DNA from: Podarcis liolepis | Lineage: Eukaryota | Direction: 5' to 3' (one strand) | DNA length: 64,000 bases | NCBI GenBank assembly: GCA_965112155.1 | Contig: OZ218099.1 | Shown here: piece after piece, positions 1-64,000 of the stretch | Layout of the letters: each line of letters begins with the position of its first letter | Numbering within the stretch: position 1 is the first letter of the stretch | Translations under genes and position numbers: made by a program | Notes under the pieces: generated by a model | Databases searched by the model: none | Seen by the model: the letters and a program-made list of their open reading frames with translations, nothing else | Told to the model about the DNA's origin: nothing

Positions 1-74
1 CAGCAGCAAAAATGAAACTATAGCTTTGCGGGAGAAAAGTGTTTCATTGCTGGTGTACCTGCAACCAAAAAGTA

Positions 75-316
75 CAGTGGTACCTCCGGGTGCGAACTTA
101 ATCCATTCCAGAGGTCCATTCGTAACCGGAAACTGCTCATAACATGAGGCACTCTTTCCCTAATGGTGCCTCCTGCTGCTGCCGCACTGCCGGAGCGCAG
201 TTTCCGCTCGCATCCCAGGGCAAAGTTCGCAACAAGGGGCATCTGCTTCCGGGTTAGCGGAGCACGTAACCCAAAGAATTCGTAAGGAGGATGGTTCGCA
301 ACACGAGGTACCACTG
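75..316. mobile_element. Tc1/mariner (Tigger/pogo-like) MITE, divergent subfamily
   Basis: TIRs cagtggtacctc...gaggtaccactg; TA on the left flank; internal sequence only partly like the four copies listed next. Confidence 0.8.
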
Positions 317-3300
317 GAAGGAAGGAAGGCTAATTAAATGCAAATGTATATACTAGCATTGCCAGCTGGTTAGGGGCATTTGCCTGGTTGATGCCTATTT
401 TGTCTCATTGCAGATAGCTGTCTCAATGCATGTGTTAAAGAGTATGCCATGGAGCACTATAGAATATGAATACAGTCTCAGGGTTGTTGTCTTGCCTGTT
501 AGGTAGGAGTCTAGATAAAGAACAGGTTTTTGTTTTGTTTTTTACTGTTGTTTTACCCTTATGCTCTCTCTTTTTAGTTTAGTTTTGTTTTTTTATAGAA
601 GCTGCCGTGGGAACTGGAAAAATGAGCTAAGACCATGTTAGATAAAATAAAATATTTATACGGTCATTTGTTAGCAAGATGGGGGAAATTCATCCTTAAT
701 GCACCGTCTGCTGCCACATATTAGAGTTTGGGTGATCTGTGTAGTTACCTGAAGCCTACGTAATTATGGCTTCCTGAACATTTTATCTTGCAATCCTTTC
801 CGCACTTACCTGGGTGTAAGTCCCATCAAACTCATTGCAGCATTCTTCTGAGGAGACATTTGTGATGTTGTTGCTATCAGTTCTCCCAAGGTGGGGCAGA
901 GTGCCTGATTTTCTGAAAGTGTTATCCTTCACTTTGAGTTTACTTCAGTTTTGGATAAGCTGCCTTGAGCATGTTGACAATTAAGAGTCCATTTTGGAAC
1001 AGTGGTGTGCAACCAAGTTGCTATGTACAGTGCTTGATTCAACATGCCATTTCTTCCATTTGGAGGCTCAGGGCTGTGCTGCCAAATGAAATAGCAGTGC
1101 TCAAGCACAAAGCTCTGGCATTTTGTCTCTCACAAATGGGCCCCTTATGCTGCTGGTGTTGTCGCTCCTGTTCAGATGGAGGTATACATGTACCCATTAG
1201 TGAGATTCCATTATTTATTATTATAATAAAATAATAATCAAAATTCCATAATATTGGAAGGTTGAATTGCACAAGCATTTCCTTGAATGCACTTGAGTTC
1301 AACGACCGTGTGCGTGCATGCATGCTTACATCTCCATTTATGCAGCAGAGAAAGTGTAATAAGGGCTGAGAAGTTAATCAATGTCTGTTTTTAGGCTTAA
1401 TTTATGGATGTCCAATCTGTAGCTCCCTCAACCTCCAATTCATTTCTTAATTATGTTTGTAAAGAACAGCGGAAGCCTGTTTTCACCAACTGTGTTGTCT
1501 GCCAGTTCCTATAGATCGATTTTTTTCTTTCTTTCATGGCACAGTGAGAGCTGCTGAGCAATACATTATGATGGACCTGGATAAATTCAGAAATAAGTCC
1601 ATGATCATGTTGCTATTCAGCACTGGAAGACAGTATTTAGCTGTCTCAAAACAATAAAATATAAACACAGTTTAACCAGTTCATTGTAACAAAAGCCCTT
1701 GATTCAAAGGATTTATAGTCTCACATGAATTAGGTGCCAAAAAAAACCCTCTGTGGTTCTGGTTTGGTTTTGTAATACCGGCTGCTGTCCACTGCCCAGG
1801 ATGAGTAGGGTTCCATATGAATGCATAGCAATTGTGCAAGGCATGGATACTTGATTCTTACTCACAGGGGATTGCCTTCCCACCAAAGCTATCATTGAAT
1901 GGTTCTTTCCCAGACTGACAGACAATTTTTGGGAAGCCCTGCTGTGTCAGTGGCAGCTTGATCTAAATAAGCAGGAAAGCAGCCTTTTTAGTTCACTGTC
2001 CTGCAGTCCCTGTTGATGGCATGAGGTTAGAGGGGCTCTGCCCCAGCCAAACGCTATTAGAGACAAATGTCAGTGAGCTTTGGACGGAAAAGGCTCTCTG
2101 ATTATTCACTCCATTCAGGTGTATCTTTCCCCAGTAAGCTTTTAGTCACTCCCACTGCCTGTGAGATGTAATCCTTGCAGAGCCAAGGGGGAGGCATGTT
2201 GCATATTCCTTAAGATTACATGGTGCACCAAATAATACACAGACAGTGGCTCTTAGCTATGCAAAGGTCATGGGCTTCCTTGACACAGGTTGCTTCTCCT
2301 TCCTGCCATAATGTGATGGTGATTTAAATAATAGTAATAATGACAGACAGCATCTTTTAAAACTAAACTGGCTGTGCAGAAGCAGAGGCCTAAGAAAATG
2401 GTTCCCATAGCTCAGTGGAGGAGCAAATTCCATTTTATTACCATTTTATTTTTGTACCCTATCCTTCAGCAGGTTCCTATTATGCCTCCCATGCATCATT
2501 TTCCACATTCAGTTCTTGGTATATTGTGTTGAATAGGAGCTGAATGAGCAGGGCTGGGAAAGACCTTTACCCGAGACCTCAAAGATCCACTGCCAGCCCA
2601 AATAGACCAGGGGCATATGTTCATAATTTGATTTCTGGAATAGAGATGTCCTTTTAACCAATAGAGTCCACTATGCAGAAAGCAGCTCTCAAGGTAGACA
2701 CACTGATTACTGCTATGGCTTTGGGTATGTTCTATGTTCTAAAATGTGCAGCTGTTTCTCTGTGCTTCCTTTCTTGAAGTGAAGTTAAAAAAAAGTAGGG
2801 TGGCATATGCTGCACTCTGGCTCATCTGTATGTAGCTTATGAAGGGCCCTGGCTTGGTAACTGTGAAAAGCAAGTGAAATAACCTGTTCTGTAAAGTAAC
2901 AATATTCTCTGTCTTCAGCAGAAGCTGGTTGTGTGCCCTTGGGCACTCTTGAGGTGGTGGTTCAGAGCACTGCCAAAGACAAGGCAGCTGTGCAAATTTT
3001 CATGGAATTTACTTGTTTTGTGAATATGAGCTGGCTTTGACAGCCTTTTGCCTTACAGGGTGGTACATCAAGCACACCACGTATATCCTGTTCATACCTC
3101 ATCAAAGTTCTCTCCTAGCTCCCGATTACACCCACCCACCCACCCACCCACACCCTTAGTGATTTTAGAAATGGATAAAACACACCAGCTGGATCATCAG
3201 GTCCCAGGCTATGTCTGCAAACAGAAAAAAAAAATCTGCTTATGACTTGTCAACAGAGCAGATGTTACACTAAGGGAAATGGAACATATTGTCTCCCGTG

Positions 3301-5443
3301 GGATCTGTCACTGTCACACAGGTACTCTTCAGAGTGTGACTGCATTGAATTTCCAAGGGCGGGTGGGGGAAACGTGCTCCTGTTTTTCTATTGCACATTG
3401 TGAAAAAAGGTCTCCCCTTCTGGAATTAAATATTGCAGAGTCAATACTGCAGAATATTGTTTCCTGGATGAAAGAAGCCTTTCCAAATTCCAGATGCAAA
3501 CATCTAGTCCATGTAGAAAGTGCTTCAAGTTTTACATCTCCCTAGCATGAACATGGCTTTTAATATTAGGCCTTTAGCTGTACCTCACCTATTGCAATAG
3601 CAAAGGATATTTGCACATCACGGCTTCTGGGGTCAATTTAGTAATATGGAAAATTGGTAAATAACAGCCAGCCCTATTACAGGCAAGTAGTTGTATTTTT
3701 CCGTAAAAATCTCTCAAGCCCTATAATATTGGCTTTCACAGAGTGTTCTACCAGCTCCTCAAAGAGTTGACACTTGACTTATTTTTATGTCTCATAAAGT
3801 GGTGCAAACCTAAGAAAGGCATGTCCAGAGCGTAAATAGATATAAAAAATATAATTCATATTTTCTAAAAGCAAGTTCTGCATTCACAAGACAAGATTTT
3901 CCATTTGGATTTTAATGTTTTCGTGTTCGCTTAGTTTGGAGAGATTCTTTTGGAGCTCATCACAATCCCTTTTTGTTTTAAGCACCGTGAACAATTTGGT
4001 ATCATCAAACATGGCTACTCACTCCTAACTCTAGATCACATTAATCCATGAAAATTGAAAAGGGGGGAACTTACTGTTATCGTCTGCTTCAAAAAAAAAA
4101 ATGTTTCAGAAGTGTCACTGAACAATTGAGGAACATGCTTTTAAAAAATGTTTCAGTGTCCTGTTTTTGCTATTTTCTGTTTCAACAATGTTCAAAGTAC
4201 AGCATCCTTTATAGCTCATCTGAAGTGGTAACAAAATTCCTGTCTTTTTCTCTTCCCTTCCCTCTGAACTTCATCATCAGTACATTCAGCTATCTTTACA
4301 CAGATACTTGAGCCAAGTGATCAAGTGATGAGCTTGCCTCCATTTCCAGGGTGCTAGATTGACATGACAAAACTCTGTCACTTCTTAACTAATGTTGTTG
4401 TGTAAATATAGGTCCAAGTGTTACAAGATCAGTGCTTGAATGGGTTCACTGAAAGCTGCATGTATTCAAAAGAACATTTTTTCTTGGCTCAGAAGCTTGT
4501 GAGAAAAATCTGATAAACATTGCATTCCACTAAATTAAATCGGCAAAATCCACAATTGGGTTTGTAAAGCTGGTAAAATCATGTTCCAGCTTATCAAATT
4601 GTTGGCCTGGTCCATTTAATTAAAAGTTAAATTGAAGGCAGACATTTATTCCTTCTCCGCATTCTAACACGATCCGTGCACATCCATGCTTAGGCTTATT
4701 TTGCAATTGTGTATAAAACACTATGAGGTGACTGGTCTGTGTGGGGCTATAAAAATCTACACCAAACATTTAGATGCTTTATTAAAAATAGTTTCTTCCC
4801 CACTGTCAAGAGTTGACGTAGCCAGATCTGGAACTTTAGTGAAACCCATAGTTTAAGCTTCTAGGATTCTGATAAATTCTGCTAAATCAGGGCAATAAAT
4901 TTTGAACACAAATTTCTGTTGAAAGTATTACATTGTGTAATTAAAGCTTGGGTAATATGTAGGCATGTTTCTTTCACTATGCTATAAACAATGTAATAGT
5001 TGTTGTGTGTCTGTCTCTAGGTGAATGTTTAGCTTTAACATGCCTAATGGCAACTTGCATACACACCTGCCTAAATTCCCAGGAAGGGAAGCTCCGCTGC
5101 CTATATAGCTTCCTCAAATTCCCTCAACATCCCCTGGCAGGAGCGAGAAGACAAAAGCTAAGTCAAGACCAGTCTGAATTGGACTGCACCTGACCTGTTT
5201 TGCCTGCTGGTCAAATTTGCTGATTGTTCTCTGTACACCAGTGAAGAAGTTATGCTCTAGTAGGTGTTTGCTAAATGTACATTTATTCTGTGGGTTATCA
5301 CTGTTGCCCGATTTAAGATTTCTTAATAAAAAAGAATTATCGGGAAAGCATTGGATAAAAAGGTAACAGTAATAAAAATCTGCCCTCAGATCCTTTCACT
5401 AACATATTTTTACATTTTCTTGTTTCTTTCTTTCTTTTTACAG

Positions 5444-5676
5444 CCCTTTGCTTGCTGTGTCTTTCGCTGCCTCCTGTGCTGTTCCAGGAATAGCTCTGCT
5501 CACCTTCGGAGTAAATCCTCTTACTGCAGCCCTGGGAGCCTTCAACATCATCCTGTACACATGCTGTTACACACCGCTGAAAAGAATTAGCATTGTCAAT
5601 ACATGGGTAGGAGCTGTGGTTGGTGCTATTCCCCCAATTATGGGTTGGACAGCAGCAACCGGCAGTCTGGATGCAG
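5444..5676 (+). CDS. COX10: Protoheme IX farnesyltransferase (heme O synthase), penultimate coding exon (equivalent to human exon 6)
   Basis: Polypyrimidine tract and CAG acceptor ending at 5443, GTGAG donor at 5677, 233 bp exon. Translation [77 protein letters not shown] contains the COX10/UbiA motifs YTPLKR and [13 protein letters not shown]. The phase-1 end joins the next exon (G|GA = Gly). Confidence 0.97.
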
Positions 5677-5944
5677 GTGAGAATTACTCTGGGGGGGAAA
5701 TGGGACCAAGAAGAGGGAGAGAATTGAGTGTCTTCCTCTTAGGGCCAATTGAATGACTTCATTCCCAATAGAGAGATGTCCTTTTAACCAATGCCCATTA
5801 GTATGATTCGCATTATCTAGGATCTGCATATTTCACTGTGTACTGCATGACTCTCTCTTCCACTGACTTGGCATTTTGCAGTAAAAAAACCCAAGACTGT
5901 TTTAGGTTCAGGACCCATTCAGTTCAGTCATAGGCCAACAGGGG

Positions 5945-6400
5945 TGTGTAGACTCCATAATGACTTGCCTACCTGGTGCAAAGGTTGTAGAAGTCACTTT
6001 TCATCTAGTTAGACTGGTAGATACCGTCAGAGTGAAGATGACAGTCATGGTGCACATCAGCACCAGTGAAATGGGGAAATGTAGTTGTGCAGTATTGGAA
6101 GCAAACTTCAGGTGGGTAAGCAAGAAGCTGAAATTCAGAGTTGCTTCCTCCAGAATTCTACCTGCCCTATTTGCAGTGCCAGGTAGACAGGCAAAGCTGA
6201 GGCATTTCAATGCATGCCTAAGATTGCAGTGTCAAAGGACAGCTTTTGACTTCTTAGGCACTGGAGAAGGTTTTGTAATAAGCCAAGCGTATACAAAAGG
6301 GACAGGTTCCGCTTGAACCAAAAAGGAGCCAGGCTACTAGCACTTAGGATCAAAACAATGGCAGAGAGTAGGAATAAATTGACTGTTCTCACAGTGGAGG
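5945..6400 (+). mobile_element. CR1 LINE ORF1 (SGNH esterase-like) remnant
   Basis: TCLPGAKVVEVT...VMVHISTSE ~ CR1 ORF1 CLPGAKV.D.....VHVGTND; ends with a degenerate hLn..G..lLa block. Confidence 0.7.
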
Positions 6401-9400
6401 GATGAGAAAAGTGTGCTCTATTACAACCAGTACTTTTTAACTTGCTCATAATTAAACTTGCATTAGAGCTAAGCAGTGAGGTGGCCAAGTGGTAAAAGCA
6501 AAAAAGAGTTCCAGGAGTTCCAAAATGATCTTTCTTAACTGGATGAACTGGCAATAAAATGACAAGCGCAGTTTAGTGTAAGTCAGCATGAAGTGACTTA
6601 GATCGGGGGGAAACATCCCTAATTCTCCTAACAACTATCCCTATTCAGCTGCTGAAGACTAGGGCTTAAAGGTCTGAAATATGGGGAGCCTGGTTCTGTG
6701 CATGTAGGCACAGGATTCTAAGCCACTCAAGGAGCCCTCAGATCTTTAGGACACAGGGAAGGGCCACAGAGTGCAACCCTGCTCTCCCCTCTCTTAGTTG
6801 TAATCATGTGAAAGGATAATGATTAAAGAGAGCTGCTAAGTCAGTCTTAGCGGCCCCCGAATAGCAGTTGCTAGGGAACAATTGTCCTGCTTTCAAGCTT
6901 TCCATTGGTCCAAAAGTGAGCTTGTACTCGCCCTCATACTAATAACACTGCAAATGGACAAACTTTGTTGAGATCACAACTTGGGATGGAAGGATTAAAG
7001 CTGCAGGTCTCTCCCCTGCACCTATTACTATTTTTTTTTTAATTAAAAAACTTGCCATGCTTCCAAGTGATGCATTTAGTGTTGTGTGCAGTTTGGCCCT
7101 CAGGCATATGTAAGTGCAAGCCTTTATCCTTCTCTCCCTCTTCTGTGCTCACATGCTCTGTGTTTCTACAGGAACTATTCATCACCGAGTTAGCCAAAAG
7201 TCAACCAGGATTATGTGACTCCTCCTAGTTTGAAGATCAAACATAACCTTCGGTTTTGCAGTGCTCTTGTGATTCTTTTTGCAGTGTGTGTCACGATAGG
7301 ATCTCAGATTCCTGCAACAAGATCAGAGAAATGTTGTGTTAGCTCAGTGGGCCTGCTCCCTTCATTGATGCTGCTGCTTTTGAAGCAAAGGCTACAGAGA
7401 CCTGAAAATGCAGGATCAGTCTTAATGAAGCTTTCTGAGGTGACCAGCCTTTTGGGGGGCATGTTGTATTCTTAGCATTGCAAAGCATTTGTTGTTCTAG
7501 GCACAAGTGATCAGAGTAATAGAAAGGAGAGACAATGTGAACAGATTCAGTTATGAACCAGGGGAACATGGTAGAGGAAATCAAGAGGAAAATGCAAGAA
7601 GGTCATAACTATAGCCTTTCTGCAGTGAAGGAGACAAAGAAGTTTAATTCAGATGATTAACTCATATTAGAAGCTGTGTGTCCTCTGTGACATGACTAGT
7701 GAATGCTCAACAACCAAAGCAGGGCTTCTGCTGTACAGTTGTCATGTTCACTTATCTGCACTGTGTTTCTGGCTGCAATTACAAGTCCTGTGGCTTCTGC
7801 TGCCTCTCTGCCTTCCCCTCTGTTCTCCATCTCACTAAAACCAAACCCAAATTCCTTGAAAATCTCACTGTTAAAAGGTACAGATACCTTGCTAAGCAAA
7901 TACATGCCGTGTTGGTAATATACACAGATAACTCTGACCATGGAGTTGGGATTATTCCCTAATACAGAATCTGAATTTTATTTTGTTTCTTGATATGGAA
8001 AATGCCCAACCCTATCTGTCTCTCTCCAAGTGTCAGAAACTAGCAGCAAATGTTGGCTTCCGCAAGCAGGAGTTATTAGTTGAATCTGGGCCAATTATAC
8101 ATGTTATTTATATACATAACTCTGAGTAGTTATGGCAGTGCTCATGAAGTTATTACAGTAAGTGCCACACTTTTAATATTTGGGAGGAGGGAGAGGTCCC
8201 CGTACTGCATACCCTTGAGTACCCCCAGGGGGGGGAGCACTGGAATAGGTAATAGTGGCCAATCTCAGAAGAAGATTTTTAGCCCATGTTCTCTCATAAT
8301 AACTAAGCATTGGATCTTCTCTGCCCCTTCCCCCTCAAAACGCTCAACCATAGGCTTATTTGCAGGAGGGGGGGGAGGTATCCATGTACAGAAACTATTT
8401 CTTTGATTAAAGGCTCATGCCTGCAGTTGGTTGATAGTTTCATATAGATGTTAGGAATGCCTTTTGGTATGGACAAGCTGAGTATGCCATCTGCTTCCAC
8501 ATCATGTAAGCCACATCTCTGGAACCCATTAATGTTTCCTAATTAACTAGCTGAAGCAACCTGGCTTTAGGTAGAAGCGTGGGAATACATTTGCACCTTG
8601 TTAAAAAGAAGGGGAAAGAGCCTACCCTACTGAGCAGCGATAAGGAACATAAAGCTGGGGAGAAAGAAATTTTAAGGCTGCCCATAGTGCTTGCCATGTT
8701 TTACTTTTTATTGGGGAGCGTCTTCTCAAGAAAGCAGTCCAATTCTTTTCTGGTTGTTACGCTAAAGCCAGTCATGCAAGGTGAATCACTTCTTCATCCT
8801 TCCTTCATTTTACTATCAAAACTGTCTCCTGCTTCTCCAGGGAGGTTGGGAGGAGAGGGCATCTAGCCAATGCTGCCGCCGTTGCTCAAGCAGACTGTAT
8901 GTTTACTTGATCAGTTCCAGTCTCGAGCGCTTGCCACATCATATAACTTTTTCCTAGGGAACAGTTCAGGATCAAAATGTGAACCTTTCTCTGTGAGCAT
9001 TGGTTGGCTAAAATTGGCCAGGTTTAAACTGACAACGCTCAGAGTCAATTTTATTGTCAACTGTGGTAGCAGAAATTGCACAAGTGTTAAATTTAATCAG
9101 GTTCATGGGCTGGGACCAGCATCTCTCAGCAAGGCGAATGCATGCACTTGCCAAGGCAGGTACAGAGAATTTTAATCCCCGAAAGGGAACCCCATCTCCA
9201 GTATCTCTCTCCCCCCCCCCCCCCCGTTTCAAGGAGGAAGAACATTATCATGACAGGAAATGGGAGGCTGGTGGAAAATGCCAAAAGAACAAAGGAGTCT
9301 CATTTTTACAGAAGCAGTAAGACTCAGATCAAGCTTCTCTCTTGCTGGCAGGAGATCATGGCTTGTGTTTAGTAACACGGCCAAAAAGAGGAATATTAAT

Positions 9401-10887
9401 AATATGCCCTTTTTTAAAAAAAAAGAAGTTTAAATATTGTAATGGGGAATTTCATACTGTGTGTTGTGCAGCCTGGGACTCAGTCTTGGCATTACCACAT
9501 TTCCTTATGAAAGCAATAGGGTCTGGTATCCTTTCAGGAGTGGTGGCCAGCTCCCAGCATCTGAAGTGCACTCAGGAGACTGCAGAACATAGCAACCCGG
9601 TGCCATGAAAGCACATCCAATTCTGAGCCACCCAGTTTGCTTGAAGTGACAAGCGGGGATCTCTGCCATAATGTGCTTTATCAGTTAAGGGGATTTACTC
9701 TGGGTAGGCGGTGGTGGCAGAGCAGATAACAGCCTCGCAAATGTAACAGACGTTAGAGACCCACAGTGGCCTGGAGCCATTGGTATTACTGCTCCCAAGA
9801 ATGTTTATCTCAAGAGACTATTTAGTTTATCTCAGATGCCCCACTTTTACCTTCTGTTTTCCTGAAAGACATCTTGTCCTGATTTTCATTCATTTTCTGA
9901 AAATTTAAATAATTCCTGGGGCTATGGAATTTATAGACTGCCTGTGTATGTACCAACGGTAATCACGCAGAGGCTGATTTTCAAATTGCCTTGACTTTGT
10001 AATTCAAATTGGGTTGTGGGCTAGACATTAATTATGTCAGCCAACATCTATTTACAAGGGGGGGGGATTTTAAACTGGGCAGTTCTTATCAGCAAGTGAC
10101 ATTTGGCAGATGGATGGGTTTAGCAACAAAACAGTGAAGAGAGAGGAAAAGGACAATTGTGTAGAGCCTTTCCTCATTTGTATAGCCCTTGTCTGCCCGG
10201 AAGGAGAGCAGTAAAGAGAGGACCTCACTTTGTTCAGAATAAGTGACACTGAACTTTGCTCCTATTTCCTTCAAATGTTTTTTTTACTATTTTAATTAAC
10301 TGGATCATGTTTTGAACAGCCTGCTGGCAAAATGTGTAACTGAGCAGTTTTAGAGAAAAAGACAATTTTTTGCCTGGAGCACATTATCCTGGCTGTAGAA
10401 ATAGAGGCCTAGAGATGCGGGCTGGCATTGATTGACCTTAGCAGAGGCTTGAGACTTCTCTTCCTCTTCAAAATGATGATCCAAGAAGCCTCTTACTCAG
10501 TTTGTACAAAAGACAGAGGTATGTCATCATTGATCTGTGAGCATAGGACGTACAAAGGCAGAGGGCCCCGTTGCTCCATGTAGTAAATGTGGAGGCAGAT
10601 GGGCAGGGCTAGTAGGCAGCTGTTTTAAATTTAATAAGACAAAAGTCAGTCAATTATTTGCCTCCCCCACCCACGCTTTCTTTTGCAGACACAAAAGCGA
10701 TAGTGATTCTGCTATTGGGACACCTGAGGGACTGATGCAATCAAAGTCGAAGCCCACTCAGTAAATTCATTGTCACCTACACACTGTACACAGCTGTGTT
10801 AAGTTCCAAGTGCTTTCATCTTCCAAATAAAGAATATTCAATGGCCCATATGGGACAGCTGCTCCAGTTCACCTCACCTCCCAAATA

Positions 10888-10917
10888 TGCATTATGAAGT
10901 AACCAGTAGGGGGCACC
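10888..10917 (+). promoter_or_regulatory. Candidate CTCF site in the last COX10 intron
   Basis: CCAGTAGGGGGCACC (10903-10917) fits the CTCF core CCASYAGRKGGCRSY; TGCATTATG 6 bp upstream resembles the upstream module. Confidence 0.55.
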
Positions 10918-11099
10918 AGAGTAGTAGCAGGAAAATTGCATTGGCTTAAGAAAAGGCAGTGTTTGAGGTTTAGAGAGCTAAAATTAACTTTTTAAAGTTG
11001 TGTTGAGTTAAAAAAAGTGTTAAAAATATCCTCTTGCAAGCAAGTTGGTGAACATCCCTTAGTGCCTTGCAAAAATATGGCCTTTCCTGTCTTGCAGCC

Positions 11100-11700
11100 T
11101 TGCTGGAACTTCCAGTCATCTCCCACCTTAACTGCTACAGTCTTTGCATCTCTACGATCACATTCCCACCTACTCCCTTGCCTCTGACCAAAATCATTCA
11201 CCTCTGTCATCACTGAGACCACATGACACCCTTTCTTACCTCCTCCATTCCTGGATCTAGCACAAACATTTGTCCTTGCCTTCATTACTCTGCCTCCCCT
11301 GATTATTCTGCCTGCATATCCATCCCCATAATCTTCACTCTTCCATCTCCACCATCCTTTGTCCGTCCCCCACATCTTCAATGCCTCCAGAAGTGCCTCC
11401 AGAAACCATTTGATGCTGCATCTTATTTCCTTCAGACTCTTTCCCCAAATTCAGTTTCCTTGAAGAACTTTGACACAGACACTTACTGTTCTTCCTCTGC
11501 CGAAACCAAGCCTAAGCACTTGTAATGAAGCTCAAGGCATATCCTGCCCATGTTCACCCTTACTGCCAGTTTATGTCTCTCCTTCTTTTCTTCCCATCCA
11601 CCCCACGGCAAGTCTTAAGATGATAAGCTGATCAGGGCGCAGTGTTTTTTAAATTCTCCATAGGGAACTATGCATATTGATGGTGCTGTATAAATGATAA
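11100..11700 (+). mobile_element. Ancient L2-like 3' remnant
   Basis: C/T-rich body, then taagatgataagctgatcagggc...gatggtgctgtataaatgataa resembling an amniote L2 3' terminus; no clear peptide. Confidence 0.4.
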
Positions 11701-12339
11701 CTGTTAAATGCCGTCATCATTTCCTCGCTACACCTGGACATGGTTTCAAAATAGTGGGCATTGGAAACAGCTGAGACTTGCCTTGACTGGATTGTGTTCA
11801 AACTTCTATGCTTCAAATTCACAACCTTTATTTTGACTGTGTTTTTGGTCTTCATAGCCACTGCTACATTCAGAGGCACCAACATGATATATGGGTACCA
11901 TAGAAGAAGTAAGACTTTGAATATTGCAAATGGCTTTTTTGCCACTAGCATATATAACGACTAAGATGTAGCAGATGCTGGAGAAGGAGAGATGCAAAGG
12001 AGCATGCGTGGCAAAGTAACATGCAGTCAACATCTTCTACGGAAGATTTATGCCTTGTTCTGCACTTCACCACATGCCCACTCCTTCCTTGTGAACCCTC
12101 CTGAGTGTTGGTGCTCTTATCCACCTATTGGACCTGGTGTTGATTTAAATAAAGTTTCTCACTTTCTCATTCATATGTTTCCCAATCAACCATTCTAATT
12201 GGTTGTGGTAACAAATAAAACATGTTTTAAACTTGGCCACTATGATTCATGCATTGGTAACTTTACAATTGGACTCCTATAATTTGTTCTTTGTGGGACT
12301 TCCCCTAAGACTGGTCTGGAGGCTTTTGGAGAATCCTGT

Positions 12340-12720
12340 GCCCAGGTGGTTGAGTGGAACACCTTGATGCACACATAATTTTACACCTGTGCGTAAGGAG
12401 CAGCTGCTGTGCAGCTAGCCAGTCATGTACAAGGTCTTGTTACCAACATATAAAACCCTGAACAACTCAGGGCCAGGTTACCTGAAAGACTTCCTTCCCT
12501 GTCTGCAAGAAGATTTAGATCATCTGGGGGAAATTTACTTGTGGCACCACATCCTACAAAACATCACAAGGCATCCTACAGAATAACACAAAACAGGTAT
12601 TTTCCATCATTGCCCCTACACTTGATCTCCATATGTGTCTATGAGAGAGAGAACCTTTGTACTCAAAACTTGCTGAAAATTCACTTGACTGTTTCCATTT
12701 GGTTTGATCAAGGGATATAG
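12340..12720 (+). mobile_element. Old L2 LINE 3' remnant
   Basis: tacaaggtcttgttaccaacatataaaaccctgaacaactcagggccaggttacctgaaagac = YKVLLPTYKTLNNSGPGYLKD, the same motif as the L2 at 52872. Confidence 0.6.
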
Positions 12721-15700
12721 ATTCTGTTTAAAGAGATTGAGACTGCAATCTTATGGTCACTTTTGGCAGTAAGACCCATTTGAACTCGCTTCCCCCTTCC
12801 TCTCCTCTCCCATGCAGCTCCCTGCGTGCCCCAAATTATCTGCTCCAGAGCATCCCCCAACCCAAAGGTGAAGGAAGAAACGGAAAGGGGGTCCTGTTGT
12901 GGAAACAGATATACTTTAGATTTCCATCTATTCTTGTACCCTAGTATTTCTTCCTTTCTCCCACCACAAAACCTTCAGTCCTATTGAGTTATGCAAAATG
13001 CATCTTGACAAATTGCTGCATTCTGTCTTACAGTATTAAAAGTAGAGCAGAAATTGGATTTTTCTAACCACATAATTTGGAGGTCTTAACCGATCTCTCC
13101 ATCCATCACTGCTATATCTTCCTTGCTTCAGTGTGGGCAGGTAGTGTGTTGTTTTTGCTGGATCAGCTTTTGCTGACGGGCATATTCAGATGATGGAAAC
13201 CTAATTCTGTAGGCAAAGATAAGGTTCAGTTATACTTCATCTCATTTTCCAGGTTGAACATGGAACAACTACAGCTACATAACCGCCAGCCGTGTTTATC
13301 CAAAGGCAAATGGGTGCAGCTGGATTTGCTCTTGTTTTCCAGCTCTAATCTCCCTCATCTGGACCAAGGAGGAGTAATTTGTTTTAGCATCTTTTTAGCT
13401 AAGAGTAGCTGGTTTGTTACCATACCAAGATAGAAGAAAACAACCACACACAGTTCTAAGTACAGGCCATTAATGGCTAAACTTAGACTTCAAAATCCCT
13501 ATAACGTCTTACATAAACTTAAACATTTAATTTATTTCCTAGAGAGACAAGAAGCTGGTGCTTCCCGCCGCCCCCCACCTCCACTCTTAACCTCCCCCTC
13601 ATGTGTCAGTCAGCTACCAGAATCTGGAAATGATTTTAAAATTCCTTCATATTATTCAAGGCAGAAGAATTACCAAAATTGTGCTCTAAGCAAAACAGCA
13701 TTCTTGGGTTGCCAAGGCAGTAAACAATGGCTTTAGGAAATGCAATAAGACTTCAACATCTGTTTTGGAGCTGATATTTTAACCATTCTGTGTTTATTTT
13801 ACATGCCTGGTTGGTGATCTCTGTCATACATCTGTGAAGCCAAAAACCAAGACAATGAAAGAGGTAGCAAGTCAGTCTGGAGCTCCAACTATAAGCCTGG
13901 TTTTCCATGCTGAGTTTTTAACATAAAAGTGCTTCTGGCTTTTGTCTTAAGTTTGTGAATGATAACATAGTTTAGCAAATCATGCTACCATTACAAGACT
14001 TTTTGCATACACCTAGGACAGTCATGAGTTTTAAAAGAACATCATTGTGCTTGACAGCTTTAGATAGAAAAGCACAAATATCCTGCACCTTCAATCTCAT
14101 GTGGAACCTTAAAGGTTGCTGAAAATATCCTCCTGAAACAGTAACACCACTCAACAATAGCAGAAGTACTAGATTAAGTAGCTGCACAGGTTAACCACAG
14201 GAAGTTGACTATCAGCCAAACTTCTCATGGCACCAAATGCATCATTAGCACCCATATTACATGGCCAGGATAGGAAACCCAACTGCTTCTCAGCAGCAGT
14301 TCTGACAGTCTCCCAGCTCCCAAGAAGAAAATGGGAGCTTTCTTTTCAGGGCCAACAAGCCATGGGAAAGGGATGATCTCCATCAGTACTGCAATGAGGT
14401 ATGAAAGGGCTGAACATCTGCTTCCTACTTCTGCAATCCTGACAAAATCAGACATCACCACCTGCGCCTAACATCACTTTTTAAAAAACAAGCATGCAGG
14501 CATATTATCAGTATCAGCATCATGCTGTATGTAGTTCAGCCTTGATGGGTCTTTTTCCATAATGCACACCAAAATACACTTAAACTGGAATCCTAAACAC
14601 AGTAGGGAGTAAGAACCATTTGGCAAAATCATACTGACTTCCAAGTAATTTGGAATTTGGAAAGACTTTCTCAGGGCAGCTGACACAGTGTAGTAAAAAC
14701 AGTAAAAAATAATTTATATTCTCTTAAGATTTAGTTTAAAGTGCATTTTTTATAGCCTCATCCAAAGGAATTTGCACAGAGGAGCACATAAAGATTTATG
14801 CCACTGCTACTGAAGCACCATCCACTGCATGGCAATTGAGATAGAGGCAGACAACGCTGTTCCAGTTGCTATTGAATCTCTGAATCTCCATGTAGGATTG
14901 CTAGGAGGCTAAGCCTGCAAAATAGCACCAGTTGCTACTAAGTACCCCCAGAGTGGGAACACAAGTGGCTATTTCTGTATCAGCACTTTGAGTAATCCCA
15001 GCATCGCTACAAGTCTGCCCTGTCAGACAAAGGTTTTGAAAATGTAAAGGTAGAGTCTGGACCCAGTTGCACTGAAAAACCTAATTCTGTACTGCACAGC
15101 AAGAAACGAAGCCATGCATGTTGCAATCAAGTTGACTTTGCAGTATCTCCTAGAAAGATTGCGTGAGAAGGCAGGCCCCTCATAAAACAACTCCCCTTAT
15201 TTGGCACATCAGTTGTCTGGTTTGGAGCTGGGAGTTTCACCTGAAATGTTGGTTGTTTTTTGGCAAGGAAGTGAGAGTTGGAAGTTATTTCTGAGACAGT
15301 GTTAGGACATCTTGCCTTCTTGTTGCTCCTAGCATCCATCCCTTTGCAAACAAAATGGACTTTGATTCATCTTCTACAAGAAGGCATAACTCCACTGTAA
15401 CAACATCACTTCAGAAGTTGAATCTGTGAAAATCAGTCAAGCTTTATTAAAGTGTAGGCCCTGAAGATGTCCCTTGTGAAACAGAATGAAGCAGATACTA
15501 ATGGGCATCTGTGCTAAATTTCAGTGGAGCAGGATCTAGTCTTGTAGCATAAGTTTTTGAAAGACTGCAGTTGTGAGGAAATATTCCCATAGTTATATTC
15601 AGTAGATCTCTGGGCCTATTTTCCCCTTTAATTCTTGCTTCTGTATAAACTTTTAGGTGGTGTACAGGGATAGGTAACACAGAGACCCCGAATGTTGAAA

Positions 15701-16223
15701 GAACTGAAACAACCTTACAATTCTATAATTCTAGGAATTGTTTACTCTTCAGTTTCAGGTTTCTGCCAAGCATTCATGGATCAACAGAAGGTCCTATGAT
15801 ACTGAATTCTAAGATGTATGGAGTGTACAGAACTGAGAAGTTAGTTACTTAACACTAGGCATTTTCAGCCCTCTGTAGCCCTACGTTATGTGGCTGTTAG
15901 AGGGTTGGCAACATACATTTCTGCTTAGGAAACCTATGGCAAAATATAGCAAGGTAACATGCAGGTGGTGACTGGGATCTTCTCTAGCTTATACTATTCA
16001 GTAGCCAAAGTTTATTGAATATTCTTCACTGTATTTGTTTTATAGGTGTTCCTTTGTGGAGTGGGTTCTGCGCAGAGCTGATGCACAGTCAGTTTGGACT
16101 GTGAAAATGTGTAGTATAAAAAGGTGGAACCAAATGTGGAAACCAAAGGATAAAATGTATCTTAAGTGTTTTCTACAACAAATGGAAAGTGTGTGTTTTT
16201 TAGTCACAGAAGAGTTTAAGATG

Positions 16224-16230
<7 letters not shown>

Positions 16231-16283
<53 letters not shown>
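16231..16283. repeat. (TA)n microsatellite
   Basis: Direct reading. Confidence 0.95.
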
Positions 16284-16286
<3 letters not shown>

Positions 16287-16507
16287 AGGTGACCATTTAT
16301 GCATCACTTCCCCCCCCCCCAGATTTGCATAACATTTACATTATGCTATTTTATATGTAGAGGTGCAGATTTAAAAATAATAATTTTAATAGAAATGCAA
16401 TGCATTTCACCTTAGTGGTGAGAACTGTGACCTGTGTGCCTGCTCAGTCGGTTGTCTAGGTTGGTAGCTATTGTCAAGCAACTTCAGGGGTCCTGCTTTC
16501 CTTTTTA

Positions 16508-16746
16508 GAAGAGTTTGGATTTGATATCCCGCCTTTCACTCCCCTTCAGGAGTCTCAAAGCGGCTAACAATCTCCTTTCCCTTCCTCCCCCACAACAAAC
16601 ACTCTGTGAGGTGAGTGGGGCTGAGAGACTTCAAAGAAGTGTGACTGGCCCAAGGTCACCCAGCAGCTGCATGTGGAGGAGCGGAGACGCGAACCCGGTT
16701 ACCCAGATTACGTGACTACCACTCTTAACCACTACACCACACTGGC
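16508..16746 (-). mobile_element. tRNA-derived SINE (Squam3-like)
   Basis: Minus-strand head gccagtgtggtgtagtggttaagagt with A/B-box-like motifs; highly similar to the copy at 26889-27139. Confidence 0.85.
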
Positions 16747-17457
16747 TCTTATGGTTCTTTATCTTTAAAAAGGCATCTCTTCCAATAGAGGACTGTCCTC
16801 TGAAAAGTAGAACATGTGGCCACCCTATCAAGAAGTTATAGTCAGGTAGTCCTAGCTGGGGCCCTGTCCCCAAATCATCATCTTTTTATTGTCTCCAGAT
16901 GAGGCCTCAGGCACTGTTTTTGGTTCTGAAAGCCTCAGTTTCTTGCTTTCTGCAAACATAATTGTGTGGGGGAAAATACAAACAGTGCCGAATTCAAAAT
17001 TGTAGATGAGAAGTGTGATTAAATTGTGTATGTATGACTTGCCGGAAATGCACTAGAAGTAAACAGGTTGGACAAGGAATGCAAAAAATATCCCTGCCAT
17101 CCCCTGGAAGTATCACATACATTGCTTGGGTTCTGAGCCTTTTGCAAGTGTTCTTACTCCAAAAATGATAGAATGATAGAAGCATCTTTTTTTAAGAGTA
17201 ACATTTAGCAACTCCTGCATCTGAAAAGGGTATTTGGAGTTTATGTGGAGAGTCGAGTAAACTGTTCCACACAGCTCCATCCTGTATACCTTTCACTGCC
17301 TTGGGGCAAGCTGATTATATTAATGAGACTTCTGCACCTGCAAGTGATTTACTGGGTGTACGAAATGAAGACGCAGAAACTTCAGCCAAGTTATCCAGAT
17401 TTCTGTGTCAGTGGCCCTGGCGTAAACCCTAATGCCTTGATTTCTCTTCGTTTGCAG

Positions 17458-17864
17458 GAGCATTGCTGCTGGGGGGGATTCTCTACTCCTGGCAGTTCCC
17501 TCATTTCAATGCACTCAGCTGGGGGCTCCGCGAAGATTACTCCAGAGGTGGCTACTGCATGATGTCTGTCACCCACCCAGACATGTGCAGGCGGGTGGCT
17601 CTGCGTCATTGCCTCGCCTTAATTGGACTTTCATCACTGGCTCCCATCCTTGATGTCACCACGTGGACTTTCCCCATAATTTCTCTTCCCGTCAACCTGT
17701 ACATTTCCTACCTCGGCTTTCGTTTCTACAGAGACGCTGACCGTGGCAGCTCCCGGAAGTTGTTTTTCTGCAGCTTGTGGCACTTGCCAATGCTCCTCTT
17801 GCTCATGCTAACTTGCAAGAAATCTTGGTACAAAAAGGACAATGAAAAGGAATCCTTGAGTTGA
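17458..17864 (+). CDS. COX10: Protoheme IX farnesyltransferase, last coding exon (equivalent to human exon 7) with TGA stop
   Basis: tttctcttcgtttgcag acceptor ending at 17457. Translation (G)[40 protein letters not shown]...[25 protein letters not shown]...ESLS* contains the WQFPHF and [10 protein letters not shown]10 motifs and is in frame with the previous exon across an 11.8 kb intron. Confidence 0.97.
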
Positions 17865-18800
17865 GACATCATGTTGAAAAACTCATGTTGCCTTTGTGAT
17901 AACTATTGGCTTCAGAAGCTCCTGTTCAAAATGGCGTACATATTTCAGTTATCATGCAGCAGGGAGGTTTTCTGTTGACGTATTCAGAGAGAATATTTTG
18001 TGTCCAGTGAACACTCTCTGTGATTTTTTTCAAATTAAATAATTTGATTTGGGACACACACATGACTCTTGGATTTGATTTTCGAATGTGAGATCCTTCC
18101 GTTGACTATACGGAGATGATGCTAAGATGCATGTTATATCTTAATAGCATACTGATGAAAGAACAAATATCTAATTCTTAAGGATGTATGGCAAGCCTGC
18201 TGAATCTAGTCTGGCAACAGTTCCCACAGGTGACTCATATGCATCTACACTTTTCCACACCAGAACAGGAGGATTAGCTTAACAATATGCAAAAATCGCT
18301 CTGCCCTAGTTCTAGGAGTATATTCTCATTCTGTATGGAAAGTGGAAGGGAGTAACAGTATTTGGAGCTGAAAGAAACCAGTAGGGAGTGTCATCCTCTC
18401 AGAGATGCTATTAACCTATGAGGGTGCCAAATTTCCACCTTTATTTAAACTTTTTCTGAATATGGTATAGACAGTTCATAAAGGAAAGATACAGAGAAGT
18501 TTGACTGGAGCCATTAAAAAGCTCTTAAAAAGGAAAAACAGCCATGACTACTTGAGAGAGAGAGAAAGAGAAAGAGAGAGAATGAATAATAAGGGGTACA
18601 CATACATTTTGTGTGTGTGTATGTGCGCGCGCACATGGAACATAAAGCCCCCAATGTATGTTTAAAGGCAGACCACATGCAGAAATACATTGCTTTCCCA
18701 TCAGCCAGGTATTTACTCTGTACAAGCCCTCACCTCATCTCTGGTTACCAACTTAGAAGTCCTTTTGGCATTTAAGCGGATCATAAATAATAACCCTTAA

Positions 18801-18806
18801 AATAAA
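18801..18806 (+). terminator. Candidate COX10 polyadenylation signal (AATAAA)
   Basis: First canonical AATAAA I found after the COX10 stop (~940 nt downstream). ATTAAA variants occur earlier (e.g. 18513). No transcript evidence. Confidence 0.4.
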
Positions 18807-18815
18807 GAATGTTAG

Positions 18816-19730
18816 TACCTGGCAGGATTTGTAGTCAAAGCCATGGGGTTAGAAGGGCCCAACAGTTTGGGTAGCTCCAGGAATGACTCCTAGAACAAAA
18901 ATCTGCCCATTGACTGGAAGTGTACAACTCAATTCTTGGTTTTCTGACAATCGGCCTGCTTGAAAGGAAACAAACTTATGCCCGGCAAATTTCCACCCCA
19001 TCAGACCTTTGACAACTTTCATGCCATCCTACTTTCATAGCAGCCTTTTTGCTAGTAGGTTATGATTGCCATCCTCCATCCAGGAAGGAGCTATTCGTTG
19101 TCTGAATTTCCGTTTCCTAGAAGTGCCTCCGACTCTTATTTCCTCCAACACATCATCAAGCAACCCTGATGGAAATGGAAATACAGAGCGGATGGAATCA
19201 GCTCAGTCTGGCCACGGAGAAAACATTTTGAACCAATCTGAAACAAGGAAATAACCTTCAGGGTGTAACTACTGTGGCTGAACAACCACAGAAACAGAAG
19301 CTTGTTCACTTTATATGCCAATCTTGTTTATGGCTTCAAGATGCTAGGTTAGTTGCGTATAGTTTATTGCATTCTTTTAACGCTAGCTTTTATATCATAG
19401 TTTTTCATGTTTCCACTACTTTCAAAAAGAATATTCAAAGCACAACGATCATCTTCCTTTCATCACATACACCCCACCAAATAATTTAAGTTCATTTGGA
19501 ATGTGAAGGTTTATTGGAATATATGTGAGATCAAGGTGCCTTTCTTGGAGATAGAGGGACCTAGCATAGAACAAGGACAAAACTGTTGTTATTTTACCTA
19601 CTTGCATTGTTGTCTAATTGCAGGGAATGGAGAGTTACCAGAAAACATTTGGGATGTCTGAATGAACAATTTGTAGGTGAGAATTGTAGGTGAGAACTGA
19701 GGGCATCATGGCAATTAATTCACAATGCTA
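18816..19730 (-). pseudogene. Endogenous bornavirus-like L polymerase fragment (EBLL), copy B, decayed
   Basis: About 80% nt identity to copy A over 18833-18995 (vs 20104-20262), plus shorter shared anchors upstream (tgagatcaaggt; ttccacta; AGG CTG CTA TGA AAG TAG vs AGG CTA GTA TTA TTG CAG). Translation keeps L-like blocks missing from copy A: GGVYVM ~ HGCYSL; VSVVVQPQ*L ~ VSSRVDIPHSL; DSIRSV...LEEI ~ DRLESV...LEEL; ends LPVNGQIFVLGV...PHGFDYK ~ QPVLVEVVYYVGV...PWSADLK. The upper boundary is uncertain. Confidence 0.62.
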
Positions 19731-20097
19731 CTCTGATCTATGTTTGCAAGAATGAGTTGAGGAGAACCTGCACAACCAATTTAACTGTCATATATACAGG
19801 TTGATCTACTTCCCCACAGATACATACACACACATCCCCAGAACACAATAGTACTATTAAAAGTACAATTCTGTATGTGTCTACTCAGAAGTAAGTCCTA
19901 CTGAGTTCAGAACTTCCACACAATTCAGACCACTGCTGAACAAGCTGTAGAAGAGGTCGTACAAAGACAACAACTAATTTATTTGGCACGATTTCATGAA
20001 TCCAGACCAAGCTCCCACTTAAATCAGTGGCATGACTTGTCTATTTGCAATGCTTTCAATGGGACCAAAGTAGGCTGGATCTAAACTATTGTGTCCA

Positions 20098-21330
20098 GAA
20101 GGCAGTCAAATCCATGGGGTAAGGGCTCAAAGGTTTTGGGTAGGCCTAGGAGTGACTCCTAGCGCAAAATCTGGCCATTCACTGGAAGCATACAGCTCAC
20201 CTCTTGTTTTTCTGACAACCAGCCTTCTTGAAAGGAAATAACTTCTGCCGGACTAATTCCCATTCTGCCAGTGTTAGATTCTGCTATAAATTCATAAGGA
20301 ACAAGTTCTGGCTTCCAACTGCAATAATACTAGCCTAACTTACTGGATTATTTTAAGAATTGCTGAAATAATGTATGTGACATACTCTCGACAATCTAAA
20401 ATACTAAAGAAATACATGCTAATGCTGCGATCCTATGCTTACTTGCTGAGATTAATCTCTCAGTAGGGCTTGCTTCTAAGTAGCAGGGGTTTCCAATGAA
20501 GAACAAATGAATAACCGAAACACGGGTCCTCTCAAATACAACTAATTTCATTGTTCCAATATGGAGTTGTCTTGCTTCCACTATCAGTTTTGCTAATAAA
20601 GCTTTCCTTGGCCTGGTTGTCTTTATGCGCAGAGATTCCCATGAGATCAAGGTTGTGGGCAGGCAGGGGAAGCATAGGAAATACCACGCCCGATCAAAAC
20701 ATCATGTTATCCATTTTGAAACTGCAACAGATTTCTTCCTTTCTCTGTTTTAAAGTGTAGCCAGTGGTTGTGTGTGACTTTGTGCAACCACACCTTCAAT
20801 CCAGAGTGGTTTCTTTCTGAATTTGAAAAGAGCTGTAGGATAATGGGCAATTGTGTCCATGACCCTTTTTCTTTCCCAGTAAACCATTAGAGATTGCCAC
20901 CTGGCCAGTTTTTTTCTGCCACCTGATTGCTTTTCTAATACTGAATCGATGACAGTCAATGGACAGCTTCTAAATGTGCATATATTTATATTAATGAAAT
21001 ACCATAATGCACCAGTGGCTATTATTTTGTTTTCCTCAGGGGTAGGGGAAGACTCCTGATCACAGAAGTGAGAAAATGGGAAATTATTGATCTGATCTAC
21101 CATTGCTTGAGGGCCTGTGGCCATTAATATTCCCAGAAACCAGCTTTTGATACTCAAAGGTGGGAACTCATGTAATCATGTGTTACCTGGCTCTCCCATG
21201 TTTTTCATCTTTTTAAATGATTCTAAACAAGGAGATGGAAGAGGTGGAGGTAGAATAAGCACACACCTTGCCCTAGTAACTCCCAAAAGTCCAACATCTC
21301 AGTCACCTGAGCATCATATCCCATTGTAAC
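20098..21330 (-). pseudogene. Endogenous bornavirus-like L polymerase fragment (EBLL), copy A, decayed (stops, frameshifts, internal deletions)
   Basis: One minus frame (containing ORFs 20750..21157 and 20396..20650) has only 5 stops in ~335 codons. Colinear matches to recalled BoDV-1 L: EFPPLSIKSWFLGILM (21169-21122) ~ EFDPCVSAGYCLGILI; ALWYFI (21010-20993) ~ SLWRFL; LMVYWERKRVMD ~ LMKVFQDSALLMD; KKSVAVSK ~ SKYHAVSE; PTTLI ~ PTQFV; IHLFFIGNPCYLE (20512-20474) ~ IILVLGGDPAYYE; after a frameshift AILKIIQ*VRLVLL (from 20363) ~ PIYRSLQSFRLALM; YEFIAE ~ YSFVMD; PVNGQI.ALGV ~ PVLVEVVYYVGV. Boundaries approximate. Confidence 0.72.
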
Positions 21331-22339
21331 AAATGTCCAGAACAGCAGCTGTGATAGCCTGTTGCAGCGAAAACAACTGTGGTTTGTGGCAGGCTAACGA
21401 CTTAATTGATTATGGCACAAGCATTGTGTGTACCACAATATACACCTCTGTGAATCTGATTGCTATGAACTCGGCCTCACAATTCATTTGAAGGGCATAT
21501 GCAGTGGACAAGCCAGTTGCTCAAGACATCTCTCGGAGGTGGATTTAGGGCAGCATGACCAGTTCCCCCACATAGGGCACTGATACCAAGGCAATGCCTT
21601 CCTGCCTACTTCCCAAAGCCTAGAAAGCACTCAGTTCGGGTTGGAGACGTAACGGTTCTGGCAGGGTCCTAGAGTCTCCTTCCTTCTCGAAGCCTAGTTA
21701 GCACTTGCCCTGCTTTGAGAGGGGTGAAGAAGGGCTCTAGGACCACGCTAGAGCCCTCATGCCTCCTTCCCATAGCCCAGTGCCTTGTTTACTCGGCTTT
21801 GGGGAAGCAGTGTGAAGGCTGGGAGGAGGCGTCAAATTTGGGTCTCACTTGGGGCACCATATTACCATTTCTCTTGCCTGTTTTCTTTTGAAGAAAGAAG
21901 ACATTCCTCGTTGTTTTGTTTTGTTTTTTGAAGGAAGGTCAAGATGTGGACACTGCAAGAATGACTTAACACTTTGCTGGGGCGGTTCCACCGGGTTTGG
22001 TTTTCATTTATTTGAAAGGCTGCATGTTTTCAACAGAACAAGGCATCAAGACGGATGTGAGGCAATCATCCTTCCAAATGTTCCCAACTAGAAGACGGGA
22101 TTGTACTGGAAGCAAGGGAAATGGTTACAAGAGGACATCAAACATTAAGTTATCTGGATTTATTTAAGTTAACTTGGGAGCAGCGGGGTATTATGTCTTA
22201 CAGTGGAAAATAATAAAATGAAACTCAACAAAGAAAAGCATTAAGCATGACACATTGGAAAGAAATGGCAAATGTATAATTACCAAACTGGGGAGACGAT
22301 TGTCTGGGCTCCAGCATTACCGAGAAGGAATAAGAAGGA

Positions 22340-22700
22340 ATGAGAGTCTATCTGAAGCTGAGCCAGCAACGTAGCATTTCTTACAAGACAACAGACACTA
22401 CTTGAAGCTGTATTAACAGCATCTTCAGCCTGCCAGACGGGAGGGGGTAATAGTCTTGTTTTATTTGGCACTAAGTAGGTCTCCAGTGCAGTATTGTGTC
22501 CAGTTGTGGTCACCACTTTTAAAGACGGATTAGACTAAACTGAAAACGATTCTGAGGGAAGCAACAAAACTGACACTTTGGAATGCATGACACAGGAGGG
22601 GGGAAACTGTAGAAACTTGTCGCGGTTAGTTAGCCTAGAGGAAAGAAGGGTGGATGGAAAGAAATGATAGCAGCTCTCGGGTATCTAGACATGCAGGGAA
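22340..22700 (+). mobile_element. Old CR1 ORF2 3' remnant (continues at ~23490-23650)
   Basis: agtattgtgtccagttgtggtcaccacttttaaagacggattagactaaactgaaa ~ CR1 EYCVQFWSPHFKKD.DKLE; heavily decayed. Confidence 0.6.
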
Positions 22701-22889
22701 GGAAAACCTGGAGCAGCTCCTCCCCAAAGGCCCACTTCTGACTGAAGTGGTAAGCCAACATCTGCGTTGCCCTGCTTCGAATTGCAGGTGAGGGCTGACA
22801 GTTGTGCCAGTGGTATAGTGGCATCATGCACAGTGCAACCCAGATTCATGTTCTGGCAGGTGCATGCCTTTCTGTCTCTTTGGAGAAGG

Positions 22890-23262
22890 AGTGTCACTCT
22901 GTTGTAGAGCACCTGCTCTGCATGAAAAAAATGTCATTGGCATCTCCATTTAGAGCTGGGGAAAACTTCTGACTGAAGAGACATTGCTAGTTGGTGTAGA
23001 GTAGACAATCATGGGCTAGATCAGGCATGTCCAAAGTCCATTTTGGGGGCCTAATTCAGTCCGCCGGTCAGTTTAATCTGGCCCCTGTGGCAGTTAATTT
23101 CCTGGGGTAAAATCCTCAAGAACGTCAATCCTAAAAAAAGGTTAAAAACTTTGGTCGGCCCTCACGGCCCTTAACTTCATCAAATCTGGCCCTCTTTGGA
23201 AAAGGTCTGGACACCACTGGGCTAGATAGACCAATGAATTGACCTGTTATAAGGCAGCTGTG
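22890..23262 (+). mobile_element. Old tRNA-derived SINE interrupted by the hAT MITE
   Basis: gtagagcacctgctctgcatg head; ...gtagacaatcatgggctagat[MITE]agaccaatg...ataaggcagct tail; related fragments near 2405-2610 (+) and 58490-58670 (-). Confidence 0.55.
23022..23219. mobile_element. hAT (Charlie-like) MITE
   Basis: Imperfect TIRs caggcatgtccaaa...tctggacaccactg flanked by an exact 8-bp TSD ggctagat (23014-23021 and 23220-23227). Confidence 0.85.
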
Positions 23263-23374
23263 TTTCATAACTGCATATTTCTCCATCAGGAAGATTCAGA
23301 AAACTAGATGTCAAAGAGAAATCTTCTAGAATATCCTTCTGCCCAACATACTAGTTTTCTATGAGTAGAAAACT

Positions 23375-23376
23375 TT

Positions 23377-23428
<52 letters not shown>
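23375..23428. repeat. (TTTC)n microsatellite
   Basis: Direct reading. Confidence 0.95.
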
Positions 23429-23431
<3 letters not shown>

Positions 23432-23831
23432 ACTCAAATGGCACTGTCAAGACACAGGTTTAAAACCTCAGGGAAACAAGGACATGAGGGAAGCACTGAA
23501 AGGACAAGAGGCATCAAATTAAAGTTTCAGCAGAGCTGAAATCAGGTGACTACCTTCCTAACTGTAAGAAGTGGGCCACAGAATAAGTTAACTGTGGAAG
23601 TTGGGCAATTTATTTCTGGAGGCTTTTAAAGGGAGGCTCCATGAGGTCAGCTCTTGTGGTTCTATGCACTGGCATTCTTATAGATCCCCCAGGGGAAATG
23701 ATACATTGCTAGGCTTTCAAATTAAGAGCTCATTCTAATGCCCTGTTTCTTTCTTGCCACTTAGTTATGGCTAGAAAAAAACTTTTGCCCAAAGCACACC
23801 AATTTATATAACATAGGTATAGATGATAGAT

Positions 23832-23890
<59 letters not shown>
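23832..23890. repeat. (TAGA)n microsatellite
   Basis: Direct reading. Confidence 0.95.
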
Positions 23891-25248
23891 CCTTTTTCCC
23901 AAATTGGACTTACGACATTTAAAATAATTAAATGCACAGGAATAAAAACAAACTAGTTAAAAACAATAGATTTGTTGATGTTGATGTTGATGTTTTGAAG
24001 GTAACATGCTGGTCTTGCAGGGAGGGATTTTAAATGAAACATTTAAGTGAGCAAGTTTCCATTCATCAGAGGGCTGTGAATGGTTTCCCTGGCCCACTTC
24101 AAAAGACCGGGGCAGTGTGTCCGCTGGGGTACTACTCATTCAGGGGCACTACAGGAGATGTGAAAACATCTGCTCAAGTCAGGCCGGCGTCTTTCAGGAC
24201 TGTTTTCCCCTTGCTAATAATTGTCTGTGTTCTGTCATCTAGAAAGGGGACTTTGTATGTTGTCTCCCAGGTATTCTAATGCTAATTTGTTTAGTTAAAA
24301 AGAGAGGAGGCTAAACAGATGTGAGCCATTTGGTTAGGTTGTAGTTCATTTGTTAGAAAGTGCAAAGGCTTCTTGGGAGGATATTAAATATTACCTTAGC
24401 TATTCATGAACACTTCATATTTCAAGAGAGGGAGGGCGGCAGGGATTGCACTCAATAAATCAAGCTTTTTTTTAAAAAAAAAAAGAATGATGGAAAAAAG
24501 CAAACATTTGATAAATCTATGTCATTATGCCTGCAGATCAAAGGGCTTTACATATGTATTTATGCAAGTGGCAACCTAGGAGACAATAATAACAAACATA
24601 GATCTCCGGCGGCTTTGCGAAAATAAAAATTAGCCTGTTCTAATCTGTAATTATCTGGGAAATGTGCAAGGCAGGAGGTTGCTGGCTGCAGGAGTGTTTC
24701 AGCTTGGTAAAACCAAAGGGATGAAACGGCTTCCACTCAGTTGCCAAATCCCAGGAAACACTGAAACTGGCAAATGTTGCTAAGCACAATGCATATAGTT
24801 TGGGGTAGTTAGATGTCTGTCACTACATTGTACTAGTATTTTTGAGCAAAATATAAATGGGGCTGGTTTAATAAATAGGAAATCTAATGTGCTTTTAGGA
24901 TATTTGCATATATAACATAATCAGGCCACAATCTTATGCCCATTTACCTGAGATTGTCCAGTGTTTATTATTCCTAAGCAGACATGCAAAAATAGCCAGC
25001 TATAACTCCCTCTCTTGAGTTTTGTGTGCTGTTGATATGAGATAGAAATCAGAAGAGAGTCATTTTTTAATCAGTTGTACTCTATGAGCTGGGTTTGCAT
25101 TCCATGTGATTTTAAGCAACAGCAACAACAGGCTTCAGATGTTAAAGTACTTCTCGATTATGCCTGTAGAATCTCTGCCCAATCTTAGGCTTTACAGCAG
25201 CCTTCCTAAATCTGGTGCCTACAAAATTCCATCAGCACCATATATATA

Positions 25249-25474
25249 CAGTGGTACTTCGGGTTACATACACTTCAGGTTACAGACTCCGCTAACCCAG
25301 AAATAGTGCTTCAGGTTAAGAACTTTGCGTCAAGATAAGAACAGAAATCGGGCTCCAGCAGCGCAGCAGCAGCAGGAGGCCCCATTAGCTAAAGTGGTGC
25401 TTCAGGTTAAGAACAGTTTCAGGTTAAGAACGGACCTCCAGAACAAATTAAGTACTTAACCCGAGGTATCACTG
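25249..25474. mobile_element. Tc1/mariner (Tigger-like) MITE
   Basis: TIRs cagtggtacttcgggtta...taacccgaggtatcactg with TA target duplication on both sides; closely similar to copies at 29675, 53217 and 61983. Confidence 0.9.
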
Positions 25475-25661
25475 TAGCACAGTTGGGCTAGCTGGTACTG
25501 ACGAAGGTTGCTTTACATTATGATCCTATGCAAATCAGAAGTCCCACAAATTTCAGTAAATATAACAATGGCAGATTGATCCTCCACTTGTTGACTTGGA
25601 AGCGACTCTCACCGTTTTATATCTTCTCGTAATCAATGGGCTTCCTTCCTCAATTCTAGAA

Positions 25662-25787
25662 AAATAATAGAAGGGAACAAAAGGGTCAGCTAGTCCAACC
25701 CTCTGCAACGCAGGACTCTTTTGCCCAACATGGGGCTCAAACCCACGACTCTGAAATGAAGAATCTCATGCTCTACCAACTGAGCTA
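25662..25787 (-). mobile_element. Short tRNA-head / CR1-tail SINE (Squam2-like)
   Basis: Reverse strand reads tagctcagttggtagagcatgaga...gtgggtttgagcccc followed by CR1-like gggttggactag. Confidence 0.7.
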
Positions 25788-26888
25788 CATAAGTCCCCAT
25801 AACTTTTGATGCATCAGTTCCAGTGTAAATAGTTAATGAATACGGAAAAGATCCATCAGTTTGATTGGCCCAAACATTAAAAGTTCATAAAAGGGCATTG
25901 TTCTCTCTCTCTGTCTGTCTGTCTGGCTAGAGTGAACACACTGTGTATTTGTGCTCTAAAAAGAGAAATGGAAGTGAAGGACTTTATTTATTTATTTATT
26001 TACTTACTTACTTACTTACTTACTTTTCTTCCTTGTTTGATGCAACCACAATTGTTCTCTGTGTCTTTCCATTCCCCAGCACTGTTTCAGATATTCCAGC
26101 CATTCGATTTCTACCTCTTCCCTCGAGCAATGTCCACACTCCATCCATCTCACTAAAAAATAAAAAAAATAAAAAGTTCTTTGACATCCAGCCCACATTT
26201 TTTCTTGACTCAACTCTGTCATGTCACTCCTACTCATCTCTCCTTGGAGCACTGGAAAACACTCCTCCCCATTCAAGCCAAATGGCATTGAGCCAGCAAA
26301 GAACGGTGTTTGCAGAAAGAGGGATCAAAACTTTAGGGGCAGGTCAGAGAAAAAAAAAAAAAAAAGTATAATGACTTCCGGTTTCTTGGGAGAAGAAATG
26401 GAGCTGACTGGGTGTTTATGACGGAGAATAAGAGTACACCCCGAACCCACTCAGCCAATGAAACCCAAAGGAGGGAGTTGTGTTACAGCATGAAAATGAT
26501 TCCCTTTGGCTGAACATGGCAACATTTCAAAATGAAGTTAGGCCTGATTTACACATTACAGACATAAGAGACTGCTTGAAATTGCTCCACTACTTGGCTG
26601 ATACAACCACAGAGCTGAAGGAAAAATTAAAATGACAAACACCCTGAAATTCTGATATGAAACTATAAAAGCCGCAAGTGGTGTGGAATGGCCACAGAAA
26701 TGGGGAAACAAATCCACTCTCTCCATGCATCTCTGTGATGCCCACTTGTTTCTGCTCCCCAAAATGACCACATTGCAATGTGCATTGGAACTGGGACCTG
26801 TTGGTCACAAAGGGGAAAGCTATTAGTATGCAATTTTCAGTTCAAATGTCCAAAAGGAGTTCTAATGCTATGATGAAAATGGAGTATT

Positions 26889-27139
26889 GAAGAAGAAGAA
26901 GAGGAGTTTGGATTTGATATCCCGCTTTATCACTACCCGAAGGAGTCTCAAAGCGGCTAACATTCTCCTTTCCCTTCCTCCCCCACAACAAACACTCTGT
27001 GAGGTGAGTGGGGCTGAGAGACTTCAGAGAAGTGTGACTAGCCCAAGGTCCCCCAGCAGCTGCATGTGGAGGAGCGGAGACGCGAACCCGGTTCACCAGA
27101 TTACGAGTCCACCGCTCTTAACCACTACACCACACTGGC
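26889..27139 (-). mobile_element. tRNA-derived SINE (Squam3-like)
   Basis: Minus-strand head gccagtgtggtgtagtggttaagagcgg...ccgggttcgcgtctcc and (CTT)n tail, seen as (GAA)n on the + strand. Confidence 0.87.
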
Positions 27140-27605
27140 AGCCCACTGATTCAATCCAGGACAACAGCCACATAGTAGCTGAAACATAGATATCAGCCCT
27201 TGTTCTACCAGAATCAGAGCAAATGCTGCTCTGTTTTTAAGCAAACCCAGGGCTAGGACAGCTCATTTTGAAAGGGAATTAATTTCATTTCCATTTCATG
27301 CCCTCCAAAAGGAAATTCAGTCCAGTTCACGTTTGCCTCCTTCAAAAAAGAACTAATTCGATTTGAGTTCAATTTGCAATTCATTCATGTGGTACTCGGC
27401 ATTTTCTCCAGCTAAAGTTTAAAATATAGTTAAGCAAACTAAGAAACCATCTGAACGCACATGGAGTGTAATGTGAATAATGTTGTCATTTATTTTCCCA
27501 GTGATTGTACTCTTTCAGCTTAAACAGCAGCATCAGTTCTCAGATACTGTTGGTACAAATAGTAGGCACAGTGGCTGCAGTCAAACACAAGAGTTAAGTG
27601 TGATG

Positions 27606-27609
<4 letters not shown>

Positions 27610-27643
<34 letters not shown>
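27610..27643. repeat. (GT)n microsatellite
   Basis: Direct reading. Confidence 0.95.
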
Positions 27644-27644
<1 letters not shown>

Positions 27645-28934
27645 GAATTGAATTTAAAATTACCCAAAGTTCCACCACAATAGGAACTTAATTCACATTC
27701 AGTTCACCCAGAAATTATAAGAACTTTCAGATGTAATTTAGAGATTTTTTGAATTAATTCAGTAAATTAGTATGAATTAGCTCATTCCAGGCGCACTAGG
27801 CTGCTTAGATCAACATATGAAAGGAAATAATGTCAGAGGCACTTTGTCTCATACCCATTCTTAAGAGCATTGAGAGTAGGTCCAAATGCATATCAAAAGA
27901 ACAACAGTACAGCTCACTCCAGGGATGGATTGGGGAAGCCAGGAGATGTAGAGGGCTACAAAATGTGGGTGTGACTTCTATAGTGACTTCTATAGTACTT
28001 ACTCAGTCCTTGGCTGGGGCTGCTGAGTAAATGATTCCTGACCTGAGACTCCCTTTTTCTCTCTTTCTTCCACTGGCTGGAGGAACATGAGGGTATGTGA
28101 GGGGTGTGACTATAGGCCCAAGACTTTTCTCAGTTAAGACACAAACCACCATTAGTGTGAAAGGGGGGAAACCACATTCACATTCTAATAACAAAGACAT
28201 GAGACAAAAGATGCAAATAATTAGCTGCCAATTCACTCTTTAACATGTTGAATCAAACAGCCACCATAAGTAACATTCAGACTAGGTCAAATCCTACAGA
28301 AAAGACTAAATAAAGTGCAGTCTTGCCAATCAACCCTATCTAAGCAAACAAATACAAAGTCATGTCAACCTCTTTCTCTTTATTGGTCCAGATTGAGATT
28401 TTATGTTAGCCACTTGGAGACTAAGGAAAGAACTGGAGATAAGGGGAGGGGGAGCAACTAATAATCTACTATAGATGGTAATTAGGCTCTGAACTTCCAT
28501 GCCTACAAAAGACTCATAAATTGTGAAAGACAAGCTGCATCATTCCTCAAGTGACCGGGGAGCCCAGGTCCATCTGTGTACCACACACAACCCAAAAGAA
28601 TGGCCGCATGAAGAATGGGACTGTTCTTACATACACAACATGGAAGTTGGAACCAGTTTGCTGCATGATCCCCGGGCATCATTACTCAGAAGTAAACCTC
28701 ACTGAGTTCAAGGAGACCTACACCCTTGTAAATGTGCTCACAACTGTAGCCTTAAATTATTTTAACATGTCTTTTTGCACCAGACCTCAACTGGGATCAA
28801 ATACACAGATCAGTTGCAACTCAATCCATCTGCAGCGTGAAAGTTTTCTAACCACATATTTTTCTTGTTGCACAATTTGAGATTTGATGATGCCCGATTT
28901 GAAAAGCCTTGATTCAATCAGAGGCATTTTATTT

Positions 28935-29928
28935 AATTTTTATTTAAAAAAAATTAAAGCTTTTCTTGGTTTACAAAAGTACATGCCTTTTTCAGGCTGT
29001 ACAGTCTTTCTTACAAATCAGTTACATTTGTTGTGAGACATTAGTGTTGAGTACAGTATAAGGGTGGAGAGAGGAGGGATGGTGAGGCTTATATTCTTTT
29101 ATATTTTATATTCTTTTATACAGTGTACATGTGGGGTTTTGTGTCAGCATCAACGGGGTTGGTTCCCTTTCTGTTTGTTTATTACACATCCTTGGTGGTG
29201 AGAGGTTTTGGGGGGCAGGGTGTGGTTAGTTGTCTGTGGTTGGCTGCAGTGGGGTTTGTTTGCATTTGTGAGGGGGGGGGAGGTTTTGTTGGGTCAGGTA
29301 AACTAGATTGCTTTATATGCTGTTAGTGGAGTCTTGTTGTTGTCTTGTTGGGCTGTGTATGTGAATGGGGTGAAGGTGTCCACTTCTATTTGTCCCCATG
29401 ACAGTTTCAGTTTATTGGTTAGCTTTTCTGGTAAGGCCGTTCCCCATACAATTCGATACCATTGGTCCTTGTTTACTCCTGACAGGCCTCTCCAGTGTCT
29501 GGCTATGAGCCTTCTGGCTGCTGAGAGATGGTGGGTTATAAGCTCTGTATAATGTGAGTGGTCATTATGATCTTGGAAGATGTTCAGTAGGGCCAGTTCT
29601 GGGGTGAGTTCTAATACCTGATTAGTTCTTTTGCATATCTCTTGTAGGACTGCTGTCCAGAAGGGTTGAATATACAGTGGTACCTCGGGTTACATACACT
29701 TCAGGTTACATACGCTTCAGGTTACAGACTCTGCTAACCCAGAAATAGTACCTCGGGTTAAGAACTTTGCTTCAGGATGAGAACAGAAATCGTGCTTTGG
29801 CGGCGCAGCGGCAGCAGGAGACTCCATTAGCTAAAGTAGTGTCTCAGGTTAAGAACAGTTTCAGGTTAAGAACGGACCTCTGGAACTAATTAAGTACTTA
29901 ACCCGAGGTACCACTGTATTGGGCAAGC
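28935..29928 (-). mobile_element. L1-clade LINE 3' fragment (ORF2 C-terminus plus 3' UTR), interrupted by a MITE
   Basis: Minus-strand CP[MITE]IQPFWTAVLQEICKRTNQVLELTPELALLNIF...SAARRLIARHWR...QWYRIVWGTALPEKLT, the typical post-CCHC tail of non-mammalian L1 ORF2; A-rich 3' end near 28935. Confidence 0.8.
29675..29916. mobile_element. Tc1/mariner (Tigger-like) MITE nested in an L1 fragment
   Basis: Perfect TIRs cagtggtacctcgggtta/taacccgaggtaccactg with TA TSD. Confidence 0.92.
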
Positions 29929-32900
29929 CTTCCTGGACTTTTCTAGAAAAAATGAAATTGACCTCTTCTGTCACTTCCTGCCTCTTGGAGATGATGTGAT
30001 TGGCTCCCAATGCTTCCAGGCAAAGAAAGAAGGCAGAAGGGGATTCCACATGCCCCAATAAACTCCTGGAATAAAGCTGCCCTCCAAGGGGCCCATCTAA
30101 ATAAGAGCCCTGGCCCTTTTCTACAGAGAGAAGTTACAGGAAAGGATCCAGATGCTGGCAGGGAAATCTGTTAAATGGTGATGGGAGGGTTATCCTCCCA
30201 AAAGCCAAAAGGTGTATGTCATCAGGGCTAGTTGAAGCTCTGGGGTATTGGCCTGGAGTCTCTGAAAAGTCTCTGTGCCTGCAGCCTGTGCAACAGAGCC
30301 AGGGCGGAGGAAGCCTTTGCATTGCACTGGGAGTCTGTTAGCCATGAATCATTCCTGGGGGGGAGGGATGGAAGAAGCCAACTTGCACAGCCCCTAACCA
30401 GATCCCCAGTGAATTTTACAAACTGTCCACAAGGCCAATATTATTTTCTATAAAGGCAATATTGTAAAGAACACAGTACTCAGGTCCACTTGCTCTAGCA
30501 AAATAAAGGTCATCCCCCCTCCAAGCCCAAGCAGGGTGAGTTTGCTGCTAAGGAACGGCACCTGCAAGTTGACTTCAGAACACACCCACCCACCACTGCC
30601 ACATTCATCCCAGGCTACAAAGCGCTGCTTGGCCGGGATCTGGGCTGGGCTTGACTTTCCTGCCGGAAAAGAAAGCCCAGCTGCTGATCTGCAAGGCTGT
30701 AACTGATCTACCCCGGGAGGCCTCTCCGGAGTGCCGTTCCGTGCAGACACACACCCTTTCCCAGCATCTAAGCACCACTCCGGAGGAAAATGCGAGAGAA
30801 TCTCTGCTTCGTTTTTCCCACCCGCAGAGAGTGTTGAAACTGGATCAGGAACGCCTGTTCGTTTTGTGTTGACGGCCAGGAGATGAGATGAGCTGAACCA
30901 AACTGAAGAGGTCCCTTCCTCCTCTGGAAGCTGCCTTGTGTGAGTCTCTACGGACTGATGACGCTGCCAGCATCGTTATGCATTGGGAATGACTCCTGGC
31001 AGGACCTTTGCGATCAAACGGTGAGGCGCGCAAATTCTGGCGCGGAAGCAAGGCCCTCCCCTTTGACACCGAAGTACTGGGAGCGAAAGCGCTCCCCAAC
31101 TATTCCCGGGAACACATTTCGGAAGAAAAGGCGCTTTCGTCCTTACGATTCTGTGCACAGTTACTTGGGAATACGCCCCGTTGCGATCAGTGAGGTTTCC
31201 TTGCAAGGAAGCGCTCGCAGACCTAAAGGCTGAAGTGATGGGCAGCAGCAAGGGTTGCCATATTTTGAAGAGCAAAAAAGAGGACACATGATTTTGCCGA
31301 CTTCTACTTTTAACTGTGGATCGCTATGACGATTCTACCCACGGAAGAGAGGACATGCCCTGGAAAAAGAGGACCTATGGGACCCCGAGGATCATCTAGT
31401 CCAACTCCCTGCAATTATTATTATTTTATATATTTATTAAATTTATATGCCGCTCTTCCTCACAAGATCTCAGGGCACTTCACAGAGTAAAATACAAGAT
31501 GAAAACACAGGTAAATAATTTAAACAAAAACAGCAAAACAGTAACTCCCCTTCCCACATAATATAGCAATGCAGGAATCTCAACTATATCTAAGATTTAG
31601 GCACGTTTGCTGAACAGCTGCGATCATGTGCACGTTTGTCCACAACTCAGTGGCGCTTACTTCTGAGTAAGGGTGCCTAGGATCAGGCTGGGTAGGTACC
31701 ACCATCGCTGCTGCCTGGGACGTGGTTTTAGGACCGCGATCTTCCAGGGAACTGTCTTGCCCTGAAATCTGTAAGCGCCACCCTCAAGTGCCAAGCGGTG
31801 TCCACGTCAGTGAATAGCTACCAGCCCTTCTTGTTTCGCCAGCAACGCCTCTTCTGTCACTTATCCGTCAACCCGCACTCCAAGACATTTCACCCGCAAA
31901 TTGTTCGGGTCTTTCCGCACTTACTAGTCACATTGGCAACGTTGCACTTTGAGCCAATGTTTTTAAGAGTGAATTCGGAGCTGTCTGTCTGCACCTTTGG
32001 TCCCATGTGGCTGTTATGGGAGAATGAGGGGAGGTTTTCTCTTCCACACTAATGGTCGGTTGTGCTCAAGTTGGGGAAAGTTCTGGGTCTGTAGTCCCAC
32101 CACCTCGTGTTCCTCCAGCCACCAGGAGCTATGAGCATTTCGTGGGAATAACTTTTTAGCTTTGCTTATATATAATGCCTAGTATTACTGGAATTCTAAC
32201 CGCATGGGAGGTTAGAAGAAATGTCCGTCTGAGCTAATCCCCGAACTCCCTTCCCTACTTGCCATGTCTCTCCTCCCAACTGAAGGACTGGCACAGGAAA
32301 GTAGCGCAAAACAGACGACTCGAAACCACACCCACCCATCCAATTTCCCCACAGAAAGTGAGCTGGTGCTTGTGCACATGCCACCCTAAAGAAAATATTG
32401 AGGATCCGTTCCAGATCTTTGACAGGTGTCAGATGGCGGGGAGGGAAGAAAAAGCGTCCTTTTGAGGAAGATATTCCGGAATAGTAGCGGAATAATGACG
32501 ACGTCGTGTGGCAACACGCCAAAACATCGAAAACAGCAACAACCCCATAAAGTGCGTGTGTAGAATGGCCCTTTATTTTTGCACAAAGCCCCTCCAATGC
32601 CGACGAAGTTTTGCGCAAACTTGTGCGCAAACCCTTTCGCGTATCCAGACGCATCCCTGACGCCCAAATGTCGATTCTGAATATCTGCAAGTCTTTCATA
32701 CATTCACCCGGCACTCAAACATGATCTCTCTTTCACATACACACGCACAGCTTTTTCCACAGGCTCAGTATTTTAAAAATAAAAATAAAGTCGGGGGGGG
32801 GGGGAGAGAGAGAGGAGAGGAATTTCTCAATCGTTTCCTTCGAAAAACCCCAAGAAATTAAAAGTCAGTTTTCCTGCCCCGGAAGGGAAGAAGCAAGATT

Positions 32901-35900
32901 AGGCAAGGAGACTCTCGGTGTCCTTATGAGTGAGGGAGCTGTGCAGATTTGGATCAACGGATTCCATTTCTCTTTGATCTCCTCATTTTGAAAGGATCTT
33001 AATGAATAGTGATCTTCTGGGGCTCCTCATCCCCTTGTGTTCTTTGAGTGGAGATGCCTCTTTCGCCATCCCCCCACTTTTAAAGGATTATTGTCAAGTT
33101 CCTGAGAAACTGAGGACTGCTGGACAATGAAATACAAATCTCTTCCCATTCCTCGAAAGAAAGCGAAGTGTTTTTTTTCTCCTAAGCAGGCTGGGGAGGG
33201 GAGCGAACCGGAGCTGCAATCCCGATCGCCACGGCTGGGGAGTCAAATCCCATTGAGATAGTGGGATTTAGGGCTGGGCTAATACGCTGAGGATTGCAGC
33301 TAATGTGAAAATTAGGAACACCTTTGGGGCATCTTGAGAATGGAGTTAAATTGAGCGAAAGATTGGTGTGTGGTATTTGGAGGTGCGGGGAAACAAGGAT
33401 TGGTTTCTTCATTCCGGAGCGCACTCTTGGAATTTCTTTCCAAGACTGAAATCGTTAGAACATCCTGAAAGAACTTCCACTTCGCTGGGGTTTTCATTTG
33501 AGAGTGTCTGTTCGTGATTACTAACTTCTGTCGACTCAGTTAGAAAGTTTACGCTTGCCCCCCCCCCACCCTCTCCAAGCTTTGGCGACCCATAAAATTT
33601 CTTTCACTCCAAAAAGAGGGTTGACGGAGGGGAGAAAGAAACTTTTCTCTCGCTTTGAAAACTTGCGGGGAGCCTTCTGTCATTTTTCATGTTGCCACCA
33701 CAGAAGATTCGGATCATAGGGAACTGAATTTCCTTTCCAATCTGGTTCAGCCCCCTCTACATGTCCACACACCCCTTCCCGCTCGCTCCCTTCGGCGCAT
33801 TTATTGCCTTCATTTTAATGTTCGCTGGGAGCTTGCAGCAGACTTCTATTTAAACAGAATCCGATTCGGCTTCGCTTCGCTTCCACACCAGCGGTAACCA
33901 CGGGATCGTTTTCGGGGATTTTGCCCCGAGTCTCATCTAGCAGTCAATTGACTTTTTGAGAAGAAGAAAAATAAGCGGAGAGAAGGCTATTATTTCTTTA
34001 CATTGATTTCACTAATTTTTAATTTTTTTGCACTTTTGTCCTCCGCGATGGCCCTGTGAGGCAATGAGGTGATTTTCGTCTTAATGGTCTCTTATTCCTA
34101 CCCCACCCCTCTATACCTCAAAATGTAGTTGGGGGGCTTTCTGCTCATCTTATTGCGTGGGGGGCTCTGGAATCATGTCCCCAAATCGGCACCGAAGACG
34201 TCCCCCACCCCCGAAGGCAAGTTGCGCCACTATCGACGCGATACAGTCCTTCCCACTTGACAAGAAATCCATTGACAGTGGTTTGAAGCGGATCCGAATT
34301 ACGTATATCGGTTGTACTGTCTCTAGCTTTTAAGCCTGTCCCTACCCGCGCCGCGAAACAAGGAAGACATGGGGAGCGGGAACCTTCACACTTCGACGTG
34401 AGCTCCCCCCCCCCCACACGCACAGTTTCAGCCCGGACGCTGAAATCTATTAGGCGACGGCGCGTCCTCCTGCGCGAGAGAATTTGGACGGCTTACACAG
34501 CCCCTTCTTCACATTTTAAGCGCCTTTACTGAGAAAATCCTTCCGACTCCAGTGGACGTGCCGGCATAGAGTTTTTCTCCCCTCTGAAGTAAAGAAAGCC
34601 CTGTTGAGGTCACGGGAATTTGTTTCGGGGAAAACGTGGCAAGGATGGGGAGGCCGGTGTCCTTAGGATCCGGGCCAAGTTCGGCTAACTATAGGATACT
34701 AACCATGTTTACTCGGAAGCAAGTCCCGGTGACTAATTTGGGGACTATCCAATATCTTTTTGCTGAAAACTTGTATGTGCTTGTGTAACACACATGCGGC
34801 TTAGAACAGAAGCTAGATTGTACATGACAGTTGAATATGAGGGAAATTGGGACTTCTAGGACCTGACCAAGAAAGAGGGCAGTAAATATAAATAAAATAA
34901 AATCCAAATTATTTCCAGGAGTTGGGCTCAAAGAACAGCGAACTTTCTGCCCCTCTAGAACAGAGAGACTCCTTTCTTTTTTTTCTAGCTGTCTCTCCTT
35001 ATCCCGTCGGCAGCATAGAAAATGTTCTGGAGTGATTTAAGTCCCAACGCTGGAAGACGCTACAGGGGCAGAAATAAAAATAAGAGTTGTTTTTTTCTTC
35101 CTTGTAAAAGTTTTCCACTTTCTGATATTCCTCCCTCCATTTCGAACAAACCAAATAATGCTGCAATGATGCAAATAATAAAAACAAGGATCAATTAACA
35201 CACCTTGACAATTCCCCGCACCCCTTCCTTGTTATTTTGGACGCCTGTTCTAAATAAGCACATGAGCAAATGAGATTTAAATTGGGCCGATATTACTCCT
35301 AAGTATTGACAGTTCGAATTATTCGGCTCACTTGTTCCTAGTTTTCAGTGGAAGATCTCCACCTCCGAGTTCAGAAGTAAACCGTCATGGCTGGAAAATC
35401 CTACTGTCCCCCTCAGTCAAGCCGAAGTACTTTACTCAAAGTATGATTTGAGCAAAACGAGCTGCTTGGAAGGATGCCTCGCGGTTTTAGCCCCGAGCCA
35501 CTTCTGCTGAAAGTGCTTGGAAACTCCCGCGGCAAAAGCGCGGCTTCACACGAAACCAGCTGTAGCGCATCGCCGTCCTGTGTCACCGACGTTTCCATGT
35601 TATATACGTTCGATTTGCTCACGGCTTTTTATCTGGAAATAGGCACACTAAATAGTAAGGGTGTTGTTGTGGTTTTTTGTTTTATTTTACTTAAGAAGGG
35701 GGCACACACACATAGATTTGGGGGATCTTCGTAAAGCTAAAGTCCCACGAGAAAGGGGTTTTGAACAAGGTCCGCACGTGGCAAAAAAAGAAGGGCGAAG
35801 CAGCTCCAGAAGCTCCAGAAGTGGAAACTGGTCTCACACTGTTATGCACGCCTTAGTTTCACTACGGTTCTGCTTCTAACTTTGCCTAGGATTGCAGCGA

Positions 35901-37810
35901 AACTTTAAAAGTAACTTGACTTTGTGAATCAGTTGGAGTAATACGGTCCTGCAGCGATTTGTTCGGTAAGAATGGCAATGGGATCGTGACGCACTTGGAG
36001 CTAAAGCGAGCGCTGTGTGTGTTTGTGGTGATTTTTTGATACTTTTCAGTTCCGGGCCAACCTAAAGCCCGTCACGTCTTCGAATGGATCGGGGCTCTTC
36101 CTGCTGTTCGTTTGAACCGAGCATCTGCCACCTTCCAAATCTCCTTCCTCGTGGCCGTGGGGGCTTCCCTCCCTCCTCCCAGGATGTGCGAAAGAGCCGC
36201 CCCCGCGCAGTCCCCGCGATCCAAGGATGACAGTAAAGGGCCGAGTTCCTTGGGGGTGTGGGAGAGTGGGAGTTACAGGAAATGGAAGAGAAACCGGACG
36301 ATTCCCACCGACCCCCCCTCCCCGCCTTCCCTGGATCTCCCAGGAAAACGCTGGAAGCCTGGCAGACCGGCGACGATGCTGCAGGCAGCCAATGTCTGCA
36401 TCCGACTTCTTCAAGAGACGTCATGCATTGGGAGTCGTGCTACTCGAGAGGAAATAGCTCGGGGACACGGGAGGATCTGAGAGATCGTTTGCCAGGGGAA
36501 GATCGATCGGGAGGCAGGCGCGCCCTGAAAAATCAAGTCTTGCCCCCCCCCCCAATCATTTCACAAAAGTTTTTATTCTGAGGTCTGGCACAAGCCATTG
36601 TCTGTGGACTGGAGAGGGAGTCGGAAGAGGGATGAGGATGGGGAAGAGGGCCATTCATTGCCCCAAGGAAGGAGGGAGGGAGGATGGGGAGGCAGCGGTG
36701 AGGCCTCCTTCCCAGTGCTCCTGTGTGGGAAAAGGACTTCAAGAAGTTTGGATGGGAAAGGGAAGGGACAGGGCCCAGGAAGGGTGGCTCTTCGCGAGGC
36801 ACCCCTCGAATATCCTCCCCAAAAAGGAAGCAAGACCCTCCAGCAGACCAGTCGGTCAGACTTTGATGCGCTCAACCCGCTTTTTAGAAAATTTCTAGCA
36901 TTTTCTCCTCCTCCTCCTCCGAACAGGTTCGAAACTAAGTTATTATTTCCATTTTCGAGACGATCGTCACCTCCGTATTAGCAAGAGCACAACCCCCTTT
37001 CTTAGCCTCATGGGATGGTTAGCCTGAGTGTAAACAAACGGGTCCCAGTTTCGAAGTGATTCGAGGACCGAGGCAGAGAGAAGGATGCACAGTCGGCAAA
37101 AGGGATCTTTGTTTGCCAGGACAGGGCTACACAGGACGGCTGCAGGAGGACAGAAGGTGTCGCAGTTTGAGGTGGGAGCGAAGCGCTGAACCGGCCGGAC
37201 AGGCGGAGCAGGAGCGCGCGGCTCCACTGGGACAAGGGCCTAAGTGTGACAGCATCCCCTTACGCCCTGCTGTCAGTGGTACCTCGTGCACTAGAAGGCC
37301 GCGCATTTGCGCTCCGACTCCGTGAATCCGGAGCAGGTTGCTTCGATTCCCTTTACTAATCCGAATCTCCACCTCACCCCACCCGCAGTCCCCAAATCTC
37401 GCCGTTTCCGGCTCTTTGATCGACGTGAGATGAAGCTAACTAAGCCACACGATTTCGTGCTGGTTTATTCGACGTGCCCACTGAGTCACTGCGGCCTTAA
37501 GCAATCTTGACCGCACCCCCCCCTCCAAACTCGGTTAGACGGTTACTCAAATTATATGCCACTGGTATGCTTTGGGTTGCAGCAGCCTTTAAGCCACACA
37601 ATATGCTGGGGGTGGGTGTGCATGTGTGCATGTGGAAGTCTGGATGATGCTGGTGCGTGCAGGTAAAGAAACCAGCGTGCTGTTTTGCTAGAGCTCTTAC
37701 TTCCCGCAAGGAAGATGAGAGGGGAAGCAGCGTTCATTGGGCAGCTGCCTGAACAGCCATCCCGCCCCCGTCTAAAAGATTCCTTCCCATCCTTTGCTCA
37801 ATTGCACTCG

Positions 37811-37934
37811 AGTTAGCTCAGTCAGTAGATCTCAGGGTCGTGGGTTCGAGCTTCCCGTGGGACAAAAGATTCCTGCATTGCAGGGGGTTGAACTAGATGA
37901 CCTGCTTGGTCCCTTCCAGCTCTAAATTCTATGC
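37811..37934 (+). mobile_element. Short tRNA-head / CR1-tail SINE (Squam2-like)
   Basis: ttagctcag...gtgggttcgagc head followed by a CR1-type 3' end (gggggttgaactagatgacc...ggtcccttccagctctaaattctatg). Confidence 0.7.
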
Positions 37935-37949
37935 GTTACTCCAAGAACC

Positions 37950-39250
<1,301 letters not shown>

Positions 39251-42200
39251 GACGGCAACCCGTCCACGTGTCTCCATCGACCCAAAGTGGGAGATTTCCC
39301 TCTGCCCCACTCCTAGGGAGAATGCGACTCGCTGAACTCTCTAGCAGTTTACTGGTTACTTCACCCCCCAAAACACACAGGGCTTTTACTGGGTGTTGAT
39401 GGGAGTTGAGCGGGTAAGGTAAGAGAGAGACCCGGGCCGAATCGTCCTGCTTTTCCATTGCACCAACAGTTACGCGCGGTGAAAGCCACCTCTAAAGCTC
39501 TTAGGAGTTTGAATAGCCTTGACTCCCAAGTAACGGGTTTAGATGCGACTTGTTCGAGGGTTCTCCCTTCTCCCCGCTTTCCCTTCGGGGAAAGAGGGAT
39601 GCGTTTAAAATGTGCCCAGGACTGTGGATGTGGATGCAAGCGGGAAATAACTGGCGTGGGTCAAGGTGGGAAGTAAGCAAGGGAGGCCACTGGCCCTCGC
39701 GGCCGAGCCGCCTTTAGAGCCTGTAAGTGGGCCTGCCCACACGCCGCCTCGAGGGTCCTCTCCAAGCCGTGTTGTTTCGAGGCTCCGGTGGCCTCTCCAA
39801 GGTCTCCCCGCGTGGCCTCCAGTGTATCAGGCATCAAGTATCCGTGACCCTCATGATGGACGGGGTGAGACTCGGCTGCCCTGCAGTTATTGTTCCCAGG
39901 AGCCCCGGCGTGGATTAATTCCGCTAGGCGTTTGTATTGGGGGCTGTTTGTGTGCGCGCGTATTGGGAGGGTGGGAGCCGAGTGCCAGGAAGGGAAACTT
40001 CCCCCCGCTTCCAAATCGGTTTCAAGCGCCGTAGCCGAACTCGCTCTAGATCCACCCCACTCCCTCTCTCTCTAAAAAGCCCGCAGCCCCATTCAGACGG
40101 CAGTGAGGTCCGTGTGTATCTGAGCAGCGCGCCGGCGAGCGAGTTTGAAGGCAGCGCAAGGAGGCGCCGGCCGTGCGCGGAGAGGTAGTGAGCTCTGTTG
40201 GGCGAAAGGGAGCACTGCAGCTCCTGCTCCGCCAGCCCGCTCGGGATTCTTCTTATTTTGACACGGGAACCCGGCGATCTGCTGTGCCGACTGAATCTCG
40301 GCAAACGCTAATGAAAGTTAACCTTCCATAACTTTCCTGGACCTGCTTTGTGGAGCAAACGCGCCTCCATGGGGTACTTTTTAAGGATCCTGGGATTTAA
40401 AACGACAAATAGATCTGGAATGGTTGTGGAGTCCTTTGGGCAGTTTCACGCGTCCTCTGGGGGGTGCGAGGATGGTTTTAAGGCCTCGTAGTAGCGGTCA
40501 TACCCACCCGATCCTGCCGAGTTTAAGTTCTGCAGGACTGGGAGAAAGAGTTGCCCTTCCCAGTCTAGACAGCGGCGGCTCCACTCCGTCTCCTGCGCGC
40601 CTTCTTCCTTGTCATTTTCAACAGCAGCTTCTCGCGCGCTTCACATTTCTCGGTCCTTGGCCGATGGACTTTTCTCTTTGAAATGACGCTTTAGAGAGGA
40701 AAAAAGGGGGAAAGTTCTAAACAAAAATGTCCTATTGAGGGCATGCAGGAAAAATAATCCAGAGTTCAAAATGAGAGCAGAGAGTGGAACGAAAGATCTT
40801 AGGCAACGGATTTTCTTAAGATCAGCCTGTGTGGTTTGACTTGCGATCTTGATCTCTCCGTTCTCTTACTAAAGGGGAGAATTTTATTTGCGGGGGGGGG
40901 GGCAGAAATCCTCCGCTACCTTATGGGGGAAAGTGCTGTAGACACCAGTTATCAAGCCAGCGCCAGGTGGTTCTCTCCTCTCCTTCAGATGAATGGGAGA
41001 GCGGGAGATGGCGCGATTAAAAACACCACCACCCTGCAGTTTTTAAAGGGATCTGTCCGCTGACCTTCTGCACTTCATGGGGACTGACTGCAGACCTGCG
41101 AAGAGAAGCCTCTGAAGCCTCTGTAATGGGATGCGGTCGTCGTCTGTGCAACATGTGTCAGGGCATGGAAATGAATCCTTGTACAGTCGAGGTGTCCATT
41201 GATTTATAGGGTGGTGATAACTTGGAGGGAGAGCCTTGTCTGTTATAAATAAAAATGGTTTTGATTTTACATTCCAAGCCCTGCACTCAGTCAAGTGACT
41301 TCCACTTCCATTCCCCCCCCCCCAAAAAAAATCCCAGCTTGCAGAACTTTGAGTGAATCTGTGCAGGGAGATGGAAAAATTACAAATAAAAATTCCAAAC
41401 CTGTGCTATGCTAAGCACATGGCCGAGTTTCTGTTTGTGGTTGTTGTTTTTTTTTTTTAGACCATTCTATTTTAAATAGGACACAATTTAAAACATCTCA
41501 CAGGGAAGAAGGGCTTGATTAAGGAAGAGCCAGAACAGTGGCAACAATTTAACGTGTACCAATCAATAGATGCAGTTGTTGCTTTCAGTAAAGGAAATTT
41601 GAGATGTATTTGTTTTTAAAGTAAAATGGAAAGACACAATGTAAACGTATTTGGAGACGCCAAGCTTTTTCGCTCATTTAGGGTCACACGAATGCTTCTT
41701 GGAGGAATTGTGGGCCAAGTGAGCAAGAGTGTGAAAGCAAAGCAAGGGCTTCCTGCCTTCTGCTCTGGCAGGAGGATCAAGTCGCTTGTTTGGTGGGCAG
41801 GCTGTGCTTGTCCCCGTCTTCCCGGCTCCTTCCTCCCCGGCTCTCCTTTGTCACTCCCACAGCCCAGCGCCACAGCCTTTGATTAGGGAGGCTAGTGCTA
41901 ATTTTGTTAGCCGAGGCTGTGAAGAGCCGGATCTCTGTTATCCAGGGCGAGGGCCTTCAAGGTTTTCTAAAAGATCCTCCCCAAACTACTGCTTGTAGCT
42001 AATGAGCAGAGCTGTCAGGAAGACGAAAACCATTAAGTGTTGCTAAAGGCCAAACTAAGGGGGAATTTTCAACTAGCTTAGAAGTTGCGGGTTGGGTGGA
42101 TGGAATGGGAGCCTGCATTTAAAACTCAACTCTACCTAAGTGGTTTAACTCTTTTTTTGGCGGAAACTTAATCACTGGAAAGCCACATGCTTAAAGGGGT

Positions 42201-45200
42201 GCATTTGATGTGCAATTTTGTTAAACGATGAAACTCAAAAGCCTTAACACGTAACGTGGCTGGGAAGAAGGTCTGTGCTGTTTGTCACTCACAGCCGTAT
42301 TAAAGTAACTAAAGTAATGATTACCTCCATTGAACCCCAACTTCACAGGATTTTTATTTGGCATTTGGCATGATTTTGGATGATGTAACCACCTTTTGAT
42401 CAAATGTGCATGTCTGCACTTTTCTCAGGGTCAGTCTTATTTTCAGGATGGCTTTTAAAAAGCTGGGCCTTGCTAGATAAGCTCAGAGAGTCTGGAGTGC
42501 CAGTGACTTGATCGGAAAAGTTTGCAGGTTATGCAAATATGAATTATGCAGATTAGCTGGATGTCCAATTGTTGCAGGCCTTGGAAAGATGCTAGTTGAA
42601 AGAATGGGAACCAAACATACGACCACCTTAATTGCCTAGAATAATATTCCAGCATCCTTGAGGAAACTGAAATGGGTTTAGCACTGGGTTTATGAGCTTT
42701 CCTCTCTTCCTCCCTCCAGCCACACAAGCCATGGAGCATGAGATTCTACCTGCTTGGCATATTCAGCACAATCCTGCAGTTTTACTCCTTTTATTTCCTC
42801 TTTCTCTCTCTCTGCTCAACTCTTTCTCCTTGAGACTGGCTCAGTGTATGCACAGTTACTTGGGAGTAAGTCACTTTGGATTTGCTAGGGATTCCTCCTG
42901 AGTAGAGGGGCATAAAAATAACACTGTATGTAGCAGCATCTCTTTTTAAGACTGGCAGGCTTGCATATAGTATCCAAGCTTAGTTGAAGCCACTTTTATG
43001 TCAGCTGGTACAATGTTGCCTTAAAGGAGAGGACATGTCGAAATGGCAATAGTTACAGGTGCTGATCTGGCTGGTGGCTTTTATTTAACAGGGATGTAAC
43101 AGTTTTCCTAATTAAGGCCCAACTGAGCCCTTCTAACCCCCTCCCCCCCCACTTTGCCAAATAGTCAATCTGCTGCTATTTAAAGGAAGGACTTCTGTAC
43201 AAGAGAAAAATCAATGTGTAGTTAGGCAAATGATAGTTTCTTAAGCTAAACCAATATACACAAACTTGTTCTTTTGAATTGAGGTGTACTTTTCCCTAGG
43301 AACTCCCCCCCTTTTTTTGGAAAATAAAGAAAGACTCCAGCTTAGCACTGCTTTGTGTTGAAGCTGAATTATTAAGGGCAGCTTGATTTCAGCTGCAGCG
43401 CACAACATGCTGCTTTAATCGTGGGCTTTGTTTTGTTAAATCACTGTCTACGAAAACTCTGAGAAATACCGGTAGCTTGGTTCTCTCACAAACAATTCAA
43501 GCTGCTGTGAAGTTGTCACGTGACACAAACTGCCTGTGCAGCAACGGCAAACCATTTTTCAGCTGAGTTACTTCAATTTGATTATTATTGAAACTAAACC
43601 ATCTTAGTCTCCTATATGATTTTAATGAGCTCTTGGATTGGGGGTGTTAGTCCTGTTTTAATAAGACTAAATTGCCTTATGGTAGTTCAGCTGGGGACTG
43701 TGACTTATGAGTGGAAGCCATGATACGTAAACAAGAATAGATTTGGGAGGGATCTATAACGGAGGCAAGAGCCTGAGTGGCAGATTAATGATTTCTGCTT
43801 TAAAATACTTTAACAGTTGCAATCAATTAAATGTAGGCTTTAATTTCACTCAGCAGCACCCCCCCTCCAAGAAAGGGTGTTTAGAGTATAACTTGCTGTT
43901 GTAAACAATGCTTTCTTTAACAGAACCATGTCCCGTCCCTTCCCTTCAGCAACCAAATATTAACAGAAACTAAACTACTATGTGTGCCTTTTCAAAAGTA
44001 GTCACCTCCCTTTCAAAAAAGAAAAGAAAAAAGAAAGCCCCATTTCAATTAATTGGAAATCTTTCCTAAAAGTAAAGTATATAGGACTTCAACTTCATAA
44101 AAACTCCACTGCCAAGTGTTTGAACTGACGTATGATTTTGAACGCTATCTTTCTCCACGTTGCCAAAGCAACTTCAGAGTTGGTGATATGTAATGTGACA
44201 GCATGTTAGTAGAACCATACTGACTTTTCCTAATGATCTATGTATACTACTGAATTTTATTTTGGCTTTGAATGGCTTCTATTTTTCCTCTTTACTGGAT
44301 TGACACCAGACTACTGTACGTCTATAGGTTACATTTTTATGGGACTCCTCCACCCTGTCTCTGCTCTAATAGCTGAATTTGCTCAAGTTTTGGGTTATGG
44401 CTCAATTACATTATTACTGAGACAATAGCCACAAATCTTAATTCAACTTACTTGATTTTATGGGGAAGAGAAAACTGTGGTAATATAGCCATTGAAGTAA
44501 ATAAGAAGTCTTTTTTCAAATTCTGCAAAGGCTATGAGTTTATTGCAGCTAACTCATCACGAGGAAGCCATTTATGCACAAGTGTGACCAGGATTAGGGG
44601 TCTAGTTTAGGATATTATTTTTTATCAAAAGGCTCGCCTCTGAAGGAAGATGCAAGTGTTCATCGTCAGCAAATTCACCTCTTGTGCAATATGTTTCAGC
44701 AGGAGATCTGCCACTTGGACTATTTGAAATCTACAAATTCTGATAAGAATGGTTGGTTACTGCCATAACAGGCTTAATTTTTTTTTATTCATTTTATCAC
44801 ATTTTCTGTCATCATTCAAACTAATTTCCCAGTGAAAATTTTGTGATACTTTGGTTAGTCCTACTTAAAGGTATTGCTGTGGATTTTGGAGATTTTTTTT
44901 TTAAAAAAACTATTTTTAAAAATCCTTATGGAAGACCCTACTTCTGGTGAAAACTAACAAGGCATTGTAGGGGTTGTGTGTGTCTGATCAGTTAAGCACC
45001 CCCAAATTAGTCAACTAATTTTTTTAGATCGTAGCCTAGAACAGTTGGCTCTTTAAGGGAAGTGGAGGAAATGACTCCTTGGGATTTTCTGTTCATATTG
45101 ACTGCAAAGCTTTCAATGTTATCTATGATTAACTTCAAGGTTAGCCACCTTGAACTATTGAGAAAAAGTTGTGTTTTAAAGCAAGCAAGCTTCCATATGT

Positions 45201-48200
45201 GCAGTATCAAAACTGACTTGGGGTGTGTGTGTGTGTGTGTGGACACTATAACACACCTAAAACATTTCAGCCTCAGACAGTGCAAACATACATATCTGCT
45301 CAGAAGTAAGCCTTGTTGCATTCAGTGACATTCATTCCTCAATAAGTGTGTACTGAATTACATCTTAATTTCTGAGTTAAAATGTTAACAGTAATCTCAA
45401 ATGGAAATGCTCCTGAGATCTAAACAGCAGCGTTATCTCTAACTTTGCTTAGGAAAAGGCAGCAAGCAACTCTATATATGGCTCTTGAGTTAGCAACAGC
45501 TAAACAGGGTAAAAGTGAGAAGAGAAAGTGTTCAATATCTGCAGCATCTCTTTAGCTATTTTTGGAAAAGTTTGATCCTCAATATCATCCATAGCATTTT
45601 AAAAAGAACTATGTGTGGCTGGCTAAAGAACTGGCTGTCATGGTTTTATTAGTGAAATTATGTTAAAGCATCTTGAGTTCTGTATTAAATTAGCGACCTA
45701 AATTAGACTGTAAAATGGTTGATTAATCCTTCCCATGTAAAGAATGGGTACGCAGCTAATTGCAAATGAGATTCCCAGATCCAGTAAGTGGAATAAGTCA
45801 ATATTTAAGAGAACACTTTGCTTTAGGGATGGGATTGCCTGCACTAGCAGAACCACACTACTTACGCTTAAATGATTCACCAGAATAAAATGCCTCTTGT
45901 TTTAATTAATGTATCTATTAGTCTAAGGCCAATTCAGCAGACATGCAAGCAGTTTTCCTCCTGGAAAAAACTACTTCTGTGAAGCTAGTAATTATGCAGT
46001 TACAGATATGGGGCTCCAAGCAAAGATCATGGTGATTATAATAATCTTAAGACTATGAGGTATCTATTTTGGATTTGGCTTATTTCAGAACATGGAGCAT
46101 AGTGGGACCTCTGAAGAACATCCTGTGGTATTCTGACAAATGTTGTCATGAAGTTGTGCAAGCCTAAGCACATTTACAGAGTTAATTAAACTGAAGTTGC
46201 AGTCCTAAATGTGCTTACCTGGGATTAAGCCCTACTGATCTTGACCTGTGTGGATTGTGGTGCTACTCTACTAAGTATGTTTAGGATTTCATGGATGCTC
46301 AAAGGTGAACCCTGCTGTGCTCATTTGTACCTACCCCAGATAAGTGCACATGTGTTTCCAAGCAAGAAATTTCAAACCCAAATGCATTTTTGTATTCTGA
46401 CTTGTGCACAACTTTAGTCTGAATTGGTTAAATGGTAAAACACCCCCTACCTTTATTTTGTGTTTGTAATATGTACGCAATTGCTAAACTAGAATAATTT
46501 TGTTTTTGATCTTAAAATCTTATGCCACCCCGATCTCTCTCCTCTCAGTTGTTTGTCATGGGAAGAGATTGCTGAACTTCACACATCAGGCAATGATTGT
46601 AGTGCAAGTTTCTTTTTGAAAATATGTCTGCTTCTGTTGCACAACTCCAAAAAACAGCAGCCTGATAGCTGAAGGTCTTTGGAACGTACCATTTCTGTTT
46701 AGTGGCTTCAAACAGAAATGTTTCGGCAGGAAAGGAAAGGAAACTGGATCCAGCTATTAATGCTAAATAGTTACAAGCACTAGAGTTCCTGGGTTTTCTC
46801 TCTCTCTTCGGCACTGACTCTGGAATCCTTGTGGACAAAAGCAAAGTGGGAGAAAATGGCCCTTTTTGCAGCCAAGCTTGAAGGATGCAATCACTTTCTT
46901 TATGCACTCGAAGGCTTCTTAAAACCTTCAGAATAACTTTCCTGGTATTTGAACAATGCTTTCAACCTAACTTCCCCGTGGCTATGTTACCCTAATATAA
47001 TATAATATAATTTTTGGGGGTGGCAGCAGTTGTGAAAATGGGAGATGTGGGTAACTTGCTGAAATATGCGCACACACACACAGTCTACCAACCTCTTACC
47101 AAACTCGTGAGCACAAGTTTTTGCACTGTGAAAATGGTTAATGTGCAATGCTGTTTGGCCATTTAAGAGTATAGCAAACTACACAATCTCAAGAATTTTT
47201 GTACCAAATGGTGTAAGTTTTGAGGGAAGGTTGTCTGTGTGTGTCTCTATGTTCGGCTGCATGGTTTCTGGTTTTTGGGCCTTGGGCCTCTCCTTATCTG
47301 CTTAGAAATTGGAAATTCTTTCTACTTACTGTAGATAGAAATGTCTGGCTGTGGAAGCAGTGCCTAGAATGCTGATGCTTGATTCCTAATGAGTAAAAAC
47401 AGCAACACCCAGACATTGACTTCTGAGAACTCCCAAATTTTAGTCAAATGCTAAAACAAGAACATATGATACAATAAAGTATTCCAGTAGTCTTTGGACA
47501 AATGTTGGATGCCATTTTTCAGTAACGGGAATTGTTCCTGCCTGCCTTCCCATCGTGCTTGTTAGATTTTCCATATGGCTTCCAGGTTGATTAGCAAATA
47601 TGTGGGAGAGAATGGAAAAGAGCTCATTGTTCTCTGTGTTGGATGCTTTGCTGAAGTTGTGACCCTTATGACTTATAAAACTCCTGGTGTCCTAAGCTAG
47701 TCCCACCGTCCAATACTGAGATTCTTTAGTAGGAGGAAAGCATTCTTTTGGGGTGGGGAGAACTGCCCCTCCTTCCCTGCGTCCAAATGAAGGTTGCTTG
47801 TGCATCTTAGACCAATAGAAGAAGGGCCCAGAGACTTGGGTTTTATACACACTATACCTTTAAAGCACATTCTTTCCCTCAAAGAATTATGGGTGCTGTA
47901 GTTTATGTACCACAGAGTTACAATTCACAGCAACCCTTAACAAACTACAATTCCCAGAATTTTTTTAAAAGAGAAATGTGCTGTTAATGTGTTTTCAAGT
48001 CATAGTGTCTTCACAGCATTAGTTGTAGACCTGTATTTTCTTCTCCACCACAATTAATCCCATAGGGAACCTTCTGTTTTCACATTTCTGGTAACTTGAG
48101 AATTCTGAACGTACTATCCTTTCCTACTTTAAACCTTGGTCTAGTAAGCTGAGTCTGTGGACTGATACATGCTTGCAGAGTTGTATTTGTACGCACTGTC

Positions 48201-48537
48201 TGTTCCTTTATTTGGGAAGGCTGGTAGTGGTAGCACCCCTGTTCTCAGTGTATTGGACTGGAGATTAATATGGTGTCAGACTGGTAGGATGCTGACATGT
48301 CACATCAGGGGAAAAAAACCTATCAATTACTCCCTTGAAATCTGGCAACATGAACTCTTGGGCTGCTTCTAGGATTGGTGCTTAGATAACATTGGGACCT
48401 ATAAGCAATTGACGTACATGTTTTTTAAGCCCTTCGACTGGGAATAAAACCACAGAGGGAACTTGGTATAAGAATGCCTTTTAAAAGAATTGAGGGTGTG
48501 TTTGCTACCCTGGGCTCCTTTGGGAGGAAAGGCAGTA

Positions 48538-48545
48538 TAATAATA

Positions 48546-48590
<45 letters not shown>
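48538..48590. repeat. (TAA)n microsatellite, probably the tail of a short L2/SINE 3' end starting ~48503
   Basis: Direct reading; preceded by ccctgggctcctttgggaggaaaggcagtata. Confidence 0.9.
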
Positions 48591-48592
<2 letters not shown>

Positions 48593-51500
48593 GGATTTCT
48601 TATAACAGCTCCCCCAGCCAAAAAAACAAATACTTGAACTGAAATGCTGGCCGCCTTCATTTTTGAAAAATGATTGAGTGGAATCGTAGGCACTGCTTTA
48701 ACATTCCGAACTTTGTCCAACTCTGTTGCCTGAAACAAACCGTAGAGCAAAGTTTTGTATCTGATTTCATGCTGCATCAGCTTCAGGGGCTCTTCACTTC
48801 TACTTCAGAATATACTTACAGCCTCTTGAATGAATGAAGCTCTTTGGAGACAAGAGCCTAGCACAATTCAAGATGGGGCTCTCCCTACTCTTTTTCATCC
48901 ACTCTCCAAGGCACATAATGCCTTCCAGTTTGATTCCAGCAGGCCCCAAATCACAATGTCTTAGTCGCAGCATGAAGTTATGAGGAAAATGGCCCCCAAA
49001 GGAGGGACGGGCTCTTGTGATCCATCAGCAAGGCCCTTGTGTTTCTCTGGGAGCCTTCCTTCAGATTGCAACAGGAGCGTTGAGTTGTTCAGACAGATGG
49101 CAAAGATTATTTCGTGTTGCTGAGATTTCAGTGCACTACTGTTTCAAGCATGTCTCCCAGTGCGGCGCAAATGATGCGTTCTTCCCAGCACGGCGCTGAC
49201 GGGAACTGCTTTGTCTTCCCTGATCATGTTTCACAGCCTCACCTGTTGAGGAGTTGATTCTTCCCACCCCAACCCCCCACCCCCGAAGTTGAGCATGCGC
49301 CGGAGCGGACATATTTGGCTGGTGAGTCCACCCATGGCTCTGAGTTGTGGTGAGACTCTGGGGCCGTCAGTGAAATGGAACGTTGCTGAGTAGCGTAAAA
49401 AAGTGATGATGAAAACTTTCTGCGTAGGCTTTTCTCTTGGTGGTTCGGGGATAGTAGATCTTTATTTAGAGACCCATGTTTCCCAACTCTTGCTCTTTAG
49501 CAGACCTGTTATTAAGAGCGGAAAATGGGCATTCCTATTTGGCCTATTCAGGCATGAGCAGAAGCTAAATAACTTTTTCATTGTGTCCGTCTCAGCTGCT
49601 GCATTTGCCAAATCTGGATGTCTGTATTATGTGCCATTTCTGAATAACATGCTCAAATAATGAAGGTGTGTATTTATGTGTACAAGTGCCATCCTAATTC
49701 CCTTCACCTTGCAGCTATAGTTCGGATTTTAGAACCAGTTGTGTGGCACTTTCAAGACTTTAATAGGCCAGTTCTGATGGCTCGTGAAGCAAGCCTATGC
49801 GTTTGTGTAGTCCATCATACTCTGGGCCAGCCCACCCATGAGGCAAGGTGAGGTGACCACCTCAAATGGCAGGATCCACAACGGCAGCAGAATCCAATGT
49901 AGAGCCTTATTCCCACCCCCTCTTGCATCTGATGTAGATCTTCACTCATCCCTTCTTTCTTGGTGGGGAGGGAGGCACCATTTTGTAATTTTCTTCAGAT
50001 GCAGAAAGGTCTCAGGCTGTTCCTAGATGCTCTTTATTTTGAGAAGTGACTGGGTATGTATGTTGCTAACAAAGCCCTCTCCTCCATCAAAATGGCTGCA
50101 TTCATCTACATCTTGGGGATTGCTGTGTTCATACATATGTACATCTCTGTGAGCATGAGAGGCAACCTGCGCTGAAAATGCTGGCTGTATCCAAGAATGC
50201 CATCAAGGCCTGCACATCATTCAATCCAACAACTGTGTGAAATGTCCAGCTTGCCCTTTTAGATGGAAGCTTAAATCTCCTCTACTGAATATAGCGCCTG
50301 GACATTCTGCTTTGCAGCTTCCGATAGTTAGTGCTGAAAGATAACCAACATCCTTGCTCTTTTGTTGTTGTCGAGGACTGGTGATCAGTGAGTCAAAGGG
50401 ATAATAAATAGGCCAGAGCTCTGCTGGGTAGCAAACCATATGGCCTCAAAGCACAACAAATTCCAGGTCCCATATATTCCTGTAGCCTAATTACAGGCTT
50501 GGAAAGCAACCAAGGCTGCTACCTGTTGTCACTGTGTGGTGTCTGAAATGATTGAGGAGCTCTGTTGCTCTGTTGTGTGATGTTTGCACTCTCAGCACCG
50601 AGTTCTGCTGCCCTCGAAACAATTTAATGCTGGGCTCAGTTTCCCGGGTTTAATGTGTTGTATCTGGCTTTAAAAAATATTTTAAAATCCTTGTGCCAAG
50701 AAACATGAGCTTCTTTGACTAGCGCTCGTTATATATAATGTGTGCTGCATGCCGCCTCATTAAGAAATGGGGAAATCATTTTGTCAACTGAAGTGATGAC
50801 TGCAATGTATATGTACATGAAATTGCTTGCCAGTTCTCCGGATTGTCAAACAGATTTGAAAGGCCAGCAGCCCCATGACTGGAGAGATCAGGCTTGCTTT
50901 GGCTGCATCAGTCACTGGCATCCACTTGGCCACCCTTGTGTGTAATGCTAAAAGAAAAAAGAAAAAGAAAAAAGGTACTTCTGTTTTGGGGCAATGCGTA
51001 GGAGGGTGAAACCTCTCCCATTTGCTTAAGGACAAAAAGAGCAGCTGAGAGCAGCTCTTTCAAACAAGATCCAGTGGAATATATAAATTTGCATTAATAT
51101 CAATCACCAGCAAAAAATTAGTTGCATAAGTGGCTGTCAGAGATGAATGAGATTACTTGCTGCTTTTTGTTTTAAGCAGCAAATCAAACTTAGCATCTTA
51201 ACTGCTGCCTTGGAGGTGGGGAAGCTGTTCAAAAGGTTTGACTTGATTCCTGACAATTAATCACTGGCTTTACCCCCAAATACGGCTGGGTGATACATTG
51301 ATATACCATCCAAAACTGGTTTGAAATCCATATCGTGAGATCCGTTTTATAGTTTTTGACCTGGCAATATATTGTGAATCATGGTGTTTGTGTGTGCTAT
51401 GCAAAAATCACAACGTGGGAAAACCCTTCTCCAGGGTCAGGAAGTCTGTGCCCCTTCCAGATATTGCTGGACTACATCTCCCATCATCACTGGCTGTTCA

Positions 51501-52871
51501 CCAAGATAGGATTTGAGTCCAACATCCAGAGGACCTTGCAGTACCCAAAGTTGAAATGCATATCTGGTGTGGTGTTTAGAGGTGAGAGAAAGTGGTGGGG
51601 GGCATGGAGGATGGAAATACAGTTGGGCGTGTAAGCAAAAAAACACTAAAAGCCTGGTTGGTAAAATATGGATTTGTTACTAATTTCTCATTCTTGGCGA
51701 TGACATTCTGTCTTCTGCTGAAATGTGTTTTCTCAGTCAGGCTTTTTGGCTCCAATTATCTCATGAGAGAAGAGGAAATCTCTCACTGGATTATTTGTGA
51801 AGTGAACACACCAAATTAGAACAGCAGAAAAAGCAAGGCCTGCAGCTGTGGTTCCTTGCAATGTATTGTTTATATTGATTTATGCATATGCAAGCAACGT
51901 TGGGCAGCTGACCACAAGTGCTGGGACCAAAGAAGGTTTATTTCTTATTTAAACATCCATAACAAAGCATTATTTTGCAAACTGTCATAAGCCCAAACAA
52001 ATTCTCTTCCCATCACTTCTCGTTTCCCAGAAAATTGTGCTCCAACTTTGCTTTATAGGAACTTCCGTATCATAGGATGTTGCACCCCTGATTCATGACT
52101 CGTGTTGTAATTTACCATTTTACCTGCAATCCTTCCATTTCTACCATTCTGTAGATCTGACTGGGAATGCCTCAGCATGGTCTGATGTGCTGGAGCACAG
52201 CAAATGAAAACAGGAAATGTGGGTTTGGGGGAAAGAAAGAACAGTTACCTGGAATATTGAAGTCCCCTCATTAGAAGTTGCAGTTTCTGGGTGGAACCCA
52301 GTATCATATAAATGGACTTCCACTTGCACAGTGTGATTTCACCCTCCTCTTGTTCTGCCCCCTGTGTAGAGGGGACTTTTGAGGGCATTTGGGGGACTCT
52401 AGGGGCAGAAGAGGACAACAAAAGTTCTGTTCTGCGTTCACATGGACAGCTTGGGATGCAACTTTATAGTGAAGATGATAGGAGATGTGAGCTAATGGCT
52501 TAACTTGCTAGTGCATCCTTCAGGCAGGAAGACTGAATCTCTGGCATCTGCTTAAAGGAGGAAAGTTGGGTATTGGTGCTGGGTAGAGCTGGTGAGGGAA
52601 GAATAGCTGGCATATCACTTGTCTTTTCTTTTAATATATTAATTTGCTTAAGTGTTAGGCACAGATGTGGTGGAGGAAATTCTGATCTCTTTCCATTTAT
52701 ATATCTTCTATTGCCTGACAAGCTTAACCATCATCTAGATGGTGTTTGGCTGATCTTTGTTGGGGAGGGTGGGGTGGGGAGTCAGAGGGTGACGACTAGT
52801 CAGCAAGAGAAAGGACCAGGCGTTGATAAAGTGGGATAGCAGGCTAGTATTTCACTCCAAGCCTTGATGTG

Positions 52872-53580
52872 GCTAATCCAGAATGCGGTAGCTAGACTGG
52901 TGACAGGGTGTGGTCGCTGAGACCACGTAACACCAGGCCTGAAAGACCTACATTAGCTCCCAGTACGTTTCCAAGCACAATTCAAAGTGTTGGTGCTGAC
53001 CTTTAAAGCCCTAAATGGCCTTGGCCCAGTATACCTGAAGGAGTGTCTCAACCCCCTTTGTTCAACCCGGACACTGAGGTCCAGCTCCGAGGGCCTTCTG
53101 GCGGTTCCCTCACTGTGAGAAATGAAGTTACAGGGAACTAGGCAGAGGGCCTTCTTGGTAGTGGTGCCCGCCCAGTGGAACGCCCTCCCATCAGATGTGA
53201 AATAAATAAATAACTACAGTGGTACCTCGGGTTACAGACGCTTCAGGTTACAGACTCCACTAACCCAGAAATAGTACTTTGGCTTAAGAACTTTGCTTCA
53301 GGATGAGAACAGAAATCGTGCTCTGGCGGCATGGCGGCAGCGGGAGGCCCCATTAGCTAAAGTGGTGCTTCAGGTTAAGAACAGTTTCAGGTTAAGAACG
53401 GACCTCTGGAACGAATTAAGTACTTAACCCGAGGTACCACTGTATCAGACTTTTAGAAGACATCTGAAGGCAGGCCTGTTTAGGGAAGTTTTTAATATTT
53501 GATGAATTATTGTATTTTAATCTTTTGTTGGAAGCCGCCCAGAGTGGCTGGGGAAACCCAGCCAGATGGGCAGGGTATTA

Positions 53581-53622
<42 letters not shown>

Positions 53623-53624
53623 TT
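52872..53624 (+). mobile_element. L2 LINE 3' end, interrupted by a MITE
   Basis: LIQNAVARLVTG...DHVTPGLKDLH*LPVRFQAQFKVLVLTFKALNGLGPVYLKE is the L2 ORF2 C-terminus; 3' UTR hairpin and (ATT)n tail. Confidence 0.9.
53217..53442. mobile_element. Tc1/mariner (Tigger-like) MITE nested in an L2 fragment
   Basis: Perfect TIRs and TA TSD; L2 sequence resumes on both sides. Confidence 0.92.
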
Positions 53625-54918
53625 ATTTCAACTGACAGGGGCAGGGAACTCTTTGTGTTCTTCCATGGTTGCTCAGGACTGTTTCCTGTATTCCCTGGGT
53701 TTGCAGCAGGGTGTAGCCAATGTCAAGCCCTCCAGCTGTTGTGGACTACAACTTCCACCCTTCCTCTGTGTGCTGTGCTGTGGTTGGGGATGATGGGAAT
53801 TGTAGTCCAAACATATGGAACACACTGTGTTGGCTACTCCTGGTTTGTAGGTGAGGTGCAGACCTTTCCATTGATGCTTTTTGTAGCTGCATGATTTTTG
53901 ACTATTTGTATTGTGGTTGTTTGCTGGCTTTGTAAATTTCAAGGAATTTGGAAACTGCTTGTTCATATGGTTTATGCCAAGAGTTGGGAACCTGTGGCCA
54001 TCCAGAGAACGAATGCTGTCTGCAGTGAACATGACAAGCGGCTGGGGATTATGAGGATTATTGTCCAACAACATCTGGCCACAGTTCTCCATCCTTTCCT
54101 CAAGCAGTCTTGCATCTTCTCCAGCTTTTTTACCAAGGCTATCAAAGAAGGGTTGTATTTTTATTTTTTGGATGGGGGAATATATGGAATATTCCCTTAG
54201 TGCTGTTCCTTCCTTCAGCAAATCTCTTTCCCCCAAACCGTGGAGCACACTATATGATTGGGAAGGAGACACAAACATCTCTCATCCACCTTTTCCTCTG
54301 GAAAAATGAAAACAGTGAGGGCTAAATGAAAATGCCAGCTTGTCTAATGCCAAGCCATTAGCCACTGGATTCAGGATACAAAGAGTATTTGTGTGTACTG
54401 GCACATCCCAAGTGTTGAAGGCCATTCCTTGTTTAGAGTCTGTTGGCACACACTTAAGAGTACCTCGGGATGCTTCCACATAGCCTTCTCTCCCTCTCCC
54501 CTCTGCATATAAAGAGAGCCCATCCTGCACCATCAACCTGTGAATCTAGCTATTGGCACCATTCACTTAACTGGTTTATTCCAGAGAATCCCAATGATGT
54601 TCCTGTCTCAAACTGTTGCACTCACACTTTCCCAACATGTCACTCCATTAAAAAAAATAAAAAGTGTCAGGTTCAGATTGCTTTTGGAGTTTCTTGCACG
54701 ATTGTAATGCTATTTCCTTACTTGGTTTGAAGGTGTGGCTTGCAATGTACTTGGCGATGGGGCTGTTGTGTAGCCTTTCTTCCTCTCGCCATTACCTGCT
54801 TGCTGCTCCATCATGTGGCCTCTTCAGAACCATTGCCCTGCTGTAGCATCTGGACTGTATCTGAAAGTGAGTTTAAAGGGGGAAAGGATCTGAAATGACC
54901 ACGGGTACTCTTATGGGA

Positions 54919-55270
54919 GGGACACGGGTGGCACTGTGGGTTAAACCACAGAGCCTAGGACTTGCCAATCAGAAGGTCAGGGGTTTGAATCCCCGCGACA
55001 GGGGTGAGCTCCCGTTGCTCGGTCTCAGCTCCTGCCAACCTAGCAGTTCGAAAGCACGTCAAAGTGCAAGTAGATAAATAGGTACCACTCCAGCGGGAAG
55101 GTAAACAGTGTTTCCGTGTGCTGCTCTGGTTTGCCAGAAGCAGCTTAGTCATGCTGGCCACATGACCCAGAAGCTGTACGCTGGCTCCCTTGGCCAATAA
55201 AGTGAGATGAGCGCTGCAACCCCAGAGTTGGCCACGACTGGACCTAATGGTCAGGGGTCCCTTTACCTTT
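54919..55270 (+). mobile_element. Sauria SINE (Squam1-type), full length
   Basis: GGGACACGGGTGGCACTGTGGGTTAAACC head, B-box-like ggtttgaatccc, 3' end ...gactggacctaatggtcaggggtccctttaccttt; 12-bp TSD tactcttatggg (54906-54917 and 55270-55281). Confidence 0.92.
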
Positions 55271-56959
55271 ACTCTTATGGGGGAAAGGTGGGCAGGGAAG
55301 ATTTACCCCAGTTGTAGCAACTGGTAGGAATTCTTGTGTCAAGGGAGAGTGAAAAGAGAGGACAGGCTCCTTCCATATGTAATGAATTGTCTGCAAGATG
55401 GAATCTCAGTAAATATAGTGAGTTATGCTGAAGTTTTCCTTTCTATACAACTACTAAATATGCAAAAGCCTCTTTTTTTCACCTGGTCTGTATTGTGCAA
55501 ATAATAGCACATTAGGCTCATGCTTCTGGCATGGCACAACTTTGAGGAAGTTGCAAAGCTGTGCATAATTCCCTTGAGTCTTTCCCTGAAAGAGAGGTGC
55601 TGGGTGCTATTTTATCTCAGTCTCGTGGTTGGTGACAAATGTCTAGCTTAAATGTGAGTGGATGTGAAGTGGCCTGAGAGCACCCAAAATAGCTGGATGA
55701 AGTTCAGGCAGTGGGGGCTTCCCCTGGGCCCAGAGCCCTCCCAAGACTCTACTGATTTTGGCAGCAGTAGCAAAAAGAAAAGAATAAAAGAATAAAAATA
55801 AAACAAGCTGGGATGGGGTTCCACAACTTGGAACCAATATGTTCAGCACCCTAATGGGGATGTTAATAATCACCTGTAATCAGCTGAAGTGTACATGTGA
55901 GGGTCACACCCACTGCTACTGTGGAAGGTTGGCCAAGGGTGAACATGATCCTCAGGCAAAAGGAAGATTGGTCAACTCTGGAAGGGATGAACACCACAGA
56001 CACTCTCTCTGTGTACTTCCAGGGATATGTTGCTACACAGGCATGTGCTTGGATGATTCAGATGAGAGGGGGCATTGACTGGATTCAAATGCTCCTCCTA
56101 CATACCTCTTCTGAACACAATTGCTTCTCTGGAAGTGGCAGCTTCCGGTAAGCCAAGAGGAAGCGGTGCCTGCATCCTGATGAACAGCCAGTTTCTTAAT
56201 AATGGTGGAGGAAAAGGGAGCCTTTCTTAATTACAACCTTGCTCTGTCCCTGTCAAATTACTGAGTTGGAAATGCAGAGTCTTTCATTAAAACTTTATCT
56301 ATGTAATTAGAAATTATATATACCTACAGCAGAGAGCACCTTCATGCCTCAGTCGCTCTCTTTAAAGATACCTTGATGCTATCTGACTAAAGCCGGGGGT
56401 GTGATCAGAATCCCCTTTCTTCAGATATCAGAGCCTTTCTGTCTCCCCAAGAGGGAATGTAGTGTGGTGCTCACATTTTAGTTCCAGCTTTTCAGCCTCT
56501 AAGTTTCTGAACTCTTCCCCTCCCAGCCGCTCCCAAATGCGTCCAGTGCATCATTGTTTGGGAGGCAGCTGTTCTATTATGCATTCACCCCCTGAGTAAG
56601 CCTCGCTTACACAACCAAGAGTGTAACATCCAGTAGGGCTACTGGATCAAACCAAAGTTCTATCTAACAAGCACGATGTTTCCTACAGGGTCTGGCTAGA
56701 TGCCTCTCGGAAACCCAGAAGCAGGATATGACAGTAATAGCCCCCTCCTGTTGTTTCCCAGAGGCAAACTGTATATGGTATGGGAGGTAATATAAAGCCG
56801 AGATAGCCTTACCCTCCACAGCATTTTCTTGTTCCTTTTTAACACATCTAAGTTGCTGGCCACAACTGCATATTATGGTCACAATTTCATAGTTGAGCTG
56901 CCTTGGTCGTAAAAATATTTGCTTTTGTCTGCTCACAATGTAACTTCATTGAGGAAACA

Positions 56960-57200
56960 CTTTGCTTCAAAGAACTCCGGACTTCTAATTTACTCATGTC
57001 ATTGGTGCCAATATGCACCATGACAGATGACTCTTCCCTAGTACTGTCTACCAGCTTATCTAGGCAAAGGTTGACCTCTACAACTTTCACATCAGGCAGG
57101 TAAGTGGACATGCAGTCTACATGCCCATCACAAACCTCTTTCTATTGACTGAATTATTTACTACGAGGAACCCTCTCCCACTGGAGGCACATCCTTGTCA
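56960..57200 (-). mobile_element. CR1 LINE ORF1 (SGNH esterase-like) remnant
   Basis: TYLPDVKVVEVNLCLDKLVDSTREESSVMVHIGTND, homologous to the 5960 remnant; probably extends further toward ~57900. Confidence 0.7.
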
Positions 57201-58489
57201 CAGGAGGATACAGTATTGGTTCACCCCACCTTAGGTTCCTTCTAAGAGATTCCTCTTTCTTGGGGCACCATCCTCTGCCCCGAGACCATCATAACAATAC
57301 AGGTGATTACCCTGGATGCTGCTATCTCATCCCCAAAAGGACTCTTCTACCAGTCTCTGTCTCTCAACTGTGTCTCTCACCTTGGCCTCATTTCTCTTGA
57401 GAGCCAGGAGCTCATTGCACTAAGCATGGTTTTTGTCCAGCAGACAGGTAGTGTCACATGTATAGCTATTTTCATAACTCTTTTGATTGGGTGGCGGGAG
57501 GGTGAGTTTGAGGGCTTTTGCCTTTTCCACCCTGTCACTGAAATCACACAGGTGCCTAACTTGCTTGTCTGCTATACTGTTTATCTCAACGCTTTAGCGC
57601 TGGGGTGGAAATGGTTTGTCTGCTGGGCCTCCCCTTGTGCTCTTAGCGGATTGTTTATCCCCTCGCAGCTCTCCTGTGAATCCTTGTCTACAGGAAGGAT
57701 TTTGATAAGTCTACTTCCCTCTCTGCCATTGTGCCTTGTTTGGCTATCTTGGGTTATTCACAGGGCACTGTGCTTCTCTAGAGAACCCCAGTTCACCCCA
57801 CCCACTCAGACTTAATAACCTTGCTGCTGTTATGCTTGTTTATCTTAGGAAAGGGAGGCGAGTTGGAACACCTGATCTTGCCAGAGGTTTTGGACACTGT
57901 GCTGCAGCTCTTGCTCCTGTCGAGGTGGCAGTTCTGAGGGCACCGGCTTTGTTCTACAACCCTGAGCCATGTTGATTTTCTCTCCAGGCATGCCTGGGAG
58001 CTGATGTTCTCTGTTCATGACCAGGCTAATTCAATTTCAGATGCAGTGTCTGTCTATCTCTTTGACTAATCACCAATCCAATAATGGGAGATTGGAGAAG
58101 GCAATCCCATTTGTATTAAAATGCATTTAAGGCTCAGTGTGCAGAGAGGATCAACTGTGTATTAATTTGCTAGACCTCTTATTCCGGCGTGAGGAAATTA
58201 TAGTGCAGCACACATTGTCTGGGTCACCTTCTGGCTGCAAAGTAGTTTTAAGGAGTGACCTTTTCAACTTCTGACCATTTTGTACCCCCTTGTGAAGCAG
58301 GTGATGTGGTTAAGGGTACACGTCTCACATCTTGTCCATGCACTGACCCCTCTGATGTGGTTAGGAAATATAAACCCTCTCAGAAGCTCTTGAGAACTTG
58401 TAATAACTCCAGCTACGATTGTAAACATTAAAGATTGATTAGCCCAATTTCTCCAAACATGTCTCTACTGCCTTATTCGCACAGGGACA

Positions 58490-58668
58490 CAGGAGGCTGC
58501 CTTATACTGAATCAGACCATCCTGATCAGACCATCAATCCATCTAGTCTGGTGTTGCCTGCAGCAACTGGCAGTGGTTGTTCAAGGTGTCCAAGGGATGC
58601 TGGGGATTGAACTTAGCACCTTCTGTACACAAAGCAGATTCTCTGCCACTAAGCTATGGCCCTTCCTC
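58490..58668 (-). mobile_element. Old tRNA-derived SINE
   Basis: Reverse strand reads ggccatagcttagtggcagagaatctgctttgtg...gttcaatccccagcatc...gtctgattcagtataaggcagcc. Confidence 0.6.
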
Positions 58669-59438
58669 ATTAGAAGCCACGTGCAAACAACAAGGAAATC
58701 GTAGGTACTGTGCAACTAATGCAAACTGCAAAACATGCACTTGAAACGACTGCTGTTAACGAGCGAGCTGTCCTGGCTCCGGTGAGTTCCTGTTTTAAGA
58801 ACATTCAGGAAGCTGTGTACTCAATCTTCTGAAGGAAGTGAGAAAGGAGAATCTCAGTTCTGCTTCTGGTGATCTGAATGCAATCTTAAAGAAGGTCATA
58901 ACTGTGGTGGTGGTTTTTTCAATATATATATAAAAGCTTCACATAGAGAAGTCCCCTTCTTGACCTCTCACGGCTTCTCCAAGGTGGGAAGCCTGTGCCA
59001 TAGGGAGAAGTCAGTGAAAAGGCTTTCAAGCAGCTGCTCCTTGAGAGCCTTGGTCCAGTGCACCACGGCACTGTTGGATAAATAGAACAGCTTCTGGCAC
59101 ATTGAAAGCTTGCTTTCCTTTTGTGTGCTTTGCCACCAGAGTGGTGTTGGTACCTCCCGTGCAGACGGGGCCCTAAACAAAGAGCTTAATAGCAGGCCGA
59201 TCACATGGCTTCTGCCACCATGTAGCCAATCCCGTTCAGGGGTTTCAGCCTTGTGCAAAGTTATAATTGGCCTCTCCACAGCAGTGTGACTTTTTGTGCT
59301 CTTCAAAAGCTACCTCTTTCTTTATACAGAGGCTGACTGAGAAGGTGGGAGGGTGGCTTTTGTTGAGGGAGGGCACAGAGACCCAATTGTGAAGGTGGAT
59401 GGGTGATGCTAGGGTGGCGCTATATATATATACGAAAG

Positions 59439-59441
<3 letters not shown>

Positions 59442-59485
<44 letters not shown>
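59442..59485. repeat. (AT)n microsatellite
   Basis: Direct reading. Confidence 0.95.
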
Positions 59486-59487
<2 letters not shown>

Positions 59488-60468
59488 GCTGCCTCTTGTC
59501 AACCCATTCTTGAAAACAGCCCACAGGCATTGAACATGGCTCCCTGGAAGGAAGAATATCCTGCTGAAGGGAAACAAAAAAAGCAAATCTTTCCAACAAG
59601 AACTCCTGTGGCCAGCCATTATTCTTTGGACGTCTCACAGAAGCTTGTGTTTCTGCCTGGCTCTCCCCCACCCCCATCCAGTGAAATCTGGTTTGGGGTA
59701 GAATTAAAGGGCCCATTTCTCAAAAGCTGTAGATAAGAATACTGAATACCACAAATCCTGTCCTTGCATTGCGATTGTCAAAGGAAACGACTTGGTAATA
59801 ATAATAACAGCGGACACCTTTCCTTTTCAGTTTATTTGCTAAAGTAGGCAAATAAACAAAGGTTAACAAAAGTGTTCAGGCCATTTAGGGTTTGGCTTAG
59901 GAGTGTTTTCTTCTGGACCATGCCATATCCTTTGATGCTCACCTGCTATTGGAAGGTGGCTGTTGGGCAAAATGAACCATTGCCCTAACACATTTTTTCT
60001 TCATTTTTTAAAAAAGTGTCTGTTCCCCTAAAACTCAGGTCGTTCTTCAATAAGACCATTTTAGCTTTACTGTGTTTAAAGTTTCCTCTCATAATCGCCT
60101 TGGGCTATATCAGAGATGTCTGTTGTAAGGTTAGTGCTGCATTTTTGTTTTTGATTTTTGCAGTGTTCACATGATGTCATTGGCATAAAAATGCCAGCCT
60201 ATATTCTCTCTTCCCCCCTCCATTTAAACCTGCTGTATGTAAGCCCAATCTTTGCTTGGTTTAATTTAAGATGGTAGAGCAGTGGCTTTTACAATTCTCA
60301 TTGAAGTTTACTTGGCCGAGTTGAGCCTTGCTTGCAAGATGGAAGGAAGGCTGATGGCAAAAGAAGCTTGGTGGCAGCAGGAACAGACAGGTGGGTTAAA
60401 GCACAACTGCAGACTGCATGCAGAGCATCTTCTCATGGCCAGTTTTTGATATGCAGCTCTTGAGAGTA

Positions 60469-60947
60469 GCACCACAGCAAGAAGGACACTGACAAACTGG
60501 AACGTGTCCAGAGGAGGGCAACCAAAATGGTCAAAGGCCTGGAAACGATGCCTTATGAGGAACGGCTAAGGGAGCTGGGCATGTTTAGCCTGGAGAAGAG
60601 GAGGTTAAGGGGTGATATGATAGCCATGTTCAAATATATAAAAGGATGTCACATAGAGGAGGGAGAAAGGTTGTTTTCTGCTGCTCCAGAGAAGTGGACA
60701 CGGAGCAATGGATCCAAACTACAAGAAAGAAGATTCCACCTAAACATTAGGAAGAACTTCCTGACAGTAAGAGCTGTTTGACAGTGGAATTTGCTGCCAA
60801 GGAGTGTGGTGGAGTCTCCTTCTTTGGAGGTCTTTAAGCAGAGGCTTGACAACCATATGTCAGGAGTGCTCTGATGGTGTTTCCTGCTTGGCAGGGGGTT
60901 GGACTCGATGGCCCTTGTGGTCTCTTCCAACTCTATGATTCTATGAT
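60469..60947 (+). mobile_element. CR1 LINE, 5'-truncated 3' end (young)
   Basis: ORF2 C-terminus [56 protein letters not shown]...; CR1 3' UTR with (ATTCTATG) octamer tail. Confidence 0.95.
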
Positions 60948-61504
60948 CCAACATGTCTTCTCAATTGTTACCCTGACGGTTAAGTTAGTTGTCCCAGTTA
61001 ATGTGAATGCTTCGAACCTTATAAAGAAATAAAAAATGCAGTTATTGTGTGCCTCAGATATGCCCCTTTGGTCTATTTCCAAAACTGGCTAATTTGGTTA
61101 AGTGTAGACGGTACTGAGTTTTTCTTACCCAAAACTTGGTAGTGATTTCTTCCATTTTCTACAGATTTTAGTGAAGAGTGATTTGGAAACAGTTTTGGGA
61201 TGCTGTCCCAATGCTACCACATTATTGCTGTCTGGAGGGACTTGTAGTGTGACAACGGCAGGACAATGATAAAACAAGAGCATGTGTGTTATAAACAGTT
61301 CTGGGATTTCAGCAGGAAATTCTGGGATGGACTGTGGTTGGAAATAAACCACCCTGAAACCTCTTCAGGTACAAATGGTATTTTAACAGGTATTGCATAT
61401 AACTGACCTGATAGCACTGTGAGCCCCAATCTTTTCTTTATTGTTAATGTTGCTTTTTCTCCAAAGAGCTCAAGATAATAGCACACACACATCTCCCCCT
61501 CTCC

Positions 61505-61625
61505 ATTATACCAATCCCACCCTGTGAGGTAGGTTAGGCTGACAGTGTCTCTCAAAGTCACCTGATGCATTTCACGGCAGAGTGGAGATTTGAACACTGG
61601 TTGCCCGGGTCCTAGTCCAGCATTC
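61505..61625 (-). mobile_element. Old CORE/MIR-like SINE fragment
   Basis: ccctgtgaggtaggttaggctga...caaagtcacc...ggatttgaac-like sequence resembles the body and head of the younger SINEs at 16508 and 26889. Confidence 0.55.
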
Positions 61626-61982
61626 CGGAAAGAAATGAGAGCTCCAAAGAATAGTTGTGGCCTTTCTCTTTTCTTAATGCTCTATTTTACAAAGATGAGT
61701 TCCTTCTTTTTATTGGCCGTTTTAAATGTTTCTCTTCTCCCCTGCTGCATAGTCCTGGGTGTTGTAGTCTGGAGCTGGGATATTCAACAGACTAAAATAT
61801 TTATCACCACAAATCTCTAATAGTGACGGTGGGACTTACATCCTGGCAGTGAGTAAGCAAAATTGAAAGAGTAGCTTCATGTGCCCTGGCAAAGAACTTG
61901 GAAAATATTTTTTTCCTCCACAACCCCCAAAGCATCTTTGTTAAAATATATCAGTCCTACACATATGCATTCAAAAATAATA

Positions 61983-62223
61983 CAGTGGTGCCTCAGGTTA
62001 CATACGCTTCAGGTTACATACGCTTCAGATTACAGACTCCGCTAACCCAGAAATATTACCTCGGGTTAAGAATTTTGCTTCAGGATGAGAACAGAAATCG
62101 TGCTCCGGCAGCGTGGCAGCAGCGGGAGGCCCCATTAGCTAAAGTGGTGCTTCAGGTTAAGAACAGTTTCAGGTTAAGAATGAACTCCGTAACAAATTAA
62201 GTACTTAACCCGAGGTACCCCTG
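61983..62223. mobile_element. Tc1/mariner (Tigger-like) MITE
   Basis: Slightly decayed TIRs (cagtggtgcctcaggtta/taacccgaggtacccctg), TA TSD, same internal sequence as the other copies. Confidence 0.9.
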
Positions 62224-64000
62224 TAAAGTGTATGGGTTTTGTACAGTCCACATGCCCTCTTCCTGCTTAGTGGCTAAACTTTATATGGCCTTTTGAAATC
62301 TCTAGAAGACACATCTTCTCTTCAAGGGCAGGAGAAATATCTTTTTCCCCAGGTCTGAATCTTCTGCACTTCTCAATCGAACGCCTGTTAAATCTGTTCT
62401 TGTAGGAGAGCTAAATCCATAACCGGAGCGATTAAACCAATTTGGCTACATGGAAACAGGGTCTAATTAATCACGCTGTCCAAACTCCTCTTGCTTTATG
62501 GAGCCGCTTCTTATTTTACATTCCTTTCTTGCCACTTGAAAAGCTTCTATGTTAGTCTTAACTTCTTTGAAGCAGATCTTATTGAATTTAAATGTATTCA
62601 CTCAACCATGATTGCTGCCGAAAAGCCCTTGTCTGTGCTGGCAGTCCATGTAGGAGGAATAGTGTTTGGTCTCCTCCTCCTTTCCTACCTCTTTCTCCCC
62701 CCTGCCCGCTCCCCCCCCCAACATGCAGCAGGCAGGGTGAGGAGTTGAAAGATTACTCCCTGGCCTGGATAGGTGGGCAACCATAGGTGGGTGAACAAGC
62801 ATGGGGGGATATCGCAATGCAGCGAGAAGCTCTTGCCTACACAGATAAGTGAGCATTATTCCAAGGAGTCCTGCAGATCCAAAGCATCAAATGTTGGATC
62901 CAAAATGTGCGAGTGCGGTATAGGCTACCAAAATATGTAGAAGTGATTCCTCCTCCTTTTCTTTTTTAATGACTTGTGGCTTGCTTCCTTAGCAGCCTGT
63001 AAAAAAGCTGCTGATGCCTGGTTATTTTGTGGGGGGTTCTGAGCTCTTGAACCAAGAGAGAGAGAGAAGCTTATGAATAATGCAACTTCAGTGAGCAAAG
63101 GGATTAATGAAAGCACAACCCATTTGGTCCGATGGAGGCAGAGTCCTCATTGGGTGCCTCTGCCAACTGAAAACATTAAAGAGGCCACTGAAAAGTCCTG
63201 TAAACTATGCGTATAATTATTGGTGCCTCGTCTTGTGGACTTTGCGCAAGAAAATGGAGCAAGCAAGGAATGGTGGTTGAGATGCGCTTGCATTTCTCTC
63301 CTAGAGCACAGGCCTGGTTGTGTCGTGCAGATGGAAACATACGTCCTGGATGTTGGTGGAATAGCGATTGTAGTCGCAGGACTAAGTAAGTAATGAAGAA
63401 AAGGGTGGTGGGAATTAGCACATTGAAAAGCGCCTCTTGTGTGGAAAGCCCTTGACCACTTTTTTTTTAATCTCTCCCTCCCCCACCCCCGAAATTGGCT
63501 GCGTCTGTTTTGAGTCATTTCATTTCCAAGAAACCTTTCTCCTCCTCCTCCTTCCCTTAACATGACCTGCAAAAAGCCCATGCAGGAAATGGCTGCAGAT
63601 TACTCGACTACCCCTCTGGCCAAGCCATGTGAAATGAATGCCTGATAATGATGAGAGAGTGTCTAAAGGAACGGCTCCGTAAACAGCAGTGAGCTTTTAA
63701 TCTAACCACTATCCAGTCATCTGCACTTATTTTCCGCTCCTTCCCACCACCTCCTTTTCCTAGCAGGCATAAAACCTTGTAGCCATTAAAGGGGTGCTGA
63801 GGGGATCCTTCAGACAATGGAAGGGGCGCCGAGTGGGACAAAAGGAATTCAGATGCGCTCTTGTCTCTTGGGCAAGTGAGAAGCAAGGGGAGTTCTTGTA
63901 AACGGCAGCGGAGCTGGTGTGTCTTGAATGATGCTGACAATTAGGAGTGTCCTGCTGGTTTTTCTGAAACAAACAAATACAAATACCCTATATAAAGAGT

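Follow-up and report, generated by a model that had tools for sequence, protein, structure and literature searches.

Endogenous bornavirus-like elements (EBLs) bear the hallmarks of viral mRNA copied by LINE-1, namely poly(A) and target-site duplications (PMC10288550). Those derived from L (EBLLs), such as eEBLL-1 of bats, are described as parts of L in the germline that are present as a single copy, found in related species and probably derived from mRNA (PMC4865735, PMC11089739). In squamates, the N-derived elements (EBLNs) of chameleon and lancehead, given as 65% identical in nucleotide sequence to living viruses, indicate that orthobornavirus-like viruses did enter squamate germlines (PMC8321990), and culterviruses of reptiles have also been described (PMC13293379). 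Catalogued EBLs were found by tBLASTn (bioRxiv 2020.12.02.408005), and those of reptiles are few, with 27 given in Table 3 of PMC11089739.

Here, we analysed a 64,000-nucleotide stretch of lizard DNA (hereafter, the window), in which a preliminary description had proposed an old C-terminal L fragment of a divergent bornavirus. We read the locus as a 5'-truncated, interrupted and neutral EBLL-type fossil of a divergent bornavirus-like virus; this is not proven, and we give it a probability of about 0.55. The original proposal thus survives, mostly on evidence that its author did not have. If homology to L holds, the locus works like an EBLL, since it would likewise be a single-copy, germline part of L shared by related species and probably derived from mRNA. 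It differs from described EBLLs in that it lacks the RdRp and capping domains, is interrupted and has no intact ORF, and it is undetectable by the tBLASTn searches with which the catalogued EBLs were found. Unlike the squamate EBLNs, it is not matched by N; profiles of bornavirus N, P, M, G and X were not significant, and these genes were rejected as the source.

If this reading is true, the locus is an L-derived bornavirus fossil in a lizard, a report of which we did not find, and it originates in the part of L that is least conserved, out of tBLASTn's reach. Bornavirus fossils in vertebrate genomes would then be more numerous and more divergent than the catalogues show, and a minimum age could be set for the infection of lizards by bornavirus-like viruses. 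If it is not true, the locus shows clearly how short motifs can mislead when they are colinear. In the literature covered, no lizard EBLL was found at this place, and the searchable supplements of PMC11521997 and PMC11089739 list, under the terms used, no bornavirus locus from a lacertid; the locus table of the 100-My survey, which lies outside that literature, may list it.

Genomic Setting and Expression of the Locus

The locus lies on a 129-Mb contig and adjoins a host exon, indicating host integration. At least half of its sequence words were present in 16 sequencing runs with 5 organism labels, so that it is common to several related organisms, and both read depth and genome searches indicated a single copy. 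The candidate element lies approximately 1.5–3.5 kb beyond the last exon of a UbiA-family gene (Table 1). We take this gene to be COX10, as in the preliminary description, which the UbiA domain fits. Farther along the window, positions 38000–40000 form a CpG island (GC 0.72), where a sulfotransferase-domain exon occupies 38400–39146 on the plus strand; from synteny it is presumably HS3ST3B1.

Table 1. Coordinates of the features in and around the locus (positions in the window; L residues in the numbering of Borna disease virus 1 L).
Feature	Position	Strand	Remarks
UbiA-family neighbour gene, last coding exon	17433–17861	+	UbiA domain, E 1.8e-9 (Pfam); transcribed to ~18100
Second copy of the 163-nt segment	18833–18995	same orientation	79% identical
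Stretch of 26 codons similar to the main frame's end	19187–19261	-	12 identities
A-rich tract (28/50 A), richest in 21400–18600	19363–19412	-	candidate decayed poly(A)
Possible C-terminal-domain block, L 1632–1644	19628–19666	-	on the expected diagonal; not significant
L-like 1571–1608	19750–19853	-	GMC block, frameshift, ungapped block; C1579, C1586 matched
Very high-copy repeat fragment breaking the L-like continuation	19858–19911		depth in the thousands, with loose ends at 19878 and at 19910
L-like continuation, L ~1522–1559	19913–20057	-	S1523, C1557 matched; 2 stops over 20099–19913
Segment without L similarity, duplicated 1.27 kb away	20104–20262		copy at 18995–18833
Truncated old dispersed repeat, SINE-like	20323–20413	+ (inferred from A-rich tail)	contains the AILKIIQ block
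Main stop-poor frame, 295 codons, 3 stops	20414–21298	-	aligned part 21169–20426, L ~1253–1519
End of another dispersed repeat, bounding the element on the 5' side	21328–21391

In one RNA run (approximately 12% of its reads), depth was zero over 20084–21475 and 12–25 on the COX10 exon. Among the substitutions listed, 8 of 10 were non-synonymous, and one organism had a 1-nt insertion. Because of these three observations, the locus appears to be drifting neutrally at present, with no product. They also argue against a functional host element, such as an exon or an RNA gene on the strand opposite COX10, which would explain why the frame is more open than its apparent age predicts. Rfam gave three weak matches, all far below the gathering score, and we consider such an element very improbable.

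Openness of the Main Frame

The wider minus-strand frame contains 5 stops in 337 codons, in agreement with the preliminary count over about 335 codons. On the other hand, the approximately 20 stops said to be expected were an overestimate, as the window rate of 0.047 per codon gives about 16. An equally open frame arose in 17 of 60 Markov-simulated 64-kb windows, and 2 frames this open at a GC content of 0.44 or less were found in 400 kb of real DNA from the same genome; frame openness by itself is weak evidence. The codon periodicity of the main frame was equalled by 3 of 72 window segments and 11 of 80 stop-poor frames, and its codon usage was not virus-like (-11.7 vs. +8 to +44, with 16 of 80 nulls as high). 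The simulated windows, together with periodicity and codon scores that are unremarkable among stop-poor frames, favour a chance origin, in which old intergenic DNA and repeat debris left one frame open and L-like motifs were picked out of it afterwards. We regard chance as the less likely explanation, and the evidence that speaks against it lies downstream of the main frame, as described below.

The 885-nt main frame carries no frameshift at all, although the SINE nested in the locus is 10–16% diverged per lineage. Divergence of that size predicts several frameshifts in 885 nt, in tension with the unbroken frame, so that the copy may be of lesser age than it appears, or part of the frame may owe its openness to chance, or selection may once have acted on it. 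Note that two random stretches of the genome contain 295-codon frames (from ~1760 and from ~1030, both on the plus strand) with 0 and 1 stops at 43–44% GC, which are probably exons or transposon ORFs. Two other stop-poor frames occur in the window, at 53676–54545 (342 codons) and 63150–63599 (304 codons), both on the minus strand with 3 stops each, and Pfam gave no match in those of their stop-free parts that were searched.

Comparison of the Main Frame with Bornavirus L

The references were 24 bornavirid and 39 other L proteins obtained by protein search, together with 10 viral contigs fetched via a published primer (PMC5834213). The L blocks that had been quoted for BoDV-1 (Borna disease virus 1) were accurate, as all 7 checked were letter-exact and in order in an 8910-nt bornavirus record, and the peptide blocks on the window side were found where they had been placed. 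Standard searches, from which a significant colinear match should have been obtained according to the preliminary description, all came out empty, in favour of chance. Specifically, there was no match of the frame in the PDB (phmmer), which includes BoDV-1 L, in Pfam, among 1.84 billion protein representatives (0 at E ≤ 1e-3) or, for longer lengths, in a 5.8-billion protein set; when the 24 bornavirid L proteins were run against the 64-kb window (tblastn and hmmsearch --max), the best E of the locus was 1.3. With hhalign, the frame reached no better than E 0.2 and 0.057, and the pairwise score of BoDV-1 L was lower than the mean of the shuffles, 166 of 200 of which scored as high. The RdRp and capping domains were absent from the window by tblastn and HMMER, as is expected for a 5'-truncated copy. 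Searches of the lizard's own genome with PF00946, a snake bornavirus L and its tail were empty, and their positive controls were silent too. Seven further partial L proteins added nothing, a second scan of viral contigs yielded no new bornavirid lineage, and a single-sequence AlphaFold model (pLDDT 35.7), for which a viral fold search returned 0 at E ≤ 0.001, was uninformative. Nyamivirus-like and rhabdovirus L were rejected as the source (16–34 of 1500 shuffles in pairwise comparison, without convincing motifs).

We then used an orthobornavirus L-tail profile in a frameshift-aware alignment with cheap gaps, which aligned the main frame over the part given in Table 1 at 33.3 bits; 2 of 480 real-DNA nulls and 10 of 300 shuffles scored as high. 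The profile chose three of the registers that had been proposed, namely EFPP at L 1253, ALW at 1313 and GNPCYLE at 1497. However, natural tails from other genera reached 65–140 bits on this profile, vs. 33.9 for the main frame, only 4 of 20 near-invariant L columns were matched (12 of 100 shuffles reached as many), and a decoy slice of L scored as well on the main frame (2 of 160) because open frames are favoured.

Among 65 mononegavirus L proteins, the best single pairwise match was a cultervirus, the finepatterned puffer bornavirus, whose L 1239–1521 aligned with query residues 35–290 in the same register. The identity was 59/240, and the score was equalled by 2 of 2000 shuffles, 6 of 300 family-wise and 7 of 202 stop-poor frames. 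An ungapped block of 59 residues, chosen post hoc, ranked first among 127,642 positions on the cultervirus profile, and second once the puffer virus was left out of that profile. Reciprocally, a bornavirid topped the 65 L proteins, and wider databases gave no match at all.

The evidence in the preliminary description had been about ten colinear blocks, each weak alone. Such colinearity alone is no proof, since bornavirus P, an unrelated protein, was in pairwise comparison equally colinear in the same frame (z 4.2, 0 of 100 shuffles). The match, at 21124–20903 on the minus strand, starts at a Met and involves the first 70 residues of orthobornavirus P; the P profile gave no support (6–10 of 160), and we took it as a false positive. 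That P matches as well as L in pairwise comparison counts in favour of chance. The main frame reads best, if weakly, as the L connector and the first part of the methyltransferase-like domain, and alone it is insufficient for accepting the L claim.

A Colinear L-Like Continuation Downstream of the Main Frame

L-like sequence resumes downstream in two parts, outside the interval first described (Table 1). This continuation first came to light when 7 profiles were scanned at 2 gap settings, after an earlier test of the 3' side had failed; among the 14 combinations, the orthobornavirus tail profile chose the block ending at 19750 (4 and 13 of 160 nulls). When 20322–19700 was aligned with L from 1520 onward, masking of the repeat gave a score of 32.0 bits (1 of 640 nulls; 6 of 640 with strict gaps), and the unmasked sequence scored 29.3 bits (5 of 880 nulls), whereas the opposite strand and a reversed profile reached 17.3 and 17.8 bits in the downstream region. 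Of 15 profile slices tried downstream, the predicted one was equalled by 0 of 320 nulls, and the best of the 14 decoys by 17 of 320. In this frameshift-aware alignment, a kind of search that had been suggested for the locus, decoys were silent downstream only, and several settings were tried.

The continuation is in order and adjoining, as the main frame ends at L 1519 and the continuation starts at L 1522, and its length fits once the high-copy repeat at 19911–19858 is allowed for. All 4 invariant residues of L 1520–1600 (S1523, C1557, C1579 and C1586) are matched. After a frameshift near 19830 in a TG-rich run, an ungapped 23-codon block, C-x5-PVY..LLNSF, contributes 19 bits, and the best counterpart of the block PIYRSLQSFRLALM of the preliminary description is found here, at 19818–19750. 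Note that 2–3 of the continuation's cysteines lie in or beside the TG-rich run, and that cultervirus, carbovirus and all-24 profiles were not significant downstream (42–232 of 640). A continuation in order, of the right length and with silent decoys argues against chance, as does the summed score of main frame and continuation, for which 7 of 179,200 null pairs, not independent of one another, did as well. In favour of chance, many profile and gap settings were tried; allowing for these, we judge, without a computed value, that the later tests together amount to p ~0.01.

The gap between L-like 1519 (at 20426) and 1522 (at 20057) is filled by a SINE-like repeat and a duplicated segment. The former, 20413–20323, matched the profile of 15 other repeat copies (E 7e-14) and was 67–80% identical to 12 copies; by description only, it resembles the MIR-derived Squam3A (PMC7983390). 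The statement that the frame resembles no SINE was therefore incorrect. Furthermore, the AILKIIQ block, which had been aligned with L by reading its TAA stop as a decayed codon, lies with that stop inside the repeat, a point in favour of chance. The YEFIAE and PV..LGV blocks lie in 20322–20098, mostly made up of the duplicated segment, which is at background against every L-tail profile (151–320 of 320 nulls as high), and they likewise have to be dropped.

Over the whole colinear profile match, L ~1253–1608, the locus agrees with orthobornavirus L at W1313, S1523, C1557, C1579 and C1586, and its GMC block resembles that of snake orthobornaviruses; a snake-only L profile brought no overall improvement (8 of 560 and 47 of 320). 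In contrast, its score is about one third of that of any natural cross-genus relative, and the LERFS motif, D1509 and C1511 are missing. In BoDV-1, the methyltransferase spans 1421–1590 and a zinc site is formed by H1485, D1509, C1511 and C1586 (PMC12350838). This site (zinc site 2) was invariant in 24/24 natural bornavirid L proteins, whereas in the locus C1586 is matched and H1485 falls only within a 2-residue block. Given the lack of a significant translated match and the incomplete zinc site, we did not file the locus in any bornavirid genus. A more specific version, in which a reptile virus outside the sampled genera had a methyltransferase-like domain without part of the zinc site, and the 295-codon frame was selected in the host after the SINE had cut it, seems improbable to us.

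The 3' End and a Possible Origin

Downstream of the continuation, the C-terminal domain of L was not significant, with 507–567 of 1120 nulls as high. The A-rich 50-mer starts at 19412, approximately 30 nt beyond the L stop predicted near 19440, a position equalled in 165 of 4640 null intervals. In 6 natural records, the gene-end A run lies +1 to +94 after the stop, and the tract is within that range; its closeness to the predicted L end argues against chance. There was neither a clean A run nor a gene-end signal at the tract, and no target-site duplication of at least 8 nt was found around the whole element, although such a duplication may have decayed.

Homology to L being weakly supported by these comparisons, the following course of events may be suggested. 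The locus, at ~21300–19360 on the minus strand, would be a dead retrocopy, truncated on its 5' side, of the 3' end of an L mRNA, and the virus that supplied it would be bornavirus-like but distant from every sampled genus. The reverse transcriptase of a host LINE may have been primed on the poly(A) tail and have stopped after ~1.4 kb, leaving out the RdRp and copying the connector, methyltransferase-like and C-terminal domains alone. An L fragment anchored at the 3' end and truncated at the 5' end would fit the LINE-1 mRNA route. Later, the retrocopy would have been broken up by two repeats of the host and by a segment duplicated locally, and it would now drift neutrally and make no product. 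In this account, the LINE mechanism, the poly(A) and the order of events are inferred only.

The Duplicated Segment and Neighbouring Repeats

The two copies of the 163-nt segment are open in the same orientation, and 7 of 12 core differences are at third positions. In addition, 19187–19261 is a protein-level echo of 20521–20444, nearly on the diagonal of the duplicate, with a nucleotide identity of only 44–52%; at 6 of the 12 residues that are identical, the codons differ. Its p is ~0.001–0.04 depending on the search space (1 of 1920 nulls anchored, 2–10 of 240 banded). These features, and a direct repeat of 9 nt with copies at 21342 and 20100 (equalled by 12 of 2370 nulls), would suit a decayed coding sequence of other origin, such as an extinct transposon ORF, a lineage-specific host gene or a gene of an unsampled virus, in two diverged tandem copies ~1.27 kb apart. 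However, the first 240 codons show no homology between the copies (58–196 of 240 nulls), the second block was not significant unanchored (46 of 560), no family was found in genome and protein databases, and the L-like continuation would be left unexplained. Paralogue searches of the genome returned the locus itself, the local duplicate, one match at E 0.8 and nothing more. We accordingly hold a coding origin of this kind to be doubtful, and retain the L-derived fossil as the preferred reading.

The similarity of the 163-nt duplicate stops 4 nt before the 9-nt sequence that is repeated at 21342–21334. As a target-site duplication, this 9-nt repeat seems doubtful, since a dispersed repeat begins with its upstream copy, and no continuity is seen in the related copies. 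The dispersed repeat that ends at 21328 is presumably Penelope-like. Beyond it, imperfect inverted and direct repeats at 21574–21780 form a hairpin; this element is multi-copy, some stranded RNA reads fall on it in one run, and its weak matches to miRNA models are far below the gathering score. In two other stretches of the genome (1500–1700 in each), short dispersed repeats carry CTGANGA...GAAA motifs, which may be like the hammerhead ribozymes of Penelope-like elements.
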